A DNA stretch of 64,000 nucleotides, from the NCBI GenBank assembly GCA_944371525.1, contig CALVXP010000002.1, forward strand, positions 1,042-65,041, given 5' to 3'. Shown here piece after piece: positions 1 to 64,000 of this stretch; position 1 is the stretch's first letter; every line of letters begins with the position of its first letter. The translations under genes were made by a program, and so were the position numbers. The notes beneath the pieces are model-generated. The model made no database searches, was not told the DNA's origin, and saw only the letters and a program-made list of their open reading frames with translations. This DNA is from an uncultured Bacilli bacterium (GTDB lineage: Bacteria; Bacillota_I; Bacilli_A; RF39; UBA660).

Positions 1-724
1 TATTGATAATTTGATATTTTAAGTATGGATAAAAATCATCTAATGATATTGGATTTAAATATTTATAAGTGTTACTAGGTATATAATTAGTAATATCTTT
101 TTTTTCTAGTAATAGTTTTCTAATTAGACTAGCATTAATAATATTATTGTTTATGTCTTTACTATGATAATCATTTGTCCTTTTAATAGTTATAGGTGTT
201 ATTTTATAATTATTTTTTATAATTTCTTTTATATAAGAAAGTCCTAATAAATCATTTGGTTTATTAATTGTTGTATTTGTAATATCAGTTAAAGCTTTAC
301 TTAAAGCAGTAGGGTAATTAATACCTTGGTCTAGATATTTTTTTACAATGTTATTATAGTCTTTATTGTTTAATTGAATATTAGCAAGATTAATTAATTC
401 TTCGATATTATCACTTTCACTACCAAATACTAAAGTATCAATTTTTAAGTAGTTTAATAGTTCTATTGCACCTTTTGCAAATATGTCAGAAGATTGAGTA
501 GCGTATCCAAAAGGTAATTCGATAAAGATATCTACACCATAATCAAGAGCAATTCTTGTTTTATCCCATTTATTTAGTATAGATACATCTCCTCTTTGAG
601 TAAAGTTTGAAGAACATACTACTATAATAATACTATCAGGATACATTTCTTTAACTTTCTTTAATTGATATAAATGTCCTAAATGAAAAGGGTTATATTC
701 ACATACTATACCTATAATGTTCAT
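1..724 (-). CDS. tmcAL: tRNA(Met) cytidine acetate ligase TmcAL (YlbM/UPF0348 family); C-terminus lies beyond the window edge
   Basis: Not in the ORF track because it runs off the window. Minus-strand translation from the ATG at 724-722 reads MNIIGIVCEYNPFHLGHLYQLKKVKEMYPDSIIIVVCSSNFTQRGDVSILNKWDKTRIALDYGVDIFIELPF. This matches the EYNPFHxGH nucleotidyltransferase N-terminus of B. subtilis YlbM/TmcAL. Confidence 0.8.
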   Translation of the reverse strand, partial: MNIIGIVCEYNPFHLGHLYQLKKVKEMYPDSIIIVVCSSNFTQRGDVSILNKWDKTRIALDYGVDIFIELPFGYATQSSDIFAKGAIELLNYLKIDTLVFGSESDNIEELINLANIQLNNKDYNNIVKKYLDQGINYPTALSKALTDITNTTINKPNDLLGLSYIKEIIKNNYKITPITIKRTNDYHSKDINNNIINASLIRKLLLEKKDITNYIPSNTYKYLNPISLDDFYPYLKYQIIN

Positions 725-784
725 AAAATCACCAGCATTAATATATCACATTATTATTTTTTTTACAAATAAAAAAGAAAAACA

Positions 785-1216
785 TTAATTATTTTTCTTT
801 TTAAATACAAATAATTTACTTAATACATAATTTAATATAATTACAATAAATTGAGCAATTACTTTAGCAATTTTATCGTTAATTAGTATTACTTTAACCG
901 TTATAAACATAAATGCTAACTCAATAAGAAGAGTAGTTATTCTTGAAGATACAAACATACTAAATACTTTAATTTCTTCTTTCTTACTAGAAGTTGTCGT
1001 ATTAAATACAAATTTTTTGTTGGTAATATATGCGAATATAACTGCACATATCCAAGATAAAACATTAGCAAGTATAAATAATATATTATTTTCTATATCT
1101 AAGATTAAAGAGAAAAGGAAATATGTAACAATACTTACTATTGTAGTAAGGACCCCTACAATCAAATAATTTATAATTTCTTGATATTTTTTATATAAAT
1201 TAATGATATTATTCAT
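785..1216 (-). CDS. GtrA/GtcA-family small membrane protein (putative lipid-linked sugar flippase)
   Basis: 143 aa with about 4 TM helices. The N-terminus YLIVGVLTTIVSIVTYFLF and the size are typical of the GtrA family. It overlaps the upstream GT2 gene by 8 nt. Confidence 0.8.
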   Translation of the reverse strand: MNNIINLYKKYQEIINYLIVGVLTTIVSIVTYFLFSLILDIENNILFILANVLSWICAVIFAYITNKKFVFNTTTSSKKEEIKVFSMFVSSRITTLLIELAFMFITVKVILINDKIAKVIAQFIVIILNYVLSKLFVFKKKNN

Positions 1217-2156
1217 GCTTTTTATCCTTTATATTAGTATCTTTAATTATATATATAGGTCTGTTTTTTACTTCAAGATATACTTTAGATAAGTATTGAC
1301 CAATAATACCTATACAGAATAATTGAACACCACTTACAAAGAAGATAATGCAAGCAAGGCTTGGCCAACCAGAAGTTGGATCACCAAATATTAATGTTTT
1401 AATAATTATAAATATGATTAGAATAAATGATATTAAGCAAAATAGAACACCAATAATTGATGATACAATAAGGGGAGCAGTTGAGAACCCTACAATTCCA
1501 TCAATTGCATAAGAAAATAGTTTCCAAAAATTCCATTTTGTAGTACCTGCGACTCTTTCTTGATTTTCAAATTCAATCCACTTTGTTTTAAAACCAACGA
1601 AACTAAATAACCCTTTAGAATATCTGTTATATTCTTTCATATTAATAATAGCATTAACCATTTGTCTAGTCATAAGACGATAATCTCTAGCTCCTGCAAC
1701 CATTTCTGTTTTAGATATCTTTGCAATAATTTTATAAAACCATCTAGTAAATGTTTTTCTTAAAAATGAATAACCATTTCTACTAGTACTTTTTGTAGCT
1801 ACACAATCATATCCTTCTTCAGTTATACCTTTAATCATTTCTGGTAAAAGAGAAGGGGGATCTTGTAAATCGACATCCATTGTTGTTATAAAGTCACCAC
1901 TGCTAAGTTCTAATCCTGCATACATTGCAGCTTCTTTTCCAAAGTTTCTAGAAAAGTCAATAAATTTAACCCTTTTATCTTTTTTAGCAAGTTCTTTCAT
2001 AATTAAAGCACTATTATCTTTTGAACCATCATTTACAAATATAAATTCGAAGTCATAATCTTTTATTTCCTTACTAGTTTTATTTATTTCTTCATAAAAT
2101 AGTGGAATAGTTTCTTCTTCATTGTAACAAGGAACTACAATACTAATTTTTTTCAT
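1209..2156 (-). CDS. Family-2 glycosyltransferase, CsbB/GtrB-like undecaprenyl-phosphate sugar synthase
   Basis: Carries the GT-A motifs ISIVVPCYNEE, NDGSKD and DVDLQDPP, followed by two C-terminal TM helices as in CsbB/GtrB. It overlaps both neighbouring genes. Confidence 0.85.
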   Translation of the reverse strand: MKKISIVVPCYNEEETIPLFYEEINKTSKEIKDYDFEFIFVNDGSKDNSALIMKELAKKDKRVKFIDFSRNFGKEAAMYAGLELSSGDFITTMDVDLQDPPSLLPEMIKGITEEGYDCVATKSTSRNGYSFLRKTFTRWFYKIIAKISKTEMVAGARDYRLMTRQMVNAIINMKEYNRYSKGLFSFVGFKTKWIEFENQERVAGTTKWNFWKLFSYAIDGIVGFSTAPLIVSSIIGVLFCLISFILIIFIIIKTLIFGDPTSGWPSLACIIFFVSGVQLFCIGIIGQYLSKVYLEVKNRPIYIIKDTNIKDKKHE

Positions 2157-4614
2157 TTTTACTCCTCCAATCGAAAATAATAATTCCTATATATATTATA
2201 ACACCAATTATACTAATAATTTTAGCAATATTACTAAATGGTGCAGTATAACTAATAGATATAGAATGTTTACCTTTGTTAATTTCAAAACCAATAAAAG
2301 CAGTATCTACTAGTTCATAATCAATTTCTTTACCATCAAGTTTAATATTAAATCCTTTATCATATGGAATACTTAGTATAAAGTAGCCATCTTCTTCTAC
2401 ATTGATATTACCATTAATATAATCTCCATAAGTATTATCTTTATCTATTATAAAATTACTATGTGTATCATTAATATTCTTAACTTTATCATAATCCATC
2501 GTGTACACTTTAATATTATTAATTTCATAATGACCTTTACTAAATGTTATATCTAAATTATTGTTATCTATTACATAATGGAATGTATAATTATTATTAT
2601 GGTATTTCCACCCTTTATAAGATAGGGTATTTATAACATTATTAATAGTAATAGTAGTATCTTTTTTATCGTTATAATTCATATCAAAAGTAACAAATAT
2701 AACTTTATCTTTAACATTATCATCAAGTTTAATATTCATCGTACCATTGCTTTCAGAATTAATTATATACATATTATTTTCATTATTAATAGTTAAATTA
2801 CTATAATCTGTAAGATTTATTTGTTCATTATATTCATTAATATTACTTTTATATACATTGTCTATTTCTTTATCCACAATAATATAATTTAATAAAGCAT
2901 CTATTGTATATGGATAAGACAAACTATCAAATTCTTCTTTCGACATTAGCTTATTACTTGAGTATCCAATACTAAATACATCATTATTCATATATAAATT
3001 GTCACTGATTAAATTATAACCTTTAATTTGGTAATTAGATATTAAATATTTATTACCCATATATATATTAAATAAAGGGTTACTACTTTGGGTAATTGTA
3101 TGATAATCTTTATTATATATTTCATTATTAAATATATTTCTAACGAATTTTGTATAATACATATTTGAAGTAGAAGAATATATTGTGCTTAAGTAATAAT
3201 TATCTTCATATACATTATTAACATTTTCTAAAATATAAGACAAATTACCAACTCTATAAAATGAGTCATCAGGGATAGAAATATTGCTTGTCTCTATGTT
3301 ATTTAATTCTTCTTTAGTAACTAATTTATCATCAGTATTTATAGCTATGCAGTATCCCATACTAAGTAAAATTATTGGAATAATAATTATATAGTTTTTA
3401 TTTCTTTTTTTATATAAAATAATACTTCCAATTATAATTATATAATCAATTGCAAAGAATATTAAATATTGGAAATTTAAATTTGTAATTACTATAATTA
3501 TAAATACAATTAAAGATATAATTATTAATTTTTTTGTATTTATTTCTTTTTTTAATATTCTATTTATAGTATTTGCAATTAAATATATACAAATTGGTAG
3601 TAAAGGTATGAAACTTTTACCATCAATATACATAAATCCATTTAATAAATAATTAAATACAGGGAAGATAATTAAAATACTAATAATAATACTTAATATT
3701 CGTAGATTTTTTTTATTATTAATAATATTTTCAATTAAACTAATTATAAAGATTGATGATAGACCAATACTATAAGATTTATACATAAATAAATTAATAT
3801 CAATTTTAGGAATAAATAGACTAAGAATATTTAGGCTAGTATTTGTATCGCTTCTTCCTGACATTAAAGTATATACAGTAGGAATAAGTAATATTGAAGA
3901 TATTAAAATTGGTACAATAAGTATTAATATAAATTTAAATCCTTCTTTAAACATATCTTTAAAGTTACATTTAGGATTAATACTAATATACTTAAATAAA
4001 GCATAAATACATATAGTAACAATAGCACCAACACTATAAAAATAACTGGTTAAAATAATTAATAATACATTTAAAATTAAATATTTCTTATCTTTAGTAT
4101 CAAAGTATTTATCTACTGATATAAGTGCTAATATAAGAAATAACATATAATCATTAAACATAATATGTCTATGCGTATGGAATATTATTGGACCAGCTAG
4201 TAAGAAAATAAATGTTGAAATAAAAGCAACTTTACTAGAAAATTTATTATTAATCCATTTATACAACATTATACAGCTTAATATTATAAGTAATATATTA
4301 CTAATAATTATGTAATCTACCATTTTTATAAAAGGTAATAGGTAAGATAACATAATAATTGGATTAAATAGTCCATGATAAGATAAGTAATATATATTTT
4401 GTCCTCCTCCTAAATTAAAAGCAAAATTAGGAAATAGGGAATGAGTATTATAAAATAAATTTCTTAAATATTCTGGTATCCTAAAATGTTGACTTATCCA
4501 ATCAACAGTGGAACCATAAGTGTATCCCATAAGATTAATAACAATTATATATATTATAAAGAAAGAAAGAATAATACTTAAATTAATATAATCTTTTTTA
4601 TTAAGTTTCTTCAT
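2143..4614 (-). CDS. yfhO: YfhO-family polytopic membrane glycosyltransferase
   Basis: 823 aa. The N-terminus is YGSTVDWISQHFRIPEYLRNLFY...FPNFAFNLGGGQNIYYLSYHGLFNP. The N-terminal half has many TM helices and a large extracytoplasmic domain follows. This is the typical YfhO architecture. Confidence 0.85.
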   Translation of the reverse strand: MKKLNKKDYINLSIILSFFIIYIIVINLMGYTYGSTVDWISQHFRIPEYLRNLFYNTHSLFPNFAFNLGGGQNIYYLSYHGLFNPIIMLSYLLPFIKMVDYIIISNILLIILSCIMLYKWINNKFSSKVAFISTFIFLLAGPIIFHTHRHIMFNDYMLFLILALISVDKYFDTKDKKYLILNVLLIILTSYFYSVGAIVTICIYALFKYISINPKCNFKDMFKEGFKFILILIVPILISSILLIPTVYTLMSGRSDTNTSLNILSLFIPKIDINLFMYKSYSIGLSSIFIISLIENIINNKKNLRILSIIISILIIFPVFNYLLNGFMYIDGKSFIPLLPICIYLIANTINRILKKEINTKKLIIISLIVFIIIVITNLNFQYLIFFAIDYIIIIGSIILYKKRNKNYIIIIPIILLSMGYCIAINTDDKLVTKEELNNIETSNISIPDDSFYRVGNLSYILENVNNVYEDNYYLSTIYSSTSNMYYTKFVRNIFNNEIYNKDYHTITQSSNPLFNIYMGNKYLISNYQIKGYNLISDNLYMNNDVFSIGYSSNKLMSKEEFDSLSYPYTIDALLNYIIVDKEIDNVYKSNINEYNEQINLTDYSNLTINNENNMYIINSESNGTMNIKLDDNVKDKVIFVTFDMNYNDKKDTTITINNVINTLSYKGWKYHNNNYTFHYVIDNNNLDITFSKGHYEINNIKVYTMDYDKVKNINDTHSNFIIDKDNTYGDYINGNINVEEDGYFILSIPYDKGFNIKLDGKEIDYELVDTAFIGFEINKGKHSISISYTAPFSNIAKIISIIGVIIYIGIIIFDWRSKNEKN

Positions 4615-6544
4615 TAGTATCTTCTTCCTTTGTTACAGTTTCTTTTTCAATTGTTTTAAAGTAGTCATATTTTAATACCAAATCATTTTTCTTTATAATA
4701 TAATTAATATAATTATTTTTTTCTTCTAATTCTTCGTCACTTATTTTACCATTATTAGTAACTACACCACCATCAACATAGACATTTCCATCATACCAAG
4801 AATAATCACTAAAGAATGCTATTCCTTCATAATTAGGATCTAGTGCATCAGTACCAATATAATAACTTGGGTGTTCATATATACCAAATAAATTTAATAC
4901 AGTAGGTAAAATATTTAATTGAGAAGTAACAGAAGTAATACTTTTGCTTTCAATCCCGTTGGACCATATAAAGAATGGTGTATGGTTAATTAAATTGTTA
5001 GATGTTTCTTTATATTTAGCAAGAATTGTTTTATCTGTTAAAGTATACAAATAGTGGTCAGCATAAGCTACAATTACAGTATTATCTAGAAGATTATTAT
5101 CTTCAAGTGCTTGTAATAACATTCCAATCATATCGTCTGTTTCTTTTGCTTGTATTCTTGTACAATCTTCTTCGGATAAAGTTGTTCCTTCTTCTAATGT
5201 ATCTTCTGTAAGCATTTTACATACACCTTTGCTTTGCGAAAATGGAATATGATTAGAGTAAGTAATAATGTAATTTACAAAATTAGTATCAGTAGGGAAC
5301 ATATTTTCATAAAAAGTTTCATTTTTTATAAGTTCTGTGTCTAAATAATAAGTCTCGTCCTTATAATCTCCTAAGTCTTTTAATCCAAAATATTTATCAT
5401 ATCCCCAATTTTTATAATTAATACCTCTTGAATAATATTCACTTGAATTCATATGGAAAGCATTAATTTTGTATCCTAATTCCTTAAATAGTTTTGCCAT
5501 ACCATAATCAAAATTATTTTTATTAAAAGTATATGCATTTTTAGTATAAGTAATCGGAGTTAAATAACCAGTATTAACAGCAAATTCAGAATTAAATGTT
5601 GAACCACCACCATTATAATAAGAATAGTGATTAGTAAAGTTTATTCCTTCATTCATTAATTTATATAAATTAGGCATTCCTTCTTCAGTTACTAACCAGT
5701 CATCAATACCTTCTAATTGTAAGAAAATAAGATTTTTACCTGCAAATATTCCAGTATATTCATTATTATGTTCTTCTTCTTCTAAAAAAACATCTTTCAA
5801 AAATTCTAATTCTGAATCGTCGCTTACTTCTTCTTCTTTTAAAAATGTTATATAGAAGTTTCTTACTGTATATTCATATAAACCAGCTACTGCCATACTT
5901 TTATTATTATCATTAAAGTTAATATATATATTTTTGAAATTTCTCCAAGTATTCCAACTAAGATCAGAGTTAGATGGACCTAATAAAAACGGAATAGTAA
6001 AATGACCAACTAAAAATACTATAAATGTTTTAAGTAAAAATTTATAATTATTAGTATTATAATTTGGAATATGTTTATAACCATTTATTCCTGTATAAAT
6101 AGTGATAATACTAACGACATATATCCATAAATTAGTACTTTTTATTGCATCAATTATATAACTGCTTCCTTCACTTGCCATTTCTAATAAACTAAAATCA
6201 AAGAAATTATTAGTTAAACCATAATAAACATTATTTACATAAAATATAATTAATGATAAAGTTAGAAAAATAATATAAATAATATTTCCATATTTTTTCT
6301 TAAATGATAATACTAAACTAATAAATAAAAATATCCAAAGAATTGTAAATAAATTAGGTACAGGTTGATAAAAACCAAATGAATCTATTGGTTTAGCAAA
6401 TATTCTAGTAGATAAATCTAATATTAAAAAAGGCAAAGCCATATATATAATATAAATATATTTTATTAAAAAATCTCTAATTATTATTGTGTATTTTTTA
6501 GTAAAATTTTTAATTTTATCTATTTTTTTCACACAAATCACCAC
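4601..6544 (-). CDS. LtaS-family (sulfatase-fold) lipoteichoic acid synthase/primase-like protein
   Basis: Five N-terminal TM helices precede an alkaline-phosphatase/sulfatase-like ectodomain (NHYSYYNGGGSTFNSEFAVNTG, YSNHIPF, YADHY). The start is uncertain. The GTG at 6544 has no Shine-Dalgarno (SD) sequence, whereas the GTG at 6532 (VKKIDK) is preceded by GGTGA. Confidence 0.8.
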   Translation of the reverse strand: MVICVKKIDKIKNFTKKYTIIIRDFLIKYIYIIYMALPFLILDLSTRIFAKPIDSFGFYQPVPNLFTILWIFLFISLVLSFKKKYGNIIYIIFLTLSLIIFYVNNVYYGLTNNFFDFSLLEMASEGSSYIIDAIKSTNLWIYVVSIITIYTGINGYKHIPNYNTNNYKFLLKTFIVFLVGHFTIPFLLGPSNSDLSWNTWRNFKNIYINFNDNNKSMAVAGLYEYTVRNFYITFLKEEEVSDDSELEFLKDVFLEEEEHNNEYTGIFAGKNLIFLQLEGIDDWLVTEEGMPNLYKLMNEGINFTNHYSYYNGGGSTFNSEFAVNTGYLTPITYTKNAYTFNKNNFDYGMAKLFKELGYKINAFHMNSSEYYSRGINYKNWGYDKYFGLKDLGDYKDETYYLDTELIKNETFYENMFPTDTNFVNYIITYSNHIPFSQSKGVCKMLTEDTLEEGTTLSEEDCTRIQAKETDDMIGMLLQALEDNNLLDNTVIVAYADHYLYTLTDKTILAKYKETSNNLINHTPFFIWSNGIESKSITSVTSQLNILPTVLNLFGIYEHPSYYIGTDALDPNYEGIAFFSDYSWYDGNVYVDGGVVTNNGKISDEELEEKNNYINYIIKKNDLVLKYDYFKTIEKETVTKEEDTNEET

Positions 6545-6639
6545 AAGAAAATTATATCATTAAATATTATTTTTATCAAGAATACTAATAATTTGTGATA
6601 TTTAAATGTCAATTTATTAATAATACTGATTTTAAAATA

Positions 6640-6668
6640 TTGACATAAATGATTTTATGTAATACAGT
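6640..6668 (+). promoter_or_regulatory. Putative sigma-A promoter of the metal ATPase, with an overlapping 7-bp inverted repeat
   Basis: TTGACA (6640-6645), a 17-nt spacer, then TACAGT (6663-6668). The inverted repeat ACATAAA-tgat-TTTATGT (6643-6660) sits in the -35/spacer region. Confidence 0.4.
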
Positions 6669-6700
6669 TATTATGATGTAAGTTAATAGGAGGTTATAAC

Positions 6701-8764
6701 ATGAAATGTAAGTATAAAATAAAGAATATTGATTGTGTTAATTGTGCTAAAAAAATAGAAGATCATTTAAATAAGGATGTTAATATAAGTAATGCAAGTA
6801 TTAATTTTAATACATTAAATATTAGTTATGATACAGATATTGAAAATTCTATTAACTATGTAAATAAAAAAATAAAAGAAATAGAACCAGATACTTACAT
6901 TTATGATAAAGAAACAAAAGAAGATATTTATTTCTATGATTATTTAAATTTAGTATTAGGTTTTATTTTAGCAACTATTGGAATATTTATAAAAATGCCA
7001 TATTATATAAATTATATATTAATTATAATAGGATTTATTCTACTTTTAAAAAGAAGTGCAACACTAGCTTTTAAACTTTTAGTAAAGAGTCATCAAATAG
7101 ATGAAAACTTTTTAATAGTAATTTCTTCAATAGGAGCATTCTTAATAAATGAAAAATTTGAGGGGTTAATGGTTATAACATTATATGAATTTGGTAAAAT
7201 ATTAGAGTCTAAAGCTATAAATAAAACAAGAAAGAATGTTTCTGCACTTGCCAAGATAAAAGAAGATTATGCTAATTTAAAAGTAAATAATACTTATAAG
7301 AAAGTTTTATCAGAAAGTGTAAAAATAGGGGATACAATAATAATAAAAAAAGGGGAAAGAGTTCCATTAGATGGTATCATAACAAGTGGTATAACTTATA
7401 TTGATAATTCATCTTTAACTGGGGAATCTAAATTAGTATCTTTAACTATTGGAGATAAAGTATTATCAGGAAGTATTAATAAAGGGGATATAATAGAAGT
7501 AAAGGTTGATACACCATATATTGATTCTACAGTTAATAAAATATTAAATTTAGTAGAAAATGCTAGTGAGAATAAGGCAAAAACAGAAACTTTTGTCTCT
7601 AAATATGCTAAATATTATACTGCTATTGTATTAATGTTAGCGGTATTAGTAGGTATATTTTTGCCATTAATAACAAATTGTACATATAGTGATAGTATTT
7701 ATAAAGCACTTACTTTTTTAGTAATATCTTGTCCATGTGCTATTGCAATATCAGTTCCACTTAGTTATTTTTCATCACTTGGATTTGCATCTTCTAAGGG
7801 AATTCTAATTAAAGGAAGTAATTATTTAGATGGAATTAAAGATATAGATACAATTGTTTTTGACAAGACAGGAACTTTAACAAAGGGAATATTTCATATA
7901 TCTAAAATAAATATATTAGATAATAAATACAAAGAAGAAGATATATTAAGATTATTTAAAATAGGGGAAACTTATTCTAATCATCCAATCGCTGTATCTT
8001 TAGTAAAAGAAATAGATATAGATGTTAGTGATTGTAAGATAAAAGATTATAAGGAAGTATCTGGTTTAGGAATAGAATATAAATTAGATAAACAAACGAT
8101 AAAAATTGGTAATTCCAAACATGTAAATAGTAAAGAAAAAGAAGATAATACAGTAATATATATAAGTACTAATGAAAATATTATTGGAAGTATAGTTATT
8201 GAAGATACTTTAAAAAGCGAAGCTCCAGAAGTTATAACTAAACTAAATAATATGGGAATTAACACTAAAATGTTTACGGGAGATAATCTTGAAGTAGCTA
8301 AAGATGTTAGTTCTAAATTAGGAATAAAAGATTATAAATATAATATGCTTCCTAACGATAAATATAGTGAATTAACAAAGATACTTAAAAATAGAAAAAA
8401 TAATAAATTAGTTGCTTTTGTAGGAGATGGAATAAATGATTCTCCGGTTATTGCACTATCTGACATAGGTTTTTCTATGGGAGGAGTAGGAAATGACAGT
8501 GCCATAGAAGCATCAGATATAGTTATTACGAATGATAATTTAAAAAGTTTATTAACTGCTATAAGTATATCTAAAAAGACGAACATAATAATTAAAGAAA
8601 ATGTAACATTTGCAATACTAACTAAAATAACAATATTAATATTAAGTGTAATTGGAATAGCTAGTATGTGGCAAGCAGTTTTTGCTGATGTAGGAGTTAC
8701 CATTATTACTATATTTAATACACTTAGACTTTTGAAGGGAAGATATTATGAAAAAAATAAATAA
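6701..8764 (+). CDS. Heavy-metal (Cd/Zn/Co-type) translocating P1B-type ATPase
   Basis: Has an N-terminal HMA domain with CVNC, the TM6 CPC motif (VISCPCAIAISVP), DKTGTLT, the HP dipeptide (SNHPIA) and the GDGINDSP hinge. Confidence 0.9.
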   Translation: MKCKYKIKNIDCVNCAKKIEDHLNKDVNISNASINFNTLNISYDTDIENSINYVNKKIKEIEPDTYIYDKETKEDIYFYDYLNLVLGFILATIGIFIKMPYYINYILIIIGFILLLKRSATLAFKLLVKSHQIDENFLIVISSIGAFLINEKFEGLMVITLYEFGKILESKAINKTRKNVSALAKIKEDYANLKVNNTYKKVLSESVKIGDTIIIKKGERVPLDGIITSGITYIDNSSLTGESKLVSLTIGDKVLSGSINKGDIIEVKVDTPYIDSTVNKILNLVENASENKAKTETFVSKYAKYYTAIVLMLAVLVGIFLPLITNCTYSDSIYKALTFLVISCPCAIAISVPLSYFSSLGFASSKGILIKGSNYLDGIKDIDTIVFDKTGTLTKGIFHISKINILDNKYKEEDILRLFKIGETYSNHPIAVSLVKEIDIDVSDCKIKDYKEVSGLGIEYKLDKQTIKIGNSKHVNSKEKEDNTVIYISTNENIIGSIVIEDTLKSEAPEVITKLNNMGINTKMFTGDNLEVAKDVSSKLGIKDYKYNMLPNDKYSELTKILKNRKNNKLVAFVGDGINDSPVIALSDIGFSMGGVGNDSAIEASDIVITNDNLKSLLTAISISKKTNIIIKENVTFAILTKITILILSVIGIASMWQAVFADVGVTIITIFNTLRLLKGRYYEKNK

Positions 8765-9323
8765 TTTAATTATAATTTTATCATTAGTAATAGAACTTAT
8801 ATATTTTATAATGAATCCAATTATTACTGTAGATAATATTTTATTATTACTATCTTATATACCAGTAATATTTATACCAAGAATATTTAATTTTATATTT
8901 AAAAAATCTAAAATAAAAATAACAGATGATATAGAATTTGCTTATTTAATATTTCTTATATTAGCATTTTTATTTGGAAGTATTATTGGTGGATATTCTA
9001 AAATATATTGGTATGATTCATTTACACATTTATTATCAGGAGTATTTACAGCATTTATGGCTCCAATATTACTTAAATGGCTAAATAGATATGATAAAAA
9101 GGATATTGTATTTAATATAATTTATATAATTCTTATAACTTTGTCAGTAGCAGTTCTTTGGGAATGTGTTGAGTTTACTATTGATAAAGTACTAGGAATG
9201 GATACTCAAAAAGTATTAACTACTGGTGTCGATGATACTATGAAAGATATGATTTGTGCCTTAATTGGTTCTATTTTATATAGTATTTATTATTTATATA
9301 ATTTGAATAAAAAAAGTAACTAA
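8748..9323 (+). CDS. Small polytopic membrane protein (possibly YjdF/DUF2238-like)
   Basis: 191 aa with 5-6 TM helices. The motifs YDSFTHLLSG and WECVEFTIDKVLGMDTQ...DTMKDMICALIG resemble the YjdF family. It overlaps the ATPase stop by 17 nt. The family assignment is tentative. Confidence 0.55.
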   Translation: MKKINNLIIILSLVIELIYFIMNPIITVDNILLLLSYIPVIFIPRIFNFIFKKSKIKITDDIEFAYLIFLILAFLFGSIIGGYSKIYWYDSFTHLLSGVFTAFMAPILLKWLNRYDKKDIVFNIIYIILITLSVAVLWECVEFTIDKVLGMDTQKVLTTGVDDTMKDMICALIGSILYSIYYLYNLNKKSN

Positions 9324-9347
9324 TATTATTTTGTTAGTTATTTTATA

Positions 9348-9905
9348 TTATCTATGTATATTATTAATTTTAGATAAAGTAATCCAATATCTCCTTAATA
9401 TTTCGTCTCCTTTATGAACAGTATTTTCATATTCCCCACAACATTTTTCAATTGTTTTAGCACTAGCTATATTTTCTTCATTACATGTAATTAGTACTTT
9501 GTCTATATTTAAATCATTACATTTTTCTAATGCTTTTTCTAGTTGAATTATTCCATATCCTTTTCTTCTTTCGCTAGGTCTAATGGTATATCCAATATGA
9601 CCTCCATAATTTAATAAAAAATCAGTTAAAGTATGACGAATATTGCAAATTCCAATAACTTTGTTGTCGTTAGTTCTAACTAAAAGATAAGTAGATGCAG
9701 GAACATACCCATTAGGTAAATTTATTCCATTTTTTTCATTTTCTTTATCTTTTATCCATTCTTCGTAAGAATTACAATCTTCAAGTCTTGACATCCCTGC
9801 ATATTGCCAAGGATAACCTTTATCTATTAAGTTTACTTCTTCTAAAAAAGCCATTACTTCGTTTTTATATTCCAAAGATGGATTTATTAATTTAAAATTT
9901 TCCAT
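9348..9905 (-). CDS. GNAT-family N-acetyltransferase
   Basis: 185 aa. Carries the acetyl-CoA pyrophosphate-binding motif RRKGYG within IRPSERRKGYGIIQLEKALE, in a fold-typical arrangement. Confidence 0.75.
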   Translation of the reverse strand: MENFKLINPSLEYKNEVMAFLEEVNLIDKGYPWQYAGMSRLEDCNSYEEWIKDKENEKNGINLPNGYVPASTYLLVRTNDNKVIGICNIRHTLTDFLLNYGGHIGYTIRPSERRKGYGIIQLEKALEKCNDLNIDKVLITCNEENIASAKTIEKCCGEYENTVHKGDEILRRYWITLSKINNIHR

Positions 9906-10011
9906 AAACTACACCTCGAATTAATTATACATTAATTTCCTAAAAAATTCAAAATTACATTAAATAAGGGGTTGACAAAACAAATTAAAATACTGTATTA
10001 TTGTTTTAATA

Positions 10012-10280
10012 ACTTTGATGAAGAGAAGTAGATTTAAACAATTCTTATAGAGAGTTAGGGGTGGTGGGATCCTAATAGATAGTTTATTATGAAAAACACT
10101 TTGGAGTTGCTTATCGAAAATGTTGTGAGTAGAATAAGCCGGCTTGAATACCGTTATATATTCTAGATTTGTTAGAATCGAAAAAAGAGATTATAAAATT
10201 AAACTTTTTATAATAAATTGGGTGGCACCGCGGAAACCAGACTTCGTCCCATAATAGGGATATAAGTCTGGTTTTAATAT
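10012..10280 (+). promoter_or_regulatory. T-box riboswitch leader (probable Asn specifier) controlling asnB
   Basis: The conserved T-box sequence AAATTGGGTGGCACCGCGG lies at 10215-10233. An 11-bp terminator stem follows (AAACCAGACTT 10234-10244 / AAGTCTGGTTT 10264-10274 plus a T-run). Stem I elements are AGAGA and GGTGGTGGGA. The candidate specifier is GAA-AAC-A at 10092-10098, with the AAC (Asn) codon at 10095-10097. Confidence 0.8.
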
Positions 10281-10301
10281 TATAGAAAGAGGGAGATAAT
10301 T

Positions 10302-11876
10302 ATGTGTAGTTTCTTAGTTTACACAAAATGTGACATTAGTCAAAAAGAATTTAAAGAGGGTTTGAAAAAAATAAAATATAGGGGACCTGATATGACAAAA
10401 ATAATAACTAATGATGGTATGTGGGGATTTAATAGGCTTTCCATTATGGGATTAGATGAAAGTGGTATGCAACCGTTTATAAAAGATGATATGATGGTAG
10501 TATGTAATGGTGAAATATATGGATTTAGAAAAATAAAAGAAGAATTAATTAATAAAGGATATGAATTTAAATCTAACAGTGATTGCGAAATATTGCTTCC
10601 ATTATTAAAAGAACATGGAATGAAAATGTTTAAAAAATTAGATGCTGAATTTGCATGTGTAATTTTTGATGGTAAAGAATTTATTGCAGCAAGAGATCCA
10701 ATAGGAATACGACCTATGTTTTATGGATTTTCTAAAAAAAATCATAATATAATGTTTGCATCAGAAGCAAAGGCTTTAATAGATATGTGTGATGATATTT
10801 ATGCATTTCCTCCAGGACATTATTATTATAAAGAAAAATTTATAAAATATTATGATACTACAAAAGTTGATAAAGTTATTGATGATAGTTTGGATGAAAT
10901 TTGTTTAAATATAAAAAATAAATTGGAAAAAGGAATAATTAAAAGATTAGATTCTGATGCTCCGTTAGGATTTTTATTAAGTGGGGGTCTTGATTCTAGT
11001 TTAGTATGTTCAATTGCTACAAAATATTTAAAAAAGCCAATTAAGACATTTGCAATAGGTATGAATACTGATGCAATTGATTTAAAATATGCCAAAATAG
11101 TTTCTAATTATATAGGAAGTGATCATACAGAAATAATAATAAGCAAAGAAGATGTTATTAATTGTTTAGAAGAAGTTATTTATCATTTAGAAACATGGGA
11201 TATAACTACAATTAGAGCTAGTATTGGTATGTATTTATTGTGTAAGTGGATAAGAAATAATACAAATATAAAAGTTTTATTAACTGGAGAAGTTAGTGAT
11301 GAATTATTTGGATATAAGTATACAGACTTTGCACCAAATAAAGAAGAATTTCAAAAAGAATCAGAAAAGAGAATTAGAGAATTATATATGTATGATGTAT
11401 TACGAGCTGATCGTTGTATATCAGGTTGTTCAATAGAGGCTAGAGTACCGTTTGCGGACTTAGACTTTGTAAAATATGTAATAAGTATAAATCCTAGTAA
11501 GAAGATGAATACTTATGGTATAGGAAAATATTTGTTAAGAAAATCTTTTGAAGGAATTTATTTACCTGATGAAATTTTAATGCGTGAAAAAGCAGCTTTT
11601 TCTGATGCAGTAGGTCATTCAATGGTGGATTATTTAAAAGAATATGCTGAAAGTAAATATACTGAAGATGAATATAGAAAAAGAATCAAAAAATTTAAAA
11701 CTCATAAACCTTTTACAAAGGAATCATTATTGTATAGAGAAATTTTTGATAAATATTATAGTGGGCATGATGACTTAATAGTAGATTATTGGATGCCTAA
11801 TAAAAAATGGAATGGTTGCAATGTTAATGATCCATCTGCAAGGGTATTAAAAAATTATGGTGATAGTGGAAAATAA
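10302..11876 (+). CDS. asnB: Asparagine synthetase (glutamine-hydrolysing), short E. coli AsnB-like type
   Basis: MC- N-terminus (Cys2 nucleophile of Ntn amidotransferases). PP-loop SGGLDSS. The C-terminal synthetase domain follows. 524 aa. Confidence 0.9.
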   Translation: MCSFLVYTKCDISQKEFKEGLKKIKYRGPDMTKIITNDGMWGFNRLSIMGLDESGMQPFIKDDMMVVCNGEIYGFRKIKEELINKGYEFKSNSDCEILLPLLKEHGMKMFKKLDAEFACVIFDGKEFIAARDPIGIRPMFYGFSKKNHNIMFASEAKALIDMCDDIYAFPPGHYYYKEKFIKYYDTTKVDKVIDDSLDEICLNIKNKLEKGIIKRLDSDAPLGFLLSGGLDSSLVCSIATKYLKKPIKTFAIGMNTDAIDLKYAKIVSNYIGSDHTEIIISKEDVINCLEEVIYHLETWDITTIRASIGMYLLCKWIRNNTNIKVLLTGEVSDELFGYKYTDFAPNKEEFQKESEKRIRELYMYDVLRADRCISGCSIEARVPFADLDFVKYVISINPSKKMNTYGIGKYLLRKSFEGIYLPDEILMREKAAFSDAVGHSMVDYLKEYAESKYTEDEYRKRIKKFKTHKPFTKESLLYREIFDKYYSGHDDLIVDYWMPNKKWNGCNVNDPSARVLKNYGDSGK

Positions 11877-11936
11877 TGTCAAATTGTATTAATTTAATAT
11901 AAAAAAGTAATTATTCAATTACTAAGTGGTATAATA

Positions 11937-13715
11937 ATGTATACAGGTGATGTAATGAAAAAAGTAAAAAATAAGAATAAAAAGAAAAGTTTAATTGGAA
12001 ATATAGTAATTGGAATATTACTTTTTATATCAATATTTTTAATAAGTACAATAATAAAGATGGATTTTATGCCTTTTAAATATTTAATTATAGTAATATT
12101 AATAGTAGGAATTATAGATTTTGTATTAGTATGGTGTATAAAAAAGGGTAAAAAAATAGTTAGAATTATAACTATGATAATAAGTTTGATAATATCTATG
12201 GTTTTATCATTTATATCATTTAATGTATTGAAAACAAATAGTGTTTTAGGAAATATGAATCTTAATTATAAAACACATAATTATTCAGTATTGGTATTAA
12301 AAGATAGCGAATATTCAGATATTAGTCAGTTAGATGGAGAAAAACTAGGATACTATGATAATAAATTAGATAAACCAAATGAGATACTTTCTAAAATAGA
12401 AGAAAAGATTAAAGTTGATGCAGAATTATATAATGATTTAGATGAAACAGTGGATGCATTAATGGATAAAGAAGTTAAAATGATAGTTTTAGAAGAATCT
12501 TATATAAAAATGTTAGATGAGGAGAGTAATTTTTCTTCGATGGTAAAATCTATATATAATTTTAAAATAAAAATAGAAGTAAAAGATGTAAGTAAAGATA
12601 CAGATGTTACTACTGAACCATTTAATATATATTTAAGTGGTATTGATACTTTTGGAGAAGTTTCTTCTGTATCTAGAAGTGATGTTAATATTGTAATAAC
12701 AGTTAATCCTCAGACGCATCAAGTATTATTAACATCTATTCCAAGAGATACATATGTACAATTATCTGGAACGACAGGATATAAAGATAAACTTACTCAT
12801 GCAGGAATATATGGGGTAGAAAAATCAATATCAACAATAGAAGAATTATTAGATATAGAAATAAATTATTATTTTAAAGTTAATTTTACAAGTGTTATTG
12901 ATATTGTTGATACACTTGGAGGAGTTAATGTATACTCAGAATATAGTTTTACTTCAATGGACGGTTATAATTATAAAAAAGGTTATAATTATGTAAATGG
13001 AGAACAAGCATTATCCTTTGTTAGAGAAAGAAAATCTTTTGCATTAGGTGATGTTCAAAGAGGTAAAAACCAACAAGCAATGATTGAAGCGTTAATTAGA
13101 AAATGTATTAGTCCAGATATTATAAGTAAATATAGTAGCTTACTAGATTCAGTTAATGGCAAATTTGCTACAAATATGCCTATTTCAAGAATGATGAATT
13201 TAATAAAAATGCAACTTGAAGGAAATTATGAATGGACAGTAACTTCTAATTATATAAGTGGTACTGATGGATCAGAATATACATATAGTTATCCTACTCA
13301 AAAATTATATGTTATGATACCAGATGATGATAGTATATTAAATGCTAAAGAATTAATAGATAAAGTTGAAGCAGGTAAAATATTAGATAGTTCATATGGT
13401 GAAGAACAGAGTGGTAGTTATGTTACACAAAGTCCTGTTACTAATAATAATAGTAATAATGAAAGTAGTAATGATGACAAAGTAGAAGAAGAACCACAAG
13501 AAGAAAATAATAATGATGAAGAAATAAAAGATGATCCACTTGAGGACTTACTCCCAAGTGAAGATGATAAAATACCAGATGATGGAACAGGTAATACAGA
13601 AGATAATACTGGAGAAAATAATACTGATACAGAAGACAAGCCAACAGATGGAGAAAAACCAGTAGATGAAAATACTCCAAATAAAGATAAAGAAGAAAAT
13701 AATGTTAAAGAATAG
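11937..13715 (+). CDS. LytR-CpsA-Psr (LCP) family cell-wall glycopolymer ligase with an acidic low-complexity tail
   Basis: Has an N-terminal TM segment and an LCP core (NIYLSGIDTFGEVSSVSRSDVNIVITVNPQTHQVLLTSIPRDTYV; ALSFVRERK). The last 110 aa or so are rich in N/D/E. The likely true start is the ATG at 11955 (MKKVKNK), preceded by AGGTGA. Confidence 0.85.
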   Translation: MYTGDVMKKVKNKNKKKSLIGNIVIGILLFISIFLISTIIKMDFMPFKYLIIVILIVGIIDFVLVWCIKKGKKIVRIITMIISLIISMVLSFISFNVLKTNSVLGNMNLNYKTHNYSVLVLKDSEYSDISQLDGEKLGYYDNKLDKPNEILSKIEEKIKVDAELYNDLDETVDALMDKEVKMIVLEESYIKMLDEESNFSSMVKSIYNFKIKIEVKDVSKDTDVTTEPFNIYLSGIDTFGEVSSVSRSDVNIVITVNPQTHQVLLTSIPRDTYVQLSGTTGYKDKLTHAGIYGVEKSISTIEELLDIEINYYFKVNFTSVIDIVDTLGGVNVYSEYSFTSMDGYNYKKGYNYVNGEQALSFVRERKSFALGDVQRGKNQQAMIEALIRKCISPDIISKYSSLLDSVNGKFATNMPISRMMNLIKMQLEGNYEWTVTSNYISGTDGSEYTYSYPTQKLYVMIPDDDSILNAKELIDKVEAGKILDSSYGEEQSGSYVTQSPVTNNNSNNESSNDDKVEEEPQEENNNDEEIKDDPLEDLLPSEDDKIPDDGTGNTEDNTGENNTDTEDKPTDGEKPVDENTPNKDKEENNVKE

Positions 13716-13746
13716 AGTTATAAACATATATAACTTTATTTTTTTA
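13716..13746 (+). terminator. Weak AT-rich intrinsic terminator after the LCP gene
   Basis: AGTTATA-aacata-TATAACT followed by TTATTTTTTT. Confidence 0.35.
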
Positions 13747-13769
13747 TATACTTTATTAGGTGATATCAT

Positions 13770-14567
13770 ATGTCTAATATAATACTTGTAATTAAAGGAT
13801 TAATAATAGGTTTTGCTAAAGTAATGCCGGGAGTATCTGGAGCGATTCTGGCAATTAGTATGGGAGTTTATGATAAAGGAATAAATGCAATTACAAGATT
13901 CTTTGATAATATAAAAGAAAATATTAAATTTTTATTTTTTATAGGAATAGGAATATTTATAGCAATAATATTAGGTAGTAATATAGTATATTTTTTACTT
14001 AATAATTATTATGTAATTACAATGTTATTTTTTATGGGATTAATATTTGGAAGTACTCCTAAAATTATTAATAAAGTAGATAAAACAATAAAAGGATATA
14101 TAATATCTTTAGTTACATTTATTATAATAACTTTATTGACTACTATGAATGTAAATAATAACAATATAAATAATTCTATATTTATATATTTAATTTCTGG
14201 TTTAATAGATGCTTTTGGAATGGTGGTTCCTGGTATTAGTTCAACTGCACTTCTTATGGTAATAGGAACTTATAATAATATAATTCATTCTCTATCTAAT
14301 ATAGGAAATATTATAAATAATTTAAATATATTAATAACTTATGGAATAGGAATTTTTATAGGAATAATTATAACTAGTATTGTTATAAATTATTTATTTA
14401 ATAAGTATAATAAATTAACTTTTTCATTTATATTAGGAGTTATTTTTTCTACTTTAATAACATTATTATTAAAAATATTTTCCTATCACATAAATATAAA
14501 AGACTTAGTAATAGGAGTATTATTACTAAGTCTTGGAATAATTATTTCTTATTTTTTTGACGATTAA
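13770..14567 (+). CDS. DUF368-family membrane protein (undecaprenyl-phosphate translocase PopT-like)
   Basis: Two copies of the DUF368 signature: GFAKVMPGVSGAILAISMGVYD and GMVVPGISSTALLMVIGTY. About 8 TM helices. Confidence 0.8.
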   Translation: MSNIILVIKGLIIGFAKVMPGVSGAILAISMGVYDKGINAITRFFDNIKENIKFLFFIGIGIFIAIILGSNIVYFLLNNYYVITMLFFMGLIFGSTPKIINKVDKTIKGYIISLVTFIIITLLTTMNVNNNNINNSIFIYLISGLIDAFGMVVPGISSTALLMVIGTYNNIIHSLSNIGNIINNLNILITYGIGIFIGIIITSIVINYLFNKYNKLTFSFILGVIFSTLITLLLKIFSYHINIKDLVIGVLLLSLGIIISYFFDD

Positions 14568-15204
14568 TAAAGTTAAAATTAAATTTAGGAAAAGCTTTTA
14601 AAATTCTGTTTTGAAAAAGTTTGTTTTTTAGTATTTCACTGACTTTTTTATTTATTTCTTCAGTATAATCTTTAGCAACATTTTGAGCAGTTAATTTTAC
14701 TTTATTAATAATATTAAATGATGTTATTACATCTAGTAAAAATAGAATAAATAAGATGCTACTAATTATTAACATTATAGTATTTGGAATTAAATTAACT
14801 AAATTAATTATAATTGGGTTAATAAAACATACAGTTATGACTCCTCCTAATCCAAATAAACAAGAAAGATATAGACAAACTCTTCCATTTATATTAAATT
14901 TATAATTTGAATAGTCCCACCATCTAGCTTTAAATAGTTTTTCCATTAAATAACTAGTAATATATTCTAGTATTGTACATATAACTGCTCCCATTATAAA
15001 TACTGTTAAAGGATTCTCTTTATATTGAGTTAAATATATCATCATTGCAATAGCACCAAATCCATATATAGGACAAATTGGACCAATTAAGAAACCTCTA
15101 TTAATAAATTTTTTTTCAAAAATAAAGCCATATATTACTTCTGATATCCATCCTAAAATAGAGTATATATAAAAAATTAAAAAATTAAATAAAAAAACTT
15201 CCAT
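14542..15204 (-). CDS. Polytopic membrane protein, PF06541-like ('putative ABC-transporter type IV' family)
   Basis: The N-terminus YSILGWISEVIYGFIFEKKFINRGFLIGPICPIYGFGA is typical of this family. It is convergent with the DUF368 gene and overlaps its 3' end by 26 nt. Confidence 0.65.
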   Translation of the reverse strand: MEVFLFNFLIFYIYSILGWISEVIYGFIFEKKFINRGFLIGPICPIYGFGAIAMMIYLTQYKENPLTVFIMGAVICTILEYITSYLMEKLFKARWWDYSNYKFNINGRVCLYLSCLFGLGGVITVCFINPIIINLVNLIPNTIMLIISSILFILFLLDVITSFNIINKVKLTAQNVAKDYTEEINKKVSEILKNKLFQNRILKAFPKFNFNFINRQKNKK

Positions 15205-15293
15205 AAATTCACCTACTTGTAAAGTATATCATAATAGGTACAAATAAACAATTATTTTTAGTAAAAAATATGTCAAAAACTATGTCAAAATAA

Positions 15294-15323
15294 TTGAATA
15301 AATATATAAAATAATGTTATACT
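15294..15323 (+). promoter_or_regulatory. Putative thyA promoter
   Basis: TTGAAT (15294-15299), an 18-nt spacer, then the extended -10 TGtTATACT (15315-15323). Confidence 0.4.
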
Positions 15324-15348
15324 TAGTATAAAGTAGGGAGGTAAAAAA

Positions 15349-16560
15349 ATGTTAATAAATGGACAAGAATATAGAATAAATAGGGAAAATGCTATTGTAA
15401 GAAAATGGGATAAAATATATTGTCAACTTTTAAAGAAGATACTTAAAGAAGGGGAACTTTTTGAAAATAGAACAGGCATTGATACATTAAGTATTGAGGG
15501 AGTTTCTTTTAAACTTAATGCTGGAGAAGAATTCCCAATATTGGAATCTAAAAAAGTAGCAATTCATAATGCTTTATCAGAAATGTTATGGATATATCAA
15601 GCTCAATCTAATGAAATAAGTTGGTTACATGAACGAGGAAATAAAATATGGGATGAGTGGAGAATAGATGATGACGGTATTTATAGAACTTATGAACCAA
15701 CTGGAGAATATGTTCCTGAGAAAGAAGTAGAAGTACTAGATTTAGATGGAAAGCCAATGGGAATGTTTGCTAAGTCTTTAAAAGAAGGTAAAACTATAAA
15801 AAGCGCAAAGTTTTTTGGTAAAGAATGGGTTGACACAATAGGAACTGCTTATGGATGGATTAATGATAAATTTAAAAGACCACAATATGTATTACAACAA
15901 TTAAAAAATAATCCCCACGATAGAAGAATGGTTATTAGTATGTGGCAAGATGAATATCTAAGAACAGCTGTTTTACCGTCTTGTGTATGGAGCAGTGAAT
16001 GGAAAGTTGCAAATGGGAAATTGCATACTTTTGTACATCAAAGAAGTGCCGATACACCATTGGGATTACCTTTTAATATAAGTCAATATGCAATACTTCA
16101 AGCAATGTTTGCCAAAGTATCAGGATTAGAAGTAGGAAATCTTAATTGGAGTATTATGGATGCTCATATTTATGTAAATCAGATAGAGGGAATAAAGAAA
16201 CAATTATCAAGATATAATAAAATGTTAAAATGGGAAAAATTTATAAAAAATAATAGTGATGAAGAAATAGAAAGAATGTATATGGAATTAAAAAAAAGAG
16301 AGACAAATTTACAAAATAGTTCATCAATAAAATTAAAAAATATGTTAAAAGAACTACAAGAAAACATTATAATATTAGAACTTATGTTAACTAAAGAAAA
16401 AACAATATTAGAACTTGCAGATAAAGATGATTTCTTTGCTTTTGACAATACTTTTAATACTAATAGAGAATATTTAAAAGAAAATATTACTGGTAATAAG
16501 GATATAAAAGTATTGAAATACAAATCTGCACCATTTATTAAAATGCCAATAGCACAATAG
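15349..16560 (+). CDS. thyA: Thymidylate synthase, B. subtilis ThyA / phage-type subfamily, with two large insertions
   Basis: Aligns by eye to B. subtilis ThyA: LWIYQ, LKNNPHDRRMVISMWQ, LPSCVWSSEWKVANGKLHTFVHQRSADTPLGLPFNISQYAILQAMFAKVSGLEVG, and C-terminal VLKYKSAPFIKMPIAQ. It is 403 aa versus about 280 aa. Confidence 0.85.
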   Translation: MLINGQEYRINRENAIVRKWDKIYCQLLKKILKEGELFENRTGIDTLSIEGVSFKLNAGEEFPILESKKVAIHNALSEMLWIYQAQSNEISWLHERGNKIWDEWRIDDDGIYRTYEPTGEYVPEKEVEVLDLDGKPMGMFAKSLKEGKTIKSAKFFGKEWVDTIGTAYGWINDKFKRPQYVLQQLKNNPHDRRMVISMWQDEYLRTAVLPSCVWSSEWKVANGKLHTFVHQRSADTPLGLPFNISQYAILQAMFAKVSGLEVGNLNWSIMDAHIYVNQIEGIKKQLSRYNKMLKWEKFIKNNSDEEIERMYMELKKRETNLQNSSSIKLKNMLKELQENIIILELMLTKEKTILELADKDDFFAFDNTFNTNREYLKENITGNKDIKVLKYKSAPFIKMPIAQ

Positions 16561-16569
16561 GAGGTAATT

Positions 16570-17040
16570 ATGATAGCATTAATTGCAGCAATTGGTAAAA
16601 ATAATGAACTTGGAAAAAATAATAATTTAATATGGCATTTACCTAATGATTTAAAATTTTTTAAAGAAGTAACAATGGGGAAAAATGTAGTAATGGGTTT
16701 TAATACTTATAATTCACTTCCTAGAAAATTAGTAGGAAGAACAATGATTGTGTTAACTAGTAAAAATATTAATGATAAAGAAATAATTGTATATAATGAT
16801 TTAAATAAATTATTAGAAGATTACGAAAATAAAGAAATATTTATAATTGGAGGAGCTTCTTTATATAAAATATTTATTGATAAAGTAGATACTATGTATT
16901 TAACAGAAATAGATGCTAGTGATGATAAAGCAGATGTATATTTCCCTAAATTTAATAAAGATGATTGGAATAGAGAAGTATTAAAAGAAAATAGTGATAA
17001 TGGTATAAATTACAAACACATATTATATAGAAGGAAGTAA
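16570..17040 (+). CDS. folA: Dihydrofolate reductase
   Basis: MIALIAAIGKNNELGKNNNLIWHLPNDLKFFKEVTMGKNVVMGFNTYNSLP and IIGGASLYK. 156 aa. Confidence 0.9.
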   Translation: MIALIAAIGKNNELGKNNNLIWHLPNDLKFFKEVTMGKNVVMGFNTYNSLPRKLVGRTMIVLTSKNINDKEIIVYNDLNKLLEDYENKEIFIIGGASLYKIFIDKVDTMYLTEIDASDDKADVYFPKFNKDDWNREVLKENSDNGINYKHILYRRK

Positions 17041-17044
17041 AGTT

Positions 17045-17746
17045 ATGGAAGGAAAAATAATTGTAATAGAAGGAACAGATTGTTCAGGAAAAGAGACACA
17101 AACAAGACTTTTAGTAGATAAATTAGTGAAAGAAGGATTAAAAGTAAAAAGATTATCTTTTCCCATGTATGATACCCCAACAGGGAAAATAATTGGAGCT
17201 TGCCTTTTAGGTAAACCAGCGATGTGCGAAGAATTACTTAAAGATAGTCATAGTTTCTTTCCAGAAGGTGGAGGAAATATAGATGTTCTTGCAGCATGTG
17301 ATTTATATGCTGCTGATAGAAGGTATAATTTACCTAAAATACTTAAATATTTTAACGATGGTTATATAGTAATAATTGATAGATATGTTACATCTAATAT
17401 GGCTCATCGTGGGGGACTTATTACTGATAAAGAAGAAAGAATAAAAATATATGAAAAGATAGATTTAAAGGAATATGTAATTAATGAATTGCCAAGACCT
17501 GATAAAACAATATTATTATATTTACCATATGAATATGCTTGTGAACTTAAGAAAAAAAGAGAAGAACTACCTGATGAAGTAGAAAGTAATATTGAATATT
17601 TAAAAAATTCTGAAAAAGCATACTTAGAACTTGCAGAATTATATAATTATGATGTAATTAATTGTGTAAGTAATAATCAAATTAGAACTATTGAAGAAAT
17701 TAATAATGAAGTATATAGTAATGTAAAAAAATTAATAAAAAAATAA
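17045..17746 (+). CDS. tmk: Thymidylate (dTMP) kinase family protein, divergent P-loop
   Basis: Carries the P-loop IVIEGTDCSGKETQ and a DRY motif (IIDRYVTSNMAH). 233 aa with an internal insertion. Lies in the thyA-folA context. Confidence 0.7.
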   Translation: MEGKIIVIEGTDCSGKETQTRLLVDKLVKEGLKVKRLSFPMYDTPTGKIIGACLLGKPAMCEELLKDSHSFFPEGGGNIDVLAACDLYAADRRYNLPKILKYFNDGYIVIIDRYVTSNMAHRGGLITDKEERIKIYEKIDLKEYVINELPRPDKTILLYLPYEYACELKKKREELPDEVESNIEYLKNSEKAYLELAELYNYDVINCVSNNQIRTIEEINNEVYSNVKKLIKK

Positions 17747-17779
17747 TATGTAAATAAGAATAGTATATAAATAGTATGA

Positions 17780-17808
17780 TTGAATTTTATGTTTATTTAT
17801 GATATTAT
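17780..17808 (+). promoter_or_regulatory. Putative promoter of the capsule/EPS operon
   Basis: TTGAAT (17780-17785), a 17-nt spacer ending in TGa, then TATTAT (17803-17808). Confidence 0.45.
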
Positions 17809-17847
17809 TTATAGTATAGGGGTAGTTAGTAGTACTAGGAGGTATTT

Positions 17848-18516
17848 ATGGAAGAAATAGATTTAACGGAGCTATTATTTTATTTTAAAAGTAAATTATG
17901 GTTAGTAATAGGAATTGTATTTTTAATATTATTATTAGGTAATTTATATTCAGTTTTTCTAAAAACTCCGATATATAAATCATCTTCAACAATAGTTATT
18001 GCATCTAATAATAGTTCTAATAATATACAAACAGATATAACAGTTAATCAAAAATTAGTAGGTACTTATAAAGAAATAGTTAAAAGTAGAAGTGTAGTAG
18101 AACAAGTTATTGAAGACTTAGATTTAGATTATAGTTATGGAGAATTATATAATAATATATTTGTAGAATCAGTAACTGACACAGAAATTTTAAAAATATC
18201 AGTTACTAATAAAGATCCTGAGATGGCTAAGGAAATAACAAATTCATTAGCAAATGCTTTTAAAGAACAAGTAATATATATTTATAATTTAGAAAATGTT
18301 AAAATATTAGATGAAGCATCAATGTCAAATAAAGCAGACAATGTAAATTTTTATAAAGAAGAAGTAATATATTTTTGTGCAGGACTTTTTGTTTCATGTT
18401 TTATAGTATTAATGTTATTCTATTTTGATAAGAATATAAGAAGTGTAGAACAAGTAGAAGCAAAATTAGGTCTTCCTATTTTAGGAACTATACCTATTTG
18501 TGGAGGTAAAAAATGA
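17848..18516 (+). CDS. Wzz/CpsC-type polysaccharide chain-length determinant (tyrosine kinase modulator)
   Basis: Two TM helices flank a periplasmic-type domain, and the C-terminus is LGLPILGTIP. It overlaps the downstream kinase gene by 4 nt. Confidence 0.85.
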   Translation: MEEIDLTELLFYFKSKLWLVIGIVFLILLLGNLYSVFLKTPIYKSSSTIVIASNNSSNNIQTDITVNQKLVGTYKEIVKSRSVVEQVIEDLDLDYSYGELYNNIFVESVTDTEILKISVTNKDPEMAKEITNSLANAFKEQVIYIYNLENVKILDEASMSNKADNVNFYKEEVIYFCAGLFVSCFIVLMLFYFDKNIRSVEQVEAKLGLPILGTIPICGGKK

Positions 18517-19181
18517 GAAGTGAATTAATTGTTAATACTAGACCTAAGTCTAATATAAGTGAAAATATAAGAACAGTAAGAACTAATCTAGAGTTTGCTT
18601 CGGCTTCAAAAAAATTAAAGACAATTCTTATATCAAGTTCTGTTTCTGGTGAAGGGAAAAGTTTTATTAGTTCTAATTTAGCAGTAGCATTTGCTCAAAA
18701 TGATAAAAAAGTATTATTAATTGATGCAGATTTAAGAAGAGGAAGAGTACACGATATATTTAATGTGAAGAATCCAAAAGGATTATCTAATTTATTATTA
18801 GAAGATGATATGAAAGAAATAAAACATTATATTGCTAAGAGTGATATAGATAATTTGTATGTTTTATTTAGAGGAACAATTCCTCCAAATCCATCTGAAT
18901 TATTAAATTCTGATAAGATGCATGATATATTTGAAATAGCAGAAGAAATATTTGACTATATAATTATTGATGGCGTTCCTGCCGTAGGTCTTCCTGATGC
19001 TTTAATATTATCTAAATATGCTGATGCAATAATGTTAGTATGTGCAATAAAATATACTCCAATGAATGCATTAGTAGAAGCTAAACAAGCATTTGAAAAA
19101 ATTGGTGTTCCTGTTACAGGCGTTGTTGTTAATAAAGTTCCTAATATAAAGAGTAATTATTATACAAGTTATTATGAATAA
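18513..19181 (+). CDS. CpsD/CapB-type BY-kinase (protein-tyrosine kinase)
   Basis: Has Walker A (SSVSGEGKSFISSNLA), Walker A' (LLIDADLRR) and Walker B (IIIDGVP). The C-terminal tyrosine cluster is NYYTSYYE. Confidence 0.9.
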   Translation: MRSELIVNTRPKSNISENIRTVRTNLEFASASKKLKTILISSSVSGEGKSFISSNLAVAFAQNDKKVLLIDADLRRGRVHDIFNVKNPKGLSNLLLEDDMKEIKHYIAKSDIDNLYVLFRGTIPPNPSELLNSDKMHDIFEIAEEIFDYIIIDGVPAVGLPDALILSKYADAIMLVCAIKYTPMNALVEAKQAFEKIGVPVTGVVVNKVPNIKSNYYTSYYE

Positions 19182-19941
19182 ATTTATAGATGTACATAAT
19201 CATTTATTATATGGTATAGATGATGGAAGCCAAAGTGAAAATGAAAGTTTAGAAATATTAAAAAAATTAAAAGAGTTAGGATTCACCCAAGTTATTGCAA
19301 CACCGCATTATATTGAAGGCACTTCATATAATGCTGATAATTATAAAAAAACAGAAATCATTAAAACATTACTTGATAAAAATATATTAAATATATATTT
19401 AGGTAATGAAGTATATATATTAAATGATTTAATAGAAAATATAGAAAATAATAAAATTTATTCTCTTAATGGTTCAAAATATGTATTAATAGAATTTTCT
19501 TTTACTAGTAAACCATTAGATTTAGAAAAATATATATTTAATTTAAGAAATAAAAATATAATTCCTATAATTGCTCATCCGGAAAGATATGTATATGTTC
19601 AAGATAATTATGAAATAGTCAAAGATTGGATAAAATATGGAGCGTTACTTCAAGGAAATTATGAAAGCATAAATGGTAAATATGGTAAAAATGCCAAGAA
19701 TACTTTTAAAAAAATATTGGGAAGTGGATATTATCATTTTTTAGGAACTGATGTTCATAAAGAAAATAGTTCTTTCTTTAATAATTTTCCTAGTATTGTT
19801 AAAGACATAAAAAAAGAAATAACAGAAGAGTATTTTGAAACTATTACTTATAGTAATCCTAAAAAAATAATTAATAATGAAGATATAGATGAGGTAAATA
19901 CAAACTTTAAAGCAAATAAAAAAATATGGTTTTTTAAATAA
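19174..19941 (+). CDS. CpsB/CapC PHP-family protein-tyrosine phosphatase
   Basis: N-terminal IDVHNHLLYGIDDGS, plus ATPHY, AHPERY and GTDVH metal-binding motifs. Confidence 0.9.
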   Translation: MNKFIDVHNHLLYGIDDGSQSENESLEILKKLKELGFTQVIATPHYIEGTSYNADNYKKTEIIKTLLDKNILNIYLGNEVYILNDLIENIENNKIYSLNGSKYVLIEFSFTSKPLDLEKYIFNLRNKNIIPIIAHPERYVYVQDNYEIVKDWIKYGALLQGNYESINGKYGKNAKNTFKKILGSGYYHFLGTDVHKENSSFFNNFPSIVKDIKKEITEEYFETITYSNPKKIINNEDIDEVNTNFKANKKIWFFK

Positions 19942-19968
19942 AACTATATATAAGTGTGGTGGTAAATT

Positions 19969-20772
19969 ATGAAAAAAAGGTTATTATTTTTGATTGTTAG
20001 TTTTTTACTAATACCAAATATAATATTTGCAGATATGATAACTTTTGATAAAGAAAAAGTAGAACTTTTAGAAAATGATACTCAGAGTATAAAAATAATA
20101 TATGATGGAGAGGAAGAAATAAGTGAAGGTAGTTTTACTATCTATTCTTTGTCAGATGATATATCTATTAGTTCAATTAAAGGTGATACAGGAGTAACAT
20201 TAACAATTAATAATAGCAATGTATCTTTTGAAACCACTAAACCATTAAAAAAAGGGGATACTATTTCAACTATTTCATTAACAAGTAATAATTTAAAAGA
20301 AAGTTCTAATGTTACTATTAGTAAGATTAAATTAGGAAATGAAGAAGAAGATAATAAGATCATTCCGTGTAACTTAATTAATGAAAAAAAAGAAGTACTA
20401 TTAAGTTCTATAACTTCTGATATATTAAATATAGAATTTGATAGTAATACATATGAGTATAATTTTACAGTAGGAAATGATATAGAAGTATTGGATTTAA
20501 AAGCTACTAGTGATAACTCAAATGATATAATAACTATTAGTGATCAAAATTTAAAAGTAGGTACTAATAATATTATAATAAAAGTAGAAGATACTAGTGG
20601 TAATAGTAAAGAATATAAAATTAATGTATTTAGAGAAAAAGAAAAATTAAATACAAGTACAGATAAAGTTGAAATAAAAGAAAATAAAACTAATTATTAT
20701 ATAATAATAGTAGCATCAATATTATTTATAGTTGGAGATTTAATATATTTAAAAATAAGAAAAAATAAATAG
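19969..20772 (+). CDS. Secreted, C-terminally anchored protein with a cadherin-like beta-sandwich domain
   Basis: Signal peptide MKKRLLFLIVSFLLIPNIIFA. LSSITSDILNIEFDSNTYEYNFTVGNDIEVLDLKATSDN...YKINVFRE resembles the PF12733 pattern. There is a C-terminal TM helix plus RKNK. Confidence 0.6.
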   Translation: MKKRLLFLIVSFLLIPNIIFADMITFDKEKVELLENDTQSIKIIYDGEEEISEGSFTIYSLSDDISISSIKGDTGVTLTINNSNVSFETTKPLKKGDTISTISLTSNNLKESSNVTISKIKLGNEEEDNKIIPCNLINEKKEVLLSSITSDILNIEFDSNTYEYNFTVGNDIEVLDLKATSDNSNDIITISDQNLKVGTNNIIIKVEDTSGNSKEYKINVFREKEKLNTSTDKVEIKENKTNYYIIIVASILFIVGDLIYLKIRKNK

Positions 20773-20791
20773 TAAAGTCGTAGGTATTAAT

Positions 20792-21466
20792 ATGGATGAA
20801 GCAATGATAAGAGATGAAGTAATTGTGTATGAAAAAAATAAGATTTATAGTGTTATTAAAAGAATTTTTGATATGTTATTAGCACTTATTTTATGTCCAA
20901 TTGTAATATTTATATATATAATAATAAAAGTTTCTTATATCTTTAGTGGTGATTTTCATCCAGTTATGTTTAAACAAAAAAGAACGGGTAAAAATGGTAA
21001 AGTATTTACTCTATATAAATTTAGAACTATGGTATATGGTAATGATGTGTATGATTTAACTAAGAAAGATAAATTTACCAAAGTAGGTTCTTTACTTAGA
21101 AAGACTAGTTTAGATGAATTAGGACAAATAATAAATGTTTTAAAAGGAGAAATGTCATTTATTGGTCCTAGACCATGGATAGTAGAATATTATGAAAATA
21201 TGAATAATAATCAAAGACATAGATGTGATGTTCTTCCCGGAATTACTGGTCTTGCCCAAGTTAAAGGTAGAAATAATATTAATGTTTTTGATAAAATAAA
21301 ATATGATTTAGAATATGTTAGTAATATGTCTTTTAAACAAGATATAAAAATAGTTATATTAACTATAAAAACAGTGATATCTAAAAATGGTGCTTATGCT
21401 GGTAAAAGTAGTATTCAAAATGAAATAGAGTGCTTAAAAGAACAAAATAAGAAGGCTATTAACTAG
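20792..21466 (+). CDS. Undecaprenyl-phosphate sugar phosphotransferase (small bacterial sugar transferase, priming enzyme)
   Basis: KRIFDMLLALILCPI..., FKQKRTGKNGKVFTLYKFRTM, DELGQIINVLKGEMSFIGPRP, PGITGLAQV. Confidence 0.9.
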   Translation: MDEAMIRDEVIVYEKNKIYSVIKRIFDMLLALILCPIVIFIYIIIKVSYIFSGDFHPVMFKQKRTGKNGKVFTLYKFRTMVYGNDVYDLTKKDKFTKVGSLLRKTSLDELGQIINVLKGEMSFIGPRPWIVEYYENMNNNQRHRCDVLPGITGLAQVKGRNNINVFDKIKYDLEYVSNMSFKQDIKIVILTIKTVISKNGAYAGKSSIQNEIECLKEQNKKAIN

Positions 21467-21533
21467 TGTTAATGGTCTTTATTATTATATTAATAAATGA
21501 TATAATGAAATATAGAAGTAGGTGGGGAATATA

Positions 21534-23756
21534 ATGAAAAAAGTTTTATTTACAGCAACTGTTGATTCGCATATTTTAGCTTTTCACATTCCGTATTTAA
21601 AATATTTTAAAGAAAGAGGATATGAAGTTCATGTTGCAACAAACGGAAATGCTAAAATTCCTTATTGTGATAAAAAGATAATTATTCCATTTGAACGTTC
21701 TCCATTTAAATTCAAAAATATAAAAGCTTTAAAAAACATAAAAAAAATTATAAAATTAGAAAACTATAATATAATTCATACACATACACCAGTAGCTTCT
21801 GTTATAACTAGATTAGCAGCTAAAAAAGAAAGAAAAAAAGGAACTAGAATTATATATACCGCACATGGATTTCATTTTTATAAAGGTGCATCAATTAGAA
21901 ATTGGTTATTATTTTATCCTGTCGAGAAATATTTATCTAAATATACAGATACATTAATAACAATAAATGAAGAAGATTATAATTTTGTTAAAAGAAAGTT
22001 TAAAAAATGTAATGATATTAAGTATGTCCCAGGAGTAGGAGTAGATGAACAAAAATTTAATTTTATAATTAATAATAAAGAAAAAATAAAGTTAAGAAAA
22101 GATTTAGGATTAAATGAAAATGATTTTGTAATGATATTTCCTGCTGAATTAAATCAAAATAAAAATCAAATTTTTATAATAAATGTAATGGAAAAATTAG
22201 TAAGGAAATATGAGAACATACATTTATTATTACCTGGTAAAGATTCTTATGGAGGATATTATCAAAAAATAGTTAAAGAAAAAAATCTTCAAAAAAATAT
22301 TCATTTTTTTGGATATAGGGAAGATATTCCTAAACTATTAAAAATATCTGATTTATCAATAGCAACATCTAAAAGAGAAGGATTACCTGTTAATATAATT
22401 GAGGCAATGTGTGTTAAATTGCCAATAATAGCAACTAATTGTAGGGGACATAGGGAATTAATTAAAGATGGTATAAATGGATTTTTAGTAGATATAAATG
22501 ATGAAAAAGAATTAGAAAATAAAATTGTATACTTATATAAAAATAGTGATATTAGAAAAAAAATGGGTGAAAATGGTGCTTTAGAATTTAAAAAATACAG
22601 TTTATTAAAAATATATGATGAAATGTGTAATATATATGACCCAAAGAAGAATATAGCTTTTTTAAGATGTACACCTATTTATAATGATTCTAGAGCATTA
22701 AAAGAAGTACAAACATATAGTAAATTAAATAATAATGTGTTTGTTTTGGGATGGAATAGAAATTGTGAAAGTATAGATATTAATAAATTATCATTACCTA
22801 ATAATTGTAAGATAAGTTTCTATAATAGAAAAGCTTCATATGGAAGTGGATATAAAAATATAATAAATCTTTTAAAGTTTAATATATGGACATATAAAAA
22901 ATTAAAAGAGAATAAAACAAGAATAGATTATATTCATGCTTGTGATTTTGATACAGCATATATTGCTACTAAGTTTGCTAAAAAATATAATAAAAAAGTA
23001 ATCTATGATATATATGATTATTATGTAGATAGTCATAATTTAGGACCTTTAAAAAATATAGTTGAACGATTAGATATAAAAACAATAAATAAAGCTGATT
23101 TTACTATTATTTGTACTGAACAAAGAAAAAAACAAATAAATAAATCGAATCCTAAAAATATTGTTGTTATTCATAATTCTCCTAATTATCAAAAAGATTA
23201 TGAAATAACTAATCAAAAGAAAAATAAAGGAAAAATTAGAATAGGGTATTTTGGTATATTACAAGATGATAGACTTTTAATAGAAGTAACTGAGCTAATT
23301 AAAAATAATAATAAATATGAATTACATGTTGGAGGATTTGGTAAGTATCAAGAGTATTTTGAACTTATGTCAAAAAAATATAATAATATTACTTTTTTTG
23401 GACCATTACCATATAAAAGCGTAATTGAAAAAGAAAAAGAATGTGATGTATTATTTGCTACTTATAATCCTAAAATAACTAATCATATGTTTTCTGCACC
23501 AAATAAAGTATATGAATCAATGGCTTTAGGAAAACCAATTATAGTATGTGAAAATACTGGAATAGATGAATTAGTAAATAAGGAAAAATTAGGTTATGTT
23601 ATAAAATATGATGCTAAAGAATTTATTAATAAATTAGATAAATTAGATAATATAGATATAAATAGAATCCAACAAATATTTAAAAAAAGTTATAGTTGGG
23701 ATGTAATGGAAAATAAATTTAAAGATATGCTAATTAGATTAGGAGATAGAAAATGA
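21534..23756 (+). CDS. Two-domain fusion glycosyltransferase (N-terminal GT4 plus a second GT-B domain)
   Basis: The first half has GT4 features (REGLPVNIIEAMCVKLPIIATNCRGHRELIKDGINGFLV). The second half has a second GT-B C-terminal core (PNKVYESMALGKPIIVCENTGIDELV). The start is taken at ATG 21534, after AGGTGGGG. Confidence 0.8.
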   Translation: MKKVLFTATVDSHILAFHIPYLKYFKERGYEVHVATNGNAKIPYCDKKIIIPFERSPFKFKNIKALKNIKKIIKLENYNIIHTHTPVASVITRLAAKKERKKGTRIIYTAHGFHFYKGASIRNWLLFYPVEKYLSKYTDTLITINEEDYNFVKRKFKKCNDIKYVPGVGVDEQKFNFIINNKEKIKLRKDLGLNENDFVMIFPAELNQNKNQIFIINVMEKLVRKYENIHLLLPGKDSYGGYYQKIVKEKNLQKNIHFFGYREDIPKLLKISDLSIATSKREGLPVNIIEAMCVKLPIIATNCRGHRELIKDGINGFLVDINDEKELENKIVYLYKNSDIRKKMGENGALEFKKYSLLKIYDEMCNIYDPKKNIAFLRCTPIYNDSRALKEVQTYSKLNNNVFVLGWNRNCESIDINKLSLPNNCKISFYNRKASYGSGYKNIINLLKFNIWTYKKLKENKTRIDYIHACDFDTAYIATKFAKKYNKKVIYDIYDYYVDSHNLGPLKNIVERLDIKTINKADFTIICTEQRKKQINKSNPKNIVVIHNSPNYQKDYEITNQKKNKGKIRIGYFGILQDDRLLIEVTELIKNNNKYELHVGGFGKYQEYFELMSKKYNNITFFGPLPYKSVIEKEKECDVLFATYNPKITNHMFSAPNKVYESMALGKPIIVCENTGIDELVNKEKLGYVIKYDAKEFINKLDKLDNIDINRIQQIFKKSYSWDVMENKFKDMLIRLGDRK

Positions 23757-24910
23757 AAAAAAAAATATTGTTTGTTTCGGATTCTTTAAGAACTGGAGGA
23801 ATTCAAAAATCATTAATTGATTTATTAAACAAATTTAATTATGAAAAATATGATGTATTTTTATTTCTATTTAATGATAATAATATAAATTCAGTTAATA
23901 AAAATGTTAAGATAATTAAATCAAATACTATTTTTAGAATTATTGGAATGACTTCTAAAGAAGCAAAAACAAAAGGAATTTTTATATATTTTATAAGATT
24001 AGTCTTATCTATATTGTGTAAAGTATTTTCATCTCAGGTTATATATAGCATAATATATCTTTTTATTAATTTTGAAGATAAATATGATTTAGCCATATCA
24101 TATTCAAATAATGTAAATAATCATTCATTATATTATGGTTATAATAAATTAGTTTTAGATAAAATTAAAGCAAATAGTAAAATAAGTTGGGTTCATATAG
24201 ATTATGTAAATAAACAAGAAAAAAAATGGGAACTTAAAGAATTTAATAAGTTTAATAAAATCGTTTTAGTTAGTAATAATTGCAAAATAAATTTTGATAA
24301 AGTATATCCTAGTTTAAAAGATAAAACAGTAGTAGTTTATAATTATTTAGATAAAAATAGTATTTTAAAAAAAAGTACAGAATTTATTCCTAATATAGAT
24401 AAAGAAAATAGTATATTATCTATTGGAAGATTAGAAAAAAATAAAAATTTTGAAATGCAACTTAGAATTGCTAAAAAATTAACTCAATCTAACTTAAATT
24501 TTAAATGGTATATAATAGGGGAAGGTAATAATAAAGATAAATTATTAGAACTTTCTAAATTATATGGAATAGAAGATAATGTTGTATTTTTAGGATCCAA
24601 AAATAATGTTTATCCTTATATAAAAAATTCAAAAATATTAATTTCAACTTCTTTAAGTGAAAGTTTTGGGTTAACTATTGCTGAAGCACAAATATTAAAT
24701 ACACCAGTAATTGCATTAAATTATCCATCATTAAATGAAATTATTGATGATAATGGTATAATCTGTAATTCAGAATTAGAAATATATAATAATATATTAA
24801 ATTTATTTAATAATGAAAAAGAGTATTCATTATTAAAAGAAAAAACTGTATATAAAATAAAAGATGAAACAATTGATAAGCAATTAGAATCTATATTGAA
24901 AGGAATTTGA
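23753..24910 (+). CDS. Family-4 glycosyltransferase
   Basis: EX7E-type C-terminal core: SLSESFGLTIAEAQILNTPVIALNYPSLNEII. It overlaps the upstream gene by 4 nt. Confidence 0.85.
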   Translation: MKKKILFVSDSLRTGGIQKSLIDLLNKFNYEKYDVFLFLFNDNNINSVNKNVKIIKSNTIFRIIGMTSKEAKTKGIFIYFIRLVLSILCKVFSSQVIYSIIYLFINFEDKYDLAISYSNNVNNHSLYYGYNKLVLDKIKANSKISWVHIDYVNKQEKKWELKEFNKFNKIVLVSNNCKINFDKVYPSLKDKTVVVYNYLDKNSILKKSTEFIPNIDKENSILSIGRLEKNKNFEMQLRIAKKLTQSNLNFKWYIIGEGNNKDKLLELSKLYGIEDNVVFLGSKNNVYPYIKNSKILISTSLSESFGLTIAEAQILNTPVIALNYPSLNEIIDDNGIICNSELEIYNNILNLFNNEKEYSLLKEKTVYKIKDETIDKQLESILKGI

Positions 24911-24914
24911 TATA

Positions 24915-26129
24915 ATGAAAAAGATATCTTTAAGTAAAATATTTTTAATATTATATATTATTATTTATTTATTGCATATGAAGATATATTATGCTAATTA
25001 TATTTTGTTAATTACATTTGCATTATATTTACTCTTTTCACTAAAAAAGATAATTATTAAGCCTAAGTATTTTATAATTATAGGTATATTTAGTTTTGCT
25101 TATCTACTTCCATCATTATTAAGTGGAAATTTATATATAGGATTAAAGAATATATTAAATATTATTTTATATTTATCACCACTTATAATTTATATTATAG
25201 AATCGAAAAGTATTGGTAAAGATAATTCTTATACAAAAGTTATTCCTAAAATAATATCTTTAGTTTTAATATATATTTTTATTGTAAGTTATATATTTTT
25301 AAGTAAAGATCCATATTTTGCTAGAATAATGGCAAATTATAATTATAATATTCCTGGAATTGATGGTATTGGCTTAGTAACTGGAGGAGGTTATTTCATA
25401 ATTTATGGTTTAATATTTTTATCAATATTATTTTTAAGTCGTATAAGAAATAATGCTAACTCTTCCCAAAAATTAAAAAATATAATTTTATATATTTTAA
25501 CAGGATTATTAATATTTAAGGCAAACTTTGCGACAGCATTTATTTTATTTATGTTAGCAACTGTTATATATATTTTCATAAATAGTTATAAAAAATTTAA
25601 GTTCTTTAATATATTATTAAGTATTATTGCAATAGTTTTAGCCATTAATTATCAATATGTTTTTTCTGTTATAACTGAATTTATACCTGAAGATTCAATA
25701 ATTTATATTAGACTTAATGATGCTGTTAATGACACTGAAAATTCTACTTTTTCTGAAAGATTTATGCTTATGAAAAGATCTATTGCAACAACAAAAGATA
25801 ATTTCTTTTTTGGTATTTCTCATAAATATAAATATAATTATGATTTGATGAAAAGCGAAGCAGGATTACATACAGAATGGATAGATGTATTAGCCAAATA
25901 TGGTATTATTGTATTTTTATTATATGTTTATATTATTTATAAAGTATTAAAAAATATTATTCTCAAATATAAGAATACTCAATATTATCATGTTTTCTTA
26001 ACGACAGCTATTATGTTAGTAATATTAGGATTTTTAAATCCAATTAGTAATACTGGTTGTTTAGGAATTATTTTTGTTGTTATGCCTTTACTAATGGGGG
26101 AAATAAAAAATGAAAAAGAAGTTTTATAA
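24915..26129 (+). CDS. Wzy-type polysaccharide polymerase / O-antigen ligase-like membrane protein
   Basis: 404 aa with about 10 TM helices and one larger loop ([16 protein letters not shown]...[14 protein letters not shown]). It sits inside a Wzx/Wzy locus. Confidence 0.65.
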
Positions 26130-26652
26130 AATAATGTATATTTTGTTTGGAAAATATTGGTTTAATTCTAATTTTCCAGTTCTTGGTGCAATATCAAAAA
26201 AATTCCGTAGTTATTGGTTTAAGAAAATTAATAAAGTAAATGGAAAAGTTAATATAGAAAGAAAAGCTAATTTTGGTACTAACATAGTAATGGGAAATAA
26301 TTCAGGAATTGGAATAAATTCTTATGTGCAAGATAATGTAATTATTGGAAGCAATGTTATGATTGGACCTGATGTGTTAATCTATACAATTAATCATAAT
26401 TATGAAAAAGAAAATGTTTTAATAATAAAACAGGGAGTTAATAAGAAAAAAGTAAAAATCGGTGATAATGTTTGGATAGGAACTAGGGTTATTATATTAC
26501 CAGGAGTAACTATAGGTAATAATGTAGTAATTGGGGCAGGTAGTGTAGTAACTAAAGATATACCCGATAATGCACTAGCAGTAGGGAATCCTTGTATAGT
26601 TAAGAAAAAAATAGGAAGTGATACAAATGAAATTACTAATTGTAACAATTGA
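26110..26652 (+). CDS. Hexapeptide-repeat (LbH) O-acetyltransferase
   Basis: Imperfect hexapeptide repeats: [58 protein letters not shown]. Confidence 0.85.
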
Positions 26653-27802
26653 TGATTTTCCTCATCAAGGTGGAAAGTCTTCACATATATCAAGTTTGAT
26701 TTCAGGATTTAAAAAAATGAATGTAGAATATGATGTCTTTTCTGGTAATTATATAAATGTAAATGAATTTAAAATGCTAAAATTATTGGTGTATCCAATT
26801 AAATTTTTTTCTTTAAAAAAATATTTATATTTAAGAAAAAATATTCAATTATATTTATTTAGAAAAGAATTAAAAAAATATATTAAAAATAAAGAGTATG
26901 ATACAATTAGTTTTCAAGATGCAATAACTTGTGGATATTGTGGAGATCTTTTTGATAAAAGTTTTCTTACTATGCACACTTATTTTGGTATTGAATATAC
27001 CCTAGATAATAGTGGTTTTACATTAAATGATAAATTATATAATAAATTACTTAATCAAGAATTAAAGAGTTTATTATATGCAAAAAGTATTATATGTGTT
27101 GATGATAGAATAAAAAAACATGTTGAAGAAATAGTTAAAAAAGAAAATAAAAAAATAAAAGTATTTGAAATTAGTAATTTTACGGATACGGAAATATTTA
27201 AACCTAGTTTGAAACAAAATGAATTTTATAATATAGGGTGTATTAGAAGATTAGTTGAAAAAAATGGTGTTATATATGCAGTTAAAGCTATGAAATATTT
27301 AAAAAATTGTAATTGTATATTAAATATATATGGTGATGGTCCTTGTATGGAAGAGATAAATGCTTATATTGAAAAGAATAAACTAAATGATATAGTAAAA
27401 TTACATGGTGGTGTAGATAATTCTAAAATATCAGAAATATATAAAGAATGTGATGTTGTATTAGTTCCTTCAATTACTGTTAATGGATTACAAGAGGCAA
27501 CATCTATATCAGCAATAGAATCAATGGCATGTGGAATTCCTACTATTGCAAGTAATATAGGTGGATTAAAAATGCTTATAAAAGATGGAATAACTGGATT
27601 TTTAGTAGATGAAAAAGAACCAGAACAAATAGCAGAAAAGATTAAATTATTGATGAAAAATAGCGATACATATAAAAAAATTTCTGAAAACTGTAGAAAC
27701 TTTATTGTAGAAAATCATTCACATCTTTCAGCAGCCAAGGACTATTATAATATATTTAAAGGTGATATAAATGAAAAAAGTAGCAATAATGACTTATCAT
27801 GA
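26627..27802 (+). CDS. Family-4 glycosyltransferase
   Basis: C-terminal core [42 protein letters not shown] 26627 is preferred over the track's GTG 26618 because an AGGAAG SD lies upstream. Confidence 0.85.
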
Positions 27803-28850
27803 TATGGTTAATTATGGTAGTTTGTTTCAAATGTATTGTTTACAACAAATAGTAAAAGATTTAGGTTTTAAAGTTGATATTATTAATTATAGAAAAGATA
27901 TTAACTATTTAAAAAAAATTGTAAATAATAATAAATTTTTAAAAAATATTTGGTTACACATAAACAATGATGAGTTATGGTTAAAGTTTAATAAATTTTA
28001 TAAAAATAATATAAATAAAACTAAGATAGTATCATCTAATGATGATTTAAAAAAATTAAATAAAAAATATGATTATTTTATTGCGGGAAGTGATCAAATA
28101 TGGTCTCCTAATCACTTTGATATTCATTATTTTTTAGACTTTATAGAAGACCAAAATAAATTAATATCATATGCCCCTAGTGTTGTTATAGATGACTTTA
28201 ACTATAATCAAATTAAAGAAGTAAAGGAAATACTTTCTAACTATAAAGCTATTTCTGTAAGAGAAAAAACAGGACAAAATATTTTAAAAAAGAATTTTAA
28301 TGTAGATTCATTAGTAGTACTTGATCCAACATTATTAGTAGATATTAACTATTTAAAAAATATTTCTAAAAATGTTAGAAATAACAAAAAAAATAATATA
28401 ATATGTTATTTTTTAGGTAATAACAATTATGAAGAAAAGATAAATAAAATTTTTGATAAAGAAGAAATTATTAATATATCATTAAATAAAAAGCAAGATT
28501 TTGAAACTATTGAAAATATAAATAATGCAGGACCTGAAGAATTTATTAATTATTTAAGTAATTGTAAATTTATTTGTACTGATTCTTATCATGGTGTTGC
28601 ATTAGCAATAAAATTACATAAACAGTTTATATTATTTGATCGTTTTGATTTAAAAGATCCAATTTGTCAAAATGCAAGAATTTATGATTTGTTAAATTTA
28701 TTAAAAATAGATAGTGTTAATTATAGTAATTATATATCACATAGTTACAAAAAAATTAATTATGATTTAGTTCAAAAAGAATTAAATAAATTAATTTTAA
28801 ACTCTAAAGAATTTTTAAAAAATGCTTTGGAGGTAAAAAGTAATGAATAG
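27771..28850 (+). CDS. Polysaccharide pyruvyl transferase family protein
   Basis: N-terminal [33 protein letters not shown], and the C-terminal CTDSYHGVALAI motif typical of the PS_pyruv_trans family. Confidence 0.8.
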   Translation: MKKVAIMTYHDMVNYGSLFQMYCLQQIVKDLGFKVDIINYRKDINYLKKIVNNNKFLKNIWLHINNDELWLKFNKFYKNNINKTKIVSSNDDLKKLNKKYDYFIAGSDQIWSPNHFDIHYFLDFIEDQNKLISYAPSVVIDDFNYNQIKEVKEILSNYKAISVREKTGQNILKKNFNVDSLVVLDPTLLVDINYLKNISKNVRNNKKNNIICYFLGNNNYEEKINKIFDKEEIINISLNKKQDFETIENINNAGPEEFINYLSNCKFICTDSYHGVALAIKLHKQFILFDRFDLKDPICQNARIYDLLNLLKIDSVNYSNYISHSYKKINYDLVQKELNKLILNSKEFLKNALEVKSNE

Positions 28851-30360
28851 AAATGAATTAAAATATGGAACAATGTTATCGTATATATATATAGTTATTT
28901 ATATGTTATCACAATTAATTTATACACCTATCTTATTAAATAGTTTAGGTAAAGACTTATATGGTGTTTATTCTTTATGTATTTCTATTGCAAGTTATTT
29001 TACTATTTTAGATTTTGGTTTAGGAAATGCTGTTGTTAGATATGCAAGTATTTATAAAGACAAAAATGATGGTGAAAAAAATAATATAAATGGATTGTTT
29101 TTTGTTATTTATTTAATTTTAGGGTTAATTGCATTAGTTATTGGTTTAATCGTAGCATTTAACATTGATAAGTTTTTCTCTGCAAATTTTACAAATAGTG
29201 ATGTAAAAATTGCTCAAATAATTATTTTAATTTTAACTATTAATGTAAGTATTTCTTTACCATTAAGTGTGTTTTCATCAATAGTAACTGCTTATCAAAA
29301 ATTTATATTTTTGAAATTACTTAATATTTTTAAAACATTTGCTTCTACAATAATAATGATATTATTTTTAGTTTTAGGATATAAAGCAATTACAATTTCA
29401 TTAATAACTTTAATAACTAATTTAATTTATTTAATAATTATAACTATATATGCAGTAAAGAAATTGAATGTTAGATTAAACTTTAAAATAAAAAATAGGA
29501 AAGTTATTAAAGAAATATTTTCATTTTCCTTTTTCGTATTTATTTTGTTAATAATAGATAAAGTTAATTTAAATGTCGATATGATTATTTTAGGAAAAAT
29601 ATCTAATCCAAGTGAATTAACAATTTATTCAATTGCATCTAAAATATTTCAAATTTATGTTACTTTATGTGGTGTTATAAGTAGTATGCTTTTACCTAGA
29701 TATATGTCATTAGTTAAAGAGAAAAAAATAAAAGAACTTAATAATGATTTTATTGAAAAAAGTAAGTGGCAATTAATTATATCAGTGTTTATTTGTACAT
29801 CATTTTTATTAATTGGTAATGAATTTATTAATATATGGTTAGGAGGAACTCATTTTGAAAGTTATATCATTACATGTATACTTATGATTTGTACTGTAAT
29901 TCCTCTTTCATTAAATGTTGCAAATGTTATATTGCAAGCTAAAAATGAACAAAAATTTAGAACAATAGTATTATCAATTATTTTAATATTAAATATATTA
30001 GTAAGTATTCCTTTTTGTAATAAATATGGTGCAATAGGGTGTGCCGTTGGTACTGCTATAACATATATATTAGGTCACGTTATAATTATGGGAATATACT
30101 TTAAAAAAGTCCAAAAATTGGATATGTATACTTATTTAAAAAATATTATTAATATATTTTTCGTTCATATTCCTTTTGTAATTATTATTTTAATAATGAA
30201 AAGTGTATTAAAAACAAGTTTAATAACAAATATTGTTTTACTAATATTATATTTGATTATTACTTGTATATTAGAGTATAAATTTATTTTAAATGTTAAA
30301 GAAAGAAAAATGATTGTTAGTATGATAAAAAGAATAAAAGGAGGTACTGCTTATGTGTAA
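28843..30360 (+). CDS. Wzx-type oligosaccharide flippase (MOP superfamily polysaccharide biosynthesis protein)
   Basis: 505 aa with about 14 TM helices. The N-terminus has the LGKDLYGVYSL...GLGNAVVRY pattern of the Polysacc_synt family. Confidence 0.8.
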   Translation: MNRNELKYGTMLSYIYIVIYMLSQLIYTPILLNSLGKDLYGVYSLCISIASYFTILDFGLGNAVVRYASIYKDKNDGEKNNINGLFFVIYLILGLIALVIGLIVAFNIDKFFSANFTNSDVKIAQIIILILTINVSISLPLSVFSSIVTAYQKFIFLKLLNIFKTFASTIIMILFLVLGYKAITISLITLITNLIYLIIITIYAVKKLNVRLNFKIKNRKVIKEIFSFSFFVFILLIIDKVNLNVDMIILGKISNPSELTIYSIASKIFQIYVTLCGVISSMLLPRYMSLVKEKKIKELNNDFIEKSKWQLIISVFICTSFLLIGNEFINIWLGGTHFESYIITCILMICTVIPLSLNVANVILQAKNEQKFRTIVLSIILILNILVSIPFCNKYGAIGCAVGTAITYILGHVIIMGIYFKKVQKLDMYTYLKNIINIFFVHIPFVIIILIMKSVLKTSLITNIVLLILYLIITCILEYKFILNVKERKMIVSMIKRIKGGTAYV

Positions 30361-31504
30361 TTTACCAGAAGATAAATGTACAGGTTGTGGAACGTGTGTT
30401 GCTTCATGTCCTTTTAAAGCAATAAGTATGAAAGAAGATAATGAAGGTTTTTTATATCCATACATTGATACTTCTAAATGTAAAAAATGTGGATTATGTG
30501 AAAAAAGATGTCCTGTATTAAAGGTAAAGAAATATAGAAAAAATGATTTTTCTATTTATGCTGCATATACAAAAAATAAAAGTATACTACTTAATAGTAG
30601 TTCCGGTGGAATTTTTTATGAATTAGCAAGTAATGTTATTTCTTTAGGAGGAATAGTTTATGGTGTAACATACGATAAGATAAAAGGTGCCTATCATATT
30701 CCCGTTGATAAAATAGAAAATTTAAAAAATATTATGGGATCTAAATATTTACAAGCAAATGCATCATTAGTATTTCCAAAAATAAAAGAAGAATTAACTC
30801 AAGGGAAAACAATTTTATTTTCTGGTAGTCCTTGTCAAGTTGCAGGTTTAAAAGATTATTTAGTTAAAGATTATGAAAATTTAATAACAATAGATTTTAT
30901 ATGTACAGGTGTTCCAAGTTCAAAAGTGTTTAAAGAATATATAAGGTATTGGGAAAATAAATACAATGATACTTTTAAAACAATAGACTATAGAAATAAA
31001 CAAGACAGTTGGTATAATTATAAACTAAAAATAGAATTTGAACACAAAACACGATATGAAAATCGTTTTTTTAGCCCTTTGATTTTACTTCAATATAATC
31101 ATTTTTCTTTAAGAAGATCCTGTTATAACTGTAATTTTAGAAAAGGAAATTCTCCTAGTGATATTGAACTTGGTGATTTTTGGAACGTTGATTTAGTAAA
31201 TAAAGAAATTTATAATAAAAATGGTGTTTCTTGTGTAATAATAAAATCAGATAAAGGTGCAAAATTATTTAATAAAATACTAAATAATATAAAATTAACA
31301 CAAGTTTCAGAAAAAGATTTATTAAAAGTAAATAAATCATATGATAATTTTTGTATGGATAAAGAAAAAAGAGATAATTTTTTTAATGAATTTATAAATA
31401 GTACTGATAGAATAAGTATAATAAAAAAATATACTAATTATAGTTTTAAACAAAAATTTAGAATTAAGAAAAATCTATTAGTATTAAAATTAAAAAATAA
31501 GTAA
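30353..31504 (+). CDS. FrhB/FdhB-like (coenzyme F420 hydrogenase beta-subunit family) protein with an N-terminal 2x[4Fe-4S] ferredoxin domain
   Basis: CTGCGTCVASCP and CKKCGLCEKRCP cluster motifs, followed by the FrhB_FdhB-like region (SSSGGIFYELA, GSPCQVAGLKDY). Confidence 0.75.
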   Translation: MCNLPEDKCTGCGTCVASCPFKAISMKEDNEGFLYPYIDTSKCKKCGLCEKRCPVLKVKKYRKNDFSIYAAYTKNKSILLNSSSGGIFYELASNVISLGGIVYGVTYDKIKGAYHIPVDKIENLKNIMGSKYLQANASLVFPKIKEELTQGKTILFSGSPCQVAGLKDYLVKDYENLITIDFICTGVPSSKVFKEYIRYWENKYNDTFKTIDYRNKQDSWYNYKLKIEFEHKTRYENRFFSPLILLQYNHFSLRRSCYNCNFRKGNSPSDIELGDFWNVDLVNKEIYNKNGVSCVIIKSDKGAKLFNKILNNIKLTQVSEKDLLKVNKSYDNFCMDKEKRDNFFNEFINSTDRISIIKKYTNYSFKQKFRIKKNLLVLKLKNK

Positions 31505-31563
31505 TATTTTATATAAATTTATACTATATTATGATATACTATTAATAGTAGGAGTGAGATGTA

Positions 31564-32949
31564 ATGAAAAATAAAGTTTTAATTATTTTACTAGTAGTAT
31601 TTAGTTTATTACTAGCAGGGGCAATTGGTTTTGGTGTTTATTTAAATATGAATTTTTCCACGATGATATTTGAAAAAGGATTAGATAAATTATATACATT
31701 AAGTAATGATACTTTAACAAAAGCCAACATATATGATTATGAAAATGAAATTGTTCAAATTAATAATAATGTTAGTTATAGTTCATCAGATGAAGTAAAA
31801 GAATTACTTGGATTAGATAGTGTATCTTTAAATTATAATATAACACTAGATAATAAAAATAGAAAAATGTTAAATAATATTAGTTATTTAGAAAGCGATA
31901 AAGAGTATTTAAATGTAGATTTATTATATAATAGTAGTGATTATAGTTATATTAATTTAAATAATTTATTTACTAAAATATTAAAGGTAAGTTTAGATGA
32001 GGAGACTACTAAATCTATTGAAGATATGTTTGATACTATATTAGATAATGGTAAAACAATAAAAGATACTGATAGACTTATATATTTAACAATAGAGATA
32101 ATAAAAAATAATATTAATAAAGAAGATATACTAAAGAAAGATGTAACTATTACGATTGATGGAAAAGAAAATAAATTAACTGAATATTGTTATAGTTTAG
32201 AAGGAGAAAAACTAAATAATTTTGTAATCAATATATTAACAGAAATGGAAAAAAATGAAGAAATAGTTAATATATTAAAAAATACATATAAAATGGAAGA
32301 AGTTAATTTAGTAGAGTATTATAATGATAATTATAAATATAATGAAACTGATAAATTATTATCTTCAATATATGTAAGTGGTAGATATGATATAGTAGGT
32401 TTTTCTATGAATGAAGAAGCCGAAGTTGGAAATACTATTATAAAATATATTGGAACAAATGATTCATATTTATTTGAACTTAACAATAATATTGATACTA
32501 ATATGATTGTTGAAGGAAACAAAGATGAAAAAGATACAATTAATTTATTAGTAAAAAACAATGATGAAGAAATTGGTACAGTTAAAGTAATTGAAGAAAA
32601 TCATGAATACACATTTATTTGTGATACTGTTGATAATGCAATGTCAATAACTTTAAAATATAAAAATGAAAAAGTCAGTGACAAAGAAAATAATATTAAT
32701 ATTGAAGTAGGAATTGTATCTGAAGGAGTTTCATTAGGAATAATAAAATATAATCAAAATACTAAAGTAGTAGATAAATTAGAAGAATTTGATTATAGTA
32801 ATGTAGTAGATGTTAATGAATTAACTGAAGAAGATACAAATGAATTATTTATGAATTTACAAGAACAATTGGGAGATAGTGTTTTGTATACTTTAATTAT
32901 AGGTTATAGTAGTCAATTTGATGCTTCAAATTACAGTAGCATGTATTAG
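31564..32949 (+). CDS. Hypothetical membrane-anchored extracytoplasmic protein
   Basis: 461 aa with one N-terminal TM helix (VLIILLVVFSLLLAGAIGFGVYL). I recognise no motif. It has a good SD (AGGAGTGAG) and a strong terminator. Confidence 0.6.
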   Translation: MKNKVLIILLVVFSLLLAGAIGFGVYLNMNFSTMIFEKGLDKLYTLSNDTLTKANIYDYENEIVQINNNVSYSSSDEVKELLGLDSVSLNYNITLDNKNRKMLNNISYLESDKEYLNVDLLYNSSDYSYINLNNLFTKILKVSLDEETTKSIEDMFDTILDNGKTIKDTDRLIYLTIEIIKNNINKEDILKKDVTITIDGKENKLTEYCYSLEGEKLNNFVINILTEMEKNEEIVNILKNTYKMEEVNLVEYYNDNYKYNETDKLLSSIYVSGRYDIVGFSMNEEAEVGNTIIKYIGTNDSYLFELNNNIDTNMIVEGNKDEKDTINLLVKNNDEEIGTVKVIEENHEYTFICDTVDNAMSITLKYKNEKVSDKENNINIEVGIVSEGVSLGIIKYNQNTKVVDKLEEFDYSNVVDVNELTEEDTNELFMNLQEQLGDSVLYTLIIGYSSQFDASNYSSMY

Positions 32950-32969
32950 CCAAGAAAACTTGGCTTTTT
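32949..32969 (+). terminator. Intrinsic terminator
   Basis: GCCAAG-aaaa-CTTGGC followed by TTTTT, starting at the stop codon. Confidence 0.8.
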
Positions 32970-33027
32970 CTATTGTAATTAAAATGATTTTTATAGTATA
33001 ATATATATGTAAAAAAGGTGATAAATT

Positions 33028-33681
33028 ATGAAAAATAAATATAATATGACAAAGGAAGATAATATTTTTTTTGCTAAAAGAAAACTTGTTGACAATATAT
33101 ATAAAAGCGCTAATTTGGAAGGAATAGCAGTTACTTTTGCAGATACATATTCATTTATGAATAATGTTAATAATGGTAAAATTAGTATTGATGATATGTT
33201 AAAATTAAAAGGATTAAAAGATGCTTGGGAATATACTTTAAATAATATTGATTGTGAACTAACAATAGATTATATAAAGAAAATTCATTTTGAAATATGT
33301 AAAGGACAAAATATAGAACCACTTGGAGAGTTTAGAAATAAAGGAGTAGGGATCACAGGTACTTCATGGAGACCTAAATTGCCTAGTGAATGTAATTATG
33401 AAGAAGATTTGAATAAAATATTATCTATTCAAAATGAATTAGAAAGATGTATAACTTTGTTTTGTTATATTCAAAGGGCACAAATGTTTTTGGATGGTAA
33501 TAAAAGAGTGGCTAATTTAGTGGCAAATAAAGAAATGATTAGAACAGGACAAGGAATTATTTCTGTACCAATAGAAAAAATAGGAGAATATTTTACTAAA
33601 CTAATTAAATATTATGAAACTAATGATATAAGTGATATAAAATTATGGATATATGATAATTGTATTGATGGAATAGAATAA
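33028..33681 (+). CDS. Fic/Doc-family protein with a degenerate active-site motif
   Basis: Fic-like layout: SANLEGI near the N-terminus, then GEFRNKGVGITG. The core motif position reads QMFLDGNKRVAN instead of HPFxDGNGRxxR (or the Doc HxFxDANKR). Confidence 0.6.
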   Translation: MKNKYNMTKEDNIFFAKRKLVDNIYKSANLEGIAVTFADTYSFMNNVNNGKISIDDMLKLKGLKDAWEYTLNNIDCELTIDYIKKIHFEICKGQNIEPLGEFRNKGVGITGTSWRPKLPSECNYEEDLNKILSIQNELERCITLFCYIQRAQMFLDGNKRVANLVANKEMIRTGQGIISVPIEKIGEYFTKLIKYYETNDISDIKLWIYDNCIDGIE

Positions 33682-33690
33682 TGTAAAATA

Positions 33691-33714
33691 AGAACATAGT
33701 AAGTGTTCTTTTTA
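33691..33714 (+). terminator. Intrinsic terminator
   Basis: AGAACA-tagtaag-TGTTCT followed by TTTTT. Confidence 0.7.
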
Positions 33715-33763
33715 TATTAAATATATATTATTCGTGGTATACTAAATATATGGAGGTAATTAT

Positions 33764-35584
33764 ATGTGTGGATTTGTTGGATTTGTAGATAAAACAAAAG
33801 ATAAAGATAAAACAATAAAGAAAATGGCTGATTTAATAAAACATAGAGGACCTGATTCAGATGGATATTATACTGATGATGATATAGCCCTAGGTTTTAG
33901 AAGACTTTCTATTATTGATTTAGAAGGTGGAACACAGCCAATATATAATGAAGAGAAAGATAAATTAATATTTTTTAATGGAGAAATATATAATTATAAA
34001 TATTTAAAAGAAGATTTAATAGAAAAAGGACATAAGTTTGGCACTAATACTGATACCGAAGTAATACTTCATGGATATGAAGAGTATAAGGAAGATTTTC
34101 TTTTAATGTTAAGAGGGATGTTTGCATTTGTTATATATGATTTAAAAACAAAAGAATTATTTGGAGCCAGAGACTTTTATGGTATAAAACCACTTTATTA
34201 TGCAAAAATGAAAGATAGTTTTATGTTTGGAAGTGAAATAAAAAGTTTTTTAGGACATCCAAAATTTAAAAAAGAATTAAATAGAGATATGTTAGAACAA
34301 TATTTAACATTTCAATATAGTGTAGGATCTGATACATTTTTCAAGAATGTTTATAAACTAATGCCAGGACATTATTTTAAATATAAGAATGGTAAATTAG
34401 ACATTAAGAGATATTATGAAATTAAATTTGAACCAAATAATAAAAGGACACTTGAAGACTGGGAAAAAGGAATTAGAGAAGTAATTGATGATAGTATTGA
34501 AGCTCATAAAGTAAGTGATGTAGAAGTAGGTAGTTTCTTATCTAGTGGAGTAGATTCTTCATTAATAGCTACTTTGTCTAATGTTGATAAAACATTTACT
34601 GTAGGGTATTCAAATAAAAAATATAGTGAAATAGATTATGCAAAAGATTTATCTAAGAAGATTAATGTTACTAATATAAGTAAAGAAATAACTAAAGAAG
34701 AATATTTTGAAAAATTTCCAATGATAGAATATTATTTTGATGAACCACTTGCAGATCCTTCAGCGGTAGCTTTATATTTTGTTGCTAATATTGCTTCACA
34801 ACATGTTAAAGTAGCTTTATCAGGAGAAGGATCTGATGAAATATTTGGAGGATATAATATCTATCATGAACCATATTCAGTATCTTGGTATTATAAAATC
34901 CCATACTTTTTAAGAAGATTTATAGGTATATGTGTGTATCCTTTTAGACATCATCGTGGGTTTAATTTCTTATATCGAAGAAGTAGAAAACTAGAAGATA
35001 GATATATTGGTAATGCATTTATGTTTGAACCAGTAGAAGTAAAGAAAATACTTAGTTATAAAACAGGTAAGAAAACATATAAAGATTTTACTAAACCATT
35101 TTATGATAAATGTAAAAATTATGATGATGTAACAAAAATGCAATATATTGATTTTAATTTTTGGTTAATTGGGGATATCCTTTTAAAAGCAGACAAAATG
35201 AGTATGGCTAATTCTTTAGAAGTAAGAGTACCTTATTTAGATAGAATACTTATTGATTATGCTAGGGAATTACCTACTAAATATAAAATAAAAGATGGAC
35301 AAACTAAATATGCATTTAGAAAAGTTGCAAACGAAGTATTAGAAAGTAAATTTGCGGATAAAAAGAAATTAGGATTCCCTGTTCCAATTAGAGAATGGAT
35401 AAAAGAAGATGATATTTATAATAAAATAAAAGATACTTTTTCTAGAAGTTCTGAATTTTTTAAAGTAGATGAAATTACTAAATTATTAGATGAACATAAA
35501 GAAGGAAAGAAAGATAATAGTCGTAAAATATGGACTATATATTCATTCCTAGTATGGTACGATGAATATTTTATAGCGAGGTAA
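33764..35584 (+). CDS. asnB: Asparagine synthetase (glutamine-hydrolysing), long B. subtilis AsnB/AsnO type
   Basis: MCGFVGF N-terminus, RGPD, PP-loop SSGVDSS, EVRVPYLD. 606 aa. Confidence 0.9.
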   Translation: MCGFVGFVDKTKDKDKTIKKMADLIKHRGPDSDGYYTDDDIALGFRRLSIIDLEGGTQPIYNEEKDKLIFFNGEIYNYKYLKEDLIEKGHKFGTNTDTEVILHGYEEYKEDFLLMLRGMFAFVIYDLKTKELFGARDFYGIKPLYYAKMKDSFMFGSEIKSFLGHPKFKKELNRDMLEQYLTFQYSVGSDTFFKNVYKLMPGHYFKYKNGKLDIKRYYEIKFEPNNKRTLEDWEKGIREVIDDSIEAHKVSDVEVGSFLSSGVDSSLIATLSNVDKTFTVGYSNKKYSEIDYAKDLSKKINVTNISKEITKEEYFEKFPMIEYYFDEPLADPSAVALYFVANIASQHVKVALSGEGSDEIFGGYNIYHEPYSVSWYYKIPYFLRRFIGICVYPFRHHRGFNFLYRRSRKLEDRYIGNAFMFEPVEVKKILSYKTGKKTYKDFTKPFYDKCKNYDDVTKMQYIDFNFWLIGDILLKADKMSMANSLEVRVPYLDRILIDYARELPTKYKIKDGQTKYAFRKVANEVLESKFADKKKLGFPVPIREWIKEDDIYNKIKDTFSRSSEFFKVDEITKLLDEHKEGKKDNSRKIWTIYSFLVWYDEYFIAR

Positions 35585-35586
35585 TT

Positions 35587-35997
35587 ATGGAAATAGTAAA
35601 GACTGTAGGAATAATGTTTTTTAAAGATAAAAAATTACTTGTAAATAAACCAAGACTTAGACCTACTTATCAAATAGTAGGAGGACATATTGAAAAAGGA
35701 GAAAGTCCAATTCAAGCAATTATAAGAGAATGTAAAGAAGAATTAGGAGATAAAGCAATATTTGATATAGATAAAATAAAATATGTAATGGATTTTATTG
35801 AAGTAAATACAGCTTTCCCTGATAAAGAAATACATATGCATTTATTTATATATGATGGAATACTTGAAGGAGAATTATCTTTATCAGAAGAAATAGAAGA
35901 CTTTAAATGGATAAGTAAAGATGATGATAGAAGTATATTATCTGATGCATTAAGAAATGAAATAATATCTTATGGTATTAGAAACTACTATATGTAA
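35587..35997 (+). CDS. NUDIX hydrolase
   Basis: Nudix box GGHIEKGESPIQAIIRECKEELG. It starts 3 nt after the asnB stop. Confidence 0.85.
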   Translation: MEIVKTVGIMFFKDKKLLVNKPRLRPTYQIVGGHIEKGESPIQAIIRECKEELGDKAIFDIDKIKYVMDFIEVNTAFPDKEIHMHLFIYDGILEGELSLSEEIEDFKWISKDDDRSILSDALRNEIISYGIRNYYM

Positions 35998-36014
35998 TTA
36001 TAGTAGTTTTTTAT
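35983..36014 (+). terminator. Intrinsic terminator overlapping the Nudix stop codon
   Basis: AAACTACTATA-tgtaat-TATAGTAGTTT followed by TTT. Confidence 0.6.
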
Positions 36015-36144
36015 ATACTTTTTTCCAAACAAATGTATTAAAAAACAATAAGATATAGTGATTTTTTAAACATTTTTTATAAAAAAGAAGTAATTTGCAA
36101 TTTTTTTTATCAATAATTATTATAGAGGGGGAAGGAGGTGACGA

Positions 36145-37182
36145 TTGCCTACAAAAGAAATATTAATTAGTCCTAGAATACAATTATGCTATGACAAAGT
36201 ATTTAAAAAGTATTTAGAGATAATCCAAATGCTTTGGCAAAGTTAATAAGTGATATAACAGGGATACCTTATCTTGAGACGAAAGATAATATAGTATTTA
36301 GTAGTAATGAGCTTAGATTAAATCATATAAAAGAGAAATCTAAGGTATGTGATTTTATTGTTAATGTAGATAATTATAGTATAAATATAGAGATGAATAT
36401 GTATCCTAGTAAATGGATAAAATATCGTAATTTTGCTTATCTAAATAATTTATATAATGGTATAGTAAATTCAGGATTAAAGTATAATGAATATGGTAAA
36501 AAAGTAGCTATACAAATAAATTTTAATGTAAACTATAAAAGTGAAGAACTACCAATAAGTAAATGTGTAGTATTTGATACAAATAGGTGCAAAATATTTA
36601 TAGATAACTATTATATTTACCAGATAGATATTGTTAAGTGTTTGGATATAGTATATAATGAAAGTAAAATAACAAATGTACTTTCTGGAATAAGATGGGG
36701 AGCATTATTATATGCAGATAATCTAGAAGACATAGAAATAATATTAGGAAATGATTTATTAGAGAAAAAGGAGAAAGAAGAATTTATGAAAACAGTAAAA
36801 GGAATAGTTTATGAAGGAAAGACACCGGATATGGATTGGGATATTGAAAAAGATATTGAAAATCAAATAGCATCAACAAAAGCTGAAATTAAGGAAGACT
36901 ATTGGGAAGAAATAAAAGCAGAATTTGCTGAAGAATATGGTGAAGAAACTTTAAGAGAATACATTGATTTGAATAAAGATAGATAAAATAAATAAAAAAT
37001 ATCTTGATGAAAATAAGGATAAAATAAAAAGAGAGTATTTAGATAAAATTACTTCACAAACTATTGAACAAAACACAATCCTTTTCATAAAAAATATGTT
37101 AAAAGAAAAATTACCTCTAGAATCTATAGCAAAAATTGCTAATAAATCATTAGAAGAAATAAAAAAAATTAGCGAAAGCTAA
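36145..37182 (+). pseudogene. Rpn/PD-(D/E)XK nuclease-family putative transposase (PDDEXK_2-like), split over three frames
   Basis: TTG 36145 after GGAGGTG gives LPTKEILISPRIQLCYDKVFKKYLE, then a stop at 36244. The family continuation DNPNALAKLISDITG...CDFIVNVDNYSINIEMNM runs in another frame (open 36207-36986). The usual C-terminal helix-turn-helix tail (IKNMLKEKLPLESIAKIANKSLEEIKKISES) is in the first frame again (36973-37182). Two frameshifts are implied, one near 36214-36220 and one near 36973-36986 in an A-rich run. Confidence 0.6.
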
Positions 37183-37436
37183 TTTTTTTCATCATCTTCT
37201 ATAAATAGTAAGTATACTTTAATTCCTAATGCAGTAGCTATGGAATTAATAACAGCTAAAGAAAAATTATTACGATAATTTCCTTCAATAGATATTACAG
37301 TAGAATAACTATAAGGAATAAGATCAGCTAGTTGTTCTTGAGTAAGTCCTTTTTCTTTTCTATATTTTTTGATATTTTTACTTACTACTTTATAAATATA
37401 TTCTTCATTTTTTCTGTCAACTCTCATTTGCACCAC
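37179..37436 (-). CDS. XRE-family helix-turn-helix transcriptional regulator
   Basis: KNIKKYRKEKGLTQEQLADLIPYSYSTVISIEGN. 85 aa. Confidence 0.85.
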   Translation of the reverse strand: MVQMRVDRKNEEYIYKVVSKNIKKYRKEKGLTQEQLADLIPYSYSTVISIEGNYRNNFSLAVINSIATALGIKVYLLFIEDDEKN

Positions 37437-37521
37437 CCATTTATATTATCGTATAATTTATAAAAATAATACTACCACACATTGTAATAATGGTGCTATA
37501 ATAATATTTATGAGGTGTGCA

Positions 37522-37638
37522 ATGAATAAAGAACAATTAGATAGATATATATTATCTTTTCTTATATCTTTATTTATATTAGGAGTAATCATTCTTATTA
37601 TATGTATAATAGTAATGATTGTTGATTTATTTAAATAA
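37522..37638 (+). CDS. Small hydrophobic peptide (38 aa), unannotated
   Basis: Not in the ORF track because it is too short. GAGGTG SD at 37512-37517, then ATG 37522. The product is MNKEQLDRYILSFLISLFILGVIILIICIIVMIVDLFK, with one TM helix. Confidence 0.45.
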   Translation: MNKEQLDRYILSFLISLFILGVIILIICIIVMIVDLFK

Positions 37639-37655
37639 AATATAATAGTGATAAT

Positions 37656-38375
37656 ATGATGAATTTAAAAAGAAGAAAAAAGAAAAAAATAATAAATAGA
37701 ATATTTTTATTATTTATTTTAATTATATTTATATCTTTTCTTGTGATTAAAATATTTGATAATAGAGTAAAGCCTATTCTTCTTTCTTATGCAGAAGCAG
37801 AAACAAGAAAACTAACTACATTAGTTATTAATAAAGCTGTTACTAAACAAATTGCTCTTAATATGGATCCAGATAATTTGTATGAAATAGAAACTAATAG
37901 TAATAATGAGATAAATATAGTTAGTTACAATTCTACTACTGTTACTAAAATCCTTAATTCAATAACTAATTTAGTTCAATTAAATTTAAAATCAATTGAA
38001 GAAGGAAATATTGATTTATTAGAATTACCAGATAATTATGATACTGACAAATTAAAAGAAGGAATAATATATGAAATTCCTTTTGGAGCAATTACTAATA
38101 TATCTTTTTTATCTAATTTAGGTCCTAAAATACCTGTTAAATTACATTTAATTGGAGATGTTACTAGTGGTATTAGAAGTAATTTAACTGAATATGGTAT
38201 TAATAATGCTTTATTAGAAATAAGAGTTAATATAGAAGTTACTTGTAGAATAAATATGCCTTTTATTTCTAAACAGATAACAGTAGATAATGCTGTACCA
38301 ATAGTTATTAAATTAATACAAGGAAAGGTTCCTGAATATTACTTTAATGGATTTAGTTCTAATATTAGTAGTTAA
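37656..38375 (+). CDS. yunB: Sporulation protein YunB
   Basis: Basic N-terminus plus a TM helix, then VKPILLSYAEAETRKLTTLVINKAV and the overall length and pattern of YunB. Confidence 0.7.
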   Translation: MMNLKRRKKKKIINRIFLLFILIIFISFLVIKIFDNRVKPILLSYAEAETRKLTTLVINKAVTKQIALNMDPDNLYEIETNSNNEINIVSYNSTTVTKILNSITNLVQLNLKSIEEGNIDLLELPDNYDTDKLKEGIIYEIPFGAITNISFLSNLGPKIPVKLHLIGDVTSGIRSNLTEYGINNALLEIRVNIEVTCRINMPFISKQITVDNAVPIVIKLIQGKVPEYYFNGFSSNISS

Positions 38376-38450
38376 TTTTTTTTTAATTTATTATTGTTTA
38401 TTTATTTAATTTATTATATAATAGTCATAGATAATAAAGGGTGTGTATAT

Positions 38451-40775
38451 ATGACTATTTTAAATAATATAAGTAAGAAAAATATGATATTGATATCTTT
38501 ATTTGTAATATCTTTAATAACAGTAAGTTTATATCAGACTTTAGCAACAGATATAACAATGAATAAAACAAATGTAGCAAGTGTAGATTTATCTTATACT
38601 TTTGATATAACAGATCAAACAGGAAGAGTAGTAAAAGTTAAAGCGGGTCAGACAAAAGTATTAGATATATTTGTAACAAATACAAATAATGGGACAATAA
38701 AATATGGAATAGCATATACACCATCTTCTGTAAAAACAAATGATGTAACAATAGCAGAGTTATCAACATCAAAAGATAGTGTAAGTGGCTTAATAAATAA
38801 AAATGAAAAGAAACAAATAACTATCATAATAATAAATAATAAAACTAGTGATATATCTTTAACATTAGTTCCTGTAACAGGATATGAACATGGAGGTAAT
38901 TTAATAGTACCTTCAAATCATACACTTATAACAGAAGAATATGAGTTGTTTGATCCTGTTAATGCAGTTGAATATGTTGAATCATTATTACCTAGTAATC
39001 CTGAAACAATGAATAATGACGATCCAGATGGCAATGTAAGATATATGGGAGCAGATCCTAATAATTATGTATCATTCAATGATGAATTATGGAGAATAAT
39101 TGGAGTCTTTGATGTAGCATCAACAAATGGAGGAACAACAGAGAAAAGACTAAAAATAATAAGAGATGAGTCAATAGGAAGTTATTCGTGGGATAATAAA
39201 CCATCAGGAACAGGATCTTCTACATCAAATTATGGAAGTAATGATTGGACTGATAGTACCTTAATGGAAGTGTTAAATAATGGTGCTTATTGGAATAGAA
39301 CAAGCGGTACTTGTCCGAGTGGTAGCAATGGGGCCACAACAAGTTGTAATTTTAGTTCTACTGGTCTTACCGAAGAAGCAAAAAATTTAATTGGTGATGC
39401 TGTATGGAATCTCGGTGGAACTGCTTCATATACAAGTGCATCAACTGGACTTGCTAGTCACTTCTATGGCTATGAAAGAGGAACAACTGTATATAGTGGA
39501 AGACCAACATATTGGATAGGTAAAATAGGACTAATGTATCCATCAGACTATGGATATGCCACAAGTGGAGGAACAACTACAAATAGAGCATCATGTTTAG
39601 CAAAAGAAATGTATAATTGGGTTAGTTCAAGTTATAGTGATTGTAAAAATAATGATTATTTATATAATTCTAGCTCGACCCAATGGACAATGACACCGCG
39701 TTCATCCAGTTCGAACTATGTGTTTTATGTGAACAACAACGCTCGTTTGAATTACAACATTGCCTACTTTGGCTATGCCGTGCTCCCAACAGCGTATCTA
39801 AAATCTTCCGTCTTGATAACAGGGGGAGATGGAACTTCTGAGAATCCATATAAATTGCAAGGACCACCAACCGGTGCAGAATATATAGAATCATTATTAA
39901 CAAGTAATTCAGAAACAATGAATAATGATGATCCAGATGGTAATGTAAGATATATGGGAGCAGCTCCTAATAATTATGTATCATTCAATGATGAATTATG
40001 GAGAATTATAGGAGTGTTTGATGTAGCATCAACAAATGGAGGACCAACAGAGAAAAGACTAAAAATAATAAGAGATGAGTCAATAGGAAGTTATGCATGG
40101 GACAATAAACCGTCAGGAACTGGTTCTTCAAATTCAATCTATGGAGGTAATGATTGGACTGATAGTGTTTTAATGGAAGTGTTAAATAATGGTGCTTATT
40201 GGAATAGAACAAGCGGTACTTGTCCGAGTGGTAGCAATGGGGCCACAACAAGTTGTAATTTTAGTTCTACTGGTCTTACCGAAGAAGCAAAAAATTTAAT
40301 TGGTGATGCTGTATGGAATCTCGGTGGAACTGCTTCATATACAAGTGCATCAACTGGACTTGCTAGTCACTTCTATGGCTATGAAAGAGGAACAACTGTA
40401 TATAGTGGAAGACCAACATATTGGATAGGTAAAATAGGACTAATGTATCCATCAGACTATGGATATGCCACAAGTGGAGGAACAACTACAAATAGAGCAT
40501 CATGTTTGGCAAAAGAAATGTCTAATTGGCATAATTCAAGTTATAGTGATTGTAAAAGTAATGATTATTTATATAATTCTAGCTCGACTCAATGGACAAT
40601 GACACCGAGTTCATCCAATTCGAGCGGTGTGATTTATGTGAGCAGCAGCGCTTATTTGTACCGCGGCAATGCCTACATTGTCTATGCCGTGCTTCCAACA
40701 GCGTATCTAAAATCTTCCGTCTCAATAACTTCTGGTGACGGTAGTCAAGATAATCCTTATGTTTTGAGTACTTAG
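38451..40775 (+). CDS. Secreted or anchored protein: N-terminal beta-sandwich-like region plus two tandem ~303-aa domains, each ending in a hypervariable block
   Basis: ATG 38451 (MTILNNISKKNMILISLFVISLITVSLYQTLA signal/anchor) is preferred over the track start at 38394. Two domain copies begin at ...EYVESLLPSNPETMNNDDPDGNVRYMG and ...EYIESLLTSNSETMNNDDPDGNVRYMG. I recognise no family with confidence. Confidence 0.8.
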   Translation: MTILNNISKKNMILISLFVISLITVSLYQTLATDITMNKTNVASVDLSYTFDITDQTGRVVKVKAGQTKVLDIFVTNTNNGTIKYGIAYTPSSVKTNDVTIAELSTSKDSVSGLINKNEKKQITIIIINNKTSDISLTLVPVTGYEHGGNLIVPSNHTLITEEYELFDPVNAVEYVESLLPSNPETMNNDDPDGNVRYMGADPNNYVSFNDELWRIIGVFDVASTNGGTTEKRLKIIRDESIGSYSWDNKPSGTGSSTSNYGSNDWTDSTLMEVLNNGAYWNRTSGTCPSGSNGATTSCNFSSTGLTEEAKNLIGDAVWNLGGTASYTSASTGLASHFYGYERGTTVYSGRPTYWIGKIGLMYPSDYGYATSGGTTTNRASCLAKEMYNWVSSSYSDCKNNDYLYNSSSTQWTMTPRSSSSNYVFYVNNNARLNYNIAYFGYAVLPTAYLKSSVLITGGDGTSENPYKLQGPPTGAEYIESLLTSNSETMNNDDPDGNVRYMGAAPNNYVSFNDELWRIIGVFDVASTNGGPTEKRLKIIRDESIGSYAWDNKPSGTGSSNSIYGGNDWTDSVLMEVLNNGAYWNRTSGTCPSGSNGATTSCNFSSTGLTEEAKNLIGDAVWNLGGTASYTSASTGLASHFYGYERGTTVYSGRPTYWIGKIGLMYPSDYGYATSGGTTTNRASCLAKEMSNWHNSSYSDCKSNDYLYNSSSTQWTMTPSSSNSSGVIYVSSSAYLYRGNAYIVYAVLPTAYLKSSVSITSGDGSQDNPYVLST
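38961..40772 (+). repeat. In-frame tandem duplication, 2 x 909 bp
   Basis: Constant offset of 909 nt, for example GAATAT at 38970 versus 39879. 39261-39598 is identical to 40170-40507 by direct comparison. Confidence 0.95.
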
Positions 40776-40777
40776 AA

Positions 40778-40811
40778 GCCGAGGTGGCGTTGTCCACCCG
40801 GCGTATTTTTT
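40778..40811 (+). terminator. GC-rich intrinsic terminator immediately after the repeat-protein stop
   Basis: GCCG(A)GGTGG-cgttgt-CCACCCGGC followed by gTATTTTTT. Confidence 0.8.
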
Positions 40812-40855
40812 GTAGTATATTTGGTGTAGAGATAATATAAGTGTAAATAGAATGT

Positions 40856-40884
40856 AGAACATATTTAAAATATATGTTCTTTTT
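40856..40884 (+). terminator. Second intrinsic terminator
   Basis: AGAACATAT-ttaaaat-ATATGTTCT followed by TTTT. Confidence 0.65.
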
Positions 40885-40912
40885 GATATAATTAAGACAA
40901 GTAGGTGTATTT

Positions 40913-41932
40913 ATGAGAAATATATATGATTTAACATTAAAAGAATTAGAAGATTATTTTATTAGTATTGGCGATAAAAAATTTAGAGCAGTACAAGTAT
41001 ATGATTTTCTATATAAAAAAAGAGTTAAAAGCATTGATGAAATGACTAATATTGGAAATAATATAAAAGAAAGATTAAAAAATGATTTTGATATGTTTAA
41101 AATTAAACTTGTATTAAAACAAAGTGATAAAGATGTGTCTAAATACTTATTTGAATTATCTGATGGGGGAAGAATAGAATCAGTACTAATGTATCATGAT
41201 TATGGTATTAGTATTTGTGTATCTTCTCAAATTGGATGTAATATGGGCTGTGCTTTCTGCGAAAGTGGAAGGCTTAAAAAAGTAAGAAATTTAGAAGCTT
41301 ATGAGATAGTAGAACAAATACTTTTAATTGAAGAAGATATAGGTAAGAGAATATCACATGTAGTAATAATGGGAATTGGAGAACCTTTTGATAATTATAA
41401 TAATGTTATGAAGTTTATTAAAATAATTAATGAAGGTAAAGGAATAGATATTGGTTCAAGACATATAACAGTGTCTACTTGTGGATTAATTCCTGGAATA
41501 AAGAAATTTATGAATGAAGAAGGTCAAGTTAATCTTGCTATTAGTTTACACGCTCCCAATAATGAAATAAGAGATAAAATAATGAAAGTAAACAGAATAT
41601 ATAAAATAGAAGAATTGATAGAAGTTATCAAAGAATATATTAAAAAGACAAATAGAAGAGTAACTTTTGAATATATTTTATTAGAAAATGTAAATGATAG
41701 TAATGAGTGTGCTTATGAACTTTCTAGATTACTCAAGGGAATAAATTGTTATGTTAATTTGATACCTTACAATGAAACTGAAAATATTGGCTTTAAAAGA
41801 ACAAAAAATGCACAAATTATGAAATTTTATGATATACTTAAGAAAAGTAGTATTAATGTAACTGTAAGAAGAGAATTCGGAAGTAAAGTAGATGCTGCTT
41901 GTGGACAACTAAGAGCAAACAATATGAATTAA
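40913..41932 (+). CDS. rlmN: 23S rRNA/tRNA (adenine-C2)-methyltransferase RlmN (radical SAM)
   Basis: FRAVQVYDFLYKK, radical-SAM cluster CNMGCAFCESG, GIGEP, and C-terminal CGQLR. Confidence 0.95.
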   Translation: MRNIYDLTLKELEDYFISIGDKKFRAVQVYDFLYKKRVKSIDEMTNIGNNIKERLKNDFDMFKIKLVLKQSDKDVSKYLFELSDGGRIESVLMYHDYGISICVSSQIGCNMGCAFCESGRLKKVRNLEAYEIVEQILLIEEDIGKRISHVVIMGIGEPFDNYNNVMKFIKIINEGKGIDIGSRHITVSTCGLIPGIKKFMNEEGQVNLAISLHAPNNEIRDKIMKVNRIYKIEELIEVIKEYIKKTNRRVTFEYILLENVNDSNECAYELSRLLKGINCYVNLIPYNETENIGFKRTKNAQIMKFYDILKKSSINVTVRREFGSKVDAACGQLRANNMN

Positions 41933-41948
41933 TAAAGGTGGAGTAGAT

Positions 41949-42689
41949 ATGCAAACATTTTATTTAACTGATCCTGGTAAAGTAAGGACACACAATGAAG
42001 ATAATGTAATAATATTAAATAATAATAACAATGAATTTTTATTAGCAGTAGCAGATGGTATGGGAGGGCATAAAGCTGGTGAAGTAGCATCCGCAATTGC
42101 AATAGATCATTTACATGATGAATTTGATAAATTAGAAACATTTGGTAGCAAAGAGAATGCTATTGATTGGCTTAGAAATATAGTAGTAGAAATTAATTCC
42201 ATGATATTTGATTATACAAGTAAGAATCCTGATAGTAAGGGTATGGGTACTACTTTAGTAGTAGCTATTAAGACTAATGACTATATATTATATGGAAATA
42301 TTGGAGATAGCTCAGGATATGTAATAAAAAATGAAAAATTACATAAAGTAACTAAAGATCATACATTAGTAAATCTTTTAGTATCTACTGGAGAGTTAAC
42401 CGAAGAAGAAGCTAAGTATCATCCTAGAAAAAATGTACTTATGAGAGCACTTGGAGCCAATGATCCAATAGAAATAGACATATTTGATGTAGATACTAGT
42501 GTTAAAGGTTTATTCTTATGTAGTGATGGTTTAACAAATATGTTAACTGATGAACAAATAGAAAAAATATTAAATAGTAATTTATCAATAGAAGAAGCTG
42601 TAGTAAAGTTAATTAGAAAAAGTAATTCAAGAGGGGGAACAGATAATATTTCAATTGCTTATTTAAAAAAAGAAAGTGGTGATTTATAA
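41949..42689 (+). CDS. prpC: PP2C-family Ser/Thr phosphatase (PrpC/Stp)
   Basis: TDPGKVRTHNED, VADGMGGHKAGEVAS, CSDGLTN, GGTDNIS. Confidence 0.95.
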   Translation: MQTFYLTDPGKVRTHNEDNVIILNNNNNEFLLAVADGMGGHKAGEVASAIAIDHLHDEFDKLETFGSKENAIDWLRNIVVEINSMIFDYTSKNPDSKGMGTTLVVAIKTNDYILYGNIGDSSGYVIKNEKLHKVTKDHTLVNLLVSTGELTEEEAKYHPRKNVLMRALGANDPIEIDIFDVDTSVKGLFLCSDGLTNMLTDEQIEKILNSNLSIEEAVVKLIRKSNSRGGTDNISIAYLKKESGDL

Positions 42690-44452
42690 TGTTATCAAAG
42701 GGGCAAAAGATTAATGACAGGTATGAGATTATTAAATCAATTGGCGAAGGTGGAATGGCTAATGTATATTTAGCTAAAGATACAATATTAGATAGAGAAG
42801 TAGCTGTTAAGGTATTGAGAGGAGATCTTTCTACTGATGAAAAATTTATAAGAAGATTTCAAAGAGAAGCTTTATCTGTGTCTAATTTATCACATCCTAA
42901 TATTGTTGAAGTATATGATGTTGGAGAAGAAGATGGACAATATTATATAGTAATGGAATACATTGAAGGTAAAACATTAAAGCAATTATTATATAAAAGG
43001 GGAGCCTTAACACTTCCCGAAGTACTAGATATAATGACACAACTTACAGATGGTCTTTCTCATGCTCATGAAGCATATATTATTCATAGGGATATAAAAC
43101 CACAAAATATTATGATTGAGGATAACGGAACTGTTAAAATAACTGATTTTGGTATTGCTATGGCAGTTAATGCAACTCAATTTACACAAACAAATTCAGT
43201 AATGGGTACTGTTCATTATTTACCACCAGAACAAGCAAATGGTAAAGGGGCAACTGTTAAAAGTGATATATATTCATTAGGTATTTTAATGTATGAACTA
43301 CTTACTGGTTCAGTACCTTTTAAGGGTGATAATGCCGTAGAAATTGCATTAAAACATATGAAAGAGAAATTACCTAGTATTAGAAAACAAAATCCATTAA
43401 TACCTCAAAGTGTTGAAAATATAGTTATTAAAGCTTGTGCTAAAAACCCAAGGAATAGATATGATACAGTTAAAGAGATGCACGAAGATTTAGTAACAGC
43501 AATGGAAAGAGAAAATGAAAAGAAGATAGTCTTTGAGTATCCTGAAAATGATTTAGATGAACCTAAAGTAACTACTATAAGTAAACCTAAAAAAACGGTA
43601 GAAAAGCCGACAGAGGAAGAAGAAAAATTATTAGATAAAGAACCAATTGTAGTAGAATCAAAAGGTAAAAATAAAATAATTATTGGGTTATCAGTAGTAT
43701 TGGTTTTATTTATAATTATAGCAATTGTCTTTGCTTTTGTGGTTATGGGTAAAAAGGTAAAAGATGTAAAAGTTCCCGATGTTACTAATATGACAGTAGA
43801 AGAAGCAATAGCAGAATTAGAAAAATATGGATTTGAATATACCACTAAAGAAGAAAATAGTAGTGAAGTAGAAGAAGGATATGTAATTAGTACTAGTCCG
43901 AAAGCAGGTTCTACTAGAAAAGAAGGAACTGTTGTAACTATTATTGAATCTATTGGAGGAGAATATTATACAGTTGAAGATTTAACAGGTCAAAATTATG
44001 TAGAAATAAAGGCAAAATTAGAACTTATGGGAATAAAAGTAACAGTAGAGAAAAAAGATGTTGATAATCCTGACGATTATAAGGGAAAAGAAAATCAAAT
44101 AATAGATCAATATCCAAAATATAATAAAGATGAAGAATTAAAACTTGAAGAAGGAGATTCTATTACATTATATATACCTAATATAGTAGATGTTTATCCT
44201 GATATGGTTGCAGAAAAATGGAGTTTAGAAGATGCCCAAGCATTTGCAGATGAATATGGAATTACACTAGATATTACAGAAGAAGAAAGTGAAGAAGAAC
44301 CAGGAACAATAATAGCTCAAGGAAGACCAGCAGGTGACACTATTATAAAAGGAATTACACTTAAAGTTACAGTAGCAGTTTCTCCAAGTGAAGATAGTCC
44401 ATTAGGAGATTTAGTTCCAGGTACTGATGATGATAAGAAGGATAATAATTAA
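42689..44452 (+). CDS. prkC: PASTA-domain Ser/Thr protein kinase PrkC
   Basis: Hanks kinase motifs GEGGMANVY, VAVK, HRDIKPQN, DFG and the PPE region. A TM helix follows, then three PASTA-like repeats. Confidence 0.95.
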   Translation: MLSKGQKINDRYEIIKSIGEGGMANVYLAKDTILDREVAVKVLRGDLSTDEKFIRRFQREALSVSNLSHPNIVEVYDVGEEDGQYYIVMEYIEGKTLKQLLYKRGALTLPEVLDIMTQLTDGLSHAHEAYIIHRDIKPQNIMIEDNGTVKITDFGIAMAVNATQFTQTNSVMGTVHYLPPEQANGKGATVKSDIYSLGILMYELLTGSVPFKGDNAVEIALKHMKEKLPSIRKQNPLIPQSVENIVIKACAKNPRNRYDTVKEMHEDLVTAMERENEKKIVFEYPENDLDEPKVTTISKPKKTVEKPTEEEEKLLDKEPIVVESKGKNKIIIGLSVVLVLFIIIAIVFAFVVMGKKVKDVKVPDVTNMTVEEAIAELEKYGFEYTTKEENSSEVEEGYVISTSPKAGSTRKEGTVVTIIESIGGEYYTVEDLTGQNYVEIKAKLELMGIKVTVEKKDVDNPDDYKGKENQIIDQYPKYNKDEELKLEEGDSITLYIPNIVDVYPDMVAEKWSLEDAQAFADEYGITLDITEEESEEEPGTIIAQGRPAGDTIIKGITLKVTVAVSPSEDSPLGDLVPGTDDDKKDNN

Positions 44453-44453
44453 A

Positions 44454-44477
44454 GGAGAATGTAATAATTCTCTTTTT
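44454..44477 (+). terminator. Intrinsic terminator after prkC
   Basis: GAGAAT-gtaata-ATTCTC followed by TTTTT. Confidence 0.6.
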
Positions 44478-44534
44478 GTTGTAATTGCATCAAATAAAAT
44501 CAAATGTTATAATATTTATAGTGATGGTGATTAA

Positions 44535-45368
44535 ATGGAAGGAATAATTATTAAAAATATAAGCAATGATTATGTAGTATTATGTAAAAACGGAGAATAT
44601 ACATGCAAACCTAGGGGAAAATTTCGTAACGATAAAATAATTCCTTTAGTAGGGGATATCGTAGTAATAGATCCTGATAATAAATATATATTAGATATAA
44701 AACCAAGAAAGAATAAGTTAATTAGACCTAGTGTTGCTAATATTGATCAAGCATTAATAGTAACTAGTGTTAAAGAACCTGATTTTAGTACAAACTTATT
44801 AGATAAATTACTAGTAGTTATAACTTATAATAATATAGAACCAGTTATATGTTTAACTAAGTTAGATTTATTAAATGATAGTGAACTAATAGAAATAAAA
44901 AAATATATAAAATATTATGAAAGTATTGGATATAAAGTTATTTTAAATACTGATAAAAAAGAATTAAAAGAAATATTAAAAGATAAGCTTACAGTAATAA
45001 CTGGTCAATCGGGTGCAGGTAAATCTACTTTACTAAATACATTAGATAAGAACTTAGAATTAAAAACAAATGAGATATCTAAAGCATTAGGAAGAGGAAA
45101 ACATACAACAAGACATGTAGAACTATATCATATATATGATGGTTTAGTCGTGGATACTCCAGGATTTTCGGCAATTGATTTATCTGATATTCCTAATATT
45201 GGTATTAGAGATAATATGAAAGAAATGTATGATAATTTAGACGATTGTAAATATCGAGATTGTATGCATATCAAGGAAGATGGCTGTGCTGTAAAAAAGA
45301 AAGTAGAAACGGGAGAAATATTACAAAGTAGATATAATAATTATAAAAGTTTTATAGAAAGAAAGTGA
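44535..45368 (+). CDS. rsgA: Ribosome small-subunit-dependent GTPase A (RsgA/CpgA)
   Basis: Circularly permuted GTPase with LTKLDL, GQSGAGKSTLLN and DTPGF. The C-terminal zinc motif is CKYRDCMHIKEDGC. Confidence 0.95.
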   Translation: MEGIIIKNISNDYVVLCKNGEYTCKPRGKFRNDKIIPLVGDIVVIDPDNKYILDIKPRKNKLIRPSVANIDQALIVTSVKEPDFSTNLLDKLLVVITYNNIEPVICLTKLDLLNDSELIEIKKYIKYYESIGYKVILNTDKKELKEILKDKLTVITGQSGAGKSTLLNTLDKNLELKTNEISKALGRGKHTTRHVELYHIYDGLVVDTPGFSAIDLSDIPNIGIRDNMKEMYDNLDDCKYRDCMHIKEDGCAVKKKVETGEILQSRYNNYKSFIERK

Positions 45369-45372
45369 TACT

Positions 45373-46002
45373 ATGGAAATATCTTTATCAATATTATCAT
45401 GTAATGATATTGAAGAAGCAATTAATAAAGTAAATAATACAAATACTGATTATTTACATTTAGATGTTATGGATGGAATGTTTGTACCCAATACTTCTTA
45501 TAATATAGAAGAAATTAAATATATAATAAATAATTCTAATAAAAAAATAGATGCCCATTTTATGGTGAAGGATCCAATTAAATATCTAAATGTATTAAAA
45601 GAATATAATTTAGAATATTTTACTTTTCATGTTGAATTAGATAATGTTAAATATTTAATAAATAAAGTTAAAGAAAATAATTATAAAGTAGGATTAGCTA
45701 TTAAACCTAATACTGATATTAATGTATTGAAAGAATATTTAGATGATATTGATTTAATATTAGTTATGAGTGTTGAACCAGGTATGGGAGGACAAACATT
45801 TATAAGTAGTACTGTTAATAGAATAAGTGAAATAAAGAATATTATAGGTAATAGAAATATAAAAATAGCAGTAGATGGTGGAATAAATCATGATACTATA
45901 AAACTTATAAATAATGCTGATATTGCAGTTGTGGGTTCTTATATTACAAGTAGTACTAATTATCAAGAAAAAATAGATATATTAAGAAGTAATAATGAAT
46001 AA
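45373..46002 (+). CDS. rpe: Ribulose-phosphate 3-epimerase
   Basis: HLDVMDGMFVPN, MSVEPGMGGQTF, VDGGIN. Confidence 0.9.
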   Translation: MEISLSILSCNDIEEAINKVNNTNTDYLHLDVMDGMFVPNTSYNIEEIKYIINNSNKKIDAHFMVKDPIKYLNVLKEYNLEYFTFHVELDNVKYLINKVKENNYKVGLAIKPNTDINVLKEYLDDIDLILVMSVEPGMGGQTFISSTVNRISEIKNIIGNRNIKIAVDGGINHDTIKLINNADIAVVGSYITSSTNYQEKIDILRSNNE

Positions 46003-46624
46003 AATAATTAAACCTAAAATAAATAATTTAATTGATAGTACTTTTGAAGAATATATTAAAAGTGAAGATTTATGTGGTGTTTGTATTAAAGATAATAGTA
46101 CTAGTAATATAAGTTTTAATAATATAACTATTGATAGTTGTAAATTTATTAATATTGATTTTAATAATATAGAGTTATCTAATGTAAGTTTAGTTGATGT
46201 AATATTTGAACATTGTAATTTATCTAATAAAGTATTTAATAAATGTGGTATTCATCGTGTAATATTTAAAGATTGTAAATTAACTGGATGTGATTTTTCA
46301 TTTTCATCATTAAATAATATAGAATTTATTGATACTACTTTTAGATATGGTAATTTATCTTATGCTAAATTAAAAAATATAAGTTTTATAAACTGTGATT
46401 TAACAGAACTAAGTTTAATAGAAACAAAAATAGAAAATCTAAATTTTGATAATTGTAATTTAACAAGAGCAGATATTTATAATACTTGTATGAATAAAGT
46501 AGACTTATCTACTTCTAATATTGATAATATAAAAGTAGATATAAATAGTATTAAAGGTGTAATTGTAAATAGTTACCAAGCTTTAGCGATAGTTAATTTA
46601 CTTGGAATAGAAGTAAAAGATTAG
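45995..46624 (+). CDS. Pentapeptide-repeat protein
   Basis: Long run of A(D/N)LXX-type pentapeptides (CNLSNKVFNKCGIHRVIFKDCKLTGCDFSFSSLNNIEFIDTTFRYGNLSYAKLKNISFINCDLT...). Confidence 0.85.
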   Translation: MNKIIKPKINNLIDSTFEEYIKSEDLCGVCIKDNSTSNISFNNITIDSCKFINIDFNNIELSNVSLVDVIFEHCNLSNKVFNKCGIHRVIFKDCKLTGCDFSFSSLNNIEFIDTTFRYGNLSYAKLKNISFINCDLTELSLIETKIENLNFDNCNLTRADIYNTCMNKVDLSTSNIDNIKVDINSIKGVIVNSYQALAIVNLLGIEVKD

Positions 46625-46790
46625 TATAATCTCATATATATTGTAAATAATATATATGAGGTGATTACTATTAATAATGATGAAATAAAAGCCTTAGAGC
46701 AAAAAGTAATTAATGATAATATTAAAAATCAAGTAAAACGAAGTTATGAAAAAGGAATTAATTACTATAATGAAGTAGAAGAGAACAAAG

Positions 46791-46825
46791 AGAAGACTAA
46801 TAACTAAAAAAGTCTTCTTTTTTTG
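46791..46825 (+). terminator. Intrinsic terminator
   Basis: AGAAGACT-(12 nt)-AGTCTTCT followed by TTTTTTT. Confidence 0.7.
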
Positions 46826-46882
46826 TGATAATATACAAAAAAATGTTATAATAGTTATAGAAAATAAAAACAGGTGATGTAA

Positions 46883-49492
46883 ATGAAAGATGCATATAAA
46901 AAAAATATTGAAGAAATATATAAAGAGTTAGAAACTTCAGATAGTGGATTATCATTATCTAAAGTAAAGAAATTACAAAAAATATATGGAAAAAATGTTT
47001 TAGTAGAAAAAGATAAGAAAACTAAATTACAAATATTTTTAGATCAATTTAAAAATATTATGATAATCCTTCTTTTAGTAGTAGGTATTTTATCTTTAAT
47101 ATATGCAATAATTAATAAAGAAGATTTTTTAGAACCAATAGTTATTTTAGGTACAACTTTAGTTAATTGTTTTATGGGATTTTTACAAGAATCAAAAGCA
47201 GAAGATGCAATTGGTAAATTAAAAAAGTATTCTGCTAATTATGTAACTGTTAAAAGAAATAATAAGCATAGTGAAATTAATTCTAAAAATTTAGTAGTGG
47301 GAGATTATATAATACTTGAGTCAGGTGATAAAATACCAGCAGATGCTAGAATAGTAAAAAGTTATTTTGCTAAAACTGATGAATCCATTTTAACCGGAGA
47401 AAGTGAAAGTGTAAGTAAAGATGATGAAGTAATTAATAATGATGTACTTCTTTCTAATAGAAGTAATATGGTATATTCTGGAACAGTACTTGTTACAGGA
47501 AAAGTAGAAGCAGTAGTAGTAGCAACCGGAATGAATACAGAACTAGGAAAAATTGCTTCTGTTATGGATAACAATGAAGAACCATTAACACCACTTCAAG
47601 TAAAAGTAAAAAAGACAAGTCAGTTTATTTTAGTAGTGGCTTCTATATTAATTACATTTGTTTTACTTTATGGAATAATTAAAGGTTATACTTTTATGAA
47701 TATTATAATGTTATGTATTTCTATGATTGTAGCTAGTGTTCCTGAGTGTTTACCTATTGCAATAACAGCAACTCTATCTATTGGTGTTAGTCAAATGGCT
47801 AAGAAAAAATCAATAGTAAGAAATTTAGCAGCTATAGAAACACTTGGGTCTACCGAAGTTATATGTACTGATAAAACAGGTACTTTAACAGAAAATAAAA
47901 TGGAAGTAATTAAAGTATATTCTAATTTAAAAGAAATATCTATAACGGAATTAAAAACTAATAACGAGTTTATTAAATGTATTGATTATGCAAATTCTGC
48001 CGTTATTAGTGATAAAAATACTTATACTGGGGATTCTGTGGATGTTGCCTTAAAGAATTATTTAAAAGATAATAATATAAAAAGTGGTAAAGATAAAAAA
48101 CTATTTGAAATACCTTTTGATTCAGATAGAAAATTAATGAGTACTATTTATGAAGTAGATAATAAAAAAGTAATTTATACAAAAGGTAGTTTAGGTGCTA
48201 TATTAAATAAATGTAATTCTGTTTTAATTGATGGTAGTGTTACTAAAATAAATAAAGAAGTAAAAGATATACATCTAGAAATAGAAAGTTTAATGGCTGG
48301 TTTTGGACTTAAAGTAATAGCATTTGCATATAAAATAATTGATAATACAAACATTGATGAGGATAAATATAATGAAGAAGAAAATAATTTAATATTACTA
48401 GGGTTAATTGGATTAAAAGATCCAGTTCGTGATAATATTAAAGAATCTATAAAAGAATGTTTAAGTGCTAATATTAGACCTATTATGTTAACTGGTGATA
48501 ATTTAACTACAGCAACTTCTATTGCTAAAGAAGTAGGAATATGTAAAAGTGAAGAAGAATGTATAAATGCAACAGAACTAGAGGGACTTAGTCAAAAAGA
48601 TTTAATTAAATATATAAAAAAATACTCTGTATTTGCAAGAGTAAGTCCCGAAAATAAATTACAAATAGTTAAATCCTTTCAAAAAATAGGTAAAGTAGTA
48701 GCAATGACTGGAGACGGAGTAAATGATGCTCCTGCAATAAAACTTGCTAATGTTGGTATTGGAATGGGTAAAAGTGGTACTGATGTTACAAAGGATACTG
48801 CTGATATTATTTTACTTGATGATAGTTTTAATACTATAACAGTTGCTATATCAGAAGGAAGAAGAATATATGATAATGTTATAACAAACATATTATATAA
48901 TTTATCTAGTAATTTTACAGAAATAGCAATAATATTATTTGGAATGTTAACAGGAAATACAATTATATCAGCAATCCATGTATTATATATTGATTTAGTG
49001 GCAGATACTATTCCTTCAATAACACTAGCATTTGAAGGCGCTTCTAAAGATATAATGAAAAGAAAACCTAATGGATTAAATAAAAGAATATTTACTAATT
49101 TCTTTAGTGCTTTTCTAATTGTTTCTGTTATATTAGAAACATTAATTAGTTTATATATATATTACCATTATCTAGATTTAGGAGTATCTATTGCTCAGAC
49201 ATTAGCGTTATTTAGTATAATTATAAATGAATTTGTTTTTGCATATAACTGTCGTTCTTTAAAAGAACCTATATATCAAAGAGGATTATTTAGTAATAAA
49301 TATTTAAATATGGGAATACTAATTTTATTAATTATTCAAGCAGTTGTATTCTTTACACCAATTGGTAAAATATTTGGACTTGTAAGTATTACTATATCAC
49401 AAATGTTATTTGTAGTTATAGTTAATGTATTTGCTTTTATAATAATAGAATTATTAAAACCAGTTATAGTAAAATTATTTAAAGATGAATAA
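46883..49492 (+). CDS. yloB: P2-type cation (Ca2+)-transporting ATPase, YloB-like
   Basis: N-terminal cation-ATPase domain, TGES, PECLP (TM4), DKTGTLTEN, MLTGDN, TGDGVNDAPA. Same neighbourhood as B. subtilis yloB. Confidence 0.9.
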   Translation: MKDAYKKNIEEIYKELETSDSGLSLSKVKKLQKIYGKNVLVEKDKKTKLQIFLDQFKNIMIILLLVVGILSLIYAIINKEDFLEPIVILGTTLVNCFMGFLQESKAEDAIGKLKKYSANYVTVKRNNKHSEINSKNLVVGDYIILESGDKIPADARIVKSYFAKTDESILTGESESVSKDDEVINNDVLLSNRSNMVYSGTVLVTGKVEAVVVATGMNTELGKIASVMDNNEEPLTPLQVKVKKTSQFILVVASILITFVLLYGIIKGYTFMNIIMLCISMIVASVPECLPIAITATLSIGVSQMAKKKSIVRNLAAIETLGSTEVICTDKTGTLTENKMEVIKVYSNLKEISITELKTNNEFIKCIDYANSAVISDKNTYTGDSVDVALKNYLKDNNIKSGKDKKLFEIPFDSDRKLMSTIYEVDNKKVIYTKGSLGAILNKCNSVLIDGSVTKINKEVKDIHLEIESLMAGFGLKVIAFAYKIIDNTNIDEDKYNEEENNLILLGLIGLKDPVRDNIKESIKECLSANIRPIMLTGDNLTTATSIAKEVGICKSEEECINATELEGLSQKDLIKYIKKYSVFARVSPENKLQIVKSFQKIGKVVAMTGDGVNDAPAIKLANVGIGMGKSGTDVTKDTADIILLDDSFNTITVAISEGRRIYDNVITNILYNLSSNFTEIAIILFGMLTGNTIISAIHVLYIDLVADTIPSITLAFEGASKDIMKRKPNGLNKRIFTNFFSAFLIVSVILETLISLYIYYHYLDLGVSIAQTLALFSIIINEFVFAYNCRSLKEPIYQRGLFSNKYLNMGILILLIIQAVVFFTPIGKIFGLVSITISQMLFVVIVNVFAFIIIELLKPVIVKLFKDE

Positions 49493-49543
49493 GGACTAGT
49501 AATAGTTCTTTTTTTATCAAATAAAAAAAGTGAGATAACTCAC

Positions 49544-49711
49544 TTATGCAGCTTTCTTTAAAGTTTTGCCTTCTCTAGCACTTGTTATAATTTTAACACC
49601 GTTAACTGTAAATTTTTGTAAGTTTACTTTTTGTTTTCTTTTAGTTATTTTTTCACAGTTAGGTCTATTATTTACAGTTCTTGTTCTTTTACTTGTTACT
49701 TTTATTGCCAT
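49544..49711 (-). CDS. rpmB: 50S ribosomal protein L28
   Basis: Not in the ORF track. Minus-strand ATG at 49711-49709, preceded by GAGGAGGG. The product is MAIKVTSKRTRTVNNRPNCEKITKRKQKVNLQKFTVNGVKIITSAREGKTLKKAA (55 aa). This matches the L28 pattern NNxSH/NxxxKRxxxxNLQKxxxxVNG...SARAL/GK. Confidence 0.85.
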   Translation of the reverse strand: MAIKVTSKRTRTVNNRPNCEKITKRKQKVNLQKFTVNGVKIITSAREGKTLKKAA

Positions 49712-49777
49712 GATTATCCCTCCTCAAATTAAATCGCATATTAATTCTATCAAAAAATATAAGGTTAGTCAACATTT

Positions 49778-50479
49778 TTAATTAATATGTTGGTTATTTT
49801 TAATAAATTCCCTAAGTATTTTAGTAGTAGCCCTTTTTTCAATTCTTGATACATAACTTCTAGAAATACCTAATTTTTTAGCAATTTCTTTTTGAGTATA
49901 TTCATCAGTATTATTAAGTCCGTATCTAGCTTCTAAAATATCTCTTTCTCTTTTAGTAAGTACATTCATATATTTTTTTAGTAAAGCAATATTGTCATTC
50001 TTTTGAATTTCTTCAGCATAATCAGGATCAGGTGTCTTTAAAACATCTAGTATTGTTATTTCATTACCTTCTTTATCATAACTAATTCCTTCATTTAGAC
50101 TAATATTTTTAGAGTTCTTTTTATCTCCTCTAAAAAACATAAGAATTTCGTTTTCCGCACATTTTGCTACATATGTAGTAAGCCTAACATTCTTATCAGG
50201 AGAATAAGTATCAATTCCTTTTATTAAACCAACAGTACCAATTCCAATTAAATCATCAACATCATTTACATTAGATTCAAATTTTTTAACAATATGAGCC
50301 ACTAATCTTAAATTATGTTCAATTAATTTGGCTCTAGCATCTTTATCACCATTCATTGCCTTTATTACATATTTTTCTTCTTCTTCCTTTGATAAAGGAT
50401 CAGGAAAAACATTATTAGAATAAGATCCAGTAAAGAAAGTTAAATTATTAGCAATAAAATTAAATATATTAAATAACAT
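49778..50479 (-). CDS. sigK: Sporulation sigma factor SigK (pro-sigma-K), uninterrupted
   Basis: YSNNVFPDPLSKEEEEKY, LIEHNLRLVAHIVKKFE, GISRSYVSRIEKRA. It aligns by eye with B. subtilis pro-sigma-K, including the N-terminal hydrophobic pro-sequence. Confidence 0.85.
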   Translation of the reverse strand: MLFNIFNFIANNLTFFTGSYSNNVFPDPLSKEEEEKYVIKAMNGDKDARAKLIEHNLRLVAHIVKKFESNVNDVDDLIGIGTVGLIKGIDTYSPDKNVRLTTYVAKCAENEILMFFRGDKKNSKNISLNEGISYDKEGNEITILDVLKTPDPDYAEEIQKNDNIALLKKYMNVLTKRERDILEARYGLNNTDEYTQKEIAKKLGISRSYVSRIEKRATTKILREFIKNNQHIN

Positions 50480-50578
50480 ATAAGCACCTCTAATTAATCT
50501 TATAAAAAAAATGTCAATTTATGTTAGTTAATATAAAAATATAATTTATACATGATATAATATTTATGGAGGAAAGTT

Positions 50579-51796
50579 ATGATAGAAGAGATTATTAATG
50601 TTTGTAAAAAAGTTAAAAGTATATCTAAATGTAGGTCTTGTGGTGGTTCTATTAAACAAGATACTTGCATTTTTTGTGGAACTAAAAATAATGAATTAAC
50701 AGAACTTATTTCTAGATTAAATAGTTTAATTAATAGTTTTAGAAGCCAAGTAGATATCAGTAATATAATTGTTACAAATAATCTTTTTAATCATTTATAT
50801 AGCATTAATGATTTTGAAATACAATCAGTTAATCAGTTGCTCTCAGTTGTTAACTATCATAATTTATTAGAAGAACAATTTCAAGGTATTACAAAAAAAA
50901 TAAATAATGGTGATAAATTATCCAAAGAAGATTATGATTTTTTATGCTTTTTTCTAATTAATAATCAATTTAAAGACAGCTTGAAACTAGGAGTAGTAAA
51001 TGTTTTGATAAAAGGTATTGTTAATAAAGAGTGTAATTTTGATATAAGTTCATTAGAAGAAATAGTAAAAACATTTGTAGAAGAAGGCATAAAAAATGTA
51101 ATAGGATTAAAATATACTCATTGTAAGATAGTGGAATATAATGATAAGAGAACTTGCGGTTCAGCTTTATACGGGAATGTTTATGTAAATAAAGCTCAAA
51201 TAAGGCATTTAGCGGATGGAAAAATAACATATTTGTTAAGAACATTATTTCATGAAATGATCCATGTAAGACAATATCAACGAAGAAAAGATGCATATAT
51301 TTCAATATATGATATGATTTTATTAAAAGATGAGATTTTAAGTGATGCAAGTAGAAAATTTTATGATGATAATTATTTTTTATTATCTATTGAAAATCAA
51401 GCATTCATGAATGAAAGTAAAGAAACTTTAGATTATATGGAAAAATTAGAAATAACACCAAGTAGAGAAGAATTAGACGATATTAATAAAGATTATGAAT
51501 ATCATAAAAATTTTTGTGGTGCTACTATTAGAATTTGGGAAAATGTTCCGTGTGACTTAGATACATTATTTAATAAATCTATTTATAACAATCCTAGTGT
51601 TCTAAATCAGTATCCTCAATTATCCTTAGAATATATAATTGACGGAAACTTAGTAAGAAGAAAAAATAAAAAAGAAATTGAAAGTGAATATAAAGATTAT
51701 TTAGAAGGAAGATTACAACTTAATGGTAATCCTAAAGAAATAGAAGATTATTTTAATTTTTTATTATCTATGACTAAAGAAAATATTATAAAATAA
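50579..51796 (+). CDS. Hypothetical protein: N-terminal zinc ribbon plus an HExxH (SprT-like?) metalloprotease motif
   Basis: CRSCGG-x9-CIFCG at the N-terminus and LLRTLFHEMIHVRQ at about residue 225. I recognise no other motif. Confidence 0.6.
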   Translation: MIEEIINVCKKVKSISKCRSCGGSIKQDTCIFCGTKNNELTELISRLNSLINSFRSQVDISNIIVTNNLFNHLYSINDFEIQSVNQLLSVVNYHNLLEEQFQGITKKINNGDKLSKEDYDFLCFFLINNQFKDSLKLGVVNVLIKGIVNKECNFDISSLEEIVKTFVEEGIKNVIGLKYTHCKIVEYNDKRTCGSALYGNVYVNKAQIRHLADGKITYLLRTLFHEMIHVRQYQRRKDAYISIYDMILLKDEILSDASRKFYDDNYFLLSIENQAFMNESKETLDYMEKLEITPSREELDDINKDYEYHKNFCGATIRIWENVPCDLDTLFNKSIYNNPSVLNQYPQLSLEYIIDGNLVRRKNKKEIESEYKDYLEGRLQLNGNPKEIEDYFNFLLSMTKENIIK

Positions 51797-51918
51797 TTAT
51801 TGATTAATATTTAATCAAACTAATTTTAAAAGTTAATAAATATATCTTTACACTATATGAGTAATAATGATATTATATAAATATATTACTAAATGTAGTA
51901 AAAGGAAGGTGAAGATAT

Positions 51919-52005
51919 ATGTTAAATAATAATAAAGATAAATTAATTGCAGTCCTTCTTACAATAATAATAATTTGTATATCTTTGATAATAATGACAA
52001 TTTAA
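51919..52005 (+). CDS. Small hydrophobic peptide (28 aa), unannotated
   Basis: AAGGAAGGTGA SD, then ATG 51919. The product is MLNNNKDKLIAVLLTIIIICISLIIMTI. The stop is embedded in the hairpin ATAATGACAA-(10 nt)-TTGTCATTAT, which is followed by TTTTTT (51991-52026). Confidence 0.4.
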   Translation: MLNNNKDKLIAVLLTIIIICISLIIMTI

Positions 52006-52071
52006 AATAGTTGTCATTATTTTTTTAAATATATGATATAATTAATATACTTGATGTAAATGAGGTGGATT

Positions 52072-52596
52072 ATGATAGATAAGTTTATTCCTGATATGTA
52101 TCAAAAGAGCATATATTCCATTAATTATGATAAATTAAAAGCAGATGGTATAAAATGTTTACTATTTGATTTAGATAATACTTGTGCAGCATATTCAGTT
52201 AAAGAACCTACAAGTAAGTTAATAGAATTATTTGAAGATTTAAAAGATATGGATTTTAAAGTAATAATATATTCAAATAATACGAAGAAAAGATTAGAAC
52301 CATTTAAGAATAAATTACTAGTTGATTGTTCTGCTAATTCAAGAAAACCAAGAAAAGACAAATTCTTAAAGATTATGAAAATGTTTAACTTTGATTTATC
52401 AGAAGTAGCAATAATCGGAGACCAATTACTTACAGATATATATGGAGGAAATAGGGTAGGAATTAAAACTATTTTAGTAAATCCTGTATCAAAAGAAGAT
52501 ATGATATATACAAAGTTTTCCCGTTTAATAGAAAGAAAGTTAATGAAGAAAATGCATAAAAGGGGAATATTCACGAAGGGGCAGTATTATGAATAG
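52072..52596 (+). CDS. yqeG: YqeG-family HAD-IIIA phosphatase
   Basis: LLFDLDNTC (DxDxT), SNN...KRL, GDQLLTDI. ATG 52072 follows GAGGTGG. yqeG-yqeH synteny is present. Confidence 0.85.
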   Translation: MIDKFIPDMYQKSIYSINYDKLKADGIKCLLFDLDNTCAAYSVKEPTSKLIELFEDLKDMDFKVIIYSNNTKKRLEPFKNKLLVDCSANSRKPRKDKFLKIMKMFNFDLSEVAIIGDQLLTDIYGGNRVGIKTILVNPVSKEDMIYTKFSRLIERKLMKKMHKRGIFTKGQYYE

Positions 52597-53533
52597 AAAA
52601 TGTATGGGATGTGGAAATATTCTTAAAGATGATGAACTAGAACATAATATATGTAATAGATGTTTTAGACTTAAACATTATGGAGAATATCATGTAACTA
52701 ATAAAGATAATAGTGATTACTTAAAAATAATAAATAATATAGATAGTGATGATTTAGTAATATATGTAACTAGTTTACTTAATTTAACAATAATGAATTT
52801 ATCTAAGTTTAAAAATGTAATAGTAGTTCTAACTAAAAGAGATATATTACCTAAAAGTGTTAAAGATAATAAGATAATAGATTATGTAAAAAATCATTAT
52901 AATTTTAAAGATATAGAAGTAATTAGTAGTATTAAAAACTATAATTTAGATAATTTAATATCAAAAATAGAAAAATATAATAAAAAGAAAGTATATTTAA
53001 TTGGAAATACTAATTCTGGTAAAAGTACTTTATTAAATAAACTAATTGAAAATTATTCAGAATCAGATATTGATATAACTACTAGTATGTATCCTTCAAC
53101 TACACTGGATACTATTGAAGTGAAGATTAATGATATAGAGTTTATCGATACTCCGGGAATTATTGATAATGGTAGTGTTATTAATTATATTGATTATAAA
53201 ATGTTAAAGAAGATTACCCCTAAAAAAGAAGTAAAACCAAGAACTTATCAAATAAAAGGAAAAGGTAGTTTAGTTATTGAAGACTTAGTTAGAATTGATT
53301 ATGAAACTAATGATAACAGTATGACAATATATATTGCTAATAGTGTTAATATAATAAGAGTGGGCGATGAAAACCCTAGATTAAAAGATTTACCTAAAAG
53401 GGAATTTAATTTAAAAAATGATAAAGATATTGTTATTACAGATTTATGTTTTATTAAGTTTGTTAAAGGTCTTAAAGTAAAAATTTACGCAAATAATAAT
53501 ATAAATGTCTATGAAAGAGATAATTTGATTTAA
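52589..53533 (+). CDS. yqeH: Ribosome biogenesis GTPase YqeH (short form)
   Basis: N-terminal zinc finger CMGCG...CNRCFRLKHYG. Permuted G-motifs LTKRD, GNTNSGKSTLLN and DTPG. Confidence 0.85.
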   Translation: MNRKCMGCGNILKDDELEHNICNRCFRLKHYGEYHVTNKDNSDYLKIINNIDSDDLVIYVTSLLNLTIMNLSKFKNVIVVLTKRDILPKSVKDNKIIDYVKNHYNFKDIEVISSIKNYNLDNLISKIEKYNKKKVYLIGNTNSGKSTLLNKLIENYSESDIDITTSMYPSTTLDTIEVKINDIEFIDTPGIIDNGSVINYIDYKMLKKITPKKEVKPRTYQIKGKGSLVIEDLVRIDYETNDNSMTIYIANSVNIIRVGDENPRLKDLPKREFNLKNDKDIVITDLCFIKFVKGLKVKIYANNNINVYERDNLI

Positions 53534-53584
53534 CTCTTTTTTTCTTTATAAAAATATGATAGAATACTACCGAGTGGTGATAAT

Positions 53585-53953
53585 ATGGATATAAATAATA
53601 TAAATGTAATAGTCCTTGCTTATTTAGGGGATGCAATATATGAAGTATATATAAGAGAGTCTTTAATAAATAAAGGAATAAATAAAGTAGAAAGATTACA
53701 AGAAGAGTCAGTTAAGTATGTATCTGCAAAAGGACAAGCTAAAATACTTGATAATTTAATTAGTACAGGGATACTTAATGAAGAAGAGACTGACATTGTA
53801 AAAAGAGGAAGAAACTATAAAAGAAGTGCTCATCCTAAAAATACTGATATTGTAACTTATAAATATGCAACTGGTTTTGAAACATTAATTGGTTATTTAT
53901 ATTTAACTAATAAAGATAGACTTAATGAAATACTTAATCAAATAGAAGTATAA
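53585..53953 (+). CDS. mrnC: Mini-ribonuclease 3
   Basis: LAYLGDAIYEVYIRE, SAKGQAKIL, GFETLIGYLYL. 122 aa. Confidence 0.9.
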   Translation: MDINNINVIVLAYLGDAIYEVYIRESLINKGINKVERLQEESVKYVSAKGQAKILDNLISTGILNEEETDIVKRGRNYKRSAHPKNTDIVTYKYATGFETLIGYLYLTNKDRLNEILNQIEV

Positions 53954-53965
53954 GGGAGGATAAAT

Positions 53966-54667
53966 ATGTATATATATGGTAAAAATGTAGCGAGAGAAAA
54001 ATTACATAATAATAGTAAAATAAATAAAATTTATTTGAGTGAAAAATTTAATGATAGAGAAATATTAGATTTAATTAGAAAAAATAATATTAAAGTATCT
54101 TTTGTGAAAAACTATGAACTTGATAAAAAAGTAGAAGGACTTCATCAAGGAATAGTAATGGAAATAGATGATGTTAAAACATATAGTTATGATGAAATAA
54201 TTCCTAATGTAAAAAAAGAAAATCCTGTTATTGTAATGTTAGATCATTTGGAAGATCCTCATAACTTTGGGGCTATTATTAGAACTAGTGAAGCACTAGG
54301 AGTAGATGCTATTATAATTCCTACTGATAGAAGTGTAAAAGTAAATTCTACGGTTGTTAAAACTTCAGTAGGAGCAATTGAATATATTCCTATTATAAGA
54401 GTAGTTAATTTAAATGATACAATAAGAAAACTAAAAGAAGATGGGTACTGGATTATAGCTACTGATATGGATGGAGAAGATTATACAAAAATAGATTATA
54501 ATATGCCTGTTTGTATAGTTATAGGAAATGAAGGCAAAGGAATATCTAGAATGGTAAGTGAAAACTCTGATATAATTGCATCTATTCCAATGAAAGGTAA
54601 GATTAATAGTTTAAATGCTTCTGTTTCTTGTGCAATAGTATTGTCTCATATAATGAAGGATAGATAA
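53966..54667 (+). CDS. rlmB: 23S rRNA (guanosine-2'-O)-methyltransferase RlmB (SpoU/TrmH family)
   Basis: DPHNFGAIIRTSEALGVDAII, IVIGNEGKGIS, SLNASVSCAIVL. Confidence 0.9.
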   Translation: MYIYGKNVAREKLHNNSKINKIYLSEKFNDREILDLIRKNNIKVSFVKNYELDKKVEGLHQGIVMEIDDVKTYSYDEIIPNVKKENPVIVMLDHLEDPHNFGAIIRTSEALGVDAIIIPTDRSVKVNSTVVKTSVGAIEYIPIIRVVNLNDTIRKLKEDGYWIIATDMDGEDYTKIDYNMPVCIVIGNEGKGISRMVSENSDIIASIPMKGKINSLNASVSCAIVLSHIMKDR

Positions 54668-54668
54668 A

Positions 54669-55238
54669 ATGAATAATGATTATGAACTTATATATTTAGC
54701 CCAAGAAAATAATGAGGAAGCAAAAGAAATGTTATATCAAAAATACAAAAATTTAATGCATACTAATGCTAAAACATTTGTTATGGAAAATAGTGACAAA
54801 GGTATTGATTTTAACGATGTATTATTAGAATTAAATATTTGTTTTGAAGAAGCAATAAATAATTATAATCAAGATAATGGTGCTTCTTTTAATACTTTTT
54901 TAGTATCATATCTAAATAATGCATTAAAAACTTATAAAAGATCTATTGATAAAAAGAAAAATAAAATATTAAATGAATCAGTTCCATTAGAAGATGATGA
55001 AATAGATTATTCAAACAAACTATATAAAGAAGAAGATATGATTGAATATATGGTGTTTGATAATGGTAATACTTATGAAAGCTATTATGATGGATTAAAA
55101 GACCAGGAAAAAGAAATAATTGAATTATTAAAAAGTGGTTATAGTTATAGTGAGATAGCAGATATGTTAAATAAAGATGTAAAATATGTATATAATATTA
55201 TTTATAGAATAAAAAATAAATTAAAGGAAATGATATAA
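54669..55238 (+). CDS. sigH: SigH-like sigma-70 family sigma factor
   Basis: Region 2 and region 4 similarity (YSYSEIADMLNKDVKYVYNIIYRIKNKLKE) plus the conserved mrnC-rlmB-sigH gene order. The protein is divergent. Confidence 0.65.
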   Translation: MNNDYELIYLAQENNEEAKEMLYQKYKNLMHTNAKTFVMENSDKGIDFNDVLLELNICFEEAINNYNQDNGASFNTFLVSYLNNALKTYKRSIDKKKNKILNESVPLEDDEIDYSNKLYKEEDMIEYMVFDNGNTYESYYDGLKDQEKEIIELLKSGYSYSEIADMLNKDVKYVYNIIYRIKNKLKEMI

Positions 55239-55245
55239 ATAGATG

Positions 55246-55274
55246 TTGACATAAACAAATGTTTGCTATATAAT
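55246..55274 (+). promoter_or_regulatory. Consensus sigma-A promoter of uvrA, with a palindrome in the spacer
   Basis: TTGACA (55246-55251), a 17-nt spacer, then TATAAT (55269-55274). The spacer contains AAAC-aaat-GTTT (55253-55264). Confidence 0.7.
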
Positions 55275-55303
55275 ACTACTTGTATTTAAGGGTGTGATTA
55301 TTT

Positions 55304-58117
55304 ATGGATAAAATAGTAATAAAAGGTGCTAGAGAAAATAATTTAAAAAATATTGATATTGAAATACCAAAGAATAAACTTGTTGTAATGACGGGAGTAT
55401 CTGGAAGCGGAAAATCCTCTTTAGCATTTGATACAATATATGCTGAAGGGCAAAGAAGATATGTTGAAAGTTTAAGTGCTTATGCTAGACAGTTTTTAGG
55501 AAGTTCTGAGAAACCTGATGTTGATAGTATTGAAGGGTTAAGTCCCTCAATTAGTATTGATCAAAAGACTACTAATAAAAATCCTAGAAGTACTGTTGGT
55601 ACTGTTACAGAAATATATGATTATTTAAGATTATTATTTGCAAGAATTGGTGTTCCTTATTGTCCTGAACATAATATACCAATTACTTCTCAAAGTATTG
55701 AAGAAATGGTTAATAAAGTATTAGAGTTAGAAACAGGAACAAAGATAATGGTTATGGCTCCGGTTGTAAAAGGAGAAAAGGGAACACATAAAGATTTATT
55801 TGAAAGTCTTAGAAAAGATGGATATATTAGAGTTAAAGTAGATGGAGAACTATTAGATTTAAGTGAAGATATAGAACTTTCTAAAACTAAAAAACATAAT
55901 ATATCAGTTATTATAGATAGACTTGTTATTAAAGATAATATAAGAAGTCGTTTATATGATTCAGTAGAGACCGCAACAAAACTTGCTCATGGGAAAGTAA
56001 TTATTGATGTAGTGGGAGATAAAGAAATACTTTTAAGTGAGAATTTTGCTTGTCCTTATTGTGATTATTCATTAGATGAACTTGAGCCTAGAATATTTTC
56101 ATTTAATGCTCCATATGGAGCGTGCCCTGATTGTAAAGGACTTGGTATTAAATATAAATTAGACTTAGATTTAATTATTCCTGATAAAAATAAATCAGTA
56201 AATGAAGGGGCAATCGTGGTAATTAATTTAGATGACAAGAGTAGTATAATAAATACAGAACTTGTAACTTTAAGTAAATATTATGATATTGATTTAGATA
56301 AAAAAATAAAAGACTTGGAAAAAGATAAATTAGATATATTATTATATGGATCTCCTGATATGTTAGAGTTTAATTATGTTGCTAAAAATGGTAATACAAG
56401 AAAGAGTAAAAATTACTTTGAAGGAATAATAACTAATTTAGAAAGAAGATATATTGAAACAAAAAGTGGATGGATAAGAGATTGGATTGAACAATATATG
56501 ACAGAACTTCCTTGTCCTACTTGTAATGGAACAAGACTTCAAGATAGTGTGTTATCAGTTCTTATAAATAAGAAAAATATATATGAAGTAACTTGTTTAT
56601 CTATTAGAGAACTAAGAGATTTTATTAGTAATTTAAAATTAAATAAAGAACAAGAAGAGATAGCAAGCATTATTGTTAAAGAAATAATGTCAAGGTTAGA
56701 TTTCTTAATAAATGTAGGACTTGATTATTTAACTTTAAATAGAAGTGCAGGAACTCTATCAGGAGGAGAATCTCAAAGAATAAGACTTGCAACACAAATA
56801 GGTTCTAGATTAACTGGTGTTTTATATGTATTAGACGAACCTAGTATTGGTTTACATCAAAGAGATAATCGTAAACTTATTAATTCATTATTAGAAATGC
56901 GTGATTTAGGTAATTCACTAATAGTGGTAGAACATGATACTGATACAATGTTAGCGGCTGATTATTTAATAGATATAGGTCCTTATGCAGGAGATAATGG
57001 TGGACAAGTTATGGCAGCAGGAACCCCAGAAGAAGTAATGCAAAATGATAATAGTTTAACAGGTAAATATTTAACAGGTAAGGAAAAGATAGAAGTTCCT
57101 ACTAAAAGAAGAAAAGGAAATAAGAAATACATTGAAATAAAAGGAGCAAAAGAAAATAACTTAAAAAATATTAATGTTAAATTTCCTCTTGGAACATTTA
57201 TTTGTGTAACAGGAGTATCAGGAAGTGGTAAATCAAGTTTAGTAAATGAAATATTATATAAAGCACTTGCAAGTAACTTGTATGTATTTAAAGAGAAACC
57301 TGGAAAACATAAGGAAATAAAAGGTATAGAAAATATTGATAAAGTAGTACAAATTACTCAAAATCCAATAGGTAGAACTCCTAGAAGTAATCCTGCTACT
57401 TATGTTGGAGTATTTGATGATATAAGAGATATATTTGCTGAAACCAAAGATGCTAAGATAAAAGGATATGATAAAGGAAGATTTAGTTTTAATGTTAAAG
57501 GTGGAAGATGTGAAGCTTGCTGGGGAGATGGAGTTAAGAAAATAGAGATGCATTTCTTACCAGATGTATATGTTCCTTGTGAAGTGTGTCACGGTACAAG
57601 ATATAATAGAGAAACATTAGATATAAAATATAAAAATAAAAATATTAGTGAAGTACTTGATATGCGAGTAGACGAAGCAATTACATTTTTTGAAAATCAT
57701 CCTAAAGTATTAAATAAATTAAAAGTATTACAAGATGTAGGTTTAGGTTATGTAAAACTTGGACAAAGTGCTCCAACTTTATCAGGAGGAGAAGCAGCAA
57801 GAGTAAAACTTGCTAAAGAATTACAAAAGAAACCAACAGGTAAGAGTTTATTTATATTAGATGAACCTAGTACAGGATTACATTCTCACGATATTAAGAA
57901 ATTACTTTCTATTTTACAAAGAATAGTAGATAATGGCGATACTGTTATAGTTATTGAACATAATTTAGATATAATTAAAGTGGCAGACTATATTATTGAT
58001 TTAGGACCTGAAGGAGGTAATTTAGGAGGAAATATAGTATGTACAGGAACTCCAGAAGAAGTAAGTAAAGTAGAAGAAAGCTATACAGGACAATTTTTAA
58101 AAGAAATGTTAAATTAA
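55304..58117 (+). CDS. uvrA: Excinuclease ABC subunit A
   Basis: Two ABC ATPase modules (GVSGSGKSS twice, LSGGE twice) and zinc-finger modules (CPYC...CPDC; CEAC...CEVC). 937 aa. Confidence 0.97.
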   Translation: MDKIVIKGARENNLKNIDIEIPKNKLVVMTGVSGSGKSSLAFDTIYAEGQRRYVESLSAYARQFLGSSEKPDVDSIEGLSPSISIDQKTTNKNPRSTVGTVTEIYDYLRLLFARIGVPYCPEHNIPITSQSIEEMVNKVLELETGTKIMVMAPVVKGEKGTHKDLFESLRKDGYIRVKVDGELLDLSEDIELSKTKKHNISVIIDRLVIKDNIRSRLYDSVETATKLAHGKVIIDVVGDKEILLSENFACPYCDYSLDELEPRIFSFNAPYGACPDCKGLGIKYKLDLDLIIPDKNKSVNEGAIVVINLDDKSSIINTELVTLSKYYDIDLDKKIKDLEKDKLDILLYGSPDMLEFNYVAKNGNTRKSKNYFEGIITNLERRYIETKSGWIRDWIEQYMTELPCPTCNGTRLQDSVLSVLINKKNIYEVTCLSIRELRDFISNLKLNKEQEEIASIIVKEIMSRLDFLINVGLDYLTLNRSAGTLSGGESQRIRLATQIGSRLTGVLYVLDEPSIGLHQRDNRKLINSLLEMRDLGNSLIVVEHDTDTMLAADYLIDIGPYAGDNGGQVMAAGTPEEVMQNDNSLTGKYLTGKEKIEVPTKRRKGNKKYIEIKGAKENNLKNINVKFPLGTFICVTGVSGSGKSSLVNEILYKALASNLYVFKEKPGKHKEIKGIENIDKVVQITQNPIGRTPRSNPATYVGVFDDIRDIFAETKDAKIKGYDKGRFSFNVKGGRCEACWGDGVKKIEMHFLPDVYVPCEVCHGTRYNRETLDIKYKNKNISEVLDMRVDEAITFFENHPKVLNKLKVLQDVGLGYVKLGQSAPTLSGGEAARVKLAKELQKKPTGKSLFILDEPSTGLHSHDIKKLLSILQRIVDNGDTVIVIEHNLDIIKVADYIIDLGPEGGNLGGNIVCTGTPEEVSKVEESYTGQFLKEMLN

Positions 58118-58179
58118 TATATCTTGTTTATAACTATACAAGTTATTTAAAAATAGTTATAAACAGTATAATCTTAATT

Positions 58180-58206
58180 AAGAACTTGATTATAGTTCTT
58201 TTTTTG
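58180..58206 (+). terminator. Intrinsic terminator after uvrA
   Basis: AAGAACT-tgattat-AGTTCTT followed by TTTTT. Confidence 0.7.
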
Positions 58207-58272
58207 TCAATACAATTTTTTAATTGTTTTAAATAATATTATAAATTATTGTTACTTATAGATGTTTATTAA

Positions 58273-58301
58273 TTTACACATTAAGATGTGCATGATATAA
58301 T
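58273..58301 (+). promoter_or_regulatory. Putative promoter of the RhuM-family gene
   Basis: TTTACA (58273-58278), a 17-nt spacer ending in TGa, then TATAAT (58296-58301). The palindrome CACAT-taag-ATGTG lies in the spacer. Confidence 0.55.
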
Positions 58302-58337
58302 GTTGAAAAAAGCAGAGTAATGAGAAGAGGTGCAAAA

Positions 58338-59366
58338 ATGCAAGATAAATTAATTGGAAATGAAAAAAATATTTTATTTTATAATGATGAAGAAGGAAAT
58401 GTAAAGGTTGAAGTACTATTAGAAAATGAAGATGTTTGGTTAAATACAGAAGCAATTGCTACACTTTTTAATATTGATAGAAGTGGTGTTATTAGACATA
58501 TTAAAAATATTTATAATGATAAAGAATTAGAAGAAAATTCAACTTGTGCAAAAATTGCACAAGTTCAAAAAGAAGGAAATAGAGAAGTTAAAAGAATTTA
58601 TCCATACTATAATCTTGATATGATTATTTCTATTGGATTTAGAGTTAATTCTAAAAAGGCAATAAAGTTTAGAATTTGGTCGAATAAAATAATTAAAGAC
58701 TATATGGTACAAGGTTTTTGTTTAAATGATGAAAGATTTATGAAAGCAAGAAAATCAGATCAAGAATATTTTAAAAGATTACTTGAAAGAATTAAATTAA
58801 TTCGTACAAGTGAAAGAATGTTTTATCAAAAAATTACTGATATTTTTGCAGAATGTTCTATTGATTATGATAGAAATAGTGATATGGCTATAACATTTTA
58901 TAAAACAATTCAAAATAAATTTCATTATGCAATTACAGGACAAACAGCAGCGGAAATTATTTACAATAGAGTAGATTCTAAAAAGAAAAATATGGGACTT
59001 ACTACTTGGGAAAATTCTCCTAATGGTAAGATATTAAAATCTGATTGTATAATTGCTAAAAATTATTTAGATGAGAGTGAAATAAAAAAATTAAATAATT
59101 TAGTAAATTTGTTTTTAGATATTGCTGAAAATAATGCTGAAAGAAATATTACAATGTATATGAATGATTGGAAAAATGAAGTAGAAAATGCTTTAAAATT
59201 ATTTCATTATGAAGTATTAGAAGGAAAAGGAAAAATTTCACATAAACAAGCAGTAGAAAAGGCTGAAAATGAATATGAAAAATATAAAGTTATTCAAGAT
59301 AAAAATTATATTTCTGATTTTGATAGATTATTAATTGAAACAAAAGAAATAGAAAAATATAAGTGA
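58338..59366 (+). CDS. RhuM-family virulence/DNA-binding protein
   Basis: ILFYNDEEGNVKVEVLLENEDVWLNTEAIATLFNIDRSGVIRHIKNIY...YNLDMIISIGFRVNSKKAIKFRIW is typical of RhuM. ATG 58338 follows AGAGGTG. Confidence 0.8.
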   Translation: MQDKLIGNEKNILFYNDEEGNVKVEVLLENEDVWLNTEAIATLFNIDRSGVIRHIKNIYNDKELEENSTCAKIAQVQKEGNREVKRIYPYYNLDMIISIGFRVNSKKAIKFRIWSNKIIKDYMVQGFCLNDERFMKARKSDQEYFKRLLERIKLIRTSERMFYQKITDIFAECSIDYDRNSDMAITFYKTIQNKFHYAITGQTAAEIIYNRVDSKKKNMGLTTWENSPNGKILKSDCIIAKNYLDESEIKKLNNLVNLFLDIAENNAERNITMYMNDWKNEVENALKLFHYEVLEGKGKISHKQAVEKAENEYEKYKVIQDKNYISDFDRLLIETKEIEKYK

Positions 59367-59413
59367 AAGTTGAATTGTTAAGAATAATTATATAAAATTA
59401 ACTTAAATATATC

Positions 59414-59438
59414 ATAAAAAAAGACACATAAGTGTCTT
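59414..59438 (-). terminator. Intrinsic terminator downstream of tRNA-Arg (minus strand)
   Basis: On the minus strand, AAGACAC-ttat-GTGTCTT is followed by TTTTTTT. Confidence 0.65.
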
Positions 59439-59450
59439 AATAAACATAAA

Positions 59451-59527
59451 TGGCGCGCCCATAGGGATTCGAACCCCAAGCCTTTTGGTCCGTAGCCAAA
59501 CGCTCTATCCAATTGAGCTATGGGCGC
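59451..59527 (-). tRNA. tRNA-Arg (anticodon ACG), CCA-encoded
   Basis: The reverse complement GCGCCCATAGCTCAATTGGATAGAGCGTTTGGCTACGGACCAAAAGGCTTGGGGTTCGAATCCCTATGGGCGCGCCA folds as a cloverleaf. Acceptor GCGCCCA/TGGGCGC, D arm GCTC/GAGC, anticodon stem TTTGG/CCAAA with loop CTACGGA, and T arm with GTTCGAATC. Confidence 0.93.
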
Positions 59528-59596
59528 ATCACATAAATACATTTAATAGTATATACTAATTTTTTATAAATTTCAACTATTTATATGAAATTTACT

Positions 59597-59624
59597 TGTT
59601 TTTGTTAATAATATATGCTATAAT
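59597..59624 (+). promoter_or_regulatory. Putative promoter of the rimP-nusA-infB operon
   Basis: Extended -10 TGcTATAAT (TATAAT at 59619-59624), with a weak -35 TTGTTT 17 nt upstream. Confidence 0.5.
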
Positions 59625-59643
59625 ACAAGTATCTTGAGGAAGG

Positions 59644-59672
59644 AGAGTGGCACAAAGTACCACTCTTTATTA
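59644..59672 (+). promoter_or_regulatory. Leader hairpin / possible attenuator upstream of rimP
   Basis: AGAGTGG (59644-59650)-9 nt-CCACTCT (59660-59666), followed by TTTATTATT, lying between the promoter and the rimP SD. Confidence 0.4.
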
Positions 59673-59684
59673 TTGGAGGTATAT

Positions 59685-59936
59685 ATGGATATAGAGAAAA
59701 AAGTAAGAGATTTAGTAGAAGAGCAAGTAAATGAGATTGGTGTAACTATTGATAGTGTTATCTATGAAAAAGAAGGAAATAATAATTTTCTTAGAATAAC
59801 TATTGATAGAGAAGTACCTATTGATGTTGATACTTGTGTAGAAGTAACAAATATTATTAATCCAATATTAGATGAAAATGATATCATTGAAGAAAGTTAT
59901 ATATTAGATATTTCTTCAAAGGAAAGAGGAGTATAA
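59685..59936 (+). CDS. rimP: Ribosome maturation factor RimP, N-terminal domain only (83 aa)
   Basis: Position upstream of nusA. VRDLVEEQVNEIGVTIDSVIYEKEGNNNFLRITID...YILDISS resembles the RimP N-domain. It ends where the SSPGxxRPL motif would begin. ATG 59685 follows GGAGGT. Confidence 0.65.
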   Translation: MDIEKKVRDLVEEQVNEIGVTIDSVIYEKEGNNNFLRITIDREVPIDVDTCVEVTNIINPILDENDIIEESYILDISSKERGV

Positions 59937-59937
59937 A

Positions 59938-60987
59938 ATGAATAGTAAACAAATTAAAGAATTCTTAACAGCATTAGATAGTATTATTAAAGAAAAAGGA
60001 ATAGACAGGTCTATTGTAATTGAAGCAATGGAACAGGCAATGGTAGCAGCTTTTAAAAAGAAAACTGGTAATCCTAATGGGAAATGTACAGTAAATCCTG
60101 AAACAGGAGAAATTAGATTATGTTCATTTAAAACAGTAGTAGAAGAAGTAAATGATGACAGAATTGAAATTAGTTTAGAAGATGCTAGAAAAATAGTTCC
60201 TGATATTAATATTGGAGAAACAATTGAAAAAGATGAAGAATTAACTGATTTTGGTAGAGTAGCTGCAGGTACTGCTAAACAAGTAGTAGTTCAAAGAATT
60301 AAAGAAGCAGAGAAAAATAACATTACAGAAGAATTTAAAGATAAACAAGATGAATTATTAGTAGGTATCCTATCTAGAGAAGATGCTAATAATTATTATG
60401 TAGATTTAGGAAGAACTCATGGCATTTTACCTAAAGATGAAATAATTCCAGGAGAAAAATTAGAAATGGGTTCTTCGGTTAAAGTATATGTATCTAAGCT
60501 TGATATTGGTACTAAAGGAGTATTTATATTGTTATCTAGAAAACACTATGGATTTTTAAAAAGATTACTTGAATTAGAAATACCTGAATTAAGTGATGGT
60601 TCTGTGATTTTATATTCAGTAGCAAGAGAAGCAGGTTCAAGAAGTAAAATTGCTGTATATTCAGAATTCAGTAATATAGATCCACTTGGAGCTATAATTG
60701 GAGAAAAAGGAAGTAGAATTAATAGAGTTTTAAAACAAATAAATGGAGAAAAAATAGATATTATATTATATGATAAAGATCCTGCTACATTTATAGCTAA
60801 TGCATTATCTCCTGCTAAAGATATAGAAGTACGTATTTTAGATGAAAAGAAAAAAGAAGCACTTGCTATTGTAAATAATGATAATTTCTCATTAGCAATT
60901 GGTAAAAAAGGACAAAATGTTAAATTAGCATCTAGACTTACTCATTACAAAATAGATGTAAAAAAAGCTGAGGATGTAGAAGAATAG
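59938..60987 (+). CDS. nusA: Transcription termination/antitermination factor NusA
   Basis: N-terminal domain, S1 (LLVGILSREDANNYYVDLGRTHGILPKDE) and two KH domains (GSRSKIAV..., AIGKKGQNVKLASRLT). Confidence 0.95.
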   Translation: MNSKQIKEFLTALDSIIKEKGIDRSIVIEAMEQAMVAAFKKKTGNPNGKCTVNPETGEIRLCSFKTVVEEVNDDRIEISLEDARKIVPDINIGETIEKDEELTDFGRVAAGTAKQVVVQRIKEAEKNNITEEFKDKQDELLVGILSREDANNYYVDLGRTHGILPKDEIIPGEKLEMGSSVKVYVSKLDIGTKGVFILLSRKHYGFLKRLLELEIPELSDGSVILYSVAREAGSRSKIAVYSEFSNIDPLGAIIGEKGSRINRVLKQINGEKIDIILYDKDPATFIANALSPAKDIEVRILDEKKKEALAIVNNDNFSLAIGKKGQNVKLASRLTHYKIDVKKAEDVEE

Positions 60988-61248
60988 ATGAAACAAAGAA
61001 AAATACCAATGCGTACTTGTATTGTTTCTAAAGAACAATTACCTAAACAAGAATTAATCAGAATAGTTAAAACAAAAGAAAATGTTGTCGTAGATTTAAC
61101 AGGAAAGGTTAATGGACATGGTGCATATATTAAAAAAGATAATGAAGTATTAGAAAAAGCAATTAAAACTAATATTTTAGGGAAAAAATTGGAAGTAGAA
61201 ATACCTAATGAAGTGTATGAGGAGTTAAGAGATATTATAAATAAATAA
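60988..61248 (+). CDS. ylxR: YlxR/RnpM (DUF448) RNA-binding protein
   Basis: KIPMRTCIVSKEQLPKQELIRIV...GHGAYI. 86 aa. Conserved position between nusA and infB. Confidence 0.9.
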   Translation: MKQRKIPMRTCIVSKEQLPKQELIRIVKTKENVVVDLTGKVNGHGAYIKKDNEVLEKAIKTNILGKKLEVEIPNEVYEELRDIINK

Positions 61249-61266
61249 ACTTTGGAGGTGATTTAT

Positions 61267-63384
61267 ATGATGAGTGTAAAAGAATATTCAATTGATGTAA
61301 ATAAGAGTATTGAGGAAATATTGAAATTATGTAAAACTTTAAGTATAAATGCAACAAATGAAGATGATATGTTAGATGATGATGCAATAATTATGTTAGA
61401 TAATGAAATTGCTAATATGAGTGAAGAAGAAACTGAAGATAATGAATTTGATGAAGAGGATTTTGAAGATAGTTATTTAGAAGAATTAGAAGAAATAGAA
61501 GAACATAAAGAAAATATTACAAAGAAGAAGAAAAAAAATAATGACAGTAATCGAGAGAATAAAGAAGATTTTCGTAAACAAAGAAAAGAAATGTATAAGC
61601 ATAAAGAAAAGTTAATGGAAAATAAAGTAGCAGATGATGAAAATATAGTTCTTTATAGTGAAGGTATGAGTGTAGCTGATTTAGCAAATTCTCTTAATGT
61701 TGGAGTTGGAGAAGTCCTAAAAAAGATAATGGGACTTGGAATGATGTTAACACTTAATAGTGCTATTGATTTTGATACTGCAGAGATAGTTGTTTCAGAT
61801 TATGGTAAAACTTTAAAAAGTGATACAACAAGAGATGAAGTTAATTTTGAAGATCTTGAAATAGAAGAAAAAGAAGAAGATTTAGTGGAAAGAGCTCCTG
61901 TTGTAACTATTATGGGGCATGTAGACCATGGAAAAACTACTTTACTTGATACTATTAGAAAGACAAATGTAGCTAGTGGTGAAGCAGGAGGAATAACACA
62001 AGCAATTGGGGCTTATCAAATAAGTTATAATGGTAAGAGATTAACATTTATTGATACGCCAGGACATGCTGCATTTACAGAAATGCGTGCTAGAGGAGCA
62101 AGCGTAACTGATATAGTAATTATTATAGTGGCAGCAGATGATGGCGTAATGCCTCAAACTAAAGAAGCAATTGACCATGCAAAAGCTGCTAATGTTCCAA
62201 TTATTGTAGCGGTAAATAAAATGGATAAACCTGATGCAAATCCTGAAAGAGTTCTTACTGAAATGGCACAAAATGGAATAACACCAGAAGAATGGGGTGG
62301 AGATGTTATGTTTGTAAACATCTCTGCTAAAACAGGTATGGGAATAGATGATTTATTAGAAAGAATATTATTAATTAGTGAAATACAAGAATTAAAAGCA
62401 AATCCTAATCGTTATGCTAAAGGAACTGTAATAGAAGCAAAAATGGATAAAAATCTAGGAGTAGTAGCTACTTTACTTATTCAAAATGGAACATTAAGAC
62501 TTGGAGATAACATAGTAGTAGGTAATGCTCATGGAAGAGTTAGAACCTTAAAAAATGATAGAGGAGAAAACTTAGTAGAAGCTGATCCCTCTATGCCAGT
62601 AACTATTACAGGATTAAATGAAAGCCCTTCAGCAGGAGATAAATTTATGGTATTTGAAACCGAAAAGAAAGCTAGAAGTATTGCAGAACAAAGAAAAGTA
62701 AATGAAAAATTAAAAAATAACAAAACTACAACTTCTGTTAGTTTAGATGATTTATTTTCTAGAATTAATTCAGGATGTAAAGAAATTAACATTGTATTAA
62801 AAGCTGATGTCAAAGGTAGTGAAGAAGCTGTTAAAAATTCTTTATTAAAGATAGATGTAGAAGGCGTAAAAATTAATGTAATAAGAAGTGGAATAGGCAC
62901 AATAACAGAAAGTGATATAGTATTAGCAGCAGCTTCTAATGCTATAATTATTGGCTTTAATATAAGACCTAATAATAAAACTATGGAATATGCTAAAGAA
63001 AAAAATGTTGATATTAGATTATATAATATTATATATAAAGTAGTAGAAGAAATGGAAGATGCTATGAAAGGTGAATTAGAGCCTGAATATGAAGAAAAAG
63101 TAATTGGTACAGCAGAAGTTAGAAAATTGTTTAAATTTTCAAAAGTAGGTACAATTGCAGGTTCTTATGTAACTGATGGTGTTATTAAAAGAGATGCTAA
63201 AGCTAGAATAATTAGAGATGGTGTTATTATATATGATGGTAATATTAATTCGATAGCAAGAGAAAAAGATCAGGTAAAAGAAGTAAAACAAGGACTAGAA
63301 TGCGGTATTACGATAGAAAACTTTAATGATATTAAAGAAAATGATGTTATAGAAGCTTATGAAATTTGTGAAATAAAAAGATAA
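61267..63384 (+). CDS. infB: Translation initiation factor IF-2
   Basis: G-domain [25 protein letters not shown] and NKMD, followed by the C-terminal domains. ATG 61267 follows GGAGGTG, upstream of which the track starts at TTG 61252. Confidence 0.95.
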
Positions 63385-63412
63385 TTAGTCATTTATATGG
63401 CTAATTTTTTTT
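63385..63412 (+). terminator. Intrinsic terminator after infB
   Basis: TTAGTCAT-ttat-ATGGCTAA (one G-U pair) followed by TTTTTTTT. Confidence 0.7.
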
Positions 63413-63418
63413 GTTAAA

Positions 63419-63447
63419 TTGACATTATAAGTTATATGTGCTAGAAT
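63419..63447 (+). promoter_or_regulatory. Putative sigma-A promoter
   Basis: TTGACA (63419-63424), a 17-nt spacer ending in TGc, then TAGAAT (63442-63447). Confidence 0.6.
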
Positions 63448-63483
63448 ATTAAATACTAAAAGCGAATGTGGGGAGGTTTTTGT

Positions 63484-64000
63484 ATGTATGATGATATAGA
63501 TTATAAATTTAATTGGGTAGGACTAATTATAAAAATTGTGATATTTATTATATTAATATTGTTGGCAATATGGGTTGTGTCTTCAACTTTTACTAAAAAA
63601 GAAAAACAAAATAATTTTAATGATAATTTTAACTTTTTTAATGAGACAGCTTTAAACTATTTTGAAGGAGAGAATTTGCCTAAGGAAGAAAATGAAAAAA
63701 TAACATTAACATTAAATGCAATGATAAAAAAAGGAATAATTAATGAATTAGTCGATCAAGATGGAAATGTTTGTGATAAAAATAATAGTTATATTGAAGC
63801 AATAAAAATAGATGATTATTATGAAATAACAGTTAAATTAATTTGTGGTTCTGATGAAAAAGTAATCAAAAATAAAATTAATGGAGAACAATGTAAAACA
63901 GAAGATTGTGTAATGGATACAGATGATAGCAATACAGAAAATGAAGAAAACAGTAATAATGATACTGATGGAAGCGATAAATTGACTTATTATGAGTATG
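63484..64000 (+). CDS. Hypothetical membrane-anchored protein; C-terminus lies beyond the window edge
   Basis: Not in the ORF track because there is no stop within the window. GGGGAGG SD, then ATG 63484. The product is MYDDIDYKFNWVGLIIKIVIFIILILLAIWVV (TM helix) followed by a Cys-containing soluble region. Confidence 0.6.
   Translation, partial: MYDDIDYKFNWVGLIIKIVIFIILILLAIWVVSSTFTKKEKQNNFNDNFNFFNETALNYFEGENLPKEENEKITLTLNAMIKKGIINELVDQDGNVCDKNNSYIEAIKIDDYYEITVKLICGSDEKVIKNKINGEQCKTEDCVMDTDDSNTENEENSNNDTDGSDKLTYYEY

Follow-up and report, generated by a model that had tools for sequence, protein, structure and literature searches.

A stretch of 64,000 nucleotides from an uncultured Bacilli bacterium (hereafter the window) encodes a secreted protein whose two tandem domain copies are identical over a long tract and then differ densely within a short block near the C-terminal end of each copy. 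The question that this locus raises is what process wrote these differences, and from where in the genome it acted. A preliminary description had read the blocks as variable regions (VRs) of a diversity-generating retroelement (DGR), either remote targets or relics, and the cassettes of relatives, the family-wide confinement of variability to the same block and the predicted fold now lend support to this view. We consider it likely that the two blocks are DGR variable regions, each occupying C-terminal strands and loops in a C-type-lectin-like DUF6273 domain. The support for this reading comes from the relatives and not from the window itself, and the reverse transcriptase (RT) and template of this DGR have either been lost or must be sought in another part of the genome.

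A duplicated domain with two variable blocks

The target gene (38451..40775, forward strand; delineated from the open reading frame list and the translation) encodes a secreted protein of 774 aa in which a signal/anchor segment and an N-terminal domain precede two tandem DUF6273-like domains. Its product is 100% identical to the database protein P0001, which starts at the same ATG, and its N-terminus is kept across homologues; the start codon is most likely this ATG at 38451, rather than the TTG at 38394 (at which the mechanical open reading frame begins). The strain is also represented in the ENA assemblies ERZ28614662 and ERZ24773277. A hydrophobic signal or anchor peptide (MTILNNISKKNMILISLFVISLITVSLYQTLA) was read from the sequence at 38451..38546 (+), while hmmsearch envelopes delimit domain copy 1 (enlarged C-type-lectin-like, DUF6273 type; 38961..39863, +; residues 171-471) and domain copy 2 (39870..40772, +; residues 474-774), the latter being a 909-nt direct repeat that ends at the stop codon. 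The gene is chromosomal and is placed between yunB and rlmN (with prpC, prkC and rsgA adjoining), and a phage DNA similarity search gave no match; an NCBIfam scan of the 774-aa protein matched no family.

Base-by-base comparison of the two domain units, which lie 909 nt apart, confirmed that 39261-39598 and 40170-40507 are 100% identical over 338 nt, as previously described. This block (39261..39598, +) is located directly 5' of the variable regions, is followed by a synonymous first mismatch at 39599, and most likely arose through recent gene conversion of one repeat with the other. Further downstream, the hypervariability reported for 39612-39773 (versus 40521-40682) stands, with the count rising from 25 nt in 19 codons to 26 nt in 20 codons: 19 of the changed codons are nonsynonymous and one is synonymous (ACC/ACT at 39680), and the differences are distributed as 9, 15 and 2 over codon positions 1, 2 and 3 (i.e. 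24/26 at positions 1-2). The earlier figures for the dense part (39699-39773) were reproduced on recount, with 20 nt differences in 15 codons, 15/15 of them nonsynonymous, and an A in one copy at 15/20 differing sites. The 39 nt that come next (39774..39812, +; repeated at 40683-40721) match in both units with the exception of the CTC/CTT wobble already noted, which is found at 39785. By comparison, the codon changes in the N-terminal part of the repeat (38970-39260) are evenly split (10 synonymous, 10 nonsynonymous), with position 3 accounting for 17/28 differences, and the block departs from it both in synonymous versus nonsynonymous changes (Fisher p = 0.003) and in position 3 versus positions 1-2 (p = 5e-5). 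An A is present in one copy at 19/26 block sites (~58% being expected, by a rough estimate from the base composition of the block), and this A bias of a two-copy comparison is, taken alone, weak. Differences of non-A type occur at 39680 (C/T), 39752 (T/C) and 39785 (C/T), and in the 3' part of VR1 of the sister strain L007.

On the basis of a codon table and alignments (of five and of seven VRs), VR1 (..TP-RSSSSNYVFYVNNNARLNYNIAYFG-YAVLP) was delimited at 39612..39795 (+), its variable sites spanning 39613 to 39777 with a dense core at 39699-39777, and its 3' limit being set by analogy with the end of template/variable homology at the related locus L003. VR2 (..TP-SSSNSSGVIYVSSSAYLYRGNAYIV-YAVLP), placed in the VR1 register by the codon table and alignments, occupies 40521..40704 (+). 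The 39-nt 3' flank was identical in 7/7 variable regions compared, and is probably made up of conserved coding sequence together with an IMH-like site at which template homology would end on the 3' side; no hairpin was found downstream of the two VRs. Five VRs (the window's two, two of L007 and that of the paralogue P0054, recovered from the two metagenomes that also yielded the window's protein) share one invariant scaffold and vary at the same columns, while a sixth copy, in L110, shows just 3 departures from it. The variation described falls almost entirely at positions 1-2 of AAY-type codons, on an invariant scaffold, and introduces no stop codons. Furthermore, third-codon-position identity to P0054 is 0.85-0.91 within the VR versus 0.74-0.76 upstream, which fits homogenisation via a shared template, and we propose that the genome encodes several paralogous targets, among them the protein described here.

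A variable protein family with a predicted C-type-lectin-like fold

More than 6,800 proteins from uncultured gut Bacilli make up the family of the window's protein (MAG labels include 'uncultured Bacilli bacterium', Candidatus Ventrenecus and Clostridium sp. CAG:451), within which hypervariability is limited to the VR block. Two members (P0017 and P0018) show no differences outside this block, and among the ~70 of the 120 closest homologues that were captured by a motif pattern the variation resides almost solely in it. Along 106 domain sequences, the sole entropy peak lies at domain residues 247-272, where 96.5% of the residues belong to the set that AAY codons can reach (K, E, Q, M and W making up 3.5% of the residues in the hypervariable columns). 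Related genomes are rich in paralogues, the count within a single MAG reaching 12 or more loci. The earlier suggestion that two VRs within one ORF would be unusual does not hold, as two-domain members are common in the family and multiple VRs per ORF have been reported (PMC6642488, PMC11661182).

A C-type-lectin-like fold, for which a test on the ~300-aa domain had been suggested, is supported by an AlphaFold2 model (built with 35 diverse domains as input; pLDDT 96.3, pTM 0.94). The model predicts a DUF6273-type domain that is C-type-lectin-like but enlarged, and this fold is one already published for DGR targets. In the predicted model, the VR corresponds to strands at residues 247-273 of the 301-residue domain, that is, to the C-terminal end of a C-type-lectin fold. 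The best Foldseek match in the PDB was 9qa6 (E = 1.9e-8, TM-score 0.52, 310 columns), followed by weak matches only, to classical C-type lectins (CTLDs) and Lcl (8q4e); phage DUF6273 proteins matched the model structurally with probability 1.0, and a sequence search of the PDB returned nothing meaningful. The Pfam model of DUF6273 (PF19789) scored 13.7 bits against the window domain (E = 0.058), which is below the gathering cut-off of 23.5; the assignment therefore rests on structure and on relatives, 9/16 of which are matched by PF19789 at E <= 1 (best 7e-7), with a precomputed PF19789 match being present on some homologues.

DUF6273 has been described as a C-type-lectin-like DGR target with a C-terminal VR (PMC10743442, PMC11792537), both in gut phages and prophages (the tentaclins and Target2 of phages nd4 and nd12; PMC10743442) and in Faecalibacterium prophages, where the VR has been mapped to the C-terminus of DUF6273 (PMC11792537). 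The window's protein shares with these phage targets the domain type and a VR predicted to form beta-hairpins on a C-type-lectin-like core, but its gene is chromosomal and outside any phage, its domain (~300 residues) is nearly twice the length of the Pfam model and is tandemly duplicated, and no DGR cassette is present within the 64 kb. The domain of the best solved structural match, the Thomasclavelia ramosa IgA peptidase's N-terminal domain, has been described as a C-type-lectin-like core that decorations bring to double the normal size, is annotated as DUF6273 (PDB 9qa6), is dispensable for protease activity and is without known ligand (PMC12237041, PMC12402451). Although T. ramosa is likewise a gut member of Bacilli, sequence identity to the window domain is 16%, and the 9qa6 domain is not known as hypervariable. 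The prototype DGR variable protein is Mtd of Bordetella phage BPP-1, a phage tail-fibre protein whose cassette is adjacent to its gene. The window's protein resembles Mtd in having a C-terminal VR within a (here predicted) C-type-lectin-fold domain, AAY codons and an invariant 3' flank; unlike Mtd, its VRs are without a downstream hairpin, and neither sequence similarity nor significant structural similarity between the two was detected.

Template, reverse transcriptase and remote targets

As the preliminary description had stated, the 64-kb window holds no machinery of its own that we could detect: blastn (word size 7) revealed no third (template) copy, tblastn with the proteins of a relative found no RT, Avd or MutS-like (MSL) genes, and a scan for the motif [ILVM]GxxxSQ gave no match. 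Relatives of the window's protein that are 45-80% identical to it adjoin complete DGR cassettes. At ten related loci a family member lies beside a template repeat, accompanied also by Avd and reverse transcriptase genes in those checked, the order in L003 being target, HTH gene, MSL, MSL, template, MSL, bAvd and RVT_1. Mismatches between template and variable region fall at template adenines in 18/19 cases in L003, and in 15/15, 15/15, 15/16, 16/18, 18/19, 20/21, 18/20 and 19/22 cases in eight more pairs; a ninth further pair has 20/22 substitutions at A, plus 3 gap columns. That close homologues are targets of DGRs can thus be demonstrated, and their VRs cover the same residues as those of the window's protein. 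In a two-domain relative located beside a single template the C-terminal VR fits that template well (23/29 mismatches at A) while the internal VR fits it poorly (17/34 at A).

These cassettes also bear on whether point mutation under strong diversifying selection, acting on a ligand-binding surface and without any dedicated mutator, could account for the blocks. An excess of nonsynonymous changes is equally expected from positive selection, but we regard this explanation as very improbable: the identical columns are variable across thousands of homologues, the templates of relatives have AAY at exactly those codons, and synonymous change is close to zero in the block while being plentiful in the older part of the repeat.

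Remote DGR targets are shown in the relatives. The template of L082 matches the variable region of L095, 57 kb off on the same contig (18/19 mismatches at A), and the template of L047 matches L072 on a different contig of the same MAG (18/22 mismatches at A). In this regard the family resembles the cellular DGRs of Treponema denticola (TvpA, seven remote targets) and Legionella (a DGR with MSL), as well as architecture D of Wu et al. 2018 (PMC5758913), which are known as cellular systems. Like the DGRs of Treponema/Legionella type, the window's family is chromosomal and without phage association, its relatives carry MSL, Avd and RT cassettes, and their DGRs reach targets at distances of tens of kb or located on separate contigs; the relatives differ in having two or three MSL genes that flank the template and another target family, and no cassette has been observed for the window's genome.

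Searches for the window's own template gave no match in any accessible collection. From the alignments of five and of seven VRs, this template is reconstructed approximately as ACACCG AAT TCA TCC AAT TCG AAC AAT GTG WTT TAT GTG AAC AAC AAC GCT AAT TTG AAC WAC AAC AAT GCC TAC AAT GRC TAT GCC GTG CNN CCA ACA GCG TAT. The exact scaffold pattern (TTCGNNCNNTGTGNTTTNTGTGNNCANCNNCGCTNNTTTG) had 0 matches in GTDB representative genomes, JGI metagenomes and IMG/VR, none of which seems to include the window's species. None of the templates retrieved from relatives matched the window scaffold, all of them being of a different template version. RT look-ups (P0125, P0128, P0127 and P0163) led to DGR cassettes from other samples or MAGs with the differing version only, and targets of the same VR type (P0054, P0052, P0015, P0056 and P0093) had housekeeping neighbours and no RT within 10 kb. 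The conserved element just 3' of the template (TATGGTTAAGRCTATATAATTAGAG), used as a probe, gave two JGI matches, both to the other template version, and no match in IMG/VR, while the predicted template translation, used as a protein query, returned just four C-terminal target fragments.

Given that the scaffold (..AYxGYAV[L/R]PTAYLKSSV) is present in several chromosomal paralogues and that no matching template was found, we also considered that it may be diversified without a resident template, either by a DGR acting in trans from a phage or mobile element, or by cassette conversion that recycles DGR-written VRs. We hold this to be quite unlikely; if it were true, these gut Bacilli would carry, detached from the mutator, an extensive stock of variable lectin-like receptors on their surface, encoded at a dozen or more loci in each genome. 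Irrespective of this, a DGR whose RT and template lie elsewhere can escape notice when just one contig is annotated. No new mechanism is revealed, as remote targets, decayed DGRs and ORFs with two VRs are all known from relatives or the literature; what the locus adds is a chromosomal, multi-copy DGR target family in poorly known uncultured gut Bacilli (of chicken, human and rabbit).

A proposed history of the two blocks

Under the DGR reading that we favour, a DGR situated elsewhere in the chromosome (of a type with MutS-like accessory genes, Avd and reverse transcriptase) would transcribe a template repeat rich in AAY codons, which is shown in the relatives and inferred here; the RT would copy this template while placing random bases opposite its adenines, and the cDNA would then take the place of the homologous VR. 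The history of the window's gene would comprise a long-ago duplication of the domain, a gene conversion that rendered the 3' two-thirds of both copies identical, and an independent rewriting of each VR, giving rise to differences only at template-adenine sites. As DGR rewriting, conversion between tandem domains and DGR decay are visible together in this family, it makes a reasonable model for how VRs are gained, retained and orphaned.

Since conversion between the repeats is evident from the identical 338-nt block and from a paired SNP (assembly L002 departs from the window at 39509 and 40418, the equivalent site in each repeat), it may be asked whether segmental gene conversion among paralogous domains shuffles existing VR variants, in the manner of antigenic variation and with no current retroelement. 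Related genomes do contain many paralogues, and the flanks of L007 differ from the window by ~0.3% as compared to ~10% (synonymous sites included) across the two-domain part (39000-40800). We nevertheless deem this explanation improbable: conversion by itself does not confine variation to codon positions 1-2 while the scaffold stays fixed, it leaves the AAY-reachable residue set unexplained, and in relatives the variation demonstrably goes back to a template whose mismatches are specific to adenines.

A somewhat stronger, although still doubtful, contender is that a DGR wrote the blocks and was then lost or inactivated, so that they now change by ordinary mutation and recombination among paralogues only. 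The lack of a cassette within the 64-kb window accords with it, as do the few non-A differences and the scaffold mismatches in L100 and in VR1 of L007. Decayed DGRs, of which only a C-terminal RT fragment is left, adjoin targets in two related MAGs (L032 and L037), indicating that orphaned VRs do occur in this group, and the template of L008 is interrupted in frame by a stop codon and contains a stretch resembling a VR (FLVFTSG). Moreover, the VRs are identical in three assemblies: L001 does not differ from the window over 13,974 nt, VRs included, and L002 has 9 SNPs in 6.7 kb with 0 in the VRs, so no VR turnover is visible on that time scale. Against such a loss, the 26 differences lie between 338 nt upstream with 0 substitutions and 39 nt downstream with one (synonymous), from which it follows that VR rewriting post-dates a very recent conversion; furthermore, the scaffold is intact in five copies, and the third positions shared with the paralogue are better conserved within the VR than upstream. 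The VRs of L007 differ from the window's, but its whole domain region is likewise ~10% divergent, and the VR of P0241, the orthologue of P0054, differs as well.

Variable blocks of the two repeats

The target ORF (38394-40775, plus strand, start most likely the ATG at 38451) encodes from this ATG a 774-residue product, identical to the database protein P0001, in which a hydrophobic N-terminal segment and an N-terminal domain of ~140 residues are followed by two tandem domains of ~300 residues, encoded by direct repeats at a spacing of 909 nt. Base-by-base comparison of the repeats revealed that their first 290 nt (38970-39260) diverge in an ordinary fashion (10 synonymous and 10 nonsynonymous codon changes, third positions accounting for 17 of the 28 differences), that 39261-39598 and 40170-40507 are 100% identical (338 nt), and that 39612-39773 harbors 26 nucleotide differences in 20 codons (19 of them nonsynonymous, with 24 of the 26 differences at codon positions 1-2), while the 39 nt 3' of this variable block are the same in both repeats except for one wobble base. 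The block is thereby set apart from the older part of the repeat (Fisher p = 0.003 for synonymous versus nonsynonymous changes, and 5e-5 for position 3 versus positions 1-2). An A is present in one copy at 19 of the 26 differing sites (~58% expected, by hand estimate from base composition), a bias which, coming from two copies only, is weak on its own. The preliminary description had counted these differences correctly to within one nucleotide, and we judge its detection of variable regions (VRs) of the diversity-generating retroelement (DGR) type to have been correct and careful. Its statement that the window holds no reverse transcriptase (RT), Avd or template was likewise upheld, as neither tblastn nor a motif scan of the 64 kb recovered an RT, Avd or MutS-like gene, and no third copy of the variable block was found there.

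Template-bearing cassettes in relatives

Relatives of the target protein are true DGR targets. In the locus L003, a homologue (80% identity to the window protein across an aligned 58% of the query) is followed by an HTH gene and a pair of small MutS_I-like ORFs; next come a repeat of 115 nt, one more MutS-like ORF, bAvd and an RT (RVT_1). This repeat differs from the variable block of the target by 19 mismatches, at 18 of which it has A. Nine further template/variable pairs were found in related loci: in eight of them the mismatches at a template A were 15/15, 15/15, 15/16, 16/18, 18/19, 20/21, 18/20 and 19/22, and in the ninth, which has 3 gap columns in addition, 20 of 22 substitutions fell at A. 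Every template translated from the target family encodes a variant of PNSSNSNNVFNVNNTGYVNNNNANN, and a more distant one (L117) encodes RNSSSSTNFNAWNVNSNGNVNNNNLNNTNAVRP. Moreover, remote targeting is seen directly in relatives: the template of L082 is matched by a variable block 57 kb off on its contig (18 of 19 mismatches at A), and that of L047 by one on a different contig of its MAG (18 of 22). Remote targets have been described before (PMC5758913) and are, like DGRs themselves, C-type-lectin/DUF6273 targets and cassettes with MutS-like (MSL) accessory genes, already known.

The relatives' cassettes (L003:11969-14668; L008, L011, L015 and L101-L105) are arranged as HTH(-), MSL, MSL, template, MSL, Avd and RT; the small MutS_I-like ORFs number two or three per cassette and fit the MSL class of accessory genes in Wu et al. 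2018 (PMC5758913). The ~75 nt right after the template (..TATATGGTTAAGGCTATATAATTAGAGTTTTAAAGGACAAAGTCTATCC..) show conservation between cassettes with RTs 78-95% identical to that of L003, and this element probably belongs to the priming or spacer structure of the template RNA. The L008 template (1131-1244) has a stop codon in frame as well as a stretch resembling a mutated VR (FLVFTSG where FNVNNTG is expected), and may be overwritten or decaying. In two related MAGs (L032:10935-11690 and L037:11047-12697) the target is followed only by a C-terminal RT fragment of ~112 residues (after an HTH gene in L032, and after an unannotated 391-residue ORF on the opposite strand in L037); these loci look like decayed DGRs leaving orphan variable regions.

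The more distant DGR (L117:3161-11952, RT 54% identical) has a single template, at 4899-5019, and an adjacent 533-residue target, the variable region of which mismatches the template at A in 16 of 18 cases. A two-domain protein of 726 residues, 5 kb downstream, carries two variable regions for the one template in the DGR, with a good match of the C-terminal region (23/29 at A) and a poor match of the internal one (17/34). Two VRs in one ORF, regarded as unusual in the preliminary description, are therefore not so here: apart from this L117 example, two-domain members are frequent in the target family, and several VRs per ORF have been reported for 31 DGRs (PMC6642488) and in further cases (PMC11661182).

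Homologues and fold of the target domain

More than 6,800 homologues of the target protein were recovered, nearly all gut-metagenomic. A motif pattern caught the variable region in ~70 of the 120 closest, which showed high conservation save for the same block (P0017 and P0018 differ solely within it), and the entropy by column of 106 domain sequences has its sole peak at domain residues 247-272, with conserved scaffold residues interleaved. Within the hypervariable columns, 96.5% of the residues are among the fifteen amino acids that an AAY codon can give rise to, and 68 of 1,960 are K, E, Q, M or W. A scan of GTDB representative genomes yielded 393 relatives, in MAGs from the gut of chicken, human and rabbit that go by 'uncultured Bacilli bacterium', Candidatus Ventrenecus or Clostridium sp. 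CAG:451, with many paralogues per genome. Of the 79 loci kept, only 10 had an RT, or a fragment of one, within 10 kb. Paralogous targets occur at conserved chromosomal spots, upstream of lon and directly downstream of full-length mutS (L100, 10001-11545 and 21396-21545; L004; L005). One related genome (grouped by similar read coverage, sample ERZ24773368) has at least four targets with a window-type VR, dispersed among housekeeping genes.

The fold check proposed in the preliminary description was run with AlphaFold2 (input alignment of 35 diverse family domains) and gave a confident domain model (pLDDT 96.3, pTM 0.94) with C-type-lectin-like/DUF6273 matches. The best Foldseek match in the PDB was the T. 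ramosa IgA peptidase's N-terminal domain (9qa6; E = 1.9e-8), which is described as having a C-type-lectin-like core of twice the usual size (PMC12237041) and is annotated as DUF6273 (PMC12402451); lower-ranked matches, to Legionella Lcl (8q4e) and classical C-type lectin domains, were weak. Among viral models the best matches were DUF6273 and receptor-binding proteins. Pfam DUF6273 stayed sub-threshold for the window domain; among 16 relatives, 9 were matched at E <= 1. DUF6273 is a published DGR target domain, at the C-terminus of which the VR of Faecalibacterium prophage targets is situated (PMC10743442, PMC11792537). As modelled, the variable residues would lie on strands and turns (residues 247-273).

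State of the element and setting of the target

One invariant scaffold with the same variable columns is shared by the two window blocks, the two blocks of the sister strain L007 and the paralogue P0054 (which adjoins mutS and comes from the same two metagenomes as the window protein), and a sixth copy, in L110, mismatches it at just three positions. This scaffold (..AYxGYAV[L/R]PTAYLKSSV) is another version than that of all recovered templates; no template carrying it was found in the fetched related loci, GTDB representatives, JGI metagenomes or IMG/VR, nor by using the conserved post-template element as probe. The variable sites 39613-39649, located 5' of the start of template homology in relatives, also obey the A rule (TAT/TCT/TTT, GTT/CAT/AAT, AGT/AAT); a longer matching template (~190 nt) is therefore probable.

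We consider it likely that a DGR wrote the blocks, which would be the VRs of a target either remote from it or orphaned recently, and, if so, give slightly better than even chances to the element still being in the genome. The 338 identical nucleotides upstream and the single synonymous change in the 39 nt downstream, with 26 differences between them, date the rewriting to after a conversion between the repeats that was itself very recent; this speaks for recent activity, as do the scaffold, unbroken in five copies, and the third-position identity of same-genome paralogues (0.85-0.91 inside the VR versus 0.74-0.76 upstream), and against the alternative of a relic, in which the VRs outlived the DGR that wrote them. 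The relic reading draws on VRs that are the same across three assemblies, on the few differences that are not A-type, and on the two related MAGs with only a C-terminal RT fragment beside the target.

The locus is also present in two ENA metagenome assemblies, L001 (100% identity across 13,974 nt) and L002 (9 SNPs in 6.7 kb, 0 in the variable blocks). In L002, A to G changes at 39509 and 40418 affect the equivalent position of both repeats and, along with the 338-nt identity, point either to gene conversion, with the repeats evolving in concert, or to repeat collapse in assembly. Recombination too acts on the target gene: L007 differs from the window by ~0.3% in the flanks versus ~10% in the two-domain part (39000-40800), synonymous sites included, which suggests replacement via recombination with paralogous domains, beyond any DGR action.

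The window DNA is chromosomal (G+C 19-31% per 2-kb window, mostly 20-26%), and the target gene lies between the sporulation gene yunB and rlmN, and beyond the latter come a PP2C phosphatase gene, a PASTA kinase gene and rsgA; a DNA search of a phage collection using the target gene gave no match. A 250-residue ORF (36234-36986), 1.4 kb upstream of yunB, has a sub-threshold match to PDDEXK_2 (PD-(D/E)XK transposase family; 23.8 bits, cut-off 27.4), and an 85-residue ORF (37179-37436, minus strand) corresponds to a gene called as HTH_3 in L001, where the locus is identical. The sole Rfam/tRNA matches in the window are a T-box leader (10006-10254), upstream of the ORF 10302-11876, and a single tRNA-Arg (ACG; 59451-59527, minus strand).
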